From assembly GCA_011364925.1 (NCBI GenBank), contig RDOA01000007.1, positions 32,001 to 96,000 on the forward strand: a stretch of 64,000 bases of DNA. The letters run 5' to 3'. A program made the position numbers and the translations under genes. The DNA comes from Promethearchaeota archaeon (GTDB taxonomy: Archaea > Asgardarchaeota > Lokiarchaeia > Sigyniarchaeales > SOKP01). Positions 1 through 64,000 of this stretch are shown one piece after another. How positions within the stretch are numbered: the first letter of the stretch is position 1; every line of letters starts with the position of its first letter. The notes beneath the pieces were generated by a model, which was not told where the DNA came from, did no database searches, and worked only from the letters and a program-made list of their open reading frames with translations.

Positions 1-3000
1 TGATGGTACAATAACTTTCTTTTTTATTAGGCTTTCGATACCTTCGATTACTATATCTTTATTCTTTTCGTGAATCAGCTCAAAGATGGTCTCTAAGTTA
101 AATTCTTTCTTGCTTTTCGCAATCGAATAAATGACGTTCAAGATACGAGTCTCCATTGAGTTCAGTTCTCCTTCTTTGCGGACCTTTGCTATATAATCAG
201 CGCTATTTATCACAAATGGTTCCTTTAAGTAAAGTTCAATGTAATTATTTATAACAGGCGGAAATAGGTCTTCAAATTCGTGAATGGCGCCGTCCCAATT
301 ACCGATTTGTTCTGATAATTCTAGCATCGCTCCTAAAGATAGATCAGAGATCAAACTCTTCAATCGGTCTGAAGCCCGCTCAGTTAAAATAAAAATTATC
401 CGTAATTCTTGCCGATCACAGATTAAACAATAGAAATACTTGAAATCGAGCTCTAAGATGGTACGAGTTCCGTCTTCTTCGTCTATATTTACTAAATCGC
501 CGCTCTCTCCTCTTTTTCCAACCATTTCTTCTCCGACGGTGATGATAGCCTGTATGAATCCCGCAAAAATCTCCTTTTTTTGTTTCTCTAAAATGGAATA
601 ACTCTTAGTATAAAGTGGAATTCCACTATCCTTATGAATCGCAACAATAGCCTGAATGTTTTCAATATCTTTAAACCTCTGTGTCCTTGATAGCAAATCT
701 GCTTCTCTCCTTCTCCTTCTTGGTAATATAACATACGATCTAATACTCAAAGCCCCCAAAATAGCTATAACAGATATCGAGATTATTGTAATCAAGATTA
801 ACAAAAATGGGTTTGCTTCGCTTGGAGGTGGTGGATTTACAATATTAAATTGGTAGATATGACTCTGAGGTTCATATCCAGGAGCTGAAAATTCGAAGAA
901 AAGTTGATATGTTCCTGTACTATCAAGAAACACTGTATTAATTAGAATACTATAAGTTCCTGGCGTTGTTTCTGTGACGCTATAATACATTGGATTAGAA
1001 ATATTAACTGCTACTGTGGCGTCAGTTATACCCTCCTCACTAATTTTTGAGTAGTAAAAGAATGTGATAGTGCTATTCTGGTTGATGATAATCGAAGAAT
1101 CAGAACCTAATCTTTGTAAAACGGTATCTTCACCTAAATTAATCTCTAAAATTAATGTACTATTCTCAAATCCTATTTTATAAGACGAAATGATAATAGT
1201 ATATAATCCTAAAGAACCCAAATCTGAAGTGTCCAATATTGCGTCGTATATGCCTAATCCAACCTCGACCAGGTACCTTGTACCGCTTGTCCAATTAAAT
1301 GATAAAATTGCATTTGATATTGATTCATTATTCTCTGTATCGCGAAGATATATTCTTAACGGTAAAATGTCACCTACAACACCACCCGTTCGATTGTCTG
1401 ATTTTGCGTCATCTGGACGTAATAATTTAATATAAGAATCATGTCTTATTACAAAATTAGAGTCGATTCCTCCTACAGAAGTGCCGTTTCCCCAAAATAT
1501 TTTAAAATTATATATTCCTCCTGTTGAATTCTGAGCTGCGATATTGAAATTTGAGAATACAACTGTACCATTCGTCATAGGTATTGCGCTATCTTCAAAC
1601 CAAAGGTCCCCCTCTGGACTATATATGGTTAAATTTGCTATAGTTTGTTCGAGTCCTGGTGGTATTTCATTGGTTTTATTAATTTGTGTTTTGATCTGGG
1701 CTATATCACCTGTTTGGAATTCTGAAACCCCCCATTGACCATTCCTTGAAATTTTTACATTTTCTTCTTGGATGAAATTAGGAGATGTAGCTTTGAAAGA
1801 CCACCAACCAGAGTATAGGGCGTTTGTTTTATTGATCTTTAAAAAGGATTCACCAATATTTCCATTCTCAAAAGGACGAGAAAGAAGCGTTGGATCTAAC
1901 GCATATAATATTTGCCAATTCGAAGGTTTGCTTATGATAAACTCAAAATCTGAGTACTGTGAAGGCATAAAGAAGTTATGCGTAAAGTACCAATACACAG
2001 TTCCGTTTTCTAAGATTTCATACGAGGTTCCTTCAAGTAGAGTTTGCCCTATCCGCGAATATGCTTCGTGATATCCATATAAGTAGGTATCTAATTCAAA
2101 CGAAAGCGAAGGTGAACTTGTATTTACCGTAAGAATGACTGGATTAACAGTCCAAGTCCCCGTTAAGTTTAAATCAGAACTACCCCATTCATTTCCCTGA
2201 TTTAAAGAATACCCATCAATGGTAAGATTTATATCACTTTGGCTAGAGTTTGCGAGAGTTGTAAGCTCTAAAGACAAGTTATCAAACCAGAAAATTTGCT
2301 GATGCAGTTCGTCAAATCCAGAATAACTTATTGACGCACCGCTCATTATTCCAAGCGATATTCTGAACTCTTGATCATTCTTAATATCTTCAAAAATGTT
2401 CGAGGTATTTAACCATAAATCTAGATTAATACTCCCAGTACTCAACCATGTTCGTCTTCCCCCATATACTACGATATCACGAATGCCCTTAGAATAAATA
2501 ATTTGATCATTGATAGCACAATACATAAAATTTTCGTTCGTTGACATAGCTGATTCTGCATAATAATCAAAACTTATATATCCATCTATTACTTGACCAC
2601 GTGGGATGGTTATGTTTTGATAAATTTCTGAAAAATCGTTTTCGTAATATGTGGAACCAAAGTATCCAGTTCCAGTTCTATATGGTTCTCCTACTAAACT
2701 AACATACATTGCTGTTTCATTATCTATACTATTCGAACCATAATTATCAACTCCAGTAGCACTATTATTTCCCCAAAGGTCGTAACTATCATAATATTCT
2801 GAACCATCATGAGTATATTCGTAATAATCTATATCATAGCCCCACCATTGAATTGAACCATCTGAATCCATCGTAATTTTTAGATGGTTAGTTTTAATCC
2901 AGGGACTAAAAAAAGCAGGTTTATTACCGGTATCAGTATATTGTAAAACATTACTCTCGTCGTAAAAACAGACTATATCCCAATCTGTTTCTATCTCAAA

Positions 3001-3567
3001 TCTACTAAAATGAACTCGTATTAACGATGCGTTATTTTGAATTATTTCGCTGTGAATGTTTGAGGGATTTGATGGGTCGTGGTTGAGATCTGCAGTGTAG
3101 TTATGTCGAGGCGGAGAAGTGTCTGGTATATTTGATAAAGTTACATAGACTCTGTAAACATCAAGTTCGGAGAAATCTCTGTTTCTTACCCATTCTCTCG
3201 TATCTTGAATATTATTGATCTGAGTTGATATTTTCGATACTTTCCAATCGTGAACATCGTCAAGATAATAATTTAAATTGAGTTCTGCTTGATTATCTAA
3301 TGATACATCTTGACTATCAACATATAGATTTCCATAATCGGTTATATTTAGCGGAACTTCACTACCCTCAAATGCAACAGAATCTGGATCTGATAGTGTT
3401 GGACTTTGAAAGCGGTCAATTAAATCTTTATTTATCGCTTGTAAATTCTTATTCGATTGTGGAACGAAAAAGCTACTTGAAATAATTATTACAAATAGAA
3501 TCATTAGAGATGTAATCCTTAGAATTAAGCTTCTTTTTGTATGTTCGAAGTGTGAAAAAATTTTCAT
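1..3567 (-). CDS. Large single-pass membrane protein (>=1189 aa, 3' end runs off the window): signal/anchor helix, CUB-like domain, beta-rich/Ig-like ectodomain, TM helix, cytoplasmic longin-like domain and winged-helix-like tail
   Basis: Not in the ORF track. Manual translation of the minus frame from ATG 3567 (MKIFSHFEHTKRSLILRITSLMILFVIII...) to base 1 (...IEGIESLIKKKVIVPS) shows no stop. CUB-like IRVHFSRFEIETDWDIVCFYD...LKITMDSDGSIQWWGY at ~3120-2820. TM FLLILITIISISVIAILGALSI at 807-742, then RRRRR, then IQAIVAIHKDSGIPLY...IFAGFIQAI. Confidence 0.9.
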   Translation of the reverse strand, partial: MKIFSHFEHTKRSLILRITSLMILFVIIISSSFFVPQSNKNLQAINKDLIDRFQSPTLSDPDSVAFEGSEVPLNITDYGNLYVDSQDVSLDNQAELNLNYYLDDVHDWKVSKISTQINNIQDTREWVRNRDFSELDVYRVYVTLSNIPDTSPPRHNYTADLNHDPSNPSNIHSEIIQNNASLIRVHFSRFEIETDWDIVCFYDESNVLQYTDTGNKPAFFSPWIKTNHLKITMDSDGSIQWWGYDIDYYEYTHDGSEYYDSYDLWGNNSATGVDNYGSNSIDNETAMYVSLVGEPYRTGTGYFGSTYYENDFSEIYQNITIPRGQVIDGYISFDYYAESAMSTNENFMYCAINDQIIYSKGIRDIVVYGGRRTWLSTGSINLDLWLNTSNIFEDIKNDQEFRISLGIMSGASISYSGFDELHQQIFWFDNLSLELTTLANSSQSDINLTIDGYSLNQGNEWGSSDLNLTGTWTVNPVILTVNTSSPSLSFELDTYLYGYHEAYSRIGQTLLEGTSYEILENGTVYWYFTHNFFMPSQYSDFEFIISKPSNWQILYALDPTLLSRPFENGNIGESFLKINKTNALYSGWWSFKATSPNFIQEENVKISRNGQWGVSEFQTGDIAQIKTQINKTNEIPPGLEQTIANLTIYSPEGDLWFEDSAIPMTNGTVVFSNFNIAAQNSTGGIYNFKIFWGNGTSVGGIDSNFVIRHDSYIKLLRPDDAKSDNRTGGVVGDILPLRIYLRDTENNESISNAILSFNWTSGTRYLVEVGLGIYDAILDTSDLGSLGLYTIIISSYKIGFENSTLILEINLGEDTVLQRLGSDSSIIINQNSTITFFYYSKISEEGITDATVAVNISNPMYYSVTETTPGTYSILINTVFLDSTGTYQLFFEFSAPGYEPQSHIYQFNIVNPPPPSEANPFLLILITIISISVIAILGALSIRSYVILPRRRRREADLLSRTQRFKDIENIQAIVAIHKDSGIPLYTKSYSILEKQKKEIFAGFIQAIITVGEEMVGKRGESGDLVNIDEEDGTRTILELDFKYFYCLICDRQELRIIFILTERASDRLKSLISDLSLGAMLELSEQIGNWDGAIHEFEDLFPPVINNYIELYLKEPFVINSADYIAKVRKEGELNSMETRILNVIYSIAKSKKEFNLETIFELIHEKNKDIVIEGIESLIKKKVIVPS

Positions 3568-3712
3568 AATATCCCCTGTTGTAGATTAGAATAATTATAA
3601 AATGTATAAAAGCTTAAATTAATAAATTTAAGTTTTAAGCTAGACAGAAGACCTATAGTGTTAGTAACTTATATTCAAGTTTACTATGAAAAATAACCAG
3701 CTAATTCTTTAC

Positions 3713-4036
3713 TTAATTAAGGATATCGTTCCTAAACTCTGATTTTAGAATATTTAAAAAGGAAACGCGATCTTCGTTCGTTAAGGCGTTTGGGGTAATC
3801 CCCTTATTATTAAAGCTATCTGGAGGTAAATCGTCAAAAAGTGACAAAATAAGGATAATAGCGTTTTTTACGAACTCCTTTCTTCTGGTTCGTTTTAGGA
3901 CTTTCATTAAATGAATAAACGATTTATTTCTCCACATGGCGGTTGCTTCCCGTTCGGAACTTTGGTTTTGGTAGAACTCAATAATACTCAGATAATAATC
4001 AAGCTCATAGTCTTCGTTGTTATTTGACACTTTCAT
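3713..4036 (-). CDS. Hypothetical protein (helical, 107 aa)
   Basis: ATG-started ORF filling the intergenic space; no recognised motif. Confidence 0.7.
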   Translation of the reverse strand: MKVSNNNEDYELDYYLSIIEFYQNQSSEREATAMWRNKSFIHLMKVLKRTRRKEFVKNAIILILSLFDDLPPDSFNNKGITPNALTNEDRVSFLNILKSEFRNDILN

Positions 4037-4286
4037 TATTCTTAAACCGTATTCTTAATTATCTAATCTTAGAATTTGCTTTTAAATTAGATGAGAATTT
4101 TAATTTTTTGTTGTATTAATTTGCGCATCTATTTTTATTCAAAACTTCTAATCCAATTGTTTTGAAAATTGTATTCTTCTTAATTCAGTTTAAGAATATA
4201 TAATGGTATTTTATGTTTTTATGTGATATTTAGATAATATATCCATCTAAAGAGCATAAATAAAAATTGACTCTAATTTAGAAAGA

Positions 4287-5288
4287 TTATACATTTTCTA
4301 ATTCTGGAGGAATATACCCAAAGGTTTTTTGAAATCGTGATTTTACACTTTTAATGTCATAAGTTTGTGTCTGAGCGCCATTTGTCTCTACAACAAAGGA
4401 TCCTAAAATGGATCCTAACCGGCATGAGTCAAGAAGATTCATACTAAGAATTAATCCCGTAAGAAGTCCTGCACGATAACCGTCTCCCGCACCTGTAGCA
4501 TCAGCGATGTTATTAGGTATCGCAATAGGTATTACTTCGCTTTTTAAATCTCCAGAATCTGTTTTAGAAATTAATTCAGAGCCTTCTGAGCCTTTTGTTT
4601 TTATTATGGCTTTCACATGCTCAAGAATGTTTTGCTCGCTTAAATTTGTTTTTTTAATTACTTGACTAATTTCAAACGAGTTTCCAATCAAAATTTCTGA
4701 TCTTTTTAGAATATCTATTAGATCTTCTCTTGAAAATAGAGGGCTAACTTGGCCAGGATCAAAGATCATAGGAATTTTCAGGCGACTTAGTTGCTCCGCA
4801 AAATTCTTCATTGCCTCAACACTCTGCGTTGAATTAATCGCATAAGCGTATTGTTCAGGATCGGTAATCTTCTTACCTAAATCAATGTTTTTATTCTCGT
4901 CCAAAGCGCCACCATGAAAGATTATCATTTGGTTTGCTTTATTATCGTTTACTATATAACATGCCGCCGTAAAAAGATCAGACTGGACATCTAGGTTCAA
5001 ATCGATGTTTTGGAATTGTGTTATATGGTCTTTATAACCTAAACTATAGAAGTCTTTTCCTACTGAACCAAGTAAAGCAACCTTTGATATGTTGAGTAAT
5101 CCTAAGTTATACGCTATATTTCCCGCAGTTCCTCCAAAAAATTGGATACGACTATTAGCGGTAATTGTGCTTTGATATTCTTCTCTTTCTACATCTATTG
5201 AAACAGCATTAACAAAATTTTCTTCGAAACTCATGATGTAGTCAAATGCTAATGAACCCAGAACGATAATTTTATCTCGCTTCAACAT
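4287..5288 (-). CDS. PfkB-family carbohydrate/nucleoside kinase (adenosine kinase-like)
   Basis: GSLAFD, FGGTAGNIAY, GSVGKDF, FDPGQ and DATGAGDGY PfkB signatures. Confidence 0.92.
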   Translation of the reverse strand: MLKRDKIIVLGSLAFDYIMSFEENFVNAVSIDVEREEYQSTITANSRIQFFGGTAGNIAYNLGLLNISKVALLGSVGKDFYSLGYKDHITQFQNIDLNLDVQSDLFTAACYIVNDNKANQMIIFHGGALDENKNIDLGKKITDPEQYAYAINSTQSVEAMKNFAEQLSRLKIPMIFDPGQVSPLFSREDLIDILKRSEILIGNSFEISQVIKKTNLSEQNILEHVKAIIKTKGSEGSELISKTDSGDLKSEVIPIAIPNNIADATGAGDGYRAGLLTGLILSMNLLDSCRLGSILGSFVVETNGAQTQTYDIKSVKSRFQKTFGYIPPELENV

Positions 5289-5421
5289 GAAACTTACCTT
5301 ATTATTATTTTAAGAAAGCTATACGAATATAATTCAAAGATCAATTATAGATTTTATGAATATTGAAACTTATCAAATTAAAGAGTATTACTTTTAAAAT
5401 ATCAATAGTTTCTTAAATTGT

Positions 5422-6048
5422 ATGGAAAACCTCATAAAATCGATCGAAACCTTAAAAAAGAGAGAGATATCCACCTTTATAAGTGAACGCATCACACAGT
5501 TTTCCTCAATACCTAGATTGGGAATTAAAGAGATTTTTAAAGAACTGTGCTTTTGCATAATGACTGCTAATTGTGGCGCCAAGAAATGCATAGAGGTCCA
5601 AGAAAAGATTGATGATGGCTTTTTGACATATTCAAAGGATGAGTTGAAAAAAAAATTCAAGGAATATGGCTATCGCTTCCCTAACATTAGAGCGGAGTAT
5701 ATTGATGACGCAAAAAGCAATATTCCAGAGTTAAAGCGCGTTTTAAACTCAAACTTAGAAGAAACAGATAAACGGGATTGGATTGTGAAAAATATCAAAG
5801 GATTGGGCTATAAAGAGGCTAGTCACTTTTTAAGAAACATCGGTTTTAGAAATTTAGCGATCATCGACTTCCATATTATTGATCTATTAGTTAAATCCAA
5901 TATTATTGAAAAACCCAAAAGCCTTACGAGAAATAAATATCTTGAAATTGAATCTATTCTCAAACAATTGGGAACTGAGTTAAATTTAGATCTGGGAACT
6001 TTAGATTTATATATGTGGTATCTAGAAACTAAGGAAGTTCTTAAATAA
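5422..6048 (+). CDS. ogg: 8-oxoguanine DNA glycosylase/AP lyase (Ogg2 type)
   Basis: ELCFCIMTAN, YRFPNIRA, HhH motif IKGLGYKEASHFLRNIG, IIDFHI, C-terminal Lys. Confidence 0.95.
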   Translation: MENLIKSIETLKKREISTFISERITQFSSIPRLGIKEIFKELCFCIMTANCGAKKCIEVQEKIDDGFLTYSKDELKKKFKEYGYRFPNIRAEYIDDAKSNIPELKRVLNSNLEETDKRDWIVKNIKGLGYKEASHFLRNIGFRNLAIIDFHIIDLLVKSNIIEKPKSLTRNKYLEIESILKQLGTELNLDLGTLDLYMWYLETKEVLK

Positions 6049-6063
6049 AAGTTGAAATTGTTT

Positions 6064-6330
6064 CTATAGATTCCCTAAAGGTAAATCTAAATCTACTTCG
6101 GCTGTTTTGAGTTTTTTCATAAATTCTATTGTTCCACGGTCGTTTATCATCAATTCTAAGAAATTCTCGTATAAAGCTTCAATGTTGTCTTGTCCCAAAT
6201 TAAAGTACATGTTTTCAGAAGTGAGAGCTATATTTAGAATATCGTAAAGCCCTTGGATACACTCTTTTATGTTCTCAAAGTTATCAAAGGCTCTCTTGGT
6301 TAATTCAGCTAAACTTTCAGTATTTGTCAC
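6064..6330 (-). CDS. Hypothetical small acidic helical protein
   Basis: 88-aa ORF convergent with ogg; GTG start uncertain. Confidence 0.65.
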   Translation of the reverse strand: MTNTESLAELTKRAFDNFENIKECIQGLYDILNIALTSENMYFNLGQDNIEALYENFLELMINDRGTIEFMKKLKTAEVDLDLPLGNL

Positions 6331-6586
6331 CGCTAATTCTTACACCATCAAATCTTAACCTATTAAATAATGAAATTGTTAGAAATTTAAAAATTGCGAG
6401 AAAATTACGGATTTCCGTGACTAAAGAACAAATTTTTTGAAACTCTAAAATGATAATAACCCTAAAGGAGCTAAACCATTTATCTAATAACTCAAGTATA
6501 AATAATTAAAATTTTTTAGATATATATTACCATTCGAATGGAAATTATTGAGTTACAATTTCTAATTACCTCTAATATCATAAAAT

Positions 6587-7630
6587 ATGAGAAAGTTAAT
6601 TGATGCGGTAATTTACACGGATATTCACGATGAATTAGGGCCAGATCCTATTCATTGGGCGCCTCCAGATTTACCTGAATCAATAAGGATGTTAGTGGGA
6701 ATTAAAACAATGACCTTGTTAACGGGAGACCAAGGAACTGTGCCTAATTCCTTATTAATCATTCCATTTCCTTCTTTAAAACTAAAAGGACTAATAAGAT
6801 ACATAGAAAGAGAGGATAGCAGCAAACGGGGTGGTTTTGCGCGATCAGCTATAACGTTCTTATTCAAAGAAGCCGATGATGTAATATTTTACAAGTATAT
6901 GAGCTTTCTTAAAGCTCCATTTGATGAAACCGCAAGAAGGATTATCGAACTTGAGAATAATGAGGTAGAAAAAGAAAAAGTCTTTGAAGAAATCAGCTAC
7001 TTAAGAGATAGTGTAGGTCAATTATTAGATGATTTCAGAGCTAAAGAAATTTCCTTCCCATCTGCTAAAGAATTTCCCGAAAGAATTATAAGAGGGGATA
7101 AGATTGTTGATTATAGATTCAAGCTCGTTGTAGTAGGTGATCCAGGTGTAGGTAAAACTTCAACAATTTTACGCTTTACCGATAATGCATTTTTAAGGAC
7201 ATACGTTCCTACTTTAGGAGTTAGTATTACCGAGAAAATCTTTCAAATCGATGAGAAAGCTGTAGAAGCAATCTTGTGGGACATTGCGGGTCAGAATAAG
7301 TTTCAAACGATGAGGAGGCACTTCTATCAAGGAGCCGAGGCAATCTTACTTATTTTTGACTTAACAAATCGAATCTCTTTTAACAGTATTAAAAATTGGT
7401 ACGAAGATATTATGAAAAATATGGAAAAGCATCATCACCAAATGACTGGCTATATTTTCGGAAATAAAAATGATTTGATTGATGTGCGTAAAGTTAAATT
7501 GGTTGAAGCGTTAGCATTAGCTAAAGAATTAAACTTAAAATACATTGAAACTTCTGCTATGACTGGAAGAAACGTGGAATACGCTTTTTACGACATGGCA
7601 GAAACTGTAATAAAATTAAGAATAGAATAA
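6587..7630 (+). CDS. Longin/uDENN-like domain fused to a Rab-like small GTPase
   Basis: C-terminal G1 GDPGVGKTS, G2 YVPTLG, G3 WDIAGQ, G4 NKND, G5 ETSA. N-terminal VIYTDIHDELGPDPIHWAP and DSSKRGGFARSAITFLF resemble uDENN/longin strands. Confidence 0.92.
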   Translation: MRKLIDAVIYTDIHDELGPDPIHWAPPDLPESIRMLVGIKTMTLLTGDQGTVPNSLLIIPFPSLKLKGLIRYIEREDSSKRGGFARSAITFLFKEADDVIFYKYMSFLKAPFDETARRIIELENNEVEKEKVFEEISYLRDSVGQLLDDFRAKEISFPSAKEFPERIIRGDKIVDYRFKLVVVGDPGVGKTSTILRFTDNAFLRTYVPTLGVSITEKIFQIDEKAVEAILWDIAGQNKFQTMRRHFYQGAEAILLIFDLTNRISFNSIKNWYEDIMKNMEKHHHQMTGYIFGNKNDLIDVRKVKLVEALALAKELNLKYIETSAMTGRNVEYAFYDMAETVIKLRIE

Positions 7631-7648
7631 GAATAATGGTTAAGAAAT

Positions 7649-8221
7649 ATGGATCTTGAAGAAGTTATATTTAGAAGAAGAACAATTAGGAGATTTAAAC
7701 AGGATCCTATTCCTAGCGAAGAATTAAAAAAGTTAATCGATTACGCTCGAGTAGCACCTGCAGGGAGCAATATTCAATGCGTAGAATACATTCTTGTAGA
7801 AACTCCTTCTATGAGAGAGCAAATGTTTCCTTTAGTTAAATGGGCTTCCTCCCTTCCAAAAGAGGAAAGAACCCCAGAAAGCGGGCGAGAACCAGCAGCG
7901 TATATTATCGTTCTGGTAAACACAGATATTAAAAAATCTTACTTTGACTACGATGTAGGAGCAGCGGTCGAGAACATTTTACTCGGCGCTGTTAACTTTG
8001 GGATAGGATGTTGTTGGATGGGTAACATAAATGCCGGTAAAATCAGGAGATTGCTAGAAATACCCGAAAACTACGAAATCAAGCATGTAATTAGTTTGGG
8101 TTACCCTGACGAAACATCAAAAATGGAACCATATAAGGATTCTTTTAAGTACTGGAAAGAAGGAAACGAAATGCACGTTCCAAAGCGAGATTTAGCTGAT
8201 ATAATTTTTAAGATTTTATAA
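7649..8221 (+). CDS. Nitroreductase family protein
   Basis: RRTIRRF, APAGSNIQ, DVGAAVENILL, GIGCCW, ISLGYP. Confidence 0.93.
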   Translation: MDLEEVIFRRRTIRRFKQDPIPSEELKKLIDYARVAPAGSNIQCVEYILVETPSMREQMFPLVKWASSLPKEERTPESGREPAAYIIVLVNTDIKKSYFDYDVGAAVENILLGAVNFGIGCCWMGNINAGKIRRLLEIPENYEIKHVISLGYPDETSKMEPYKDSFKYWKEGNEMHVPKRDLADIIFKIL

Positions 8222-8393
8222 GAGAAAAAAATTGCCCTCTAAAAATTCTCTCTATCTATTAAAATCATCAGATTGAGATTTTAATAGACTAAAATTACCT
8301 AACCCCACCCTAGATTTTTGTTTTTAGTCTTAAACTAAATTAAAATGTCAAACTATCTTAATATTATATCATTAACGTAAAATTTAAGCTTTA

Positions 8394-8464
8394 TTCACCA
8401 AAATTGAGGAAAACATTCTGGGAACAAATTAATTTATTTAAATACATTCCTCAATGTTGAGGAA
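8394..8464. promoter_or_regulatory. Paired palindromic operator-like sites flanking a TATA-like box
   Basis: TTCCTCAA-tg-TTGAGGAA (8447-8464, perfect 8-bp arms) and TTCACCAA-aa-TTGAGGAA (8394-8411); TTTAAATA at 8437-8444. Confidence 0.6.
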
Positions 8465-8662
8465 ATAAAAGCTTGTACTCATAATATGTGGCTCAGTTCT
8501 TTAGTTAAATAGAATATTTTACTAACATTAATGAAATATCTGTTTAGCTCAAAGATAAATTTAAATTTGATTAGTCGTATTTATTTATTGCAGATTTACT
8601 AATTTGATTAAGATTTTATCTTTTAATAAAAACAAAAAATCGACTACAAATTACAATTTATT

Positions 8663-9289
8663 ATGAATGATAACAAATCTTCTCAAAAAAAAAAAAAAAC
8701 TAAGCTCCCAACTTTAAAAGAAAATCCTTTTGTGTTTAGAACATTATCGATGCGAGAATTTGAAACACTTCTTATATTACTTCGAAATGACGGAATAGAG
8801 CAATCAATTTTGAAGATTTTAATTGATCAGGAATTTGGTTATGAAAGTGAAACTAAAGGATACGATCACATTCGCATTTTATGTAAAAAAAAGATCAAGG
8901 ATCCCGATAATGCCGAAAAATATATTACGAATCCTAAATGCTTTGCGCAGAAGAAAAAAATCAAAGAAAATGGTAGAAATGTAACAAGAATATATGTTGA
9001 AGCTGAATTTAAGAAGAAGTACGAGAAGTATATGCTTTCCACGATAAGTAATTTAGATGATTCTGTAAATGAAATTATACAAGAATACATCGAAGGAATC
9101 AGAGAAGAAGACAAAGTGCGAGAAAAATTTAAAGCGTATACAGAAACCATTATTTTAGCACTTGGTAAATTAATTTCAGAATCATCGAGTAAAAGTATGA
9201 GCAGTGAGCGCTTTCAGAAAAAAGTTTACGATACAATTATGAGATATTACCGATCTGAAGTATTGAAGTATGAAGTGTTTTCAAGATAA
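8663..9289 (+). CDS. Putative winged-helix DNA-binding protein with helical C-terminal domain
   Basis: LSMREFETLLILLRNDG...GYDHIRILCKKK...ENGRNVTRIYV follows a MarR/PadR-like wHTH pattern; A15 tract at 8685-8699. Confidence 0.6.
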   Translation: MNDNKSSQKKKKTKLPTLKENPFVFRTLSMREFETLLILLRNDGIEQSILKILIDQEFGYESETKGYDHIRILCKKKIKDPDNAEKYITNPKCFAQKKKIKENGRNVTRIYVEAEFKKKYEKYMLSTISNLDDSVNEIIQEYIEGIREEDKVREKFKAYTETIILALGKLISESSSKSMSSERFQKKVYDTIMRYYRSEVLKYEVFSR

Positions 9290-9469
9290 AAAATAGATTT
9301 TGATCTCTCAAAAATATTGATTTTTTTATTTATATACATAGGACTGCTAGTTTAAATTAACAAAATCTAATAATTTTATAAGAGACAAAATTTTTGAAAC
9401 CATTTTATTTAATATCGAAAAAAAGTTAACACATAATTATAATTCATTTATTTACTCAGACATCAGAAA

Positions 9470-10192
9470 ATGTTGCTTCAAAGTATTCTTATTCAGAGAA
9501 TTACTCTTGTCTTGATGTTCCAGGTATGGCCAATTTTTTTTTTATCGTACCTTGCTTACAAATTGTTAAAGAGAGCAAGAAATAGGGCCACATATTCTCT
9601 GAGTACCGTTTTTATTTTTATCGCATTTGCGTATGCGTTAATCTCATTGTCAGCATTTCTTTTTTTTCTACCTATGTCTTATTTTTTGTATATTGTTGGA
9701 TTGTATTTCTTCGTTTTGGGCAACTGTTTTTTTGTCATTTTTAGTTGGGTGTTGGTAAGACTTGAGGAAAAATCTCCCTATTGGATGTATTCGTTGTGGG
9801 TCACATTTTATGGAGTACTCTCTTCATATATTATATTATTAGGATATTTCTTTGACGGGATTAGATATGATTCTAGTACGGGATGGATTCCGACTTATAA
9901 CTGGTTTTTTTTAGCGTTAAGTTGGTTAATTTTCTCGGTTTTTATAGTAATTCCTCAGATTCCTCTTTCAATTAGGTTAATAAAAGTTTTTGAAGGTAAA
10001 GTTTTAAAAAAGAGAATATATTGGTATTTAATTTGCGTATTTTTTGAATTTAGTCTGGCATTTGCTGCATTTCTCTATAACACGTGGGTAGATAATCAAA
10101 TTTATAGGTTCGTTTATGTGTTTATTTTTCCCCCTTTAGGTTCGATCGGAGCATATCTAATTTACCGGAGTTTTATCAAAGAATTAGACTAG
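9470..10192 (+). CDS. Stand-alone 7TM membrane protein (HisKA_7TM-like sensor domain), paralog 1
   Basis: Seven hydrophobic segments, GIRYDSSTGWIPTY loop between TM4 and TM5; clear paralog of the next gene. Confidence 0.8.
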   Translation: MLLQSILIQRITLVLMFQVWPIFFLSYLAYKLLKRARNRATYSLSTVFIFIAFAYALISLSAFLFFLPMSYFLYIVGLYFFVLGNCFFVIFSWVLVRLEEKSPYWMYSLWVTFYGVLSSYIILLGYFFDGIRYDSSTGWIPTYNWFFLALSWLIFSVFIVIPQIPLSIRLIKVFEGKVLKKRIYWYLICVFFEFSLAFAAFLYNTWVDNQIYRFVYVFIFPPLGSIGAYLIYRSFIKELD

Positions 10193-10278
10193 GCGCCTAT
10201 AAATTATGTCCAAGCTTTTTTAACTCTTAAAAAGTTATCTTTAAATTATTGATAGTTTAATTATTATAAAGAGACAAA

Positions 10279-10998
10279 ATGCTTCTTCAAGATGCTCTTA
10301 CTCAAAGAATAATTATTGTTTTAATTGTTCAAGTTTGGCCAATTTTTTATGGGTCAATTTTAGCTTATAAAATATTAAAACGTAGAAAAAATCGGTCGAC
10401 CTATACACTTGCTACCCCTTTTATTTTAAATTCCATAACATATTTCTTAGCTACACTTTCAATCCTTTTTCTAAATACACCCTTCGCATACATCTTATAT
10501 ATAACTGGAATATATTTTTACGCATACTGCCATTGTTTTTTCATTATTTTAAGTTGGATTTTAGTAAGACTAGATGACCAAGCTCCCTTTTGGAAATTCA
10601 TCTTAATTGTTTCTTTTTATGGAATTATCTCAACTTACGTTTTTTGGATTGGATTTTATTTTAAAGGGATACGCTATGATGCGAGTACAACATGGATACC
10701 TACTTATAGTCTGTTTTTTCTCCTCTTCAGTTGGAGCTTTTTAGTAATTTTTATACTTATACCCCAAATCTATTTCTCATTTAAATTAAAAAAAATATTT
10801 GAAGGTGCAACATTAAGGCGTAGAATTAACATGTATTTAGTTAGTTTTTATTTAGAATTTCTTGTAGTCTTTTCAGTATTTCTATATAATACTTGGATAG
10901 ACAACCAGATTTACCGAATATTTTATCTTGTAATAATGCCAGCAACTTCAACCATTGCCGCCTTTTTAGTCTATAAAGGGTTTGGTAAAAATCTATAA
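10279..10998 (+). CDS. Stand-alone 7TM membrane protein, paralog 2
   Basis: Shares MLLQ, QVWPIF, GIRYD-x-WIPTY, IPQI and LYNTWxDNQIYR with 9470-10192. Confidence 0.8.
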   Translation: MLLQDALTQRIIIVLIVQVWPIFYGSILAYKILKRRKNRSTYTLATPFILNSITYFLATLSILFLNTPFAYILYITGIYFYAYCHCFFIILSWILVRLDDQAPFWKFILIVSFYGIISTYVFWIGFYFKGIRYDASTTWIPTYSLFFLLFSWSFLVIFILIPQIYFSFKLKKIFEGATLRRRINMYLVSFYLEFLVVFSVFLYNTWIDNQIYRIFYLVIMPATSTIAAFLVYKGFGKNL

Positions 10999-11000
10999 GA

Positions 11001-11717
11001 TTAGCTTAGATACTTTAAAGCTACTTCTGTAGAATTCTTAGCTTCCTCAACAGAAACCATTCCAATAGTGACACAACAAATATTATGGTGAGAAATATAA
11101 TCATAAGCTTGGTTCACATCTAATTTTCCGGCTGCTAGAGTCTTCATGCCAATAAAGTATTTATCTTTGTTCTCGTTTACAATGCCTTCTAACTTAGTTG
11201 GATTTCCCATCAAGAATCCTTTGGCATTAAAGGGAATTAAAAATGTCTTTACAGAGGGAAGGTTTTCGAATGCATATTCCAAAGTGGGAATAGGATTATG
11301 AACCGCTATCCCCGGAATTATACCTAGTGATTCAATATCATTAATTAATTTTCCTAATATCTCATCTTTTCGATCTGAAATCATTCCATGGGCAAAAATT
11401 ATCTTTGCGTCAAGAGCTGCTAAAACATCAATCATCGGATCAGGACCTGGATATGTAGACCCAGTTATAATAAAGTCGTCGTGAGTTTCTGCCATAGTTT
11501 TTGCAGCTTCACCAACTTTTCCTGCCGGAACCAACTCAATTCCACGTCCTCCAGCCTCATAACTAGCATTTAATATTTCTAAAACAGCATCCTTATCGTT
11601 TAGAAATTTCTTACGATAAAACCACGCATTTACACCAAATTGTCCAGCTCCTAAAAAGGGGGAAGTTCCAACAGATACAAGTGGGATTTTCTTTCCGTCT
11701 ATCTCGTAAAAAATAAT
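11001..11717 (-). CDS. Conserved archaeal aldo/keto-reductase-like TIM-barrel protein; probable ATT start at 11717
   Basis: The frame stays open 61 codons upstream of the track start (IFYEIDGKKIPLVSVGTSPFLGAGQFG...) up to a TAG; GGTGGT lies 3 nt before the ATT; MKTLAAG motif. Confidence 0.75.
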   Translation of the reverse strand: MIFYEIDGKKIPLVSVGTSPFLGAGQFGVNAWFYRKKFLNDKDAVLEILNASYEAGGRGIELVPAGKVGEAAKTMAETHDDFIITGSTYPGPDPMIDVLAALDAKIIFAHGMISDRKDEILGKLINDIESLGIIPGIAVHNPIPTLEYAFENLPSVKTFLIPFNAKGFLMGNPTKLEGIVNENKDKYFIGMKTLAAGKLDVNQAYDYISHHNICCVTIGMVSVEEAKNSTEVALKYLS

Positions 11718-11865
11718 CTAACCACCATAAAGTTTTATATTTTTTAGCAAAATTTTTCAATCATTATAAACCTTTATGTGAATTTGATTAATCACCTAAT
11801 TAATAAAAAGTATAAAAATTCTACAATCTAAATTATATTAATTCTCAAATAAAGGTAACAAAAAA

Positions 11866-13704
11866 ATGACAGATCCAAATGCGATAAAGAACAATCCATT
11901 TATAGAGTTAGGTGAGATCCCCGAAAAAAAGTATAAAGAGGGGTATATCATTGAAACAGCTTATATTACAGTACGGGATGGAGTGAAGATTGCTGCTACA
12001 ATTTGTCTTCCTAAAGGACTTCCTCCCAACGCTAAAATTCCTACTGTTTTAACTCAAACTAGATATTGGAGAGCTATGGAATTACGAATTCCGTTTAGGT
12101 GGATCCTTGATAGTATGGTACCGAACGCTCCAAATCCAGAAGTTGTAACTAGTCGGGGTTATGCCCTTATATACACTGATGTTCGTGGAACGGGAGCTTC
12201 AACGGGATCAAGAACTACTCCTTTTTCTGAAGAGGAAGTTAAAGACGGATACGATATTGTGGAGTGGATTATTGCTCAACCTTGGTCAGATGGAAATGTG
12301 GTCTCCAAAGGTATTTCTTATACAGGAATTACGGCAGAAATGTTTGCGAGGAACTTGCATCCAGCAATTAAAGCAGTAATTCCCGGTCATGGATTTTGGG
12401 ATCCATATACAGATGTTGCGTTTCCCGGTGGATGTTTTGACTATGGTTTCATTCAGATGTGGTCGTTTATTGGCAAGAATCTAGATTTAAACAACCCTAA
12501 AGTATTTAGGCAAGTCATGCCCGATGCGTGGCTGGTTGTGAAGGGCGTAAAATCCGTTAAATCAGATAAAGATTTAGAATTGTTGAATGAAGCAATAACA
12601 CAGCATAAATCTAATCAATATGTTTACGAACATACTCTTGATAAGAGTTATCGAGACGATCAAATTTTAGACGGTTCTTCTTTTGATGACTTCAGCGTTT
12701 TCGCCCATAAACAAGAAATCGCGCGTTCTAATCTACCAATTCTTGCTTGGTGTTCGTGGTTAGATTCTGGTTATGGAGATGCTATTATCCATAGATTCAT
12801 GAATACTCCTAATCCTCATATTGCTATTTTAGGCGATTGGAGTCATGGAGCAATTCTACCTGCGAATCAATTTTTTCCTAACAGAACTACAGTAACTCCT
12901 GCACCAAGAGATAAGGTGAATGCTTGGATTAATTTCTATGACAAGTGTATTTACGGTGAAGGTATCCAAGGAAAAGTGATATATTATTATACCTTAGTTG
13001 AGGAAAAATGGAAAAAATCTAATGTTTGGCCACCATTTGGGCATAATTACCAAAAATGGTATTTTTCTGATAATTTTACATTAACTCAAGAAAAACCTGA
13101 GAGCACTGTTGGAGAAGACTCGTATAAAGTTAATTTTCGCGCAACAACGGGGAGAAATAACCGATGGTGGGCTTTATTAGGGCTTCCGATAACCTACGAA
13201 AATAGAGCGAAAGTCGATGAAAAGTTAATATGCTACACCAGCCAACCATTAGAAAGCGATACTGAAATTACTGGGCAAATAATACTTTGTTTATATCTGA
13301 AATCAACGCACGATGATGGGTCAATTTTCGCCTATTTCGAGGATGTAGACGAGAACGGTAAGATCACTTATATAACAGATGGTGAATTTCGAGTAATTCA
13401 CAGAAAAATTTTAACTGAGAATCCCCCTTACAAAATATTGATTCCATATCATAGCTACAAAAAAGAGGATGCCGCTCCTCTCGTTCCGGGGGAAATAACA
13501 GAGATAAAGTTTGGATTACACTCAACTTCAGTTCTCATAAAAAAGGGTCATCGAATTAAGATTGGTATTGCTGGTGCAGATAAAGATACCTTCATCAGGT
13601 ATCCTGCTGAAGGAAGACCGACAATCACTATTTCGAGAAATAGTACCTATGCTTCATATCTTGAGATTCCAATTATCAAAAAACAACAGGAGGGTGAAAA
13701 ATAA
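11866..13704 (+). CDS. CocE/NonD family serine hydrolase
   Basis: VRDGVKIA, TRYWR, DVRGTGASTG, WIIAQPWSDG, nucleophile GISYTG. Confidence 0.93.
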   Translation: MTDPNAIKNNPFIELGEIPEKKYKEGYIIETAYITVRDGVKIAATICLPKGLPPNAKIPTVLTQTRYWRAMELRIPFRWILDSMVPNAPNPEVVTSRGYALIYTDVRGTGASTGSRTTPFSEEEVKDGYDIVEWIIAQPWSDGNVVSKGISYTGITAEMFARNLHPAIKAVIPGHGFWDPYTDVAFPGGCFDYGFIQMWSFIGKNLDLNNPKVFRQVMPDAWLVVKGVKSVKSDKDLELLNEAITQHKSNQYVYEHTLDKSYRDDQILDGSSFDDFSVFAHKQEIARSNLPILAWCSWLDSGYGDAIIHRFMNTPNPHIAILGDWSHGAILPANQFFPNRTTVTPAPRDKVNAWINFYDKCIYGEGIQGKVIYYYTLVEEKWKKSNVWPPFGHNYQKWYFSDNFTLTQEKPESTVGEDSYKVNFRATTGRNNRWWALLGLPITYENRAKVDEKLICYTSQPLESDTEITGQIILCLYLKSTHDDGSIFAYFEDVDENGKITYITDGEFRVIHRKILTENPPYKILIPYHSYKKEDAAPLVPGEITEIKFGLHSTSVLIKKGHRIKIGIAGADKDTFIRYPAEGRPTITISRNSTYASYLEIPIIKKQQEGEK

Positions 13705-14063
13705 TGGAAGAATTACTACCCAGTCTAAAAGGAATGCTTAAAGAAGCGATAGACATCGATAATGATGCATTAAATTTAACGATCACATTAACAGTTAAAA
13801 ACAAAATTAATGGAGTTATCGCTGAGCCCGAAGAAGTCGGTATAATGTTGAAAATGTATGGCGGTTTAACAGAAGAAATCCCGATGGAAATCAATATAGA
13901 CAATGAGAATCAAAAAATCATTTTAAAGTTCAAAAATGAAGAAGATTTTATGGAAATCGCTGAAATTTTTAAGAAAATATGGGATAACGCTATTGATCTG
14001 CTTTATCAAGCAATAAAAAGCGATTTTAGTCGCATTAAAAACATCCCTGATATCGACGATTAA
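13704..14063 (+). CDS. Hypothetical acidic protein
   Basis: TAATG overlap with the upstream gene and GGAGGGTG SD-like motif. Confidence 0.75.
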   Translation: MEELLPSLKGMLKEAIDIDNDALNLTITLTVKNKINGVIAEPEEVGIMLKMYGGLTEEIPMEINIDNENQKIILKFKNEEDFMEIAEIFKKIWDNAIDLLYQAIKSDFSRIKNIPDIDD

Positions 14064-14072
14064 ACTTTTTTT

Positions 14073-15065
14073 TTACTTTTTCTTTATTAATTGGCTTGAA
14101 GTCTGAGAATCTTTTTGTAATACTTCAAAAAATTTTGATAAATCGATATTGCCACCACTGATTATTAATCCAACTTTTTTATTCTTTATTAATGATGGTT
14201 CGATGTTGCCTGATAATAATCCTGCTAAAGGTACTGCCCCTGAAGGTTCTACAACGAGTTTCATGCGTTCCCAATAGAATTTCATAGCGTCAATAATTTG
14301 CTCTTCAGAAACGGTAACGATATCATCGACATATTCTTGAATTATTGGAAATGTCTTTTCTCCTACAGAAGTCCTTAATCCATCTGCAATTGTATTTGCG
14401 TTTACAACTGGTAAGCGCATTCCCGATTGAAATGAACGATAGGCATCATCCGCGTTTTTGGGTTCTATACCTATAACTTTTATTCTTGGAAGTAATCCTT
14501 TTGCTGCAATCGAGCACCCACTAATCAAACCACCACCTCCTATTGGAACAAGTAATAAGTCGATTGGTTTTATCGAAGTTAAAAATTCGTACGCAGTCGT
14601 ACCAGCTCCAAATATAACGTTGTAATCATCGAAAGGATGAACTAACCTGTAACCGTATTGTTCCACGAGTTCTTCAGCCATCTTAGCTCGATCACCAGGA
14701 TTATTTCCACAGAATATTACATCTGCTCCATAACCTTTAGTAGCTTGGATTTTGGAAGGAGTTGCATTATTCGGCATAATTATCGTAGCCTTTATTTTCA
14801 GCATTGCAGATACTAAAGCAACAGCTTGAGCGAAATTTCCCGAAGAGTGAGCTATAATCCCTTTTTTTCTCTCATCATTCGATATGTGGCTAATCACGTT
14901 CCACGCTCCTCTAAACTTAAAGGAACCTGTACGTTGAAAGTTCTCGCACTTAACAATTACATCTTTTGCGCCTGTAATTGAATCTAAAGTCCTACTAGTC
15001 ATAACTGGTGTTGCATTTGCCACATATGAGATTAACTTAGCTGCGTTTTTAATACTTTTAAAAAT
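14073..15065 (-). CDS. PLP-dependent threonine/serine dehydratase or serine racemase family protein (no ACT domain); probable ATT start at 15065
   Basis: KCENFQRTGSFKFRGA, SSGNFAQA, PIGGGGL, TIADGL, EPSGA, SGGN. The usual first helix (IFKSIKNAAKLI) lies upstream of the GTG at 15023. Confidence 0.9.
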   Translation of the reverse strand: MFKSIKNAAKLISYVANATPVMTSRTLDSITGAKDVIVKCENFQRTGSFKFRGAWNVISHISNDERKKGIIAHSSGNFAQAVALVSAMLKIKATIIMPNNATPSKIQATKGYGADVIFCGNNPGDRAKMAEELVEQYGYRLVHPFDDYNVIFGAGTTAYEFLTSIKPIDLLLVPIGGGGLISGCSIAAKGLLPRIKVIGIEPKNADDAYRSFQSGMRLPVVNANTIADGLRTSVGEKTFPIIQEYVDDIVTVSEEQIIDAMKFYWERMKLVVEPSGAVPLAGLLSGNIEPSLIKNKKVGLIISGGNIDLSKFFEVLQKDSQTSSQLIKKK

Positions 15066-15167
15066 TTAAATCAACTCGCTATTTAGTTTAAAGGACAATT
15101 TGATTGTATTAATTAGTATAATAATATTAGTAATCTTAAAAAAAATGTTAATATGAGTTGAGAGCTT

Positions 15168-16265
15168 TTATTGCTGTTGAGCTAGTTGTAGGGGAGGAAT
15201 AAATACTTCCCGAAGCCCAGTTCTTTCTAATTTCCTTGCTTTCTCAGGGCAATGATGAGCACAGAGGCCACAACCTATACATTTATTAAGAATTGTTGAG
15301 GAAAGAGCATCTACTAATTCAATTGCGTCTATTGGGCATTTGCTTATGCAAGTTCCACATCCTGTGCATTTATTTTTATTGACTCTTGCGATATAGTAAG
15401 TTAAAGTATGAAAAGGGAGTATTCCTCTCTTATATAGTTGGAAAAACTGACAGCAACAATCACAACAGTTACAAAATGCATTTTCTTCTTGGTCTGGATT
15501 TTTCAGATGAATAGCTTTGTGGATAAGCCCATCTTCTTCAGCTTCTTTCAAGATTTCTAAGGCTTTTGCTTTAGATATTAGGGTACTAAACTTGTGATCT
15601 ATAAGAAATTGAGCGTATCTTCCGAATTGAAAGCAACATAATTTCGGGCTTTCTAATTTACATTCTTGTTGTAAGTTATTTTTCCAATTTCTACAATAAC
15701 AATAATTAACAGCTATAATTTCATTTCTTTCTATAATACTTTTAGCGTTTTCATAAGGTAATACTACATCTCGATATGCTTCGACTTCTTTATTAACAGG
15801 AACAACTCTATCTATTGGTTTACGAGCCTTAAACTGCTCTACAATTACATTATAATTACTTTGAGTCAAGTCCCTTAACTCATCTAATAATTTATCTATC
15901 TGTTTAGCTACTTCCTTCTGCTTATTGCCTTGTTCACCTCTCATAAAAGGATATTCAATAAGCCCTGGAAGGATTGAGATTAATGAGTATACCATACTTC
16001 CCGTACTCCTACTTGGAATTCCCATTATTATTCCATTATCCATTAATTCATTGAGCATCTTTTTTAGTTCTAGATCGTTTAACTCAGTTTTAGATTTAAT
16101 CTGTTCCAAATTTAACGACCGTTTCCTAAAGAGTGACAGAAATTTTGCTTGATCTTCATTTACTAAAGTCTGAATTAGCTTAATTAATGTATCACTTATG
16201 GGGATAGGTGCACCTCCAGCATTAACAAAATTTCTCGCAACTTTTTGCCATAATTTCTCTGAAAT
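15168..16265 (-). CDS. 4Fe-4S dicluster-binding protein with CxCR / CNCCxCCC motifs; probable ATT start at 16265
   Basis: CYCR, CNCCDCCC and two CxxCxxCxxxCP motifs; the 52-codon upstream extension aligns with the N-terminus of the paralog at 25574-26728. Confidence 0.88.
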   Translation of the reverse strand: MSEKLWQKVARNFVNAGGAPIPISDTLIKLIQTLVNEDQAKFLSLFRKRSLNLEQIKSKTELNDLELKKMLNELMDNGIIMGIPSRSTGSMVYSLISILPGLIEYPFMRGEQGNKQKEVAKQIDKLLDELRDLTQSNYNVIVEQFKARKPIDRVVPVNKEVEAYRDVVLPYENAKSIIERNEIIAVNYCYCRNWKNNLQQECKLESPKLCCFQFGRYAQFLIDHKFSTLISKAKALEILKEAEEDGLIHKAIHLKNPDQEENAFCNCCDCCCQFFQLYKRGILPFHTLTYYIARVNKNKCTGCGTCISKCPIDAIELVDALSSTILNKCIGCGLCAHHCPEKARKLERTGLREVFIPPLQLAQQQ

Positions 16266-16477
16266 TTTTAATCATCTTTTAATTATAATTCAAATTACGC
16301 ATATTATCTATTCTCAAAATCCTAAATTATTTCAAGTGTCTGCTCCATCTTTCCTTTATACATTAGTTTCTCCACTTGTACTAGTAATTACTTGTACTAA
16401 TGAGTCTAATAATTTTTTTAATCTTAAAAAAAATGCCAATACAAATTATAAATATGATAATAACAAATACCATAATT

Positions 16478-17290
16478 ATGCCATATGTAGAGATTGACAA
16501 GGGTTATAAAGTCTATTATATAGAAAAAGGCAAAGGAAGGAATCTTGTATTTATCCATGGTTTTTTAGGCTCTTCTTGGTTATTCGAAGCTCAACTCGAT
16601 TATTTCTCAAGCAATTTTCATACGATTGCTATAGATCATTTAGGTCATGGCAAAAGCGATAAACCAGAGTCAGAATCCTACGAGTTAACGGATTTAACTA
16701 ATTTTTTGGATGCCACACTCTCAAAAATCATTGGCGACGAAAAAATCATCTTGGTGGGACACTCAATGGGTGGCATGATAAGTTTGCTATATACTTCAAA
16801 TCCAAATTTAGCTAAAAGATTGGATGGCCTAATTTTAATGTCAACAGCTCCTAAACTTAATAATCCTGGTTTAGTTCAATATATTAAAGATTTAAAATCA
16901 GGTGAAATGTCTCTCAAAGACAGGGAAACGATTGAGACAGTTTTTGTAGGACTCTGTTTTCAACGCAAAGCCCGAAAAGAACAAACTAATTTAATAAAAG
17001 AATTCGCAGATTTGACGTTACAAAATGAGGAGTACGTTGGTTTAAGAACGATGGAGTCAATTGTAAATAATTATAATGTAGAAGATAAATTATCAAGCAT
17101 TAACATACCTACATTAATTCTTACTGGAGACAAAGATATATTTATTCTTCCAGACGAATCGAAATTGATGAATCAGAAAATTCCTAATTCAAAATTAGTA
17201 ATATTAACGCCAAAAATAGGACATATGATTCAATACGAAGCTACAGAAGATTATCATAAAGCAATAGAAGATTTTCTAGGAGAAATATAG
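16478..17290 (+). CDS. Alpha/beta hydrolase
   Basis: FIHGF, DHLGHGKS, GHSMGG, GDKD, GH. Likely start MPYVEI at 16478, ~25 nt after TTATAAATA (leaderless). Confidence 0.92.
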   Translation: MPYVEIDKGYKVYYIEKGKGRNLVFIHGFLGSSWLFEAQLDYFSSNFHTIAIDHLGHGKSDKPESESYELTDLTNFLDATLSKIIGDEKIILVGHSMGGMISLLYTSNPNLAKRLDGLILMSTAPKLNNPGLVQYIKDLKSGEMSLKDRETIETVFVGLCFQRKARKEQTNLIKEFADLTLQNEEYVGLRTMESIVNNYNVEDKLSSINIPTLILTGDKDIFILPDESKLMNQKIPNSKLVILTPKIGHMIQYEATEDYHKAIEDFLGEI

Positions 17291-17366
17291 CCCTCCTGTA
17301 AAATAGATATTCATTTAAAATAATGGATATAAAAAAAATATAAAAAATATTTAATTCATTCTTTTT

Positions 17367-18092
17367 TTAACCTCTTACTCCTAAGTACATGAGTGAGATA
17401 CTAGCAACTAGACCTATTCTAATAAAGAATGTATATATTCCAGGGTCAAATAATCCGTCGAGAGCACCACAAATTATGAAAACGATCCAACCCAAAGAGA
17501 GATATAAAAATTTTCTTCTAATAGCACCAGCGGCTTTCCGACTCTTACTTAAAAATCCAAATCCGTTAAAAATAAGACCTGAAATTAAAAATACCAGCAT
17601 TAAAATGAATGCTATCGATCTAGGATTCATGCTAGTATTGAGTAGAGCGGTTCCATGGGGATCTTCTGGAAGTCGGTAAATGGCTTCGGGGTTAGTCAAA
17701 GAGTAATAAAAAACGATTATTTCAAATATTACGCTCAAAACTGCGTAAATTGAGACAATTAATTTCTTTCTATTAGGTGCCAATAGTTCTGCACCAATAT
17801 AGAGTCCAAATATAGTAATTGGTGCTGTCCAAGTATAACTAAGAAGTCCATATAGCCAATATGGATCCAAATTATCTTCGGTAAAAAGAATATGTATCAG
17901 ATCTACGGAAGCTCCTAATAATATAAAACCAGCACTCATAGTTGCCAAACCTGTTACGATTAATAAAGTAGATTTTAGCTTCGTACCTTTATAGAAACTC
18001 AATATTCCAACTATAATACCCGCACTGACAACAGCTAAAGCTGTTAATCCATCTAACCAGCCAATTGGATTAAGATTAATATCAAAAAGCAT
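17367..18092 (-). CDS. Stand-alone 7TM membrane protein (distant relative of the 9470/10279 pair)
   Basis: Seven hydrophobic segments, long loop between TM4 and TM5, basic AGAIRRKF before TM6. Confidence 0.75.
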   Translation of the reverse strand: MLFDINLNPIGWLDGLTALAVVSAGIIVGILSFYKGTKLKSTLLIVTGLATMSAGFILLGASVDLIHILFTEDNLDPYWLYGLLSYTWTAPITIFGLYIGAELLAPNRKKLIVSIYAVLSVIFEIIVFYYSLTNPEAIYRLPEDPHGTALLNTSMNPRSIAFILMLVFLISGLIFNGFGFLSKSRKAAGAIRRKFLYLSLGWIVFIICGALDGLFDPGIYTFFIRIGLVASISLMYLGVRG

Positions 18093-18202
18093 ATTATCAC
18101 ATTAATAAAGTGATTTCATTTTTTATAAATATTTGATGTTATCCTTTTTAAAACTATTTCTTTCACATTCTATAAGACTTTTTTATCCTTGATCGGATTT
18201 CT

Positions 18203-19387
18203 TTAATGTTCTAAAATTATAGTAGAACCCGTCGAGTATTTGTTCAAAGCCTGTTCATCAAGCTTGATACCCCATCCTGAATTTTCAGGAACTTTAGCCA
18301 TTCCATTACTATAATCAATAGGATCTAAAATTAAATCATCCTGTAGCATTTCTTGACCAAATAACTCGGTGGCATGGTCAATATAAGGATACTTTGCGGC
18401 TGTAAAATGAATATGCATTGCCGACGCTATTCCTAGGGGTTGATTATGCAAAACCACATCTAATCCGCGCATTTTCGCATAGTTTAAGGCTTTTAATGCT
18501 TTCGTAACTCCTCCTGGTCGTTCAGAGTTCAGTCCTAATACCTTTACAGCTTTCATCTCAACTAATGTTATAAAATCCTTTAAAGAAAAGAAACCTTCGT
18601 GAGCCATCAATGGAGTGTTGACTCTTTCCTGAACAAATGCCATTCCTACATAATCTGATGCTCTAACTGGTTGCTCTACAAAATCAATTACATATGGTTC
18701 AATGGCTTTAATAGCTCGAACAGCCATGTATGGTGTGTAAGCTTGGTTATAATCGACTCTTAACCTAATTTCGTTGCCAAACGTACTTCTGATGAGTTGC
18801 ACGATTTCAAGATCTCTTTCCACGCTACTTCCTAGTTTTAATCGAAAATTTCTAAAGCCTTTTTTATAATAAGATCGAAGTATCCCTTTAACTAATATTG
18901 GTTCTGCGAGAGGAATTAAAGCCGCTAGAGGGATTTTCTCCACAAATTTCCCTCCCATCAAATAACATGCGGGTAAGTTTAACAATTGCCCCATTAAATC
19001 ATAGCAAGCCATATCAATCAAACCTTTAGCTACTTCGCTTCGAGCTAAATTAAGATCCATCCGATGATTTATTCTTTCAATATTAAACGGATTTTCTCCT
19101 AATACATATTTGGACAGTGAATTTTTTATCGCGTCAATAACTTGATATGGTGACACTCCAGTTTCAGGTAACCAGACAAATACCTCACCTAATCCTACTT
19201 CTCCACTTTTACTAAACAATTTGCAAATGACAAAATCACCACCTGGCCAAGCTTCCTCTGCTCCAAGCATGAAACCTAAACCACCTTCACCTTCACTCAT
19301 TGCCTTTATTACAGCTTCTTTGAACGGAACATGCAAAGGGGTAAGTTCACATCTTTCGATTTCAAACTTCAAATTATTCACTAACAT
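18203..19387 (-). CDS. Enolase superfamily (mandelate racemase/muconate lactonizing enzyme-like) protein
   Basis: GLGE, IDMACYDLMG, RLKLG, RVDYNQ, VEQP, C-terminal GWGIKLD. Confidence 0.9.
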   Translation of the reverse strand: MLVNNLKFEIERCELTPLHVPFKEAVIKAMSEGEGGLGFMLGAEEAWPGGDFVICKLFSKSGEVGLGEVFVWLPETGVSPYQVIDAIKNSLSKYVLGENPFNIERINHRMDLNLARSEVAKGLIDMACYDLMGQLLNLPACYLMGGKFVEKIPLAALIPLAEPILVKGILRSYYKKGFRNFRLKLGSSVERDLEIVQLIRSTFGNEIRLRVDYNQAYTPYMAVRAIKAIEPYVIDFVEQPVRASDYVGMAFVQERVNTPLMAHEGFFSLKDFITLVEMKAVKVLGLNSERPGGVTKALKALNYAKMRGLDVVLHNQPLGIASAMHIHFTAAKYPYIDHATELFGQEMLQDDLILDPIDYSNGMAKVPENSGWGIKLDEQALNKYSTGSTIILEH

Positions 19388-19488
19388 TAATTAATTATTT
19401 CTCTATTGAGTAAATAAAATTGAAGAAACATTTATAGTTTTAAAATACTTTAAATAAACAAAAACTCAACATAGAAAAAGTGATATTT

Positions 19489-20314
19489 ATGGTGGTTGAT
19501 GTAATAAAACTAAGGGAAGAGTTTAAAGAGCCTTTCGATTTAGTTACGACTTCTGATGGGATTACATTATTTTTAAGGAAATGGGAGCCTCCGAATCCTT
19601 CAAATATAGCTGTTCTTATTTTGCATGGGATTACATCGTATAGTAAACCTTACGAGATGTGGGAATCCAGTCTCCCAAGCAGGATTTACAGTAATTGGCT
19701 TAGATCTGAGAGGTCATGGATTATCTGATGGAATTCGAGGTGATTACCCCAGTAAAGAGAGATTAATCAACGATCTTGTTGAAACCATTTCATTTTTAAA
19801 GAATCAATTCAAATCTCTAATAATATTCGGTCATAGTTTAGGTGTTCTTAACGCTCTAATCGCAACTACAAATATAAGCGAAAAAGTTGACGGTTTAATT
19901 TTATTAAGCGCCGGGAAAACGGTTAATCCTGGAGTGTATAGAAAACAGTCGTTTACCCAGAAATTAAAGATCCTGTTTAGTTCGATCGTGCATCCAAGTA
20001 AACCTGTTATAAAGTATTATCGAGAAGGCATTTTAGGTTTGGATGATCCATTGTTTAATTTTAATTACACATTCAGATTTATGAGACTAATAAATTTTAA
20101 GATTATAGACCGTTTGGATGAACTACACTGTCCTTTATTTTTTGGTATCGGAGAACACGATGAGATTTTTTCTATTGAATCAGCTCAATCACTATTTAAC
20201 GATATACCTTGCCAAGATAAGCAATTTTTTATAATGCCCGGTGCTAAGCATGCTGTGGGATTTACTAAAGAGACATTCAATGAAATAATATCTTGGTTGA
20301 AAACCAAATTCTAA
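19489..20314 (+). pseudogene. Frameshifted lysophospholipase-like alpha/beta hydrolase
   Basis: One frame gives TSDGITLFLRKW...LHGITSYSKPYEM; another continues GNPVSQAGFTVIGLDLRGHGLS...GHSLG. Shift at ~19660 (atg t ggg aat). Confidence 0.85.
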
Positions 20315-20350
20315 TAATTTACCCAAATTAACTCTATTATTTTTATAATT

Positions 20351-21196
20351 ATGGAAACCAAAATTCAAAAGGTTGCGATAATCGGAGCTGGTTTTACGGG
20401 AAAACAAATCGCAGCCCAAACAGCTTTATACGATTTTAAAGTGCAAATCTACGATATTAATTCTACAACCTTAAAGGAAGCCGAGAAATACATTGTTGGA
20501 GTGTTAAAACGAAATAAGCGAAAAGAAGCAATTCAAAAAGTCTTATACTATTCTGATTTAACTCAAGCATTAGAAAATACCGATCTAGTAATCGAAGCTG
20601 TTCCGGAAAATCTTGAGTTAAAAAAAGAAGTATTCTCACAAATAGACAACATTGCTCCAACACACGCTATAATAGGGACTAATAGTTCTTCTTATCCAGT
20701 ATCAAGAATTGAATCTGCGGTCAAGAGAAAAGATAAAGTCCTAAACTTGCATTTCTATCCTCCTATTCCTACCCGTCCAATGGTAGATATTATGCGTGGT
20801 TCCGAAACAAGTGAAGAAACGTTCGAAAAAGGTAAAATATGGATAACAGAAATTGGATGCGAACCGATTATTGTTAAAAAAGAATGTTTAGGTTTTGTGT
20901 TTAATAGAATCTGGCATACGGCAAGAAGAGAGGCTTTAAACATGTGGGATAAAGGAAACGCTGACATAGAAACCATTGATAAAGCGTGGAAGATTTTTAC
21001 TGGGATGAAAATGGGTCCATTTGTTCTAATGGACGGGATTGGATTGGATACTGTATATGCGGTACAAATGTCGTATTACAATGAAAGCGGAGATCCTCGC
21101 GATAAACCACCAGATAGGCTTAAAGAAATGGTTGAAAAAGGCGATCTCGGTATAAAAACAGGAAAAGGATTCTACACTTGGAAAAAAAGGAAATAA
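20351..21196 (+). CDS. 3-hydroxyacyl-CoA dehydrogenase family protein
   Basis: IIGAGFTG, IEAVPENLELKK, TNSSS, LHFY, GFVFNR, MGPF, GxKTGKGFY. Confidence 0.93.
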   Translation: METKIQKVAIIGAGFTGKQIAAQTALYDFKVQIYDINSTTLKEAEKYIVGVLKRNKRKEAIQKVLYYSDLTQALENTDLVIEAVPENLELKKEVFSQIDNIAPTHAIIGTNSSSYPVSRIESAVKRKDKVLNLHFYPPIPTRPMVDIMRGSETSEETFEKGKIWITEIGCEPIIVKKECLGFVFNRIWHTARREALNMWDKGNADIETIDKAWKIFTGMKMGPFVLMDGIGLDTVYAVQMSYYNESGDPRDKPPDRLKEMVEKGDLGIKTGKGFYTWKKRK

Positions 21197-21204
21197 ATTT
21201 GTTT

Positions 21205-22140
21205 TTACCCGTTTAATAATAAAATCAAGACCCAAATAAGACCAAAACTGATTAGAATTGTTAAATTCACAGTAATCGTAACTAATCTCTTATCGTAACC
21301 GTTTTCTACTGAGAAGGGAATAACTGCAAGACCAACTGGTAATATTAAAGCCAAACAAATTATAATTCTAAAAAGAGAGTTGAAAATGTTTGGTGGCAAT
21401 AAAAAAAATATGGAAAGACCTGTAATGAGACCTATTATGTACCTTAATGCTAAAACTTTAATTATTGATATCCATTCTGATTTAGAGAATTTAAATTGAA
21501 GAAATATTCCTAATAATAACAACGCTAAAGCTGAATTTGCCCTTGCTATAATGTCGATAAGGTCAGAAATAAAGCTTGGGAACACAAATCCCGCGAAATT
21601 GAGAATCAAAGCGACGATATAACTTATAAGTGGAGTAGATTTAAGTAAACGTCTTAAAATAAATTTGAAATTTATTTTCATTTCGAGATTCTGATTATTT
21701 GGGGAATATATTGTTGCTAGAATGTAACATAACACGAATATTGTAAAACCGTTCCCTGCATCGACAAGAATTATGTATTGCATTCCTGCTTGCCCCCATA
21801 TCCCCTCTACTAAAGGAAAGAAGAAATTTGCGATGTTAAATCCCACTGTTGTCATAATCATAGCTCCTTTCAAGTAAGAAGGATCTTTTCTAAAAACCAA
21901 AATTGCAACGAAAGCCATCAAAAAACCAAAAGAAATACTAATAAAAGGTAATAAAGCCATTGAAAAATCAAATTGGATTGTTGTCGTAAACTTAAAGATA
22001 ACTGCGGGGAGTGTGATATTGAAGATGATTTTCGCAATTGTATCACCATCTGATTCCTTCAATACTTTTAATTTTTTAATTAAATACCCTATTATTATTA
22101 TTGTAATAGAGATTAAAAAAACTACATTTACATCTGCCAT
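21205..22140 (-). CDS. AEC (auxin efflux carrier) family transporter
   Basis: FNITLPAVIF and ~10 TM segments. Confidence 0.85.
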   Translation of the reverse strand: MADVNVVFLISITIIIIGYLIKKLKVLKESDGDTIAKIIFNITLPAVIFKFTTTIQFDFSMALLPFISISFGFLMAFVAILVFRKDPSYLKGAMIMTTVGFNIANFFFPLVEGIWGQAGMQYIILVDAGNGFTIFVLCYILATIYSPNNQNLEMKINFKFILRRLLKSTPLISYIVALILNFAGFVFPSFISDLIDIIARANSALALLLLGIFLQFKFSKSEWISIIKVLALRYIIGLITGLSIFFLLPPNIFNSLFRIIICLALILPVGLAVIPFSVENGYDKRLVTITVNLTILISFGLIWVLILLLNG

Positions 22141-22366
22141 GCTTACATAATTCTAATACTTGTATTTTTGGTTATTAAAATATTTAAAACAATTAAATAA
22201 TTATCGACCTTGTTTTTATTCAGAATCAAAATATATTTTTTAGAGTTAAAAATCGCACTACATCGAATTCAAAGTTTATAGGGGCGAATTTAGATTAGAA
22301 AAAGACTTATAAGAAAATGGAATACAACATAGATTAATAATAACATTTAAACAAAAATGAATTAAA

Positions 22367-23731
22367 ATGTCATCAGACGAAATTAATGAAGAAGTTGAGT
22401 ATGAAACCACTACATCTAAACGCAATATATTCTTTTGGGCAATGTACGACCTCGCAAATACGATTTATTCTATGGTGATTGTTAGCTTAATAATAAATCG
22501 TTACATATTGGTCATAGGACAACTTGAATATGGTATGACTTATGGAACTGCCAGTTTTCTCTTTGGAACAGTCTCATTTGCAATGCAAATTGTTATAGCT
22601 TTATGTATACCGTTTTTAGGATCGTTAAGTGATAACATAGGTAAGCGTAAACCTTTCGTTATAAGTCTGACGGGAATTATCCTTATCTTCGCAAGCTTGA
22701 TTGGATTTTCCCATAACCTCACATTAGTTCTATTATTTTACATCATAGCAAACATTGCATATCAATTTAGTTTGCTATTCTATGATGCTATGCTTCCATT
22801 TATTGCTAAAAGAAAGGACATTGGTAAAGTTGCGGGATTTGGTGTTGCTTGGGGTTATTTAGGTACGATTATTTCGCTTTTGATCATGATGCCTTTGATC
22901 CTCATATTAGGCGATATGGATTCAACACCTCCAGGTTTAACTTATGGATATACCGGATCTTGGATGCCATTTGTTATATCTATGATACTTTTTTTGGGTT
23001 TTGCGATTCCTTTTCTATTTGTTCGCGAAAAGCAAAAAAAAATGAAAAGACCCCCGATTGGTAAATTAATTAGTAACTCGTTTAAGCAAATAGGTAACAC
23101 ATTTAAAGAGATCAGGACGCATAAGTATATGTTTATTTTTATACTAGGGTATTTTTTTGTTGCAGATATTGCTAATGTAATAGTTCTATACATGACACCA
23201 ATTATTACTGATGGATTAGTTGTTGGAGGAGGATCTACAACATTCGCAATACTCTTTATAATTATCGCTACTTTCTCGGCTGTATTATTTACTTTTTTTG
23301 TTGGATGGTTTGGTGAGAAATTCGGAGCAAAAAATACGTTCTTCCTTGTAGGGCTATTGTGGGGTATAGCATTAACTATCGGTGTCGTTTTAGTTTTTAC
23401 AACTACTTCTATTGATATTGGTGGGAACGTTCCATTTATATTTACGCTAATAATGGGCATAGTAGCTGGTCCTGCTTTAGGAGGAACATGGACGGCACAA
23501 AGAATCATGGTCGTAGAACTTGCTCCTAAAGAAAAGTTTGGTGAATTTTTTGGATTTTCTAAGCTGACTGGTAAATTCTCATCCGCGCTAGGGCCTTTAG
23601 TTTGGGGTCTTGTATTGTTATCTTACGACATAATAGGAAAAGCTGCATACGGTTGGGCTATGATCTCTGTAGGGGTTATCATGGCAATTGGAATCGTTAT
23701 CCTAAGCTTCGTAAAGACGAAATCAGAATAA
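22367..23731 (+). CDS. MFS transporter (UMF1/BtlA/Atg22-like)
   Basis: WAMYDLANT, FYDAMLP, GYLG, EFFGF; ~12 TM. Confidence 0.9.
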   Translation: MSSDEINEEVEYETTTSKRNIFFWAMYDLANTIYSMVIVSLIINRYILVIGQLEYGMTYGTASFLFGTVSFAMQIVIALCIPFLGSLSDNIGKRKPFVISLTGIILIFASLIGFSHNLTLVLLFYIIANIAYQFSLLFYDAMLPFIAKRKDIGKVAGFGVAWGYLGTIISLLIMMPLILILGDMDSTPPGLTYGYTGSWMPFVISMILFLGFAIPFLFVREKQKKMKRPPIGKLISNSFKQIGNTFKEIRTHKYMFIFILGYFFVADIANVIVLYMTPIITDGLVVGGGSTTFAILFIIIATFSAVLFTFFVGWFGEKFGAKNTFFLVGLLWGIALTIGVVLVFTTTSIDIGGNVPFIFTLIMGIVAGPALGGTWTAQRIMVVELAPKEKFGEFFGFSKLTGKFSSALGPLVWGLVLLSYDIIGKAAYGWAMISVGVIMAIGIVILSFVKTKSE

Positions 23732-23982
23732 ATCAGTATCCAATACTTTTTTTTTATTTTTATTTGAAAATAAATATAAAATTAGTTATTAAGCTATTTT
23801 TTACATTATTTCCCCATTCTAAAATCTAAAATTACTGGCTAATCCAGTATTACTCTTAATTGCAGAAGAACAAGCACAAAAAAAACAAGAGAAATCCTAG
23901 GATTAAGCTAGTTTTTATACTATGAAACTTTAATTCTTGAAAGTAATAAAAATAAAAGAAAAGAAGGAAGGAATAAGTTAAA

Positions 23983-25398
23983 TCATTGTAGATATGGATG
24001 TTGTTTTAATTCTTCTCGCATTTTTTTAAGTTTTTCACCATGTAATGGAAATCGTGATAAAATTATAATCGCTATTCCACATCCAATTGCAGGAAAAACA
24101 AACATTATCGTTTTGATTGCAAACTCTACTTCACTGAGAGGTATAAGAGGGTTATAATCATTCGCCCAAGATGTTCCTTGAAACACAATTCCAATAGTTA
24201 AGATGGCAAATATGGTAGAAAACCTATGAATGAATGCGTTGACGCCGTAATAACTCGCAGATCGTTTTACACCGAACTTAAGAGCATCCTCATCAATTAC
24301 ATCACCATGTATTATATCAACATAGAAAAGAGCACCTGATAATGCGATCCCTTGAATAGCGGTCACTATAATTCCAAAGACTACATTTCCAAGTGGTATA
24401 AGCACAAAGAAGAACAGTAAGACGATCCATATTCCTAAAGTAAGCATGAAAGCATTTCGCATACCTAGTTTCCTACCAAGTCTCATGTGGAGTGGCAACA
24501 ATAATGCTGCTATAATTAATGCTGAAGCTAACGATATCGTAATAATAAATCCTTGGTCTATAAGTAATATGTAGACCCCAAATAATGGTAATATTAGTAT
24601 TAGAGTATTAAAGACATACCATACAAGCATATTAGTGAATGTAAACTTAAGGAACGTCGTATTCTTAGCTGTAATTTTAAGCGATTGATAAAATGAAGGT
24701 CTCTTTTCGAAAATTTCTTGATCTTCGTCTTTTTCCTTAATGCCTTTGAGCAGAAAAGGAATTGCGGTTAAAATCGTTATCACTGCGACCATTGTTCCAC
24801 CAATTATATAGTTAATTTTAATAATATTAAGTCCAGCAGGAGTAGTTGTCTCATCTGGTACTAACGGAGAAAATAAAAGAGAAGGAAGACTTGCAATAAT
24901 GATGCCTAAGACAGTTAAAGCTTTTACAAAAACATTTGTTTGTGATCGGTGACTTTCAGTTGGGAACATTTCCGGAAATAATGCATTTACATTTACATCC
25001 CATAAGGTGTAAAAAAACTCAAATAACATGATAATGAAAAGGAAATATATATATTGAAGAATTTTTTCACTCGCCGCAAAGGGAACGGTAAATAAGAAAA
25101 TCATCATTAAAGATAATGGAATAATAGTTATAATTAGATAAAATTTCCGCTTCCCTAATTTACCCTTATGTCTTGTTCTTTCAGAAAGACCGCCCAAGAT
25201 TGGATCATTGATGCTATTCCATAAAGACCAAACTATAAATCCAATCATCACTGGAACTGTACCCAAATTTACAACAGCAAAGTAATAAGTGAACACAAAG
25301 AGATTAAAAAATTGATATACCATCTGATCGGGAATTGCAGAGAGAGCAAATAAGAATTTCTTTTTAAACGGTAATCGTTCGTCGCTCATACTTTTCAT
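23983..25398 (-). CDS. MFS transporter, glycoside-pentoside-hexuronide (MelB-like) family
   Basis: WNSINDPILGGLSE, ALFPEMF, DVIDED; start may be 25389. Confidence 0.9.
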   Translation of the reverse strand: MKSMSDERLPFKKKFLFALSAIPDQMVYQFFNLFVFTYYFAVVNLGTVPVMIGFIVWSLWNSINDPILGGLSERTRHKGKLGKRKFYLIITIIPLSLMMIFLFTVPFAASEKILQYIYFLFIIMLFEFFYTLWDVNVNALFPEMFPTESHRSQTNVFVKALTVLGIIIASLPSLLFSPLVPDETTTPAGLNIIKINYIIGGTMVAVITILTAIPFLLKGIKEKDEDQEIFEKRPSFYQSLKITAKNTTFLKFTFTNMLVWYVFNTLILILPLFGVYILLIDQGFIITISLASALIIAALLLPLHMRLGRKLGMRNAFMLTLGIWIVLLFFFVLIPLGNVVFGIIVTAIQGIALSGALFYVDIIHGDVIDEDALKFGVKRSASYYGVNAFIHRFSTIFAILTIGIVFQGTSWANDYNPLIPLSEVEFAIKTIMFVFPAIGCGIAIIILSRFPLHGEKLKKMREELKQHPYLQ

Positions 25399-25573
25399 AT
25401 CGCTATTTTTTTTTTAAACATTATAAATTGTAATTAAGGTTGATTACGCTATATTGTATTTAAAATTATGCTTAAGAGTATAATACAAAATCTTCATAAG
25501 AATAAGCCTTATAAGATGATGGAATACAAAATCTATCAATTTTTTATTTGAGATTAAATTTAAAATTAGATTT

Positions 25574-26728
25574 TTAAGCCAATTTCTTCTCAGGCAAAAT
25601 ATTAACGCGACGATATGGACCTTCGATTAACGAAATAGCATTCTCGGGGCACAAATACGCACACACACCACATCCAACACATTCTTCTCCTATTCTCTCC
25701 GCTAATCCTTCTTCGTTTAACTCTAACACTTGATTAAAACATTTTTCGACACATGTTCCGCAACCTATACATAAATCTTGATCAATATTAACAGTATATT
25801 TTGCGATATTAACCATCGGAAACTTTACGGACACTTTACTAGTTGGACAGCAACAACTACAGCAATTACATATTGCTACTTCATCTTTGCTTAGATCTGA
25901 ATTGAGATGATAAACTTTATGAACTAAACCTGCGTCTTCGATATCTTTTAAGATAGATAACGCTTCTTCTTTAGAAATAAGTCTTGTAAAACCGTGTTTG
26001 GCTGTATGTCTTGCACTTTTCCCGAGCGTGAAACAACTTTCTCCGGGTGGATTCTGTTGGCATTTATGCCCTAAAAATTCCTCTTTTTGGCGACAATAAC
26101 ATTGACCAACAGCTATATCGTCGAATTTGTTAACGATTTCCCTAATATCTTGAGCAGTGACAACTTGTTCTTCTGGTACTTCCAAGTCCTGATTAACTAT
26201 TATTTTAATCTCATCTCCAGTTTCTTTATTCTCTCTAATTGGAACTGTTCGATCCATTGCTGGTATAGTTTTCACCATGTTGGGAAGATTGTCGTAGTCA
26301 TTTTGAGCGAGTGTTCCTAATTCCTTCTCTGTTTCGTGGAATAACTTTGCTAATCTTACCATTTCGTCGGTTTTTTCTAATTTTTTCATGAAAGTATACT
26401 CAAATTGACGGTATATAGGAGCTAGACGAAAAACCACTATACCTTGACGATTAGGTTGATCAAACATTACACCATGTTTCGCTAGACGGTCTACCATTTT
26501 CAAAATCTCTTCTTCAGAATAGGATTTCTCACAGTATTTTGCTATGCTCTCCTTTAGTTGTTCCATCGTTTGAGAGATGTTCCTTTTAAACGCCAGTAAA
26601 AAATCTAAATATTCTTCCGGTATAGCATACTTTAAAATCTCAATCACATTATCTGAAACGATGTATGGTCCAGCTTGATTTAATATGTTGCCAATTTTTT
26701 TATATTTTTCATTAATATCTTCTGTCAT
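25574..26728 (-). CDS. 4Fe-4S dicluster-binding protein (paralog of 15168-16265)
   Basis: CYCR, ICNCCSCCC, CIGCGTCVEKC, CVGCGVCAYLCP; likely start MTEDINE. Confidence 0.9.
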   Translation of the reverse strand: MTEDINEKYKKIGNILNQAGPYIVSDNVIEILKYAIPEEYLDFLLAFKRNISQTMEQLKESIAKYCEKSYSEEEILKMVDRLAKHGVMFDQPNRQGIVVFRLAPIYRQFEYTFMKKLEKTDEMVRLAKLFHETEKELGTLAQNDYDNLPNMVKTIPAMDRTVPIRENKETGDEIKIIVNQDLEVPEEQVVTAQDIREIVNKFDDIAVGQCYCRQKEEFLGHKCQQNPPGESCFTLGKSARHTAKHGFTRLISKEEALSILKDIEDAGLVHKVYHLNSDLSKDEVAICNCCSCCCPTSKVSVKFPMVNIAKYTVNIDQDLCIGCGTCVEKCFNQVLELNEEGLAERIGEECVGCGVCAYLCPENAISLIEGPYRRVNILPEKKLA

Positions 26729-26899
26729 TTTTTTCTCTCTTAAGCAATTATTCATTACTTACTATCTCGCTTTCCATTTAATAAAAAATTATGGATATTG
26801 TTATAAACATTCCTCTGCATTCCCTAAATTAGGAGTAATCAAAAACTGGAGTGCCCAAGCCTTAAATTTATTTAAAAAGAAATACTCAAATTGCTTATA

Positions 26900-27484
26900 A
26901 TGTCAGATATGAATATAGAAGTTTATTATTTTGAGAAGGGAGGACCCCAAAATACAGATAAAGCATTGGAAGTAGCGAAAAAATATGCTCAACAATTTGG
27001 TGTAAAGGATATAATAATTGCTAGCACAACAGGGATGACAGCTCAAAAAGCTAAAGACGTGTTTGATCTTGACAAATTCAAACTTATAATCGTAACTCAT
27101 TCGTATTTTTTTGGTGGACCAAACAAGAGGCAGGAGTTTCCCGAAGATTTGATTGAAAGTTTGAAAAAAGAAGGTTTAATAGTGTTTTCCGCAACACACG
27201 CTTTTGCGTCAATAGAAAGAAGCTTTCGAGTGTCTTTAAAGCAGTGGGCACCTGTTGAACTAATGGCGAAATACCTAAGAGAAAATTTTAGCCAAGGCGT
27301 CAAAGTTTGCATGGAAATTGCAACTATGGTTTCTGATGCGGGATTAATTTCGAATCTTGAAGATGACATCATTTGTATAGGTGGGACGGGAAGAGGAGCG
27401 GATACTGTCTGTCTGATTAAACCTGCAACTACCAGCTTATTCCATGAATTAAGAGTTAAAGCAATTCTTGCAAAACCACTGTAA
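26900..27484 (+). CDS. Pyruvate kinase C-terminal (alpha/beta) domain-like conserved archaeal protein
   Basis: YFEKGGPQNT, IASTTGMTA, QGVKVCMEI, GGTGRGADT. Confidence 0.88.
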   Translation: MSDMNIEVYYFEKGGPQNTDKALEVAKKYAQQFGVKDIIIASTTGMTAQKAKDVFDLDKFKLIIVTHSYFFGGPNKRQEFPEDLIESLKKEGLIVFSATHAFASIERSFRVSLKQWAPVELMAKYLRENFSQGVKVCMEIATMVSDAGLISNLEDDIICIGGTGRGADTVCLIKPATTSLFHELRVKAILAKPL

Positions 27485-27580
27485 TTATAAGAATAAAATA
27501 AAAATTAAAGTATAATTAACTTTTTTTCCAAATTTCATTATTATATCCAGTCAAAAAAAATTTTATTCTCAAAATCATAA

Positions 27581-28573
27581 ATGAGTACTATGGGTAAAAA
27601 AATAAAGTGGGGAATCTTAGGTTGTGGAAAAATTGCCCATAAATTCGCTGAAGGATTAAAAGTAATTCCTGATGCAATATTAGAAGCTGTTGCGTCAAGA
27701 ACGGAAGGAAAAGCTGAAAACTTTGGAAAATTATTTGGAGTAGAAAATAGGTATGATAACTATGAAGATCTGGTAGAAAACGCCGAAATAGATGTTATAT
27801 ATATTGCAACAACTCATAATTTTCATCATGAGAATGCATTACTCTGTTTAAACCACGGAAAACCGGTTCTATGTGAAAAGCCTATTACACTGAACGCTAC
27901 ACAAACGGAGGACCTAATTAACTCTGCTCGTAGTAATAATTTATTTTTAATGGAAGCAATGTGGATGAGATTTATACCATGTATAGTTAAATTAAAGGAA
28001 CTTTTAGAGCAAGGTATAATTGGAGAAATTAAGCATCTAACAGCTAATTTTGGAATTAAAAAGGAATTGGATTCTAAAATTCGGTCGTTTAACCCTGATT
28101 TAGGTGGTGGCGCATTACTTGACCTTGGAATTTATCCAATTTCATTTGCTAGAATGGTTTACAAGCAACCTCCTTCAAAGATACAAAGTAGTGCCTATAT
28201 TGGAACAACATCAGTCGATGAAAAATCTTGTTATTTATTTGAATACGAAGATGGACAGACTGCTATGCTCTCTTCTTCGCATAGATTAATTATGCCACAC
28301 GATGCTTTCATTTATGGAACTAAAGGATATATACAAGTTCCTGACTTCTATCACCCTTCAGAAATGATTCTGAAATTAGAAGGCGATAAAAAGAAAACGA
28401 TTAATGTACCTTTTAAATCTACGGGTTATAATTACGAAGCTATGGAAGTCATGCATTGTCTTAATACTGGAAAACTCGAAAGCATTCTCATGCCTTTAGA
28501 TGAAACTTTAGAAATTATGAAAACTATGGATACATTACGTTCTCAATGGCATTTAAAATATCCAGGAGAATGA
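27581..28573 (+). CDS. Gfo/Idh/MocA family oxidoreductase
   Basis: WGILGCGKIA, LCEKP, MEAMW, GGGALLDLGIYP. Confidence 0.94.
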   Translation: MSTMGKKIKWGILGCGKIAHKFAEGLKVIPDAILEAVASRTEGKAENFGKLFGVENRYDNYEDLVENAEIDVIYIATTHNFHHENALLCLNHGKPVLCEKPITLNATQTEDLINSARSNNLFLMEAMWMRFIPCIVKLKELLEQGIIGEIKHLTANFGIKKELDSKIRSFNPDLGGGALLDLGIYPISFARMVYKQPPSKIQSSAYIGTTSVDEKSCYLFEYEDGQTAMLSSSHRLIMPHDAFIYGTKGYIQVPDFYHPSEMILKLEGDKKKTINVPFKSTGYNYEAMEVMHCLNTGKLESILMPLDETLEIMKTMDTLRSQWHLKYPGE

Positions 28574-28591
28574 ACCTAAGGGGGAATTCCA

Positions 28592-28981
28592 TTGAAAATA
28601 GAACATATTGCTATTTGGGTTAAAGACTTAGAAAAGATGAAAATTTTTTATGAAACTTATTTTAATGCAAAATCAAATGAGAAATACTTCAATAATACCA
28701 ACAAATTTTCATCGTATTTCTTAACCTTTGAAGGTGTGACAAGATTGGAACTTATGCAAATGCCCTCAATTCCAGAGTCATCAAATAATCCATATATACA
28801 ATCGATGGGTTTAGTTCATCTCGCAATCTCTGCAGGATCTAAGGAAAAAGTGATTAATTTGACTAAACGTTTGGCTAATGACGGCTACGAAATATTAGAT
28901 GGTCCAAGATATACAGGTGATGGTTATTTCGAAAGTACGGTATTAGATCCCGAAAACAATCGAATTGAAATTACTGTATAA
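28592..28981 (+). CDS. VOC/glyoxalase family protein
   Basis: IEHIAIWVKDLE, LELM, HLA, GDGYFES, DPENNRIE; TTG start. Confidence 0.93.
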   Translation: MKIEHIAIWVKDLEKMKIFYETYFNAKSNEKYFNNTNKFSSYFLTFEGVTRLELMQMPSIPESSNNPYIQSMGLVHLAISAGSKEKVINLTKRLANDGYEILDGPRYTGDGYFESTVLDPENNRIEITV

Positions 28982-29018
28982 TTTGAGACATTAATAAAAT
29001 TAGAATAGGATTTTATTT

Positions 29019-30137
29019 TTATTTTCGAGATTCGTAATATGTGTTTTCTCCAGTTTCTTTGTTAAAGAAATGAAGTTTTTCTTCATCAAAAATAAGATTA
29101 ACTACGTCATTGATCTTAAAGTTTTCAATATTTCTGATAAGTGCTATTATTCTCTCCTCTTCTACTTTTAGATGAACTTCGAATTCTCTCCCAGTTAGCT
29201 CAATAATCTCAATGGTTGCCTTAATTGAGTTATCAGATTCATTTTTAGACAACTTAATATCTTCAGGTCGAATACCTAAAACGATTTCTTTGCCCTTCAA
29301 TTCTTTTACGATACTGAATTCACTAGGTACTTTATAATTTATCTTCTTTGTAGTAAAATATACTGTTCCATTTTCTTCTTTCACAGATCCATCAATTAAA
29401 TTCATTGGAGGACTTCCAATAAATCCAGCGACGAATAAATTTTTTGGAAGGTCAAATATCGTTTGTGGTTTGTCGATTTGTTCAATTTCTCCCTTATTCA
29501 AAATAGCTATTCTATCTCCTAAAGACATAGCCTCAATTTGATCGTGGGTTACGTATATAGTAGTTATGCCCAATCTTCGATGCAATTTTTTTAGTTCTGC
29601 TCGAGCAAATATTCTCAGTTTTGCATCGAGATTTGAAAGAGGTTCATCCATCAGGAACGCGTTAGGTTCCCTTACAATTGCTCTTGCTAAAGCTACTCTT
29701 TGTCTTTGACCTCCGCTGAGTTGCTTTGGTTTTCTGTCTAAAAGCTCTTCTATCCCCAAACTTTTTGCGGTAGAGTGAACTAATTTCTCAATTTCTTTCT
29801 TATCCATATTCTTTATTTCTAAGGGAAATGCTATATTTTTAAAAACCGTCATATGGGGATATATTGCGTAGTCTTGAAAAACCATCGCAACATTTCTATC
29901 CTGAGGTCTTTCGTAATAGTTTTTTTCCGCACTAGTAACAATTTGTTCGTCAAACCATATTTCACCTTCTTCAGGTTTAATCAATCCAGCAATGCACAAA
30001 AGGGTAGTTGTTTTTCCGCATCCAGAGGGACCTAATAAAATAAATAATTCTGAGTTTTTTATATCTATATCAACATTATTTACAGCATTACTTTCTCCAT
30101 ATTTTTTAACTAAGTTACTTATTCTTATATTTGTCAA
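29019..30137 (-). CDS. Sugar ABC transporter ATP-binding protein (MalK-like, TOBE tail)
   Basis: GPSGCGKTT, LSGGQRQR, DEPLSNLD, YVTHDQ, FIGSPPMN; GAGGTGAT before the TTG. Confidence 0.95.
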   Translation of the reverse strand: MTNIRISNLVKKYGESNAVNNVDIDIKNSELFILLGPSGCGKTTTLLCIAGLIKPEEGEIWFDEQIVTSAEKNYYERPQDRNVAMVFQDYAIYPHMTVFKNIAFPLEIKNMDKKEIEKLVHSTAKSLGIEELLDRKPKQLSGGQRQRVALARAIVREPNAFLMDEPLSNLDAKLRIFARAELKKLHRRLGITTIYVTHDQIEAMSLGDRIAILNKGEIEQIDKPQTIFDLPKNLFVAGFIGSPPMNLIDGSVKEENGTVYFTTKKINYKVPSEFSIVKELKGKEIVLGIRPEDIKLSKNESDNSIKATIEIIELTGREFEVHLKVEEERIIALIRNIENFKINDVVNLIFDEEKLHFFNKETGENTYYESRK

Positions 30138-30147
30138 AATATCACCT

Positions 30148-30933
30148 CTATCCTTTAACTGCTCCCGCCATTAGACCTTGCATTAGATATTTTCCTAATA
30201 ATACAAAAATTATAATAACTGGTAGTGAATAGAGAAACGATCCTGCCATTACATTATTCCATGCCGTTTCTGTACTCCCTGCTATATTGGAAAGTGCAAA
30301 TGAAGCAGGTTCAAAATTTATATTTGTTAATGTTAATGCAAATAGATAATCATTCCAAATGCTAGTAAATTGAAATACTCCTGCGACGACGAATGGTAAT
30401 GGAGATAATGGTAAAATAATTCGTTGATAAATTGTCATAATTCCTGCTCCATCAACTTTTGCCGCCTTAAAAAGACTTTCTGGAATGGATTCATAATAAC
30501 TTCTAAATAGAAGAGTAGTCATCGGTATTCCGTAGATAGTATGAACTAAAACCATGACCCATAGTGAATCATATATCCCTAGATTTCTTATTGTGATAAA
30601 AAGAGGAATTATAATGGATTGATAAGGTAGGAAGATTCCTATTGTTAATAGTAAAAATACTGTGTTTGATCCTCTAAATTTTAACTTTGCCACTACAAAT
30701 CCACAAATCGATCCGAGTAAACAAGATAAGATTGTAGCAATAGAAGTAAACAGTATAGAATTAAATAAGGGTCCTATTAATTCGTTATAGGATGCTATAA
30801 AACCATCAAATACTAAAGTGGTTGGTGGTGCGAAAGGTAAAGTCTGTGCTAAATCTGCTTGAGTCTTAAGGGCAGACATAATACCTGACCATAATGGTAA
30901 AATCATTATTATCGCAATTATTATTAAAATCAA
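30148..30933 (-). CDS. Carbohydrate ABC transporter permease (MalG-like); true start may be up to ~36 nt upstream
   Basis: EAA-like loop IPESLFKAAKVDGA, WNDY, GLMAGAVKG. Confidence 0.92.
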   Translation of the reverse strand: MILIIIAIIMILPLWSGIMSALKTQADLAQTLPFAPPTTLVFDGFIASYNELIGPLFNSILFTSIATILSCLLGSICGFVVAKLKFRGSNTVFLLLTIGIFLPYQSIIIPLFITIRNLGIYDSLWVMVLVHTIYGIPMTTLLFRSYYESIPESLFKAAKVDGAGIMTIYQRIILPLSPLPFVVAGVFQFTSIWNDYLFALTLTNINFEPASFALSNIAGSTETAWNNVMAGSFLYSLPVIIIFVLLGKYLMQGLMAGAVKG

Positions 30934-31069
30934 GTAAAGGATCGAATGTTTTGTTAACGTCGCAATAATAAAATTAAGTTAAATTAGAGATAGAATATTA
31001 GAACAAAGAAATTAAATTATATTTTTTTTAAAAGAAATTATTAATAACAAAAATAAATAAAAAAATGAA

Positions 31070-32257
31070 TTAAATAATATCTAACTTCTTTCCAACTTTC
31101 TCTATTGCGTTTAAAGCCATGTTTAAATCGTCTTTTGTTAACAAAGCATTCATTTGAACACGAATTCTTGATAATTCTCTCGCAACCATAGGGAAAACTA
31201 TTGGAGTTCCATAAATGCCTTCATCTTCGAAAAGAACTCTTGCCAATTCTTGCGCTTTCCCAGGATCTCCAATAATCAAGGGAATTATAGGAGTTGATGA
31301 GTTTCCAGTATCATATCCCATACTTTGAACTTCTTTCTTAAAATAATTAGTATTCTCCCAGACTCTTTTTACATGTTGAGGTTCAGTTTCAACTACATCA
31401 ATCGAAGCAATGTTAGCGGCTACTACACCTGGAGGATGTGCTGTACTAAGTAAATAAGTTCTACTTTTATTTGCGCAAAATTCGATTAAATCTTTTGAGC
31501 CAGCAACAGTCCCTCCGAACACTCCAAAACCTTTACTCATCGATCCACCTTCTACATGAACTTTCCCTTGTAGATTAAAATGAGCAACTATACCACGCCC
31601 TTCCCCAAGTACACCTTCCCCGTGGCAATCATCTACAAAAATCATGGCTCCAAATTCCTCTGCAACTTGTGCGATACCGTCTAATGGAGCCATATCTCCA
31701 TCCATTGAGAAAACTCCATCAGTGATAATACAAATTCTACGAGCACTTTCCTTTTCCGCTTCTTTTAGTTGATTTTCTAAGTCTCCAACATCGGTGTGTT
31801 TATAAATAATTCTTTTTGCTCCAGATAACCTAACACCATCGATTATTGACCCGTGATTTAATTCGTCTGAAACCACAATATCGGGTTTTCCAACTAACAT
31901 AGGAATTAACCCAGAATTAACAGCAAAACCGGTCTGGCATAAAAGCGATGCCTCAACCTCTTTAAATTTCGCAAATCTTTCTTGAAATTCTTTTGTTAAG
32001 TTAAAACTTCCAGCGATAACTGGAACTGCCCCAGCTCCAGCACCGTATTTTTTAGTTGCGTCTATTGTTGCTTGTATAATTTTTGGATGTGTTGCCAATC
32101 CAAGATAATTATTAGTGTTTAGCATTAAGACTTCCTTGCCATCTACAATGGAATGAGGTTTAGAACCTTCTTCTAAGTATCTAATAATCCACTCAAGGTT
32201 ATTGTTTCTTAATTCTGTCATATCTTCTTTAAGAAAAGCAACCGGATCTCTTTTCAT
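31070..32257 (-). CDS. kbl: Glycine C-acetyltransferase (2-amino-3-ketobutyrate CoA ligase)
   Basis: NNYLGLA, SDELNHGSIIDG, TDGVFSMDG, DDCHGEG, SKGFG; divergent from an SDR threonine dehydrogenase. Confidence 0.85.
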   Translation of the reverse strand: MKRDPVAFLKEDMTELRNNNLEWIIRYLEEGSKPHSIVDGKEVLMLNTNNYLGLATHPKIIQATIDATKKYGAGAGAVPVIAGSFNLTKEFQERFAKFKEVEASLLCQTGFAVNSGLIPMLVGKPDIVVSDELNHGSIIDGVRLSGAKRIIYKHTDVGDLENQLKEAEKESARRICIITDGVFSMDGDMAPLDGIAQVAEEFGAMIFVDDCHGEGVLGEGRGIVAHFNLQGKVHVEGGSMSKGFGVFGGTVAGSKDLIEFCANKSRTYLLSTAHPPGVVAANIASIDVVETEPQHVKRVWENTNYFKKEVQSMGYDTGNSSTPIIPLIIGDPGKAQELARVLFEDEGIYGTPIVFPMVARELSRIRVQMNALLTKDDLNMALNAIEKVGKKLDII

Positions 32258-32432
32258 AAAATCACCTTATCTTTTTGAAACATATGTGTAAATTAATACT
32301 TTAAGTGTATATAGAAACCTATATTAGTTTTTCCTATAATAATTATAGGGGTTAAAAGTGGGAGAAATTTGGATAAACCTTTTTTAATTGGTTGAATTAT
32401 GAATGTCACTATATTTATGAGCTTAAGAATTG

Positions 32433-33386
32433 ATGAAATTGAATAGAAAAATACTTGTAATAGGTTCAGCGGGGCAAATAGGATCTGAATTAGTACCCGC
32501 GTTAAGAGAGAAATACGGTGGAAACAATGTTATAGCAACTGGTAGAAGGACTCCACTTCCCGACACTATTAAAAATTCTGGACCAGTGATTTATCTCGAT
32601 GCGTTGGATAAAGATTCATTAGCAAAGGTTATCTTTGAGTATGAAATTGATACAATTTTTCATATGGCTTCAATTTTATCAGCAACTGGAGAAAAAATGC
32701 CTCAAACGGCGTGGAATATCAACTTGAATGGTTTAATCAATGTCCTTGAAGTTGCGAGAAGTTATAAAATTGATCGCGTCATTTGGCCGAGTTCAATTGC
32801 TTCTTTTGGTCCTACGACTCCTCGAGAAAATACACCTAACACTACGGTGTTACAACCGACTACGATGTATGGTATAACCAAAGTAGCTGGTGAACTCTTA
32901 GCAGAATATTACTACAATAAATACCAGCTCGACGTTAGGTCAATGAGACTACCCGGGATCATAAGTAGCGAAACATTACCTGGTGGGGGAACAACAGATT
33001 ACGCTGTTGAGATATTCTACGAAGCCATTAAAAAGAAAAGATACACATGTTTCTTAAGAGAAGATACGGTGTTACCTATGTTGTACATGCCAGATTGCAA
33101 TAAGTGTATGATGGATTTATTAGAAGCAGATAATTCGAAATTAAAAAGACGCGTGTACAATTTAACTGGTATCAGTTTTTCCGCGGGTGAGATCGCTGCA
33201 GAGATTAGAAAACATATTCCTGAATTTGAGATCGAGTATAAACCAGATTTTAGACAGGCGATAGCAGATTCTTGGCCTAAAACGATTGATGACTCTCCCG
33301 CACGGGAAGAATGGGGTTGGAATCCTGAATACGACCTTGAAGCTATGACAAAAGATATGATCGAAATTCTAAGTAAAAGACTATAA
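32433..33386 (+). CDS. tdh: L-threonine 3-dehydrogenase (SDR/epimerase type)
   Basis: GSAGQIG, ILSATGE, YGITK, PGGGTTDYAV, RQAIADSWP. Confidence 0.88.
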   Translation: MKLNRKILVIGSAGQIGSELVPALREKYGGNNVIATGRRTPLPDTIKNSGPVIYLDALDKDSLAKVIFEYEIDTIFHMASILSATGEKMPQTAWNINLNGLINVLEVARSYKIDRVIWPSSIASFGPTTPRENTPNTTVLQPTTMYGITKVAGELLAEYYYNKYQLDVRSMRLPGIISSETLPGGGTTDYAVEIFYEAIKKKRYTCFLREDTVLPMLYMPDCNKCMMDLLEADNSKLKRRVYNLTGISFSAGEIAAEIRKHIPEFEIEYKPDFRQAIADSWPKTIDDSPAREEWGWNPEYDLEAMTKDMIEILSKRL

Positions 33387-33454
33387 AAGTTAAAAACCAT
33401 AATTCCCAATTTCTTTTTGTATTTCAAAATTAATCTGAATTAGTGTGATTTTAG

Positions 33455-34225
33455 ATGAAAATTGTATTTCACGAGCGGTACTTTAATTCGAGTTATGCGA
33501 TGGATCCAGCAGCGTCCCAAGGACGCCTAGAAGGCATTATAGAGACATTGTCAGGTAAGAGTGAGTTTGAATTTATCGAACCAAAACCAGCAACAAAAGA
33601 AGATATTTTAAGAGTTCACTCGGAAAGACACTACAACTATGTCCACCGGGATACTTTATTGTATGAGTTAGCCTCACTTGCTGCAGGGGGAGCAATTTTA
33701 GCGGCTGAAGAAGCTTACGAAGGCAATCCAACTTTTGCTGTTATCCGACCTCCGGGGCATCACGCGTCAGCAGATTCGTGTTGGGGCTTTTGTTATTTCA
33801 ATAATATCAGTATTAGTTTACTTAAACTATACGCGGAAGGAAAAATCAAATCTGCGTTTGTACTCGATTTTGATCTGCATACTGGGGATGGGAACATCAA
33901 TATCTTAACATTCAGAAGTGATAATTTACGTGTCAAAATACTCAATCCTGAATCTAATGATAACTCAAAATATATTAAAGAAGTCAAAACTTACATGGAA
34001 GATTTAAAAGATATTGATATTTTTGTAGCCTCAGCGGGATTTGATCAAGCAATTGAAGATTGGGGGAACCTATTATACCCTGAGGATTATAGAGAGTTAG
34101 GAAACTTAATGAAAATATACTCAAATAAATTAAGCAAAGGGAGGAGATACGCACTCTTAGAGGGTGGTTACAATCACGATGTTCTTCCCATTAATGTTAA
34201 CTCTTTCATTCAAGGTTTTAAATAA
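33455..34225 (+). CDS. Histone deacetylase family (Zn-dependent) protein
   Basis: RPPGHHA, GFCYFNN, DFDLHTGDG, SAGFD, LEGGY. Confidence 0.93.
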   Translation: MKIVFHERYFNSSYAMDPAASQGRLEGIIETLSGKSEFEFIEPKPATKEDILRVHSERHYNYVHRDTLLYELASLAAGGAILAAEEAYEGNPTFAVIRPPGHHASADSCWGFCYFNNISISLLKLYAEGKIKSAFVLDFDLHTGDGNINILTFRSDNLRVKILNPESNDNSKYIKEVKTYMEDLKDIDIFVASAGFDQAIEDWGNLLYPEDYRELGNLMKIYSNKLSKGRRYALLEGGYNHDVLPINVNSFIQGFK

Positions 34226-34444
34226 CCATAGGTATTATTTTTTCTTTGTTTATTGATTTTGTACTCATTTACGCCTTTATTTAGATTTTTTACGAAAGAG
34301 GGATTTTTGACAGAGAAGTACATATTGAACACTCTAAGGATCTCTGATATTTAAAATATTCCAAGGATTAATCTGTAAAATTGGGTGCTTTAACTTAAAT
34401 CCTTTTTTTTTGATATTTAAAATACAGTGGATTAGACAACAATT

Positions 34445-36886
34445 TCATGTGTTTTCTAGATCTTGTCCGCAATATACGCAAAACTTGTAAGTGGGTTGGA
34501 CCGGAATTCCACAGTTTGGACAAAAGTTACTTTTTTCTTCTTTTATAGTGCTTTTATCATCGATAGGAAATCTATCGCGAAGGTTTATCCTAGGTTCATG
34601 ACGAATAAATATCTTTTTTCTGAAAACAATCAAAATGATTGCTAGCAGTGCTACTATCCCAATTCCTATACTAATTAAAATATAGGGAATTAAGAAGGGT
34701 TTTATAGGAATTAATGGTGGTATCGGTGGTTCTTGGATATTGATTGCAAAATACATCAAATCGGAAGTAATAGATTGTCCCATAGATGATATTCCACTTA
34801 GAATCAATGAATGAACGCCATTTTCGGGAATAGGAATAACTTGATTTCCGGAAATTGATACGTTATAACCACCATCTAAAGAATAACCTACCCAGTTTAA
34901 AGTTGTTGTGCTTGTATAGCTTATTAATATACCCTCTTTTTGATTATCTCCCAAGACATAATCAAGGTCTTGACTCTCTCCTATTGCATCAATCCAAAAA
35001 CCACTTGTAGAAGCAGAAGATGTGAAAATTCTAATTCGTTCTATAGAATTACCTACATTTCGAAAATTAATCGGTCCAGAATCAAAACCATCTATAATGA
35101 GTTTAAATTGATTTTCATTCAATCCTTGATAAGCTGGTGCACCAAGTCCTCTAAAGTGAATCGTTAAATGATACCAAGTATTATCTTGAGGATCATAAAC
35201 ACTATCAAATGTAGGAATTGGAATTAAATCTACACCATTATAATATTTCCACTTATAAAAATCTAAACTTATGTGAATTAGAGGAAGATAAGTATCATCA
35301 TCCCACCATTGTATTGCTATCCCATCTGAAGCATCTTCAGCGTATAACCAAAATTCAGTGAATCCATAATCGAGATCTGTAAAATTGTAGTTTAATCTAA
35401 CTCTTCCAGAACTACTCTCATCATCAATATGAACGACTTTATTATGGCCAGATTTTTCAGAAACTACAAACGCATGGCAATTCGAATCTGAAGGAAGGTC
35501 ATCCATATTAAAAGGTAATAATCCATCCTCCGTGTCTTCAAATCCTGTCGTTCCAACATAATATCCGACCATAGGTTCATAGTATGTTTTATTTTCAGGA
35601 TTGATAATATTGATATTGTCTATTGGGGATTGTGGCGTATAGTCATACTTTAAGGTAAGAATATCTTCTACCCCAGCACCTACGCTTGTTGATCCTCCAA
35701 CAGCGTAAATATTTAACTCAGAATCGTAGGTAAGGCTACGTATAGCCTCGACACCTGTGTCACCCCACGATTTATACCAATTTAAGTTCCCTGATGTATC
35801 ATAATTAAGTAAAATACAATCCCCATTTGTAGATACTCCGTGAGTTGAAGTATATCCACCAATAAACAATTCATCATTCGGCAGAATAGTCATTGACCAC
35901 CAGCTATTTCCATACACACCACTACTTCCAAAAGTTCGATACCATTGATAATTACCGTTTTTGTCGTATTTGAGCAGTAAACCTTTCATACTGCTAGCTG
36001 GGTGCCCAAAAGTGTAACCTGTGAGATAGATGTTGTTATTAGAATCAATAGCTAAGGCTCTACCTCTTTGAGTCCAGTCAGCGTCCCAATCTTCTGCCCA
36101 TTGAAGAATACCTGAGGAATCATACTTCAAAATATAATTATCATACTCTCCTGAAGATGGATCCATACTATCAGAATGACCAGCTACATATATATAGCCT
36201 TCTGAATCGATTTCGACATCCTCAGTCTCTTCAGCGAGGCTACCTCCCCATGTGTTATTCCAAATCTGATTAAGCGAACTATTAAATTTTATGAGAACCG
36301 AATCTCCATCGGTATCACCAAAGCTTTTAGTTTTTCCAGCCACATAGAGATTTCCCGTTGAGTCTCCAACTATTCCGCGAGCTTCATCCAGATCGTTACC
36401 ACCCCATGTTATATTAGATTGATAATTACCTAAATTATCAAATTTTACAACACATAAGTCCCCGTAAGGATCTCCCGCATTAATAGTATACCCTGCGATA
36501 TATATATTATTTAGTATATCGATAGTAAGGCAATTTGCGACATCATTATCAGGTCCACCCCACGTACGAACCCATTGTTCTACTCCGGAAGTGTTATATT
36601 TTATTAAAGTCATATCGGTATTTCCAGAATTATTTACATTAGTATATCCGCAAACATACAGAAAATTGTCAGAACCAATTACTGCACCAAAACCATAATC
36701 TTCATATGACGATCCCCAATCTTTATACCAGTCAAAAACATATTCACTTGATAAACTGGTAGTATTAGGGTACTTGTCCAATTCAATAGAAGTCGAACAA
36801 TTACTAATAGACATTGAATTGATTAGGAAATACAAGACAAATAAGATACTTATGAAACAAAATTTTTTTCGAGCGATTTTACGCAT
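34445..36886 (-). CDS. Cell-surface protein: SBBP-type beta-propeller repeats, LamG/ConA-like domain, TM helix, cytoplasmic zinc ribbon
   Basis: Repeats of DxxxNIYxxG...KYxxSG..QW..WGG; Pro-rich linker; TM; CPNCG..CVYCG; likely start MRKIARKK at 36886. Confidence 0.88.
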   Translation of the reverse strand: MRKIARKKFCFISILFVLYFLINSMSISNCSTSIELDKYPNTTSLSSEYVFDWYKDWGSSYEDYGFGAVIGSDNFLYVCGYTNVNNSGNTDMTLIKYNTSGVEQWVRTWGGPDNDVANCLTIDILNNIYIAGYTINAGDPYGDLCVVKFDNLGNYQSNITWGGNDLDEARGIVGDSTGNLYVAGKTKSFGDTDGDSVLIKFNSSLNQIWNNTWGGSLAEETEDVEIDSEGYIYVAGHSDSMDPSSGEYDNYILKYDSSGILQWAEDWDADWTQRGRALAIDSNNNIYLTGYTFGHPASSMKGLLLKYDKNGNYQWYRTFGSSGVYGNSWWSMTILPNDELFIGGYTSTHGVSTNGDCILLNYDTSGNLNWYKSWGDTGVEAIRSLTYDSELNIYAVGGSTSVGAGVEDILTLKYDYTPQSPIDNINIINPENKTYYEPMVGYYVGTTGFEDTEDGLLPFNMDDLPSDSNCHAFVVSEKSGHNKVVHIDDESSSGRVRLNYNFTDLDYGFTEFWLYAEDASDGIAIQWWDDDTYLPLIHISLDFYKWKYYNGVDLIPIPTFDSVYDPQDNTWYHLTIHFRGLGAPAYQGLNENQFKLIIDGFDSGPINFRNVGNSIERIRIFTSSASTSGFWIDAIGESQDLDYVLGDNQKEGILISYTSTTTLNWVGYSLDGGYNVSISGNQVIPIPENGVHSLILSGISSMGQSITSDLMYFAINIQEPPIPPLIPIKPFLIPYILISIGIGIVALLAIILIVFRKKIFIRHEPRINLRDRFPIDDKSTIKEEKSNFCPNCGIPVQPTYKFCVYCGQDLENT

Positions 36887-36999
36887 TCTAAATCTTGCAG
36901 CAAGATTTCTGTTTATTACTATCAAATAGATGTGGAACAATATAAATCTAACTCTCCAATATAGATATCATATTCGTCCTCTAGGAGTTTTTGCGAAAA

Positions 37000-37382
37000 T
37001 TCTAGATTTAAAACCACTGAGACAAATTTTATATAACGGTATAAATTCAAATTTTCAAGAATAAAACGAGGTCCTATAAATTGAAAGATCCTATTATTCA
37101 GACTTTTAGTTTGACTAAAGTTTTTAAGGACGTTACAGCGGTTAAGAATTTAAACTTAAAAGTCTAGGGGGGAATATATGGACTACTGGGACTTAATGGA
37201 GCGGGAAAAACGACCACGATAAAAATGATGGTCGGTTCGGTGTTTCAGATGTCTATCCAAGATACTAAGAGAAAGATAAGTGAACTCCTTAAGCTTGTAG
37301 AATTAAATGATGCGAAATCACGCATAATCGCAAAGTATTCTGCTGGTATGAGACAAAGGATTGGTATTGCTCAGGCGTTAAT
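37000..37382 (+). pseudogene. Truncated copy of the ABC ATPase gene at 40735, including its upstream promoter region
   Basis: Collinear with 40654-41189; TTG at 37081, premature TAG at 37165, 153-bp internal deletion (40888-41040 equivalent). Confidence 0.92.
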
Positions 37383-37449
37383 TAGAAGGAGGTATAATCA
37401 CGATGTCCTTCCTAACAATGTGAACTCTTTCTGTCAAGGTTTCAAATAG
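37382..37449 (+). pseudogene. Duplicated 3' end of the HDAC-family gene
   Basis: Encodes YNHDVLPNNVNSFCQGFK* versus YNHDVLPINVNSFIQGFK* at 34157-34225. Confidence 0.9.
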
Positions 37450-37597
37450 GGATCGTTGTTAACATCTCTATAATAAATCAACCTTTCTATTTATTGTTAT
37501 TTGACAGAAAAGTATAAATATTCTGCTTCAAGTATTAACTGTAGGATGGTTTTTACGAAATCCTATCTATCGAAAATAACAATCTAAAGGTATAATT

Positions 37598-40594
37598 ATG
37601 AATAATGCAAGACATATTTCAATCTTGGGAATCATCTCTCTCGGATTAATCTTTAGTTTATCGTTCTTTAATTTCGCGACGTTGATTCCCGATAAAAAAA
37701 CTGATACTTTAGCCCTAATTAATCCCAAAAGTTCTTCAATTGATCCTTTCCTTTATGAAGACTATTTAACAATAGGAGGGAGTTACATCGCAATATCTAG
37801 CGATATCAAATTGGATAGCTCAAATAATATCTACATTACCGGTTCACTACAACTCGATGAAACTGAGGATACTGAAGCTTTTCTAGCTAAATTTGACAAT
37901 ACTGGATCTCAATTGTGGTTTATAACATGGGGTGGTGATTATGCTGATTCTGGAGGGGGAATTGCGTTCGATTCCACGGGCAATGTATACATGGGAGGAT
38001 CAACATCCAGTTTTGGTCCGGCCGTACCTGATGCAAACTGGTTTTTAGCAAAATTTGATAGTTCAGGTAATCAACTGTGGAATTATTCATGGGGAACTGG
38101 TGAAGGAGAATGGGGAGGAGCAATAGTCGTAGATTCAGCGGATTATATTTATTACACTGGTTCCACTTGGGGTCACGGAGGACCTTCGGCAAATGTAGGA
38201 TTAATAAAGTTCAGTAGTGCCGGAGTACTTCAATGGGACCGTTATTGGGGTCCCGGTGGTTATGACTCCCCTAGAGATATAGCCATTGATGCTTCAGACA
38301 ATATTTACATTATTGCTGGTTCTGATACAAGGAGTCTCGGAGGCAGGGATGTAGCACTGATTAAATACAATAGTGCGGGAACGTTACAATGGGATACAGC
38401 GTGGGGCGGCACTGGTTACGACGATCCAAGAGGAATGACACTTGATACTTCAGGTAATATCTATATCACAGGAATGACGGATAGTTTTGGAGTTGGTGAT
38501 TACGATATTTTTGTTACGAAATTCGATGGAACACCTACTCAGCTCTGGAATTTCACATGGGGAGGTGTCAATTCAGATATTCCAAGAGCAATCGCAGTAG
38601 ATACGGCTAACAACATGTATATTGGCGGTCATACCGAGAGTTTTGGTTCTGGAGATAGCGATATAGTTACAATTAAATACGACAATACTAGAGTTCAGCA
38701 ATGGAATAAAACTTGGGGAGGAACTGGTTACGAGGAATGTACAGATTTGCAGATTGATTCTTCAAATTATACGTATATCACAGGGCAAGTTAATAGCTTC
38801 AATACGGTATCTACAAATGTTTTGTTACTTAAATACAATAATTCAGGTAATGAAGAATGGTATAAATCTTGGGATGGAGAAAGTAGGGATGAATGTCGAG
38901 AAATAGCTTTTGATTTGCAAGGAAATTATTATTTGGCGGGGTTTACCGAAACCTTTGGTGGAATGAGCGCAGATTCAATAGTGATTAAATATAACCAAGC
39001 AGGCATTCACCAATGGAACGCAACTTGGGGTGGAGATAAACGAGATGAAACAAATGCTCTCGCTGTAGATCTCCTTGGAAATATATATGTGACTGGAGAA
39101 ACCGAGAGTTTTGGACCAGGAGATACGTGTGCATTCCTTTTAAAGTATAATTCAACTGGAGATTTGCAATGGAATTATACATGGGGAGGAGCTTATCTCG
39201 ATGCCGGAAGTGGACTTGTTATCGATTCTTCATTTAATGTGTATATGGGCGGTTCAACATCAAGCTTTGGTCCAGCCGTACCCGATGCAAACTGGTTTTT
39301 GGCAAAGTTTGATAGTTCAGGTAATCAACTGTGGAATTATTCATGGGGAACTGGTGAAGGAGAATGGGGAGGTCGTATTGCTATAGATTCTACAGACCAT
39401 ATATATTATATAGGATCGACTTGGGGTCACGGAGGGCCTTCGGCAAATGTAGGATTAGTTAAATTTAACAGTTCAGGAGATCTAGAATGGGCTCGTTATT
39501 GGGGACCTGGTGGATATGATTCTCCAAGAGATATAGTTATCGATTCCTCTAACTATATCTATATCGTAGCAGGGTCGGATACTCGGGGTTACGGCGGTAG
39601 AGATGTGGCGTTAATTGTGTACGATGATTCTGGAACGCTACAATGGACTGATAGTTGGGGGAGTAGCGGATTTGACGATCCAAAAGCATTAACATTAGAC
39701 AGCGAAGGTAATATTTACGTTACCGGAGTAACTGACAGCTTTGGTAATGGAGATTACGATGTTTTTACCTTACTTATTGAAGAATCCAGTTCAATCCAAA
39801 GAGTGAAGATCTTTGGGTCTAATGAAGACGAGGAAAGTCGTGATATAAAGGTAAATTGGGCAGACGATGTGTTCATCGGAGGGTTTACAGAAAGTTTCTG
39901 CACAGGAAGCGGCGATATGTTGATGCTTACTTATGAAATGGATCTTCTTCCTCCAATTATTTCGATAATCGATCCAGCACCAAATGAATTTTGTGGTGTA
40001 AATGGACCAGATTATGAAATAATTATAACGGAAGATAATCCTGATACTCTTTGGTATACACTAGACGGTGGCATAACTAATGTTTCACTTTCAGGACTCA
40101 TAGGTACGATCGATCAAACCGAATGGAGTAAATGTGGCAACGGTACCGTAGATATAACCATTTATGCTAGAGATTTATCTGGATTTGAGTTATTCGAAAC
40201 AGTAACAGTAAAGAAGGATATTATCGCCCCCGTTTCTGAGATTGATTATACACCATACAGCGGAACTAACCAAGTAATTGCAACTACACCATATACTTTG
40301 AGTGCCAGCGATGGAGGTGGGTGTGGAGTTGCTGTAATTAGATATAGAATAGACTCTGATACTTGGACCGATTATACTGGGGCTTTTACACTAGGAAGTT
40401 TAAGTCCAGGATCGCATCAAATAGAATTTTATTCTGTAGACGATTTGGACAATGTAGAAGATATTCAGAGTATTAATGTTCAACTTATTGAACTTCCACC
40501 AGAAATTAGTGGATACAACCTTTTAATATTATTGAGTATAATCGGAATCGTAACTCTGTTGCTTCTGCGAAAAAAATTTAGATCAAAATTTTAA
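37598..40594 (+). CDS. Cell-surface protein: double SBBP-type beta-propeller, Ig-like/beta-barrel domains, Loki-CTERM-like sorting tail
   Basis: N-terminal signal helix; ~14 repeats of ~52 aa; C-terminus PPEISGYNLLILLSIIGIVTLLLLRKK. Confidence 0.9.
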   Translation: MNNARHISILGIISLGLIFSLSFFNFATLIPDKKTDTLALINPKSSSIDPFLYEDYLTIGGSYIAISSDIKLDSSNNIYITGSLQLDETEDTEAFLAKFDNTGSQLWFITWGGDYADSGGGIAFDSTGNVYMGGSTSSFGPAVPDANWFLAKFDSSGNQLWNYSWGTGEGEWGGAIVVDSADYIYYTGSTWGHGGPSANVGLIKFSSAGVLQWDRYWGPGGYDSPRDIAIDASDNIYIIAGSDTRSLGGRDVALIKYNSAGTLQWDTAWGGTGYDDPRGMTLDTSGNIYITGMTDSFGVGDYDIFVTKFDGTPTQLWNFTWGGVNSDIPRAIAVDTANNMYIGGHTESFGSGDSDIVTIKYDNTRVQQWNKTWGGTGYEECTDLQIDSSNYTYITGQVNSFNTVSTNVLLLKYNNSGNEEWYKSWDGESRDECREIAFDLQGNYYLAGFTETFGGMSADSIVIKYNQAGIHQWNATWGGDKRDETNALAVDLLGNIYVTGETESFGPGDTCAFLLKYNSTGDLQWNYTWGGAYLDAGSGLVIDSSFNVYMGGSTSSFGPAVPDANWFLAKFDSSGNQLWNYSWGTGEGEWGGRIAIDSTDHIYYIGSTWGHGGPSANVGLVKFNSSGDLEWARYWGPGGYDSPRDIVIDSSNYIYIVAGSDTRGYGGRDVALIVYDDSGTLQWTDSWGSSGFDDPKALTLDSEGNIYVTGVTDSFGNGDYDVFTLLIEESSSIQRVKIFGSNEDEESRDIKVNWADDVFIGGFTESFCTGSGDMLMLTYEMDLLPPIISIIDPAPNEFCGVNGPDYEIIITEDNPDTLWYTLDGGITNVSLSGLIGTIDQTEWSKCGNGTVDITIYARDLSGFELFETVTVKKDIIAPVSEIDYTPYSGTNQVIATTPYTLSASDGGGCGVAVIRYRIDSDTWTDYTGAFTLGSLSPGSHQIEFYSVDDLDNVEDIQSINVQLIELPPEISGYNLLILLSIIGIVTLLLLRKKFRSKF
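38054..39372 (+). repeat. Intragenic direct repeat, offset 1254 bp; identical 65-bp core (38054-38118 and 39308-39372)
   Basis: tttgatagttcaggtaatcaactgtggaattattcatggggaactggtgaaggagaatggggagg occurs twice. Confidence 0.92.
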
Positions 40595-40734
40595 TTTTTT
40601 TTTTCTATTTTATAAGCAAAATTAATAGCACGATTCAGATGTAAAACTGCTTCTTCTAAATATAAAGCTGCTAAGAAAAATTTTATATTACCGTAATGAT
40701 TCATAAATTCAAGAATTAAACGAGGTCCTATTAT

Positions 40735-41676
40735 TTGAAAGATCCTATTATTCAGACATTTAGTTTAACTAAAGCCTTTAAAGATGTCATAGCGGTCAAA
40801 AATTTAAACTTAAAAGTCTCAAGAGGGATATATGGACTCCTAGGACTTAATGGAGCGGGAAAAACAACCACGATAAAAATGATGGTTGGTTCATTGTTTC
40901 CAACTCAAGGTAGTATCGAAATATTTGGTCAAAATATTCATAGAAATGCAAAAATGGACATTCATAAACGAATTGGCTATGTTCCTGAACACCCAACGTA
41001 TTTTTTATCAATGACCGCAGAAAAATTACTCACTTATATCGGTTCAGTGTTTCAGATGTCTATCCAAGAAATCAAGAGAAGGATAACTGAACTCCTTAGA
41101 CTTGTAGAATTAACTGATGCGAAATCACGCATAATCGCAAAGTATTCTGCTGGAATGAAACAAAGGATTGGTATTGCTCAAGCGTTAATGAACGATCCTG
41201 AACTTTTAATTTTAGACGAGATTACCTCAAATTTAGACCCAATTGGGCGGAATCAAATGATAGAATTGCTAAAGGACCTCAAAAAACAGGGTAAAACAAT
41301 TTTCATATCCACTCATGTTTTACCTGAGATACAAAAGATGAACGCAGATTCTATTGCTATTATTGATCACGGTCATCTTATTATGGAAGGAACTGTTGAC
41401 AAATTAAATGAGGAACTTAAAACAAAAGAAATCGTAATAAGTCCAAACCATAAATTGCTTCGGGAAGCTCTTTTTTCAGTCGTGTCAAACATCAAAGAAG
41501 AAGAAGATACATTAGTAGTTAATACTGACAAATTAGACGAAGTCTGGCAATTAATCGCTAAAGTCGCTCTTCAAAATAATATTCTTATCAAGGAATTTCG
41601 CTCTACTTTTCTAAATATCGAACAAATTTTTATGAAAGCGTTAAACTCCAAACAAATTGAGGGGATTGAAAAATGA
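40735..41676 (+). CDS. ABC-2 type exporter ATP-binding protein
   Basis: GLNGAGKTT, YSAGMKQR, LILDE, STH. Confidence 0.94.
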   Translation: MKDPIIQTFSLTKAFKDVIAVKNLNLKVSRGIYGLLGLNGAGKTTTIKMMVGSLFPTQGSIEIFGQNIHRNAKMDIHKRIGYVPEHPTYFLSMTAEKLLTYIGSVFQMSIQEIKRRITELLRLVELTDAKSRIIAKYSAGMKQRIGIAQALMNDPELLILDEITSNLDPIGRNQMIELLKDLKKQGKTIFISTHVLPEIQKMNADSIAIIDHGHLIMEGTVDKLNEELKTKEIVISPNHKLLREALFSVVSNIKEEEDTLVVNTDKLDEVWQLIAKVALQNNILIKEFRSTFLNIEQIFMKALNSKQIEGIEK

Positions 41677-43559
41677 ATAACATAATTAAGAAGCTATATT
41701 TAGGAAAATTCTCAACCCTTATCCTTTCTTTATTTATTATTGGATTAGTCATGACTTATTTTACACTCCTTAATAATAATCAAGTTAAAACATATTCTCA
41801 AGATATTTCTGCTCCACTCCAAAATAGCATAACTTTTGAAAGTGGATATATCCTGATTGAAAATCAAACCATCTCTGAAGATCTTATTATTAAATTCACT
41901 GCAAGCGTTACTTTTGTGAATTCTACTCTGTTAGGTAGCGTTTATATGTTCAACACTGGGAATCTTTTTATACTTCAAAATTCATCCATAACGCAGAACG
42001 TTGTGATTTCAGATTACTCATATCTCTATATAGCGAATTCTACAGTTGGAGGTTCTATTGAATCTAGAGACACAACAATTATGGAACTATCCAGTTGTTA
42101 TACTCCTTTAACGACAGTTTGGAAATTTGATTCCGCGACTATTCTTATAAATAGTAGTATCATTTCCACATTTAATGAGTTTGGAACTGGTGGAAACACT
42201 TATATCATAGATTCACAAATCACTTTAGTTTCATTGAATGGATTACCAACCTCACAGACATTCATTACGAATTCTGATATACTCATTTTAAATGATTTGG
42301 TGTTTCCTGCAGTCTATATTACTGGACCAGTTAGATTCAGTATTCTTACATTTAATGCAAGCTATTCTACATCTGAGCGAATTATTAACCTTACTTGGAT
42401 AGGATGGGATAGCCCAATCATAAACGGTTATGTCAATATTACATTTGAAATCTTTTTGGATAACCAACTCTATACCGAAATTAATGGTTCTGGTTTCTTT
42501 AATCAGAACATTAGAAGCTACCAAATGCAAATACCGGAGCCAGGCAAACATAATATAACCATTGTATCGATCGATAGTAAAGGGAATAGCTATTCGTCTA
42601 CGATCATTATTGAGATAATCAACTATCCTACATTTCCTTGGATACCTTTCGTTATAATTGTAGCAGTTATTATAGGGGTTATCGTCGCGTTGATGATTTG
42701 GATAAAGAATAAACGGAAACGCGGGTACTTTAGTTCAATAGGAACAATATTTAAAACAGAATTGGTTGCAAGCAAGAAAAAACTTCTAATACTAGGGGTT
42801 ACAAGTGTTATTCCGGGGTTAATCCTCTTTTTTTCCTTTTTTGTGATAAACCAATTTATTGGCTCGATGGCAATTGATGGTATTAGAGATTTCATTAATA
42901 TGTTCTTTAATTTTTATATTTACTATTTTGGATTAATCTTTAGTATTAGTGTAGGTGCTGGATCTGTAGCTAGCGCGAAAAAAAATGGGACTCTATCGTG
43001 GTTTTTTAGCAAGCCGGTAAGAAGGTGGGAGTTTCTTTGGGGTAAAATATTTTCTTTTATCGTAATGATTATCATCACTATGATTTTCGTCTCGATATCG
43101 TTTACTCTCAGTGCCTTGTTTTTCATAGATCCAATATACATCGGAGATATTCTTTCTATAGGGGGATATATATTTCTTATAGGTCTAATAGCTCTAATCC
43201 CTTTAACAGCGTTAGTTGTGTTTTGTTCAAGTGTGTTTAAAAAAATTGGTTTAGCATATGTAATACCCATTGTATTTTTTATGGCGTTACCTACGATAAC
43301 TAGTTTTCTCCCAATTTTAGCGGGAAGTGATTGGCCAATGCTCTTTTCGTTCACATTTTACTTTGAACAACTTTCTAAAGTCTGGATTTCTAATATAGGT
43401 GGATTATTTGGTTCAATTGGAACTTATGGTGAATTATTAGGTATTACCATTACGCCTTTAACATTAGAACCCATAATGGTTATTCTGATAATGCTGAGTT
43501 TAGCTGTAATATTTTTTGGACTTGCTACAATAATTTTCCAAAGACAAGATATCCCTTAA
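41673..43559 (+). CDS. ABC-2 type permease with a large N-terminal extracytoplasmic (beta-helix-like plus Ig-like) domain
   Basis: ATGA overlap with the ATPase; KNGTLSWFFSKPVRRWEFLWGK; C-terminal FQRQDI; S/T/N/I-rich ectodomain. Confidence 0.87.
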   Translation: MNNIIKKLYLGKFSTLILSLFIIGLVMTYFTLLNNNQVKTYSQDISAPLQNSITFESGYILIENQTISEDLIIKFTASVTFVNSTLLGSVYMFNTGNLFILQNSSITQNVVISDYSYLYIANSTVGGSIESRDTTIMELSSCYTPLTTVWKFDSATILINSSIISTFNEFGTGGNTYIIDSQITLVSLNGLPTSQTFITNSDILILNDLVFPAVYITGPVRFSILTFNASYSTSERIINLTWIGWDSPIINGYVNITFEIFLDNQLYTEINGSGFFNQNIRSYQMQIPEPGKHNITIVSIDSKGNSYSSTIIIEIINYPTFPWIPFVIIVAVIIGVIVALMIWIKNKRKRGYFSSIGTIFKTELVASKKKLLILGVTSVIPGLILFFSFFVINQFIGSMAIDGIRDFINMFFNFYIYYFGLIFSISVGAGSVASAKKNGTLSWFFSKPVRRWEFLWGKIFSFIVMIIITMIFVSISFTLSALFFIDPIYIGDILSIGGYIFLIGLIALIPLTALVVFCSSVFKKIGLAYVIPIVFFMALPTITSFLPILAGSDWPMLFSFTFYFEQLSKVWISNIGGLFGSIGTYGELLGITITPLTLEPIMVILIMLSLAVIFFGLATIIFQRQDIP

Positions 43560-43600
43560 GAATAAAATATAGAAGGTTTTGTAAAGAAAGAAGAAGAACC

Positions 43601-44923
43601 TTAATTTATTTGATAAAATTCTTCTTCGAATTCAGGCTTTCCTTGATATTTTTGCATGAAGAGAAGCGGGGCTTTTTCGAGATTTTTGAAAATGTACGAT
43701 GGTACTTTGATCCCTGCTTGTTTTAGTGCATTTTGTACGTTCTCAGGTTGAGGTGGGCAACCATCAATTGCGATGAGCTCATTAATATTTGGATGGTCTT
43801 TATTTAAATTGTATTGGCATTGACCTAGTAAGATTGTCTTATTCATTCCTTCAGAAGGCTCCATGATTTTTCCCGTAAGTATTTCAACATTATCGAAATC
43901 TTCACCTTTCCATGCAGATTTAATTGCTGTTAAGATTACGCCATTGTAGAAACTACAGTAAGTACATATCGTTTCGTCGTACTTGGGATAACTAATTCCC
44001 CCTATTCCTGCTTTTGCATAAGCTAATGGCAGAGTGTTGTTCTTTTCGTAGATAAAATCCCATCCATGTGGTACAGCAAGATCATCAATTCTTTCTCCTT
44101 TAACTTCAATATCCGATAAGTCAATTGGGCGATTTCTATCTTTTGCCGCTTGAACTAAATGAGGAACGGCGATAGGATCAATACCTAGAAGATTTGAACC
44201 AACTAAATCAGCTGAGAGTATGTTAGTTGAAGCTACAATTATATCGCTTCTATGGGCTTTACCATCAAAAGTAGGACCTCGTTCTAACGTATATATCCCA
44301 TCTATGATTGTTAACCCGGGAGGTGCTTTGTTTGCTAATTGCGACACGTTATAGTGTAGATTATATTTTGGGTCATCTCCATGAAATTTTTTACGCGATG
44401 GGATATTGATCGTCCCTTTTAAATTTTTTATTCCTAAACTCACGACACATTGCGCGTGAGTTTTTAGAACGGGTACATCAATAAGAAAGTCCGAATGAAG
44501 CATATCTGCGTTCATTTTTGCTGTGACTCCTTCAGCTAACTCAACCTTTTCAAACTGTCTCTGAAATATGTCGTATACTTTCACTCCATATCGTTTTTTA
44601 AAGATATTATAACCAAGCTTTTCGAAAGCATCTTCGGCAGTTTCTCTATCTTTTGGATTTTCCGTAACAATTCCCTCTCCGATAGATATATCCTTAACAC
44701 CTTGTTCTTTAAGAAGTATTAAAATCTCTTCCATTACAGTTGAAGTCGTAAGCATTCCCCATTTAGGAAAATCGCAATGTCTATTCCAATAAACCAAGTT
44801 AGGTTTAATGAATACTTTCGCGTTCGAGTCAAGTTTTTCAAATCCATTTGCAAGTTCGATAGCCTTTTTTACGGAATTCTTCCCTTTCTCATATTTTACT
44901 ATAGATACGATTGATTTACTCAT
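43601..44923 (-). CDS. DUF362 domain Fe-S protein
   Basis: VFIKPN, PVLKTH, SLGIKNLKG, IIDG, CxxC, GCPP. Confidence 0.88.
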   Translation of the reverse strand: MSKSIVSIVKYEKGKNSVKKAIELANGFEKLDSNAKVFIKPNLVYWNRHCDFPKWGMLTTSTVMEEILILLKEQGVKDISIGEGIVTENPKDRETAEDAFEKLGYNIFKKRYGVKVYDIFQRQFEKVELAEGVTAKMNADMLHSDFLIDVPVLKTHAQCVVSLGIKNLKGTINIPSRKKFHGDDPKYNLHYNVSQLANKAPPGLTIIDGIYTLERGPTFDGKAHRSDIIVASTNILSADLVGSNLLGIDPIAVPHLVQAAKDRNRPIDLSDIEVKGERIDDLAVPHGWDFIYEKNNTLPLAYAKAGIGGISYPKYDETICTYCSFYNGVILTAIKSAWKGEDFDNVEILTGKIMEPSEGMNKTILLGQCQYNLNKDHPNINELIAIDGCPPQPENVQNALKQAGIKVPSYIFKNLEKAPLLFMQKYQGKPEFEEEFYQIN

Positions 44924-45101
44924 ACCGATATACCATTTTCTTTTCTTTAATACTTTTGGTGAATTGAATATTTACTATTTTAAAAATTAAATTGTTTTTA
45001 AAATGAACCTAATGACTACTTAACATCTTTTCTGAGTCTTTCTTTAGGATAGCATTGATGTTTTATTTCGTCATCATCATCTTATATAAAAAAAAAATAG
45101 A

Positions 45102-47975
45102 TTAGAAAAAGATGCCCAACTTACGAGCTCCATATTTAACGATTTCAAAAGATACAATACAGATTAACGAAATCAAAAAGCACACTAACCAATCCAAACC
45201 TGTCAGAAACATAAACCTAAAATTTAAACCCCATTCAGCTAGCGTTACTTGAAAACCCGGAATGTACATGAGCGCGAGAAATACACTGAACAGACACCCG
45301 ATTAATAAATACATAAACTTTGTGCTGTCTTCTTTAATGCTCTTAATCAACGATTTATTAGGTCTGCGAATTTGAAAAACTAAAAACGATTCACAAAAGA
45401 ATAATGTAACCATGAGCATCGTAAGAGTTTTTGCTTCTTGAGGATAGACCCATACATCTAAAAGAGGTATATATTCTGGAAAGGTAACATAACCTCCACT
45501 TAAGCCACCAAAGTTGAGATTTTCTGGAAACACCGGATAAACTCCCGTAATTGTGGTGAAATAGACTACAAACATACTAATCGATAATAAAGCTCCAAAG
45601 ACAAATAAAAGAATAACAGTTTTTTTTGAAAGAATCTCTTCTTCATCGTGAGGCTTTTGTTTCATAACATCCTTCGATGTTCTATCAAAAGTGAGAATAA
45701 GCCCCGGAAATAAGTGCAATGTGACTGAGAGGAAATACCATTGGAATAAAAATGCTTTATCTAAGAAATAGGGAAATTTTAATATTATAGACAGAATAAA
45801 CTGAACAATTCCTTCAAAAACATTAATACAAATGTAAAAGAACACTACAGCTCTTATACGCGAAAATATTCCACGCCCTTGTTTGATCCCCGTAACTATT
45901 GAATTAAATGAATCGTCGCTTATAATCATATCAGCGGCTTCTTTGCTTACATCTGTTCCTTGAATCCCCATAGCAATGCCAGCATCTGCCATATTAAGAG
46001 CTAAAGCATCGTTCACTCCATCACCTGTCATAGCTACGACTTGATTCGCGTCTTGATATTTTTCTATAATTTCTTGTTTATGTTCAGGAGATACTCTTGC
46101 AAACACTTTAATTTTGCTGAAATCATAAAACGAACTTACATCCTTTATTTCTTTTCCTTCAACCACAGTTTCATCTTCACTTTGGATTATTGAAATCTGC
46201 TTAGCAATTGCTCGAGCGGTTTTTACCGAATCTCCCGTAATCATTACAACTTCGACTCCCGCATCGTGGCATTGTTCGACGCTTTGTTTTACACCTTCTC
46301 TGGGAGGGTCTAAAATTGTACAAAATCCAATATATATCATATCGGATTCACACAATTCTCTACTTCTATCGTCTTCTGGAGGGAGAGCATCTAATTTTTT
46401 ATAACATAAACTTAAAATCCTAAAGCCCTTTTCAGCATAAGCATCTGCAATCTTCATAATCTTTTCCTTAATCTCATCTGTGAGATCTAACTCTTGGTCT
46501 TTATATAGAACTTTTTTACATAGTGGCAATAATATCTCGCTCGCACCTTTAGTGAAGGAATAATACTTATCCTCTCGCTTATAAATTTTAGTCATCCGCT
46601 TTACTTTAGAATCAAACGGATATTCTTTAATATACTCGAAATCTTCAAGTAAATAATCTCCCATTCCTTTTTGAAAAAGTACCATTAAAGCACCTTCGGT
46701 TGGAGAGCCAATAACGTTCCAGTTTGGAATTACTTTTCCCGATACTACAACTTCATTTTTTACCAAAGCTGAATTATTATTTAGAAAACCTGAAGTGAGG
46801 AGCAATTTGAGTTGAGGAAAATCATCAATATGCTTTACGATTACAGAATTTTTGGGATCATCTATTAAAATAATTTCTCCTTCTGGACTATATCCGCTAC
46901 CTGTAACCTTATAAGTTGAACCGTTTGTCCAAACATGTTGAATTGACATTTGGTTTTTAGTTAACGTGCCGGTTTTATCCGAACAAACTACGCTTACACG
47001 TCCAAGACTATCTACTGAAGCTAAATTTCTGATAATTACCCCATGTTGAGCCATAGCTAACACCCCAGTTAGTAGGATAATTGTAACGAGTAGGGGAATA
47101 TTAATTGGAAGCAAATCTAAAGCGGAATTCAAGCTCTTTACTACATCAATAGTACCGTATGCAAAATAAAGTATGATTAATATAATAAACCAGACTCCAA
47201 AGACAATTAATCCAAGCCATTTTCCAAAGTTGTTCATTTTCTGTCGAATAGGAATATCTGAAGTACCAGCTTCTTCTAGTCCTCGCGAAATCTTTCCAAT
47301 TTCTGTATCTTTTCCCGTTTTTACTGCTATTGCAGTAGCATTACCTGTCGTGACAAAAGTTCCATAAAAAACCATATTATGTTTTTCACCAATTGAAATA
47401 TCTTCTTTCTTTAGAGCAGTACCTTCTTGAGTTTTCCTTACAGGCTCTGATTCACCAGTAAGACTAGACTCATTAACTTCGAGATTAGAAGATTGGACTA
47501 ATCTGCCATCTGCTGGTACTCTATCTCCCTGTTTTAAAACTAGTAGGTCTCCTGTTACAACATTTTTAGTCGGTATGTCAGCTTTTTTTCCATTTCGGAT
47601 AACAGTAGTAGTAGGAGCAGTCATCTCTCGTAATGCGTTTAACTTTTTTGTTGCTCTATATTGCTGAATGATTGCTACAAAACAATTAAGAGCTACTATT
47701 CCCAAGGTGAGAAGGATAAAAACTAAATCTTTTTCCCCACCAAAAACTGAGGCTAGAAATAAAATTAACGCCCCAATTAAGTATATCACAATCAACCAAT
47801 TAAATAACGGAGCAAGATAGATTTTAATAAAACCTTTAGATGCTTTAGGAATTTCGTTAGGCCCGTATTGTTCTAGCCTTTTTTGGGCTTCAGCATCCGA
47901 TAAACCTTTAGTAGAGTTAGTTTGAAATTTGTTGTAGATTTGCTCTAACTCCACATTAAAATAAGTCTCTTCCAT
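45102..47975 (-). CDS. P-type ATPase (type II-like scaffold, atypical membrane site), paralog 1
   Basis: TGES, DKTGT, KGA, DPPR, MITGD, TGDGVND; M4 PINIP. Confidence 0.95.
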   Translation of the reverse strand: MEETYFNVELEQIYNKFQTNSTKGLSDAEAQKRLEQYGPNEIPKASKGFIKIYLAPLFNWLIVIYLIGALILFLASVFGGEKDLVFILLTLGIVALNCFVAIIQQYRATKKLNALREMTAPTTTVIRNGKKADIPTKNVVTGDLLVLKQGDRVPADGRLVQSSNLEVNESSLTGESEPVRKTQEGTALKKEDISIGEKHNMVFYGTFVTTGNATAIAVKTGKDTEIGKISRGLEEAGTSDIPIRQKMNNFGKWLGLIVFGVWFIILIILYFAYGTIDVVKSLNSALDLLPINIPLLVTIILLTGVLAMAQHGVIIRNLASVDSLGRVSVVCSDKTGTLTKNQMSIQHVWTNGSTYKVTGSGYSPEGEIILIDDPKNSVIVKHIDDFPQLKLLLTSGFLNNNSALVKNEVVVSGKVIPNWNVIGSPTEGALMVLFQKGMGDYLLEDFEYIKEYPFDSKVKRMTKIYKREDKYYSFTKGASEILLPLCKKVLYKDQELDLTDEIKEKIMKIADAYAEKGFRILSLCYKKLDALPPEDDRSRELCESDMIYIGFCTILDPPREGVKQSVEQCHDAGVEVVMITGDSVKTARAIAKQISIIQSEDETVVEGKEIKDVSSFYDFSKIKVFARVSPEHKQEIIEKYQDANQVVAMTGDGVNDALALNMADAGIAMGIQGTDVSKEAADMIISDDSFNSIVTGIKQGRGIFSRIRAVVFFYICINVFEGIVQFILSIILKFPYFLDKAFLFQWYFLSVTLHLFPGLILTFDRTSKDVMKQKPHDEEEILSKKTVILLFVFGALLSISMFVVYFTTITGVYPVFPENLNFGGLSGGYVTFPEYIPLLDVWVYPQEAKTLTMLMVTLFFCESFLVFQIRRPNKSLIKSIKEDSTKFMYLLIGCLFSVFLALMYIPGFQVTLAEWGLNFRFMFLTGLDWLVCFLISLICIVSFEIVKYGARKLGIFF

Positions 47976-48164
47976 GAAACATTCTCCCGCGACTATTAAT
48001 GATTTTATAGTTGATTATATTAAACATTTATATTAAATTTAGAATAACATTTCTTATTTTTATTTTATAGTATTTTTGTTAATAAAATTAGATATGAAAA
48101 CAAAAAGCACCTTTACTTATTAAACCTTTAAAAGCCTTTAAATGAGATAATAACAGAGAATTAA

Positions 48165-51050
48165 TTAGAATATCAACCCTTTCGATCTGGCAATATATTT
48201 AAAAATTTCTATCCCTAACAAACCCGGCAGTGCCAAAGCAATACAGATTAACCAATCTGTTCCACTAAGAAACAGGAAATTAATTTGAAGGTTTAGTCCA
48301 AATTGGTCGTTTATATAGTAATTTACTGGTTGTGAAAACGATACGAAAAGTACTTGTAAAGCAAGAGTGAACACGCAAATTAAAAAAAGCGCAGGACTAA
48401 ATTCTTTTGTAATACTTTTAAATAAGTTTTTATTAGGACGCCGAATACTCCAGATAAACATAGTTTCAAGAATGTAAAGCGTTGTAACAAACATCGTTCT
48501 TGCTTTTTGCGCCAATAGTTCGGCAGGTGTAGAACCAAATGGTATATAACTAAGACCAGGATTTAGATTCCATTCGTTTAAGGGGATCATTCCTCCTAAG
48601 GTTAATTGTAGTGCTAAGACTAGTCCAATACCCATTAAAATTGCATGGATTACCAAAAGTATCCACATATTCTTATTTAACAGTTGTTCTCCGTTTCTGG
48701 GGGGTTCTTTCATTACATCTTTGGGATGTTTATCAATTACTAAAGCCAAAGCGGGTAGAGAATGCACAATCCCATAAATGTAAATATGTTGCCACTCGGA
48801 ACTAAAAAGTTGAAATAATGGAACGAATTCATAGGAAAAGAAAATGACAGATTCCATTAAATTTAAACAAATAAAAAAGTAAATTATTGTGCGAATTCTC
48901 GAAAATAAGCCACGCCCGATTTTTACACCCCTTACGATAGATGTAAAATTGTCATCGCTTATGACCATATCCGCAGTTTCCTTAGCAACGTCAGTTCCAG
49001 TTATACCCATAGCTATTCCTGCATTTGCTAGTTTCAAAGCTAATGAGTCGTTAATGCCATCACCAGTCATAGCACAAATACGATTCTTTGATTGGTATCT
49101 TTTTACTATTACTTCTTTATCAGAAGGATTCACTCGAGCAAAAACTGACACCTTTTCGAAATTTTCACCACTTAGATCCTTAATTTCGTTACCCTCTACA
49201 ACTAAATCTCCTTCTTTATAAATTCGCATCTGGGAGGCAATCGTTTTTGCTGTAGCAGGGTGATCCCCGGTGATCATTGCAATTTTAATGCCAGCAGATT
49301 CAGCTTCTTCAACTGATTCTCTAACTCCAATTCTTGGTGGGTCAAGTATCGAAACATACCCCAAGAAAACAATTTGATTTTCAATATCTGTTCTGACGAA
49401 CTCTTGATTATTCTTAATTTTTCTATAACCAATAGCTAACGTTCTATACCCTTGGTTTGCTCGTATTTGAATATTTCCAATTATGGAGGTTCTAAGTTTT
49501 TCAGTTAACGGTTCTTCCGCTCCATTTATTTCAATTTGAGTGCTTATATCTAAGATTCTCTCGGGAGCTCCTTTCGAGAACGCTAAAAACTCAGAGTCAT
49601 TTTCGTTAAGCTTACATACAGTTGTCATTCGTTTAAGATCAGAATTGAATGAGAATTCCTTGGAAAGAGTATACTGCTTTTTCAAATCGTAAGGAAGAAA
49701 TCCTGCCTTCTCTGCTAACACGAGCAATGAAGCCTCTGTTGGGGAGCCTAAAGCTTTTCTTACGGCTAATTCTTTCGATTCTTTTAGTCGTACTTTTACG
49801 TCTTCATATACTAATTTAGCAGTGTTATTTAACACGCTTGATTCTATAAATTTTATAAAAGTTGGATTTTCCTTTAATTCTGTAGCTTTTCCGTTCTCTT
49901 GTATCATCCCTTCGGGATCATAACCCGAACCTGAAACATGGTATTCTTTATTGTTTATCCAAAACATCTCGACAGTCATTTCGTTCTTAGTAATAGTTCC
50001 CGTTTTATCTGAACAAATCACAGATACTCTTCCAAGGGATTCTATTGCGGACAAATTTTTAATGATAACTCCGCTCTGAGCCATATTTAGTACCCCAGTA
50101 ACAAGCACGAGGGTAGTTAATAGCGGTAAATTGATAGGCATAATTCCCATCGATCTTAAAATAGATGATATAACCGCTTCTCTAATGTGTTCGCCAACAA
50201 ATAATCCTTCTAACCCTAAAACTGCAAACTTATACGCGATTAACGCAATTAGATAAAGGATAACTATTGTTCCTAAGATGTAACCTAATCGATTCAGCTT
50301 TCTTGTGAGTGGAATTTCCTCTATGCTTCCCATTTCGTTTAATTGGTTCGAAATTTTCCCGATTTCGGTATCAAGTCCCGTCCCGGTGACTAACGCTTTC
50401 GCTCTCCCCGTATGTACATAAGTTCCCATAAATACCATATTAATTTGCTTTTGAATGGATAAGTCTTTTTCTTCTAGTAGTTCAGTACTTTTTTCCGCTG
50501 GTTCACTTTCTCCAGTAAGAGGTGCTTCATCAACCGATAGATTCGTTAACTCGATAATTCTCGCATCTGCGCCAATTTTATCGCCTTGATCTAATAGAAT
50601 GATATCTCCTGGAACGAGTTCTTTTGAAGGAATCTCAAATTGAATCCCATCTCGTAACACAACGGTTTTCAAAGCGGCAATTTGTCTGAGGGCTTCTAAC
50701 GCTTTTCGAGCCCGATATTGTTGGGTAATAACTGTAATTGAATTTATAATTACTACGGTAAAAGTGATGATAGTAGAAGTTCGATCTCCGAGTAGCACAA
50801 CAATACTCCCTGAAACTATCAATATTATTATTAAGAAATTAAAAATTGGTGCGAGGTATATTTTCCATAATGATTTTCTAATTTTCGGCAATTCATTGAA
50901 GCCATACTTTTGAATTCTGCCTTCAATTTCTGATTCTTTCAATCCTTCGTTAGGACTGGTTTTGAATTGAGTGAGTAATTCGTCTAACGGCGTGAAGTAA
51001 GCTTGATTAGAAGGGTGTTGGGTTTGATTCATAGGAAGATCTACTTTCAA
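48165..51050 (-). CDS. P-type ATPase (type II-like scaffold, atypical membrane site), paralog 2
   Basis: TGES, DKTGT, KGAPE, DPPR, TGDGIND; M4 PINLP; start may be the ATG at 51032. Confidence 0.95.
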   Translation of the reverse strand: MKVDLPMNQTQHPSNQAYFTPLDELLTQFKTSPNEGLKESEIEGRIQKYGFNELPKIRKSLWKIYLAPIFNFLIIILIVSGSIVVLLGDRTSTIITFTVVIINSITVITQQYRARKALEALRQIAALKTVVLRDGIQFEIPSKELVPGDIILLDQGDKIGADARIIELTNLSVDEAPLTGESEPAEKSTELLEEKDLSIQKQINMVFMGTYVHTGRAKALVTGTGLDTEIGKISNQLNEMGSIEEIPLTRKLNRLGYILGTIVILYLIALIAYKFAVLGLEGLFVGEHIREAVISSILRSMGIMPINLPLLTTLVLVTGVLNMAQSGVIIKNLSAIESLGRVSVICSDKTGTITKNEMTVEMFWINNKEYHVSGSGYDPEGMIQENGKATELKENPTFIKFIESSVLNNTAKLVYEDVKVRLKESKELAVRKALGSPTEASLLVLAEKAGFLPYDLKKQYTLSKEFSFNSDLKRMTTVCKLNENDSEFLAFSKGAPERILDISTQIEINGAEEPLTEKLRTSIIGNIQIRANQGYRTLAIGYRKIKNNQEFVRTDIENQIVFLGYVSILDPPRIGVRESVEEAESAGIKIAMITGDHPATAKTIASQMRIYKEGDLVVEGNEIKDLSGENFEKVSVFARVNPSDKEVIVKRYQSKNRICAMTGDGINDSLALKLANAGIAMGITGTDVAKETADMVISDDNFTSIVRGVKIGRGLFSRIRTIIYFFICLNLMESVIFFSYEFVPLFQLFSSEWQHIYIYGIVHSLPALALVIDKHPKDVMKEPPRNGEQLLNKNMWILLVIHAILMGIGLVLALQLTLGGMIPLNEWNLNPGLSYIPFGSTPAELLAQKARTMFVTTLYILETMFIWSIRRPNKNLFKSITKEFSPALFLICVFTLALQVLFVSFSQPVNYYINDQFGLNLQINFLFLSGTDWLICIALALPGLLGIEIFKYIARSKGLIF

Positions 51051-51136
51051 AATGAAGTGTTTTATATACTAATGAATGGTGAATTTATATTTTTAATTAT
51101 GTGTCCATTCCTCTTTTTATGTAGGAATTTTAAGAA

Positions 51137-52099
51137 TTAGATGCTAAATTCTTGAGGATCTCCTAAGATGCTTACTAAGATGTGATACTTTTTCCTAATG
51201 GTGGTACTTGAAAATCTACTAGTTTGTTCGACGATACTTTGGGTAAATATTTTGCGGTTTTCAAGCGTTTGTCCTATGTAATAGATTAGTCCGGCTGTGA
51301 AAGCTTTGTAATTTAAATTTTGGATGTCTTCATACGGGATTATTCTTAAAATTTTATCGGCAGTTAGTTGCATTTCCATTTTTAAATTCGTATAATCTTG
51401 TTCGTTTTGAAAATATTGTTTTACTCGTTCGAATTGAATGTTGTTTAAATCTTTTTGAAAGAGAATTTTAATTTTTTTCTTGATTTCTTGTTCTAAGTTT
51501 TCAAGGTTATTATACAATTTTAATCTCTTATCCGTTCTCATCAATTTTAACATCGCGTTGTTAAGCATTTTCTTATTTATTTTGTGTCCAAGTTCTTTAG
51601 CAGCGTTTATGAAATCTTCAACTCTTACATTTGTAGTTTCTTTTATTTCCATCCATATAATCGCTAAAAAGATGATAACCATGTTTTCGTAGGTTTGACG
51701 ATGGTGCCTATTATACCGCAAATATTTTTCCTTTATTTCGGAGTATTTTATGTTATCAATATTCATTCCAATACCATAGCTTTTAAGCATGCTTATCGTT
51801 TTTTTTTGTTCTGTAAAGCTAGTTTGAGAGTCTTGGAACCACTTGTTTAATGTTTTTAACTGTTCGTATCGTTTTCTTGTCTCAGGATCTTGAATTGCTT
51901 TAGAATCGCCTATTCTGATCTTTCTTTCGTAATCTAATTGCGAATCTGAATAAAATTCTGGAATAGGAGCTCTTTCAAAAGCGATTTGGTCTGTCTCAGT
52001 TAACCCACAATCTTGACAAACAAAAAAACCACCTTCTTGTTTCACATTTTTATGCTCGCATTCAATATAATCTAACGAGTCTTTATTATTTTCATTCAA
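51137..52099 (-). CDS. Divergent TFIIB/TFB-like protein
   Basis: Zn ribbon CEH...CQDCG; C-terminal AFTAGLIYY...FTQ...STTIRKKY resembles the TFB cyclin repeat 2 HTH. Confidence 0.75.
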   Translation of the reverse strand: MNENNKDSLDYIECEHKNVKQEGGFFVCQDCGLTETDQIAFERAPIPEFYSDSQLDYERKIRIGDSKAIQDPETRKRYEQLKTLNKWFQDSQTSFTEQKKTISMLKSYGIGMNIDNIKYSEIKEKYLRYNRHHRQTYENMVIIFLAIIWMEIKETTNVRVEDFINAAKELGHKINKKMLNNAMLKLMRTDKRLKLYNNLENLEQEIKKKIKILFQKDLNNIQFERVKQYFQNEQDYTNLKMEMQLTADKILRIIPYEDIQNLNYKAFTAGLIYYIGQTLENRKIFTQSIVEQTSRFSSTTIRKKYHILVSILGDPQEFSI

Positions 52100-52272
52100 G
52101 TACCTTTCAATTATTTGTATAGTTATTTTCGCAATTGAATCAAAAAAAATAGGAGTTTCTAATTTAATAACTTTAATTTTAAATAAAAAACCATCAAATT
52201 AAATATTATATAAAAGATTCTTCAATGAATATAGAATAATAATTTTTTTTAGGAATACCGAGTTGATAAAAG

Positions 52273-52842
52273 TTGGAAAGAAAAGCCGTTCTTAAGTGGT
52301 TGAAATTTTTTAGTATTATCTTTGTTCTGCTTTCTGTAGTCGAACTCCTTGATTTAATATTATTCAGCACTATTATCAATCTAAATTTAGATGGAACTTC
52401 GTATACTGTTGCAAATGTAATCTTTCAATCTGGCTTTATGGCAGTTCACGCCACGCTTTTATGGGTCTTTTTATTATTCGTTATTTGTGCTTATATTGCT
52501 ATATCTTTTTCAATATTCACTATCGCTAAAAAAGACTCCATTGAAAATCATACTCTTGCTAAATTTTTACTATTGATTGGATTATTTCTCATAATTGGTG
52601 GGTTTATAAAAACAAATTTTATGACACTATTAGGTAATAGCCATATCAATACAGGCATTACAACCACTACCCTTCAAAATGCGCTATATAATCCCGCTAT
52701 TACTCCATTATTTGGAGCGATAATGTGGATCTATTTTACGGTGGTTGTAAGCTTTTTCTTGTTTTCTGGATTGGTCTTTGGAGGAGTAGGTCTTAGATGG
52801 ATGCTTATTATTCAAGAAGAAAAAAAACACAATCAAATTTAA
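52273..52842 (+). CDS. Hypothetical 4-TM membrane protein
   Basis: Four hydrophobic segments; GAGTTGAT before the TTG start. Confidence 0.75.
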   Translation: MERKAVLKWLKFFSIIFVLLSVVELLDLILFSTIINLNLDGTSYTVANVIFQSGFMAVHATLLWVFLLFVICAYIAISFSIFTIAKKDSIENHTLAKFLLLIGLFLIIGGFIKTNFMTLLGNSHINTGITTTTLQNALYNPAITPLFGAIMWIYFTVVVSFFLFSGLVFGGVGLRWMLIIQEEKKHNQI

Positions 52843-52927
52843 AATCTGACTTTTAGTTCTTTCATTTAGGCAGATAACAAAAAATAAAACAAAAAAAGAA
52901 AAATGAAATGACCATTTATTGATCAAT

Positions 52928-53863
52928 CTAAAGTCTAGATTTAATTTGTTTTGCCCTAGATCTTAGTGTTACTTCTGTAATCTTGGCAACATCTGCTACA
53001 AGAGATTGCGTTTTTCGAATCGAACCATCTTTCGCTGCAATGTAAATACATGCTGCAGCTAATCCTTTTGGATCTTTTCCTGTTCGCGCTAACCCGTTCT
53101 GAGACGCAGTTCTTAACATGTCGATCGCTTTCTTCTGAACATTCATTGGAAGGTTTAATTCGTTCCCAAACCTAAAAACTAAACTTTCAGCGGTAATAGG
53201 CTGATATCGCAAACCTAACTGAGGCAAAACCTCTCTTATAATCATAGCTAAACTTCTATGGACAGTTCTCCTAGGAGTTAAAGAAGCTTCACATACCTCA
53301 TCTAATAATCGTGGGAAATCGTGAACCCTAATCGCAGCGTATAAAGATCCTGCAATAAAGCCATTAATTGATCTTCCCATGGTTAACTTCTTTTTAGCAA
53401 CAATACTATATACTTTCCAGGCTGTTTCTGAAATGTATTCAGGAATGTTTAACTTTGAAGTTAACATTTTTAATTTGGGTTTAGCTTCCCAAAAGTTCCT
53501 TTCTATACTTGAAATTAACGAGTTTTGAATTTTTGATAGACGTGAAAATAATGCTTGGTCTTTTGGACCTATTGATTTACCTTTCGAATCGGTCTTTGTA
53601 GTTGGGAGCATTGTCCTTGGGCCAAAATCTCTCCATCTTGGTTCTGTTCGGCGACGATTCTGAATCTCCTCAATAGTGTAAGCTCTCCTTTCATTTCCTA
53701 CAAACGTTCGATCCGCAATCATACCGCAATTTAAGCAAACTTCATTACCATCGCGTTCTTCGATGTTAGGATTAGAGCAACAATCAACAAGTTTAGCAGA
53801 CGGTAAACTGTCTTGATCAATATGGTTACTTTTGATAAGATCACGGTAATTACTATTCATCAT
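52928..53863 (-). CDS. tfb: Transcription initiation factor IIB
   Basis: Zn ribbon CC...CLNCG, ERRAY B-reader, GRSINGFIAGSLY, GKDPKGLAAACIY, ITEVTLRSR. Confidence 0.93.
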   Translation of the reverse strand: MMNSNYRDLIKSNHIDQDSLPSAKLVDCCSNPNIEERDGNEVCLNCGMIADRTFVGNERRAYTIEEIQNRRRTEPRWRDFGPRTMLPTTKTDSKGKSIGPKDQALFSRLSKIQNSLISSIERNFWEAKPKLKMLTSKLNIPEYISETAWKVYSIVAKKKLTMGRSINGFIAGSLYAAIRVHDFPRLLDEVCEASLTPRRTVHRSLAMIIREVLPQLGLRYQPITAESLVFRFGNELNLPMNVQKKAIDMLRTASQNGLARTGKDPKGLAAACIYIAAKDGSIRKTQSLVADVAKITEVTLRSRAKQIKSRL

Positions 53864-54145
53864 GCATCACAAAAAATGTATTTTTACATAGTGTCATCTA
53901 AAAATAAAATTCTATAAGAAATTAGATGATATTACGAGTTTAATAACGTAATAATATCCTTATATCCAAGCTGCATTTATAAATCTTTGTCTCAAAAATC
54001 ATAACACTCAAGAGAGGGGGAATGAAGTGGGACTTAGATAATGGGATTTTGCACGCCTCTGTCAATATTTTACGAAAAACCGTAAGGTTTTAGATGTATC
54101 GCCTTCTAATTATAAATAAAAAATTTTGTCGTTCTGGTTTAGAAA

Positions 54146-54661
54146 ATGGAATTTTACGATGTTATAAGAAAACGAAGAAGTTATAGAGCTTATAGGGCTG
54201 AGATGCCAGAAGAAGAAAAGGTAAACCGAATTTTAAACGCTGCCCGGCTTGCTCCGACGTGGGCTAATATGCAAGGCATGCATTATATTGTCGTTAAAGA
54301 CCCCGAAACTGTAAAGCGCGTATGGAAGGGAGTGGGGCAAAGCCAAAAATTTGTCGAGGCTCCTATGTTTATTGTCGGTGTAATTTCTGAATCCGATTCT
54401 GGAAAAAATTCTAGTGGGTTAGAATGTTTCCCTTTAGATTGCGGGATTTGTTTTGAACATTTAATTTTAGCGGCTACGGCTGAAGGTTTAGCCACCTGTT
54501 GGATTGGTTGGTTTAACGAGACAAAAGTAAAGGAAGTGCTTGAAATACCGAAGAAGTATAGAGTTCTCGCATTAACACCACTAGGGTATCCTGTTAGAGA
54601 AAAAGGAGAAGTAGTAGATCGAAAACCCATCGAAGAAATTGTGCATTATAATAAGTTTTAA
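54146..54661 (+). CDS. Nitroreductase family protein
   Basis: RRSYRAY, APTWANMQ, LAATAEGLATCWIG, PLGYP. Confidence 0.93.
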   Translation: MEFYDVIRKRRSYRAYRAEMPEEEKVNRILNAARLAPTWANMQGMHYIVVKDPETVKRVWKGVGQSQKFVEAPMFIVGVISESDSGKNSSGLECFPLDCGICFEHLILAATAEGLATCWIGWFNETKVKEVLEIPKKYRVLALTPLGYPVREKGEVVDRKPIEEIVHYNKF

Positions 54662-54725
54662 TTTTTCTTAAGCTCCTATTTCATGATGAAGTAAAAATCA
54701 AATAATTTCTAATTTTATTCTAATT

Positions 54726-56447
54726 ATGAAGATTGTAAGAATCAATGTTAAAACGCTTAAGATTAATTATGAAGAAATACCAAGCAATTCAAAATACTAT
54801 TTGTTAGGTGCTCGGGGGTTAACTTCACAAATTGTTTTAGATGAAGTCCCTCCCAAATGTAACCCATTTGGACCAGAAAACAAGCTTATTTTGGCAAACG
54901 GGCTACTCACAGGAAGTCCCTTTCCCAATTCTGGAAGAAGCTCAATAGGAAGCAAAAGTCCTTTAACTAATGGGATCAAAGAGGCTAATGTAGGTGGTAG
55001 ACCTTCACTCATGCTGGCTAAATACGGTATAAGAGCATTAGTTTTTGAAAACATATCCTCCGAACTAAGAATTCTCTTAGTAAATGAGAGCGGAATAGAG
55101 TTATTACCTGGTAATGAATATAAAGGATTAGGAAACTACAAGCTACATGAGAAACTAAGAGGAAAGTATGGTGAAAACATTGGAATATATTCTATTGGAC
55201 CAGCAGGTGAACACAAAATGAAATCAGCAAGCATTGCTGCGAACGATATGGAAGGGTATCCAAGCAGACAGGCAGCTCGAGGAGGTTTAGGGGCGATTAT
55301 GGGCGCAAAAGGCATCAAAGCCATAATAATTGTACCTACAAAGGAATCAAAAGTAAAAATGCACGATCTGAAGAAGTTTAGAGAAACATCAACTCCGTTT
55401 GCTAAAGAATTAGCAGACACTAAGAAAGTATTTTCTACATTCGGGACGCCCTTAATGATGAGACCTATGAGTGAACGGCAAGGAATTCCTACAAAAAATT
55501 TTCGAATGGGCTCCTTTGATAGAATATCCGAAATTTCAGGTGAAAAATTACACGAACTCGTAATAGCAAGGGGGGGTAAGAAAAATTTAGCTTGTTCTCC
55601 CTACTGCGTTATTCGATGTTCTAATCTTGTCGTAGATGAAAATGGTGATCATATAACTTCAAGTTTTGAATACGAAACTATGGCTTTGAACGGCGCAAAT
55701 TTAATGATCGATGATTTAGACAGCTTAGCCCGAATTGATCACTTATGTGATGATGTAGGAGTCGATACTATCGAATTTGGTGGAACTATTGGTGTAGCAA
55801 TGGATTGCGAGAAGATTTCATGGGGTGATGCAAAATCTGTTCTTACTATTTTAGACAAGGAAATTCGCAATAATAAAGATATAGGCAGTTTATATGGTAA
55901 TGGCGTTAAAAATATTGGAGAGAAGCTGGGTGCTAAGAGAATACCAGTGGTTAAAGGACAAGGTATTTCTGCGTACGACCCAAGAGTTTTTAAAGGAATG
56001 GGCGTTACATACGCAACGAGTCCGCAAGGTGCAGATCATACGAGTGGGGCCGCTATAGCTGGAAGAGTGGCAAGTCAAATAAAAGATTATGGTGAGTTGA
56101 CTGAAAACAAAGGTAAGTTGGATTTGTCGTACGAATTACAAACCTATACAGCAGTTCTAGATTCGATGGGTTGCTGTTATTTTATAGGTCCGAGTTATGA
56201 GAACATGGAGGTTATAGCTTCTGCTATTAATGCTATGTATAATTTTAGCTTAACAAGGGAAGATGTCATCAATATCGGGAAGAAGATTATAAAGACCGAA
56301 ATCGAGTTTAACGAAAAAGCGGGTATTTCAGCTGATATGAACGATGTGCCTGAATTTTTAAGAAACGAGCCCTCTGATCCTAGTGATTTAAAATATACTT
56401 TCACAAAAGAGGAATTACGCGACTTTTGGAAGAAATTAGATCAATGA
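54726..56447 (+). CDS. aor: Aldehyde:ferredoxin oxidoreductase family protein
   Basis: KSPLTNGIKEAN, IGPAGE, RGGLGAIMG, EYET, CDDVGVDTIE, YDPR, GADH. Confidence 0.9.
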   Translation: MKIVRINVKTLKINYEEIPSNSKYYLLGARGLTSQIVLDEVPPKCNPFGPENKLILANGLLTGSPFPNSGRSSIGSKSPLTNGIKEANVGGRPSLMLAKYGIRALVFENISSELRILLVNESGIELLPGNEYKGLGNYKLHEKLRGKYGENIGIYSIGPAGEHKMKSASIAANDMEGYPSRQAARGGLGAIMGAKGIKAIIIVPTKESKVKMHDLKKFRETSTPFAKELADTKKVFSTFGTPLMMRPMSERQGIPTKNFRMGSFDRISEISGEKLHELVIARGGKKNLACSPYCVIRCSNLVVDENGDHITSSFEYETMALNGANLMIDDLDSLARIDHLCDDVGVDTIEFGGTIGVAMDCEKISWGDAKSVLTILDKEIRNNKDIGSLYGNGVKNIGEKLGAKRIPVVKGQGISAYDPRVFKGMGVTYATSPQGADHTSGAAIAGRVASQIKDYGELTENKGKLDLSYELQTYTAVLDSMGCCYFIGPSYENMEVIASAINAMYNFSLTREDVINIGKKIIKTEIEFNEKAGISADMNDVPEFLRNEPSDPSDLKYTFTKEELRDFWKKLDQ

Positions 56448-56474
56448 AATGAAATTTTTTAATTAGCGATTCTA

Positions 56475-57014
56475 TTAGATGTAGTTTAATAATCCCTTTT
56501 TTCTCATTAAGAATTCTGCAAAGATAATCAGAACTAACCCAAGGATAAGAGTCGGTGTTATAAAAGCAAGAATTACAATTATTTCTCCTAAATGTAACCA
56601 TAGAGTAATGTTTAAAATGTAAGAGCCAAGACCGCTCATTATGAATATTATTTTTCCTTTTTTATATAATGAAAGAGAGAAATGCCAGCAACATATTAAT
56701 AGAATGTTTGAACATTCAAATAAGGAAAATATGATTAGAAGTGAGTTAAGCGTGAAGAACACAATAATATTTATACAGATAATTGCGAGAGAAATTAAGA
56801 GTAAAAATATATTGGAGTTTTTAACAAAAAAATCACGCTCTATCTTTAACAGAACGCTCAAAGTAAAAGGGAAGAAAATAATAATCAACAAACAATAAAA
56901 TAGAAACGTATTTTGTGCTAAAATAATAAAGAGGATTGATAAAATTATACTTAACATTATTAGAAAAGAGCCTAAGATCCGAAGAAACCCTTCCTTTTTA
57001 CCATGTATGCTCAT
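56475..57014 (-). CDS. Hypothetical multi-pass membrane protein
   Basis: About six hydrophobic segments. Confidence 0.7.
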   Translation of the reverse strand: MSIHGKKEGFLRILGSFLIMLSIILSILFIILAQNTFLFYCLLIIIFFPFTLSVLLKIERDFFVKNSNIFLLLISLAIICINIIVFFTLNSLLIIFSLFECSNILLICCWHFSLSLYKKGKIIFIMSGLGSYILNITLWLHLGEIIVILAFITPTLILGLVLIIFAEFLMRKKGLLNYI

Positions 57015-57131
57015 TTCTAATCATTTTAAAGATATTTTAACTCTAAGAAATTATAAATTTAAATAGAAAAAAAAGTATTTTGAATTAACGAATATTTTTG
57101 TACGTTGACTAATTTTTGAGTTTTGTGAAAA

Positions 57132-58502
57132 ATGAATAAAGATGATATTTTAACTCAGTTAGAAGATATAGTAGGCAAGGATTTTGCAACAAATCGCTCA
57201 GAAGATCTGTATATTTATTCTCAAGATCCAGGTGCGTCATTGCCAAGAAAAGTTGATTTCGTTGTAATGCCTAGTTCTACCGAAGAAGTTCAAAAGATTG
57301 TAAGAATTGCCAACCAAGAGCGTATTCCTATCGTTTCCATGGGTGGTGGTCTTACTTTGAGTGGGTTAATAATTCCAGTTAAAGGCGGGATAATCTTAGA
57401 TATGAAACGAATGAATCGTATAATTGAAATTAATCAATTTAGCCAATATGCACTCATTGAAGCAGGGGTTACAACGGGGCAAATCCTTTCACATCTAAAC
57501 GAAAATTACCCCCATCTTCAACCTCCAATTCCAGATGCTCCTCCTTCTGCTACAGTTGCAGGAAATACGCTAATCCACGGCTCTGGATACTTATCCCAAA
57601 GATACGGAGGTCATGGTTCTATGATAAACGGTTTAGAAGTCGTATTAGCTAATGGAGAGGTATGTAAGCTTGGATCTTGTGCTCTTTCTGATTATTGGTT
57701 TGATAGAGGACCAATTCCAGATTTCATTGGTCTATTTACTAGCGCGTTTGGAACTATGGGCGTAATAACTAAGCTTTCGGTACAATTATTTCCAAAACCG
57801 AAGATGCGAGATATTATTTTTGGATTATTGAATGATCCCAAAGATATTCCAGACTTGCTTTTAAAGATCACAGCAACGGGCTATGCGGAGGATATACTTC
57901 TAGGAATGCAAGATAAACCCGAATGGATGAAAGGTTATGTGTTCGTTATGACATATATCACGGGTGATTCGGAAGAAGATATTGATCGCCAAAGTAAAGT
58001 TTTAAAACGCATATATCGTAAAACTAACGCAAGGTTTATGAACGCTCCAGAAAAAATGAAAAATCTCTACTTAGACAAACCAATTTTTGCTGCTGGAGCT
58101 GCAGATTTTAGAAAAGGTGGTGGTTTTGAATACGTAGGAGCGTTTATGCCACTTGAAAAAATTCCTGACGCATATGAAAAAGGCGCAGAAGTTGCAAGGA
58201 AGTATGGAATTTCTCCAACTTTAGGTTCAAGGTTAATAGGTGGAGTTCATACAATTGTAATGTTTTTTTCATACTCGTTCAATAGAGCTAACGCTTTAGA
58301 TATGGAGAATGCTAGAAGTGCGCTTCACGAAACCAATCAGTTAGCGCTAGACTTAGGGGGTATTCCATGGAAAGCAGAGTTAGAAGGCCAAAAGTTAATC
58401 CTTAACCAAATAGATCCTAGTTATACTAAATTAATGAAAACGATTCGGACCGCTCTGGATCCGAATGGTATTATGAATCCAGGAAATTGGGAGGTTGATT
58501 AG
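57132..58502 (+). CDS. FAD-binding oxidoreductase (GlcD/D-lactate dehydrogenase-like)
   Basis: GGGLTLSG, EAGVT, GLEVVL, GTMGVIT, LDPNGIMNPG. Confidence 0.92.
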   Translation: MNKDDILTQLEDIVGKDFATNRSEDLYIYSQDPGASLPRKVDFVVMPSSTEEVQKIVRIANQERIPIVSMGGGLTLSGLIIPVKGGIILDMKRMNRIIEINQFSQYALIEAGVTTGQILSHLNENYPHLQPPIPDAPPSATVAGNTLIHGSGYLSQRYGGHGSMINGLEVVLANGEVCKLGSCALSDYWFDRGPIPDFIGLFTSAFGTMGVITKLSVQLFPKPKMRDIIFGLLNDPKDIPDLLLKITATGYAEDILLGMQDKPEWMKGYVFVMTYITGDSEEDIDRQSKVLKRIYRKTNARFMNAPEKMKNLYLDKPIFAAGAADFRKGGGFEYVGAFMPLEKIPDAYEKGAEVARKYGISPTLGSRLIGGVHTIVMFFSYSFNRANALDMENARSALHETNQLALDLGGIPWKAELEGQKLILNQIDPSYTKLMKTIRTALDPNGIMNPGNWEVD

Positions 58503-58504
58503 AT

Positions 58505-59677
58505 TTGGAAATAAAAACGGAACAAGATTGGAAGGATATCGTTCATAGATGTTTTAGATGCGGCTACTGCAAATTTACGCATGAGTTTTCTGATTACAAT
58601 TGTCCAAGTTACAAGAAACATTTATTTGAGACTTATTCTACAGGTGGTAGGTTATGGCTAATTTATGGAATCATTAGCGGAGAAATTCCATGGAGTCAAG
58701 GCGTAGCAAATGTGATTTACGCGTGTTCCACATGTGGAAACTGCACTGAAAACTGTAGGTTTGAAAAATTTAACGATTTTTTGGTCGACATTATTGAAGC
58801 TGCTCGAGCTGAAGCCGTTGCAAACGGATTTTGCCCTGAAAAGCAAAAAGCTTTAATTGAACGAATTGAGAACCAAACAATGTTTAATCCCTATGGCGAG
58901 TTAAACTCAGATAACGACGATTTAAAGAAGGAATATAATCTACCTGACGAAGCAGAATGGGTTTATTTTATTGGTTGCACATCCAATTACCGTCAAAAGA
59001 ATCTAAGGGACGCTACTTTAAGGTTTTTGAAGAAAACTAATATTGATTTTACTTTAATTGATGAGCATTGTTGTTGCAGTCCCGTTATGAGAACGGGCCA
59101 AATAAATTCCGTTAAGGATTTCATCAATTACAATATTAATCAAATTAATAAAACAGGAGCGAAAAAAATCATCACTTCATGTGCTGGGTGTTATCGTACG
59201 CTAAAAAAAGATTGGTTAAAATACGGTTTTGATTACGGTTTTCAAGTATTTCATACTGTAGAATTAGTTAAAAAACTATTAGACGACGGGAAAATAAAAT
59301 TTAATTCGGAATACAATAAAACAGTTACGTATCACGATCCCTGCCACCTTGGAAGGCACATGAATCTTTACGAGATTCCAAGAGAGGTATATAAGAGTAT
59401 TCCCGGCATCGATTTTAAAGAAATGAAACGGAACCGAGAAAACGCATGGTGTTGCGGTGCGGGAGGTGGCGTAAAAATTGGATATCCTGAATGGTCTCTA
59501 GAAATTTCAAAGGAGCGCCTGGACGAGGCGAAATTAACGGGGGCTTCTGTAATATCCTCCGTGTGTCCATTTTGTAGAACAAATTTGACCGATGCTAACA
59601 ACAAGTACAATATGGGTTTTGAAGTTATTGATTTAGTAGAGATTTTGGATGAGTTAGAATTAGAAATTTCTGACTAA
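58505..59677 (+). CDS. Fe-S oxidoreductase (GlpC/HdrD-like, CCG domains)
   Basis: CFRCGYC, CSTCGNC, YHDPCHLGR, CCGAGGG, CPFC. Confidence 0.92.
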   Translation: MEIKTEQDWKDIVHRCFRCGYCKFTHEFSDYNCPSYKKHLFETYSTGGRLWLIYGIISGEIPWSQGVANVIYACSTCGNCTENCRFEKFNDFLVDIIEAARAEAVANGFCPEKQKALIERIENQTMFNPYGELNSDNDDLKKEYNLPDEAEWVYFIGCTSNYRQKNLRDATLRFLKKTNIDFTLIDEHCCCSPVMRTGQINSVKDFINYNINQINKTGAKKIITSCAGCYRTLKKDWLKYGFDYGFQVFHTVELVKKLLDDGKIKFNSEYNKTVTYHDPCHLGRHMNLYEIPREVYKSIPGIDFKEMKRNRENAWCCGAGGGVKIGYPEWSLEISKERLDEAKLTGASVISSVCPFCRTNLTDANNKYNMGFEVIDLVEILDELELEISD

Positions 59678-59713
59678 TGACTTACTTTCGTTATTATAAC
59701 AGGTGTTATTGAA

Positions 59714-60580
59714 TTGAGATTAGGAGCTCATATGAGTGTTTCAGAAGGCAAGCACATGGCTTTCTACTTAGGGAGAGACTTGAAATGCGAATCCATACAA
59801 GTTTTTATAAGAAATGTGCGCTCTTGGGCTACAAAACCTTTGGAGCAAAAGGATATCGACAAGTTTCTTGAGACTAAAGAGGAATTTAAAGAAGAAATAT
59901 GGCCGGTAATAAGTCACAATAGTTACTTAATTAATTTAGCGAGTCTAGATCCCGAAAAACTTAAGAAATCGTACGACGCTATGTTAGATGAGTTGAAAAA
60001 AGCTACTCAATTGGAAATTGAATATGAAAATATGCACCCTGGCGTTATTCCTATTAGCGACAAAGAAAAAATCACTAAAGATGAAGCTTTTACGCAAATC
60101 GCTACTCAACTCAATAAATTAATGGATGAGACTAAAGGATCTAAAGTAAGGATTTTATTAGAAACTACTGCGGGTCAAGGAAAAGGTTTAGGGAATAAGT
60201 TTCACCATTTAAAGACTTTAATCAATAAAATCAACGATAAAAACAGGATCGGGGTATGTTTTGATACAGCACATTCTTTTGCTGCGGGATACGACTTTAC
60301 CACTAAAAAGAAGTATGAGGATATGTGGAATGATTTTGATGATGTCATTGGATTGAAGTACCTATTTGCATTCCATCTAAACGATACTGAAAAGGAATTA
60401 GGATCGAGAGTTGATCGTCATACTCACATAGGTCAAGGAAAAGTTAGCAAGGAAGCTTTTGGATTCTTGGTTAATGATGAAAGATTTAAAGATCTTCCAG
60501 GAATTCTAGAGACTCCAAAAGAGAAAGATTTGAAAGAAGATGTTATGAATCTAAAAATGCTTCGATCGTTGATAAAATGA
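59714..60580 (+). CDS. nfo: Endonuclease IV (AP endonuclease)
   Basis: GAHMS, HNSYLINL, HPG, ETTAGQG, CFDTAH, HLND, DRH, ILETP. Confidence 0.96.
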   Translation: MRLGAHMSVSEGKHMAFYLGRDLKCESIQVFIRNVRSWATKPLEQKDIDKFLETKEEFKEEIWPVISHNSYLINLASLDPEKLKKSYDAMLDELKKATQLEIEYENMHPGVIPISDKEKITKDEAFTQIATQLNKLMDETKGSKVRILLETTAGQGKGLGNKFHHLKTLINKINDKNRIGVCFDTAHSFAAGYDFTTKKKYEDMWNDFDDVIGLKYLFAFHLNDTEKELGSRVDRHTHIGQGKVSKEAFGFLVNDERFKDLPGILETPKEKDLKEDVMNLKMLRSLIK

Positions 60581-60589
60581 CATATAATA

Positions 60590-60988
60590 TTAATCATGAA
60601 CCTTGAACCACAGTGGGCTAGTATCATCTACTAGACCGTTGTAATTAACTGTCAATTCCTCTCCCTTTTTTATGTCTCGAACTGCAGAAAACTCAATGGC
60701 TTCATTGTCGTAATCATACAGATATTTCAAATTAGGAGTGTACGAATGGTTTATAAATTGACTAACGCTAAGAGTGATTGCATTTTTGAAAGCGGGCATA
60801 TGTTTTGGATCTTCCCAAATGTAACAATAATTGTACAAATGTGTTTTTTTAATTTTTTTATAATCTTCATTGGGTATTAAGATTATGTACGCAATATCTA
60901 CTAAAGTTCCTTTAGTAATGGGTTTTTTAGCAAAAGCGCCTCTCCCCTTTTCCTTAGAAATGAATTTAACTTGAATATACTCGTGCAA
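60590..60988 (-). CDS. SET domain protein-lysine methyltransferase
   Basis: KGRGAFA, FINHSYTPN, DIKKGEELTVNY. Confidence 0.92.
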   Translation of the reverse strand: MHEYIQVKFISKEKGRGAFAKKPITKGTLVDIAYIILIPNEDYKKIKKTHLYNYCYIWEDPKHMPAFKNAITLSVSQFINHSYTPNLKYLYDYDNEAIEFSAVRDIKKGEELTVNYNGLVDDTSPLWFKVHD

Positions 60989-61016
60989 TTAAATCCCTCT
61001 AAAATAATATATCTTA

Positions 61017-61613
61017 TCATTCAATTGATGCGTGTCGCTTATCAATATCCTCTTCACTTATGTTTAATAGAAGCATGAGGGAAGAACCTATAGAATCTAA
61101 GGTAGATAGCGTAGAAATATCGAATAAAGAAGTGAAGGGGGCTAATGATTCTTGTAAAATCGCTTTTTCTTTGCTTTTCCCCTCAATTATTATTACTAAA
61201 TTAGCTATCTTTGCAATAGAACTCTTAGGATTCCCTGTAAATAAAGCGATTTTCCCTCCAATATTTTTTGCCTCTTCAGCTATAGCTTTAGGTGATGTTG
61301 TTTCACCGCTTCCACTTATTAGAACCAATAGATCGTCTTTGCTATATCGATATGTAACAGCATCAGAAACATAACAAGAATTAATACCCAGATGCATTAA
61401 CCTCTGAGCGAAACATCTCCCTATAAATCCAGATCTACCAGCTCCATACACAAAAACTATTCTATTTTTAGAATTAATTGTAACAATCATATCAATTAAT
61501 TTTAGGATTTGAGATGTGTCAATTGATTCAAAATTTTTTTTAATTATTTCTGATATTTCCATCATTGTATTTTGAAATCTTTCTTTTATATCGTTTGAAT
61601 TGACGCCATCCAT
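61017..61613 (-). CDS. hxlB: 6-phospho-3-hexuloisomerase (SIS domain)
   Basis: GAGRSG, FAQRLMHLG, ISGSGET, C-terminal RHASIE. Confidence 0.85.
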   Translation of the reverse strand: MDGVNSNDIKERFQNTMMEISEIIKKNFESIDTSQILKLIDMIVTINSKNRIVFVYGAGRSGFIGRCFAQRLMHLGINSCYVSDAVTYRYSKDDLLVLISGSGETTSPKAIAEEAKNIGGKIALFTGNPKSSIAKIANLVIIIEGKSKEKAILQESLAPFTSLFDISTLSTLDSIGSSLMLLLNISEEDIDKRHASIE

Positions 61614-61615
61614 TG

Positions 61616-62872
61616 TTATTTTTCCTCCTTTGAGAAATCAGGATGCACACAACTTCTCCATTGATCGACAGTCTCTTTAGGACCTAATCCTATCAAAAGA
61701 TCTCCTACTTCAAAAAGGAAATCAGACTTGAAACTATAAATCCATTTATCTTCGCGTTTGAGAGCTATAATGTGAAAGCCTCGCTTATATTTTTGATTTT
61801 GTAATTGCTTATAGGTTTTATCTTTGAAATAAGAATCACTCGAAATAGTTTCTCGTACAACAATTTCGGGTGTTTCTTCAATAGCTTTCTGTAGTATGAT
61901 ATGTGGTTCAAATCCTTCTATAATATTTTCAGCTATGTGAGCTGCGGCGTCAGCAATCCCTTCACAAGAAAACACGATTCTCATAATTCCAGTTAATGAT
62001 CGTGGCGAATCTACTAAATGAGCAAATTCTAATAGATCCTTTTCGAAATTAATGTTGAGTCCATCTAAAATATCTTCCATTTCGAGGACATCTTCGGCGA
62101 CTTCGTAGCTATTAAAGAATAGTGCTGCTAACGCCAATTCTACCATTGTTTCTGAGATATCAGTAATTAATACGTAATCTTTTTTAAGCACTTGGATATA
62201 ATCAAGGATTTCGGGATTTGCTAGATCAAAATCCGCTTCTTCTTCCACATTATCAATATTGAAAGAAAATTTTTCGTTATCGTAAGCTAACGCTTTCAAT
62301 TGTTTGATTGATTCAATCTCGCCTTTGATTATTAAAATATCGTGAACTTGGATTACATTATCTTTTTCGAATAACCACTCGTCCTGTCTTTTAATTGCTA
62401 TTAGATCCACTCCATATTTTGATCTAAAATGAACATCCCTACGATTCATCCCTATAAAATCACAATTCTCATTGACAGTTATTTTTACAATGGGTTCGGG
62501 AACTTCGTCCCAAAATAATTGCGTGAATTCAGATATGTCACTATTGATATATACAACTCGAGCGATATCTGCAAGAGCATCCGAAATTTTGTCAATAGAA
62601 TAACCCATTACCACTATGGGTTCTAAAGCTTTCGCTTCTTTAAAGCCACCAGCTTGAGTTTGAATTATCTGCAAATTCAAAAGAAATACTAATTCATGGA
62701 TTCTTTTTTCAATTTTAGAAGTTTCGTCTGCAATTTCTCTAATACTAAACTTTATTGCGCTATAAGCGAGATCTATCATTAAATCTATTTTCTTTTTCAT
62801 TTCTTTTAAGATATCTTTCAATGAGATTGGTTGATACTTAAACTTCTTCCTTTTTTCTTGTTTTTTAATTAT
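61616..62872 (-). CDS. Tandem (PhoU + TrkA-C/RCK_C) x2 regulatory protein; start probably upstream of the TTG at 62821 (ATA 62872 or ATT 62869)
   Basis: LMIDLAYSA / MVELALAA PhoU helices; IAIKR / IALKR TrkA-C strands; upstream in-frame KYQPIS. Confidence 0.85.
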   Translation of the reverse strand: MIKKQEKRKKFKYQPISLKDILKEMKKKIDLMIDLAYSAIKFSIREIADETSKIEKRIHELVFLLNLQIIQTQAGGFKEAKALEPIVVMGYSIDKISDALADIARVVYINSDISEFTQLFWDEVPEPIVKITVNENCDFIGMNRRDVHFRSKYGVDLIAIKRQDEWLFEKDNVIQVHDILIIKGEIESIKQLKALAYDNEKFSFNIDNVEEEADFDLANPEILDYIQVLKKDYVLITDISETMVELALAALFFNSYEVAEDVLEMEDILDGLNINFEKDLLEFAHLVDSPRSLTGIMRIVFSCEGIADAAAHIAENIIEGFEPHIILQKAIEETPEIVVRETISSDSYFKDKTYKQLQNQKYKRGFHIIALKREDKWIYSFKSDFLFEVGDLLIGLGPKETVDQWRSCVHPDFSKEEK

Positions 62873-62886
62873 TTTCTCACTCTCGT

Positions 62887-63441
62887 TTATAATATAAATA
62901 TGTGGATGAATATTATTATTAATAAAGGTGTTAAAAAGTCTGATAAAGAGGTTATAATAGGAATTAAATAATTATTGGGATCTTTTCCATTTCTAAATAA
63001 TAATATGGAACCGATAAATAAAAATACAAACATAACTCCAAACAGAATTAAAACTGTAACATTTAAAATTGATATAATCAAAAGGGGATTAACTATTTCT
63101 ATTCCAGTAACAATTCCTATTATATATCCTATGCTGATTAATGCTGCAAGACTTAATAAAATTGTTATCAATAGTCCATAAAAATCTTGTTTCAATCGAT
63201 TGGATGTCTTAATTTTTGGAGATAAAGTCCCTAAGTACAAGTGGGAAGTAAGTCGAGATACTAGCACCGTTGAGATGTTACCCGTTAGTGAATTTAAAGA
63301 GGGTAATACCAATAAAATTATCGGAAAACTTGCTAATATCTGCTCATTACTAGATAACAAGGTACCTGAAAAGAGTCCCATTACTGAACTAATTAAAACG
63401 ACGATAATTGACTCTTTAAAGATTTTTTTAAAGTAATCCAT
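62887..63441 (-). CDS. MgtE-type divalent cation transporter membrane domain
   Basis: PSLNSLTGN, GKDPNN, PIITSLSD; likely start MDYFKK. Confidence 0.88.
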   Translation of the reverse strand: MDYFKKIFKESIIVVLISSVMGLFSGTLLSSNEQILASFPIILLVLPSLNSLTGNISTVLVSRLTSHLYLGTLSPKIKTSNRLKQDFYGLLITILLSLAALISIGYIIGIVTGIEIVNPLLIISILNVTVLILFGVMFVFLFIGSILLFRNGKDPNNYLIPIITSLSDFLTPLLIIIFIHIFIL

Positions 63442-63443
63442 TA

Positions 63444-63998
63444 TTATGGAACCCCCAGCATGATTATTGTTAAGTAGAAACAAATGATTGTAAAAAAATC
63501 GTCAATTGCCGTCATCATGGGATTAACTACATTATTTGGATCTAAACCGCGTTTAAATGCGATAAAATTTAAAAGAGTTGAGCACGGGATTGAAATCGAT
63601 AAAGTGAAAACGATTGAAACAACCGGAATTGCAATTAATAACCCGATATTGAAAATATAAAGTTTAACTAGTAAAAAGTTCATTAAAATGCTGAATATAC
63701 CGATGGCAAACGCAGTTAAAAGCGATAACAAGAAGGTAGCCATGACATTTTCAAACCATGATTTAACATTAAATTCTCCAATGATAAAGTCTCGTGAGGT
63801 TCGAGCTATAAAAGGGCCACTCAAATTTCCTCTAAGCGACAACAGGGCAGGAATAATTAGAATTAGTAAAATAAAACTCTTAAAGGAGATGATTAAAAGA
63901 GATAGCACAATCCCAGCAAGGATATCACCCACAATGGAAACCATTTCAGACGGAAAGTTTTCTTTAATGATTTTACCTTTAGAATCTTGTGCTTCCAT
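63444..63998 (-). CDS. MgtE-type divalent cation transporter membrane domain (start at window edge uncertain)
   Basis: PALLSLRGN, GLDPNNVVNP, TAIDD. Confidence 0.88.
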   Translation of the reverse strand: MEAQDSKGKIIKENFPSEMVSIVGDILAGIVLSLLIISFKSFILLILIIPALLSLRGNLSGPFIARTSRDFIIGEFNVKSWFENVMATFLLSLLTAFAIGIFSILMNFLLVKLYIFNIGLLIAIPVVSIVFTLSISIPCSTLLNFIAFKRGLDPNNVVNPMMTAIDDFFTIICFYLTIIMLGVP

Positions 63999-64000
63999 GT

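Follow-up and report, generated by a model that had tools for sequence, protein, structure and literature searches.

Putative AUU, AUA and AUC start codons behind Shine-Dalgarno motifs in a Lokiarchaeia genome and its genus

Introduction

The known start codons of archaea are AUG, GUG and UUG, and AUU, AUA and AUC (hereafter AUH, or ATH in DNA) are absent from the regular list in reviews (PMC7531240, PMC6412873, PMC4705826). Near-cognate sites were seen by ribosome profiling in Haloferax and set aside (PMC7261190), and our literature search found no paper on AUH starts in Asgard archaea. In Sulfolobus, aIF1 discriminates against AUU in vitro (PMC4705826, PMC6237735). IF3 is autoregulated through the AUU with which its gene, infC, begins (Butler 1987 as cited in PMC4705826), and pcnB of E. 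coli also begins with AUU (PMC5499595). Start codons of the AUN type (AUA/AUU/AUC) in animal mitochondria and non-AUG starts in chloroplasts (PMC9845219) show third-position mismatches as a regular feature of many genes.

Here we describe three neighbouring minus-strand genes with ATT openings in an uncultured Lokiarchaeia/Promethearchaeia MAG (Asgard archaeon). They lie in the window, that is, the whole analysed stretch of 64,000 nucleotides, and encode a TIM-barrel protein, a PLP-dependent ammonia-lyase and an Fe-S protein. Our main reading, to which we assign a probability of roughly 0.85 from sequence comparison, is that the three genes are intact and would be translated from an AUU placed 5-7 nt behind a Shine-Dalgarno motif (SD), and that initiation at AUU, AUA or AUC would be a habit of this organism and its genus. 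As in E. coli infC and pcnB, AUU or AUA would stand behind an SD and be decoded by the normal initiator tRNA, but a handful of genes are concerned in E. coli, whereas here the figure would be about 10% of SD-led starts, including ribosomal proteins. As for infC, the gene of a fidelity factor carries the weak codon, since aIF1 opens with ATT in 14/14 genus orthologs; however, aIF1 (SUI1 fold) is unrelated to IF3, and its autoregulation is an analogy only. The comparison with eukaryotic eIF1 (PMC4705826), the homolog of aIF1, is closer in that both genes have a weak initiation site, whose output would rise as stringency falls, although eukaryotes use an AUG in poor Kozak context with scanning and not a non-AUG codon behind an SD. 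Mitochondria share the regular third-position mismatch, but they have no SD, a modified tRNA-Met and AUA reassigned to Met, whereas AUH stays Ile in elongation here. Known archaeal initiation already includes SD-assisted placement of the pre-initiation complex and tolerance of GUG and UUG.

Results

Three genes without a canonical start

The features are as follows.

11001..11717, minus strand: gene 1, AKR-like TIM-barrel protein, 238 aa; stop codon at 11001-11003
11726-11721, minus strand: SD-like GGTGGT of gene 1, followed by an in-frame TAG at 11720-11718
14073..15065, minus strand: gene 2, protein of the PLP-dependent threonine/serine/3-hydroxyaspartate ammonia-lyase family, 330 aa; putative start ATT at 15065
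15077-15070, minus strand: SD-like GAGTTGAT of gene 2, containing an in-frame TTG (15074) that is shut off by the TAA at 15068-15066
15168..16265, minus strand: gene 3, Fe-S protein with a C-terminal 2x[4Fe-4S] domain (Fer4), 365 aa, from a large paralog family
16278-16271, minus strand: weak SD-like AAGATGAT of gene 3, including an in-frame TGA (16274-16272) and an out-of-frame ATG (16275)

Direct reading of the sequence confirmed what an earlier sequence-only reading had reported, namely that the conserved N-termini of all three genes precede any ATG, GTG or TTG, are bounded by an in-frame stop and are opened by ATT. This stop lies 0-2 codons 5' of the ATT in each gene, and the ATT stands 5-7 nt behind an SD-like motif, which is weak in gene 3. 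For genes 1 and 2, the extension is kept under purifying selection in orthologs from about 20 related species, where the corresponding codon is ATT, ATA or ATC or, in some, ATG or TTG.

In gene 1, the TAG is followed by ATT at 11717 and again at 11714, and 61 codons pass without ATG, GTG or TTG, so that the earliest canonical codon, TTG 11534, would cost 61 residues. The extension is retained in 19 orthologs, with a diversity of 0.22/0.16/0.51 at codon positions 1/2/3 and of about 0.56 upstream. ATT, ATA or ATC behind GGTGA or GGTG is found at the corresponding site, often right after a stop (GGTGA-nnnTAG-ATT in L015 and L017), and ATG (L013, L019) or TTG (L016, L018) occurs at or adjoining the aligned start codon. 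The Met or TTG codon of orthologs falls on the second ATT, which makes 11714 (aligned spacing 7) the likelier start; the ATT opening of this gene thus stood, and its earlier placement at 11717 (spacing 4) is less favoured. No Pfam or NCBIfam match was found for the product. The invariant block GTSPFxGAGQFG, among the most conserved motifs of the family, falls within the extension, and in the predicted model (pLDDT 92) residues 1-62 form a hairpin, beta1, alpha1 and beta2.

Gene 2 has the TAA directly 5' of its ATT, and its earliest canonical codon is GTG 15023 (15th codon), a start at which would drop 14 conserved residues. The PALP domain covers residues 15-304, and the NCBIfam profile NF005454 is aligned from its position 9 to residue 2 onward. 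Orthologs carry ATT or ATA behind GGTGA and no canonical start; in L027, L034 and L035 the arrangement is GGTGA-6 nt-ATT with the TGA of the SD in frame, and orthologs of distant species have an ATG one codon upstream of the ATT position. Diversity of the extension is 0.28/0.17/0.43 at codon positions 1/2/3, versus about 0.56 upstream, and GTG 15023 is replaced by GTA, GTT or GCA in orthologs. A point against this reading is that several orthologs have an in-frame TTG within the SD-like GAGTTGAT that is a possible start, and for these ATT or ATA is not forced.

In gene 3, the in-frame TGA is followed by TTA AAA ATT (16265), and the earliest canonical start is TTG 16109, 52 codons downstream of the ATT. 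Its opening ATT TCA GAG AAA TTA TGG aligns with ATG/GTG/TTG TCT GAA AAA TTA TGG of the paralogs, start codon on start codon. The genome holds 6 paralogs of this family, and a search of 30 genus genomes for orthologs with more than 55% identity gave none. The frame of 365 codons is unbroken, with all Cys motifs and Fer4 domains present.

Strength of the Shine-Dalgarno motifs

Duplex energies were computed against the 3' end of the genome's own 16S rRNA, GGAUCACCUCCU (contig C86). They were -9.5, -8.1 and -4.5 kcal/mol for genes 1, 2 and 3, and the background before interior ATT codons had a median of -3.6 and a 5th percentile of -8.9 kcal/mol. On this comparison, we consider the SDs of genes 1 and 2 to be real and the gene 3 motif to be at chance level. 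The earlier description of an SD before each ATT holds for genes 1 and 2, and for gene 3 the motif is weak and within the background. All three SDs are imperfect (exact runs of 4 nt), and 0/3 passed the strong-SD filter used below, which makes the genome-wide total uncertain. The TTG-start controls at 30137-, 52273+, 58505+, 59714+, 40735+, 28592+ and 60988- were found as previously described.

Genome-wide signal

We scanned ORFs of at least 120 codons across the genome, taking codons that lie 8 or more codons 5' of the first canonical start and have an SD of at least 5 nt. At an aligned spacing of 6-7, ATT was observed 22 times versus 6.7 expected (P=2e-6), ATA 25 times versus 6.7 (P=4e-8) and ATC 6 times versus 2.3. 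The ATT/ATA peak at 6-7 nt is the register of TTG and GTG, and in the same scan the five control codons AAT, TTA, TAT, TTT and AAA had no SD-spacing peak. The expectation that SD-led ATT extensions would recur across the genome was thus borne out, with a peak specific to ATT and ATA. Within 8 codons of a stop, the excess of SD-led starts was 237 for ATG, 59 for TTG, 37 for GTG, 20 for ATT, 12 for ATA and 7 for ATC; CTG and ACG had small SD-led excesses too. Other statistics were less informative: the probability of an SD given the codon, taken without spacing, gave only about 2-fold enrichment with rare GC-rich codons as noise at the top of the list, an unfiltered count of SD excess over all 5' positions was drowned in in-frame coding background of the GGT-GAT type, and single-codon log-odds were too weak to locate where coding starts.

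About 75 candidates without an in-frame ATG, GTG or TTG were found genome-wide, plus uS4, uL15 and aIF1, and Pfam domains open inside the start-less prefix in Ras, ThiF, Gtr1/RagA, IF-2B, TetR and DsrE candidates. These counts suggest that about 40-50 strong-SD genes, roughly 10% of SD-led starts, would use ATH, and that AUU, AUA and, less often, AUC may open SD-led genes at about the frequency of GUG. The share among all genes is perhaps 2-4%; strong SDs alone give about 1.3%, and the highest estimates reach a few percent. A mixture model puts the number at about 94 ORFs, a rough figure because hexamer scores separate only moderately. In a 1.2 Mb sample of a genome from another family, 9 cases were observed versus about 3.6 expected, and an equal sample here gave 19 versus 3.6.

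Housekeeping genes and aIF1

Putative ATH starts also occur in uS4 (ATC), uL15 (ATA), PheT (ATA) and aIF1 (ATT) of the studied genome. For uS4 (xGDPRR), the start is ATC in 14/66, ATA in 3/66 and ATG in 49/66 related species, preceded by AAGGTGA in all, and it is always ATG beyond the genus. The uL15 gene, ATA here, has ATT in two congeners. The ATT of aIF1 in the 14 genus orthologs and 2 paralogs stands behind a conserved leader, AGGTTGTGA followed by 9 nt, and in other families of the order the codon is ATA, TTG, GTG or ATG. The AUH habit is, on these comparisons and the sample counts, apparently a genus trait that is weaker elsewhere in the order. Loop 1 of aIF1 reads DRRKWGR in the genus versus DKRKWGR in the rest of the order, with nothing clearly diagnostic. 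Since no clear genus-specific change is evident in this loop, a relaxed aIF1 is without sequence support, and the fidelity substitution that had been proposed as a check did not turn up there.

Initiator tRNA

A pattern search recovered one initiator tRNA gene, with a CAT anticodon, A1:U72 and a GGG/CCC anticodon stem. It found no second initiator with another anticodon, in a genome where tRNA detection is incomplete and many tRNA genes bear introns. ARAGORN returned only 11-22 tRNAs and no tRNA-Met, a low yield that we ascribe to the intron-rich tRNA genes. An Rfam search of the window gave no matches.

Discussion

The sequences show that these genes lack a canonical start, that their N-terminal extensions are conserved as coding DNA, that the SDs stand in a specific register, and that ATH is exchanged with ATG or TTG between species. 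Together with the paralog codons and the ATT/ATA-specific spacing peak, these observations support relaxed start-codon selection in this lineage, as the sequence-only reading had suspected; in the ortholog alignments it had called for, some species have ATG, TTG or GTG at the ATT codon and most have ATT, ATA or ATC. An assembly or sequencing error, or programmed frameshifting, would place the true starts at the out-of-frame ATGs 11728 (gene 1) and 16275 (gene 3). Both adjoin homopolymers, and the frames would be joined by adding one T to the T6 run (11713-11708) or deleting one A from the A5 run (16270-16266), or by slippage of the ribosome in these runs. However, in about 19 independent MAG orthologs of gene 1 the counterpart of ATG 11728 is absent and a canonical start is still missing, which disposes of the homopolymer indel as an objection to the ATT reading of this gene and led us to reject a programmed frameshift or indel artefact. 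A canonical start is likewise lacking in gene 2 orthologs, in uS4 (17 species) and in aIF1 (14 species); the exact alignment of the paralog Met codon with the ATT of gene 3 makes an indel unnecessary, and random indels cannot produce a genome-wide SD register peak. We therefore hold this explanation to be extremely improbable. Hardly more credible is translation from the first downstream canonical codons (TTG 11534, GTG 15023, TTG 16109) behind an untranslated leader. These are the starts that gene finders call, public lengths of the gene 1 family vary, and gene 2 would lose only 14 residues, but the supposed leader evolves as coding sequence, carries the family's most conserved motifs, builds the hairpin, beta1 and alpha1 of the gene 1 barrel and is where family profiles are matched from their first positions; moreover, orthologs do not preserve the downstream codons as starts, as the replaced GTG of gene 2 illustrates. 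Since the ortholog extensions are under purifying selection and have ATH, ATG or TTG at the same codon, sequencing error, frameshifting and downstream starts can be excluded for genes 1 and 2. We also rejected a pseudogene reading of these two genes, whose frames are intact and under constraint, and a variant genetic code or stop read-through, because homology to profiles and orthologs sets in at the ATH codon and the DNA upstream has diverged like non-coding DNA (about 0.56).

Gene 3 deserves separate consideration, as a recent change of ATG to ATT might have left this paralog silent or barely expressed and decaying. Its chance-level SD and the lack of a close ortholog beside 6 paralogs would fit such a history, but the frame, the Cys motifs and the Fer4 domains are complete, ATT starts are tolerated in this genome, and the TGA(T) core stands 6 nt before the ATT, the genome's optimum spacing, so that we regard decay as unlikely. 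A dedicated decoding device, either a modified C34 of the initiator tRNA or a second initiator reading AUH, seems improbable to a similar degree. The order AUA, AUU, then AUC is a third-position (AUN) pattern resembling animal mitochondria, where f5C allows tRNA-Met to read AUA, and AUH extends even to ribosomal proteins, whose output is presumably high. On the other side, the single initiator-type tRNA gene has a CAT anticodon, modifications being invisible in DNA, and the small CTG and ACG excesses fit a general near-cognate leakiness.

Given this lone initiator with its normal CAU anticodon, SD-anchored near-cognate initiation under relaxed stringency would be the likeliest mechanism. Pairing of the SD with the 16S 3' end might position AUU in the P site, where the ordinary initiator Met-tRNA (anticodon CAU) could pair with it despite the third-position mismatch. 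We infer that initiation takes place at the ATH codons themselves, that Met is the first residue, and that the lineage has relaxed or tuned its stringency at the aIF1 checkpoint; the AUU start of aIF1 may serve as feedback, like that of bacterial infC. This start is the sole pointer to the regulatory role that the sequence-only reading had suggested for such codons. It is conceivable, and we say so tentatively and with more doubt than conviction, that the genus shifted its stringency set-point and that AUH became a regular weak start class tuning the output of hundreds of genes.

Asgard proteomes underlie inferences on the origin of eukaryotes, and they have been called almost wholly by gene finders that accept only ATG, GTG and TTG. 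Because ATT, ATA and ATC starts appear to occur genome- and genus-wide, such tools would shorten the proteins concerned; here they would strip P-loops off small GTPases, the nucleotide-binding part from a ThiF/E1-like enzyme, the N-termini of ribosomal proteins and most of aIF1. In line with the N-terminal mis-annotation that had been predicted, public entries of the gene 1 family are already truncated to different extents, with called lengths of 202, 224-233 and 238-246 aa. A prokaryote with eukaryote-type factors (aIF1, aIF1A, aIF2) that accepts AUU, AUA and AUC, ribosomal proteins included, would bear on the evolution of stringency from archaea to eukaryotes, and also on a possible archaeal precursor of eIF1's self-limiting loop. 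Beyond the earlier reading, which concerned ATT, we note that ATA is as common, that ATC is also used and that essential genes are included.

Start sites in the window

The window spans 32001-96000 of contig C91 in an archaeal MAG of 3.92 Mb (112 contigs, 33% GC). On the minus strand, the reading frames of a TIM-barrel protein (gene 1, 11001-11717), a PLP-dependent ammonia-lyase (gene 2, 14073-15065) and a Fe-S protein (gene 3, 15168-16265) open well 5' of any ATG, GTG or TTG (canonical starts). A sequence-only reading had these genes starting at ATT behind Shine-Dalgarno (SD) motifs and proposed relaxed start-codon selection; the ATT-opened frames are confirmed, and no canonical codon occurs within them before those listed here.

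Start regions of the three genes (all minus strand, window coordinates)
Gene 1, 11726-11721: SD-like GGTGGT
Gene 1, start region: TAG (11720-11718), ATT (11717), ATT (11714); 61 codons, then first canonical TTG (11534)
Gene 2, 15077-15070: SD-like GAGTTGAT
Gene 2, start region: TTG ATT TAA (TAA 15068-15066), ATT (15065); first canonical GTG (15023)
Gene 3, 16278-16271: SD-like AAGATGAT
Gene 3, start region: TGA (16274-16272), TTA AAA ATT (16265); first canonical TTG (16109)

Duplex energies with the genome's own 16S 3' end (GGAUCACCUCCU, at the start of contig C86) were -9.5, -8.1 and -4.5 kcal/mol for genes 1, 2 and 3, against a background upstream of interior ATT codons with a median of -3.6 and a 5th percentile of -8.9. 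Thus, the SD claim holds for genes 1 and 2, whose motifs are genuine, but not for gene 3, whose motif is at chance level. Elsewhere in the window, the 451-codon ORF 62971..61616 (-) carries GAGAGTGA-gaaa-ATA (62872) ATT (62869), with a duplex energy of -8.0 kcal/mol, 17 codons 5' of its first canonical TTG (62821), and may be a fourth start at ATT, ATA or ATC (ATH).

Conservation of the N-terminal extensions

Gene 1 had no match in Pfam or NCBIfam profiles and is matched from residue 1-3 on by 19 orthologs in the genus. Across the first 30 codons of the extension, nucleotide diversity is 0.22/0.16/0.51 at codon positions 1/2/3, and about 0.57 upstream; in a 41-sequence alignment the start-less stretch holds invariant P12, G17, T18, S19, F21, G23, Q26, F27, G28, A31, F38, Y53, G56, R58, G59 and I60. 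The extension is coding. The AlphaFold model is a TIM barrel (pLDDT 92, pTM 0.90) in which residues 1-62 form a beta-hairpin at the N-terminus together with beta1, two helices and beta2. Among solved structures, the closest in fold are aldo-keto reductases (TM 0.65-0.70, about 13% identity), which for this predicted structure is a resemblance of fold and not membership of the family.

For gene 1, most species show ATT, ATA or ATC at a distance of 4-7 nt from a preceding GGTGA or GGTG, and in two orthologs (L015, L017) an in-frame TAG is followed at once by ATT. The codon aligned with 11714 is ATG in ortholog L013 and TTG in L016 and L018, L019 has ATG two codons further upstream, and the Met of full-length public calls (MFYEIEG...) aligns with the second ATT. 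An ATT start is therefore retained for gene 1, but 11714 (aligned spacing 7) is likelier than the proposed 11717. Public starts in this family are inconsistent and many calls are truncated, with lengths of 202 aa (27 of the best 120), 224-233 aa and 238-246 aa and N-termini MNDIEAILEIL, MSVGTSPF, MGASQFG or MFYEIEG, in agreement with the mis-annotation anticipated from the sequence. In a very close relative (protein P0001, 96% identical), a sense codon replaces the TAG before the ATT, so that an upstream ATG is in frame and the public call gains 11 residues (MIVKLSGGSIIFYEIDG), indicating inconsistent start placement by gene callers around one and the same SD.

Gene 2 is a PALP enzyme by profile match. 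Its residue 2 aligns with position 9 of NCBIfam NF005454 (threo-3-hydroxy-L-aspartate ammonia-lyase), with a score under the model's cut-off; since the alignment begins there, the 14 residues before GTG 15023 are family-typical, and the extension is coding. Orthologs show GGTGA-aaaacg-ATT with an in-frame TGA within the SD (L027) or GGTGA-aatatt-ATT (L034, L035), and three more (L025, L036, L038) are likewise devoid of a canonical start. In several species an in-frame TTG occurs within GAG(G)TTGAT, where a start is possible; in the studied genome this SD-internal TTG is shut off by TAA. In distant species an ATG stands one codon 5' of the ATT position.

Gene 3 carries a 2x[4Fe-4S] domain at its C-terminus, and a search of 30 genus genomes gave no ortholog above 55% identity. 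Its paralogs read ATG/GTG/TTG then TCT GAA AAA TTA TGG, and gene 3 itself ATT TCA GAG AAA TTA TGG. Some homologues of genes 1 and 3 thus bear a canonical start at the ATT or adjacent to it, as the ATT reading would have it. An indel or frameshift joining nearby out-of-frame ATGs to these frames is not needed, because those ATGs are not conserved.

In most genomes of the genus, genes 1 and 2 lie next to each other on one contig (window 11001-15065 and loci L005-L047, e.g. G008:C20, G009:C387, G002:C18, G016:C71). The AKR-like protein and the ammonia-lyase, both ATH-started, are probably a functional pair. Immediately downstream of the end of gene 1, 9470-10998 (+) encodes a tandem pair of paralogous multi-pass membrane proteins of 240 and 239 aa; each begins MLLQ..LxQRI.

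Genome-wide SD spacing

In the 3,528 stop-to-stop ORFs with a length of 120 codons or more, each codon situated 8 or more codons 5' of the first ATG/GTG/TTG was examined for an upstream exact run of at least 5 nt from AGGAGGTGATC, the spacing being recorded; expected counts came from same-phase distant spacings (Poisson P). ATT and ATA peaked sharply at aligned spacing 6-7 (22 observed against 6.7 expected, P=2e-6, and 25 against 6.7, P=4e-8), ATC reached 6 against 2.3 (P=0.03), and the control codons AAT, TTA, TAT, TTT and AAA were flat in the same count. First-TTG (30 and 20) and first-GTG (11 and 7) codons peak at the same place, and the ATG distribution is wider (4-9). In a second count, limited to 8 codons after the upstream stop, the excess of SD-led starts was 237 for ATG, 59 for TTG, 37 for GTG, 20 for ATT, 12 for ATA and 7 for ATC, other near-cognates giving 9 (ACG) and 7.5 (CTG); ATH codons thus make up about 10% of SD-led starts, a frequency near that of GTG. 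None of the three window genes passes the strong-SD filter, so the 40-50 cases that do pass it represent a minimum. A hexamer-score mixture gives a rough figure of about 94 ORFs in which coding sequence reaches 15 or more codons 5' of the first canonical codon.

In spot-checked candidates, Pfam domains begin at profile position 1-2 within the start-less prefix.

Candidate genes with ATH starts (contig:position, start codon)
C92:2261, ATT: Rab-like GTPase
C22:2983, ATT: ThiF, first canonical codon 81 codons in
C26:38151, ATA: Gtr1/RagA, P-loop would be lost from the canonical start
C53:9778, ATT: IF-2B
C112:21873, ATA: second Ras
C10:4224, ATT: TetR
C79:10321, ATA: DsrE

Essential genes are also concerned. 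The uS4 gene starts ATC GGA GAT CCA (IGDPRR) behind AAGGTGAT; across 66 related species its start is ATG in 49, ATC in 14 and ATA in 3, and it is ATG in all 15 genomes from other families of the order. uL15 starts with ATA in this genome and with ATT in two congeners, other relatives having ATG at the same or next codon, and PheT starts with ATA ATA behind GAGGTGA. Taken together, the SD-register peak, the ortholog codons and the housekeeping genes support relaxed start-codon selection, in a form that goes beyond ATT to ATA and ATC, reaches essential genes and spans the whole genus.

aIF1 and the proposed mechanism of initiation

The sole SUI1 gene, on C86, has no canonical codon until residue ~68. 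It opens TGA AAA AAG AGT ATT AAA GAC..., which encodes xKDDDICAICSFPKDLCICD, a zinc knuckle of the type seen in archaeal aIF1 (PMC6237735). The ATT start and the nearly invariant leader AGGTTGTGAaaaaagagt are common to 14/14 genus orthologs; two paralogs have GAGGTGA-8 nt-ATT, and other families of the order start with ATA (g5), TTG (g2), GTG (g11) or ATG. This leader (ataaAGGTTGTGAaaaaagagtATT; locus G000:C86:10150-10537, L195) is nearly invariant over 14 species, other intergenic DNA being about 56% diverse, which suggests that the sequence around the ATT is regulatory and under constraint. AUU rejection in Sulfolobus is due to aIF1, the AUU of bacterial infC underlies IF3 autocontrol, and eIF1 exerts the same autocontrol via poor context (PMC4705826). 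By analogy, a similar loop at aIF1 of this genus is plausible.

The simplest reading would be that Met-tRNAi pairs near-cognately with AUH, anchored by the SD; the 6-7 nt register, tighter than that of ATG, fits weak codons requiring optimal placement. A single initiator-type tRNA gene was found (C44, minus strand, ~24860-25000, 141 nt, intron in the T-arm), with A1:U72, a GGG/CCC anticodon stem and anticodon CAT. ARAGORN predicted no more than 11-22 tRNAs genome-wide and did not detect tRNA-Met; unusual introns are therefore probable in most tRNA genes of this genome. A tRNA modification, or a shifted set-point of aIF1 or the ribosome, would not be visible in DNA. The sequence-only reading had proposed inspecting aIF1 for fidelity substitutions; no convincing one was seen in loop 1 on comparing the genus (DRRKWGR) with the rest of the order (DKRKWGR). 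SD-anchored near-cognate pairing is the mechanism we infer.

Extent of the trait

Reviews give AUG, GUG and UUG as archaeal start codons (PMC4705826, PMC7531240), and near-cognate sites were observed and then set aside in Haloferax ribosome profiling (PMC7261190); our full-text literature search found no report of AUH starts in Asgard archaea. In a complete genome from another family (G032), the first 1.2 Mb contain 9 ATH codons at spacing 6-7 against ~3.6 expected, compared with 19 against 3.6 in an equal-sized sample of the studied genome; the trait thus seems strongest in the genus and weaker elsewhere in the order. Two convincing single cases in G032 (C1:198102 and 926345; L229, L266) are an ATA behind GAGGTGAT, in a gene resembling FtsX-type permeases at its N-terminus, and an ATT behind AAGGTGA.
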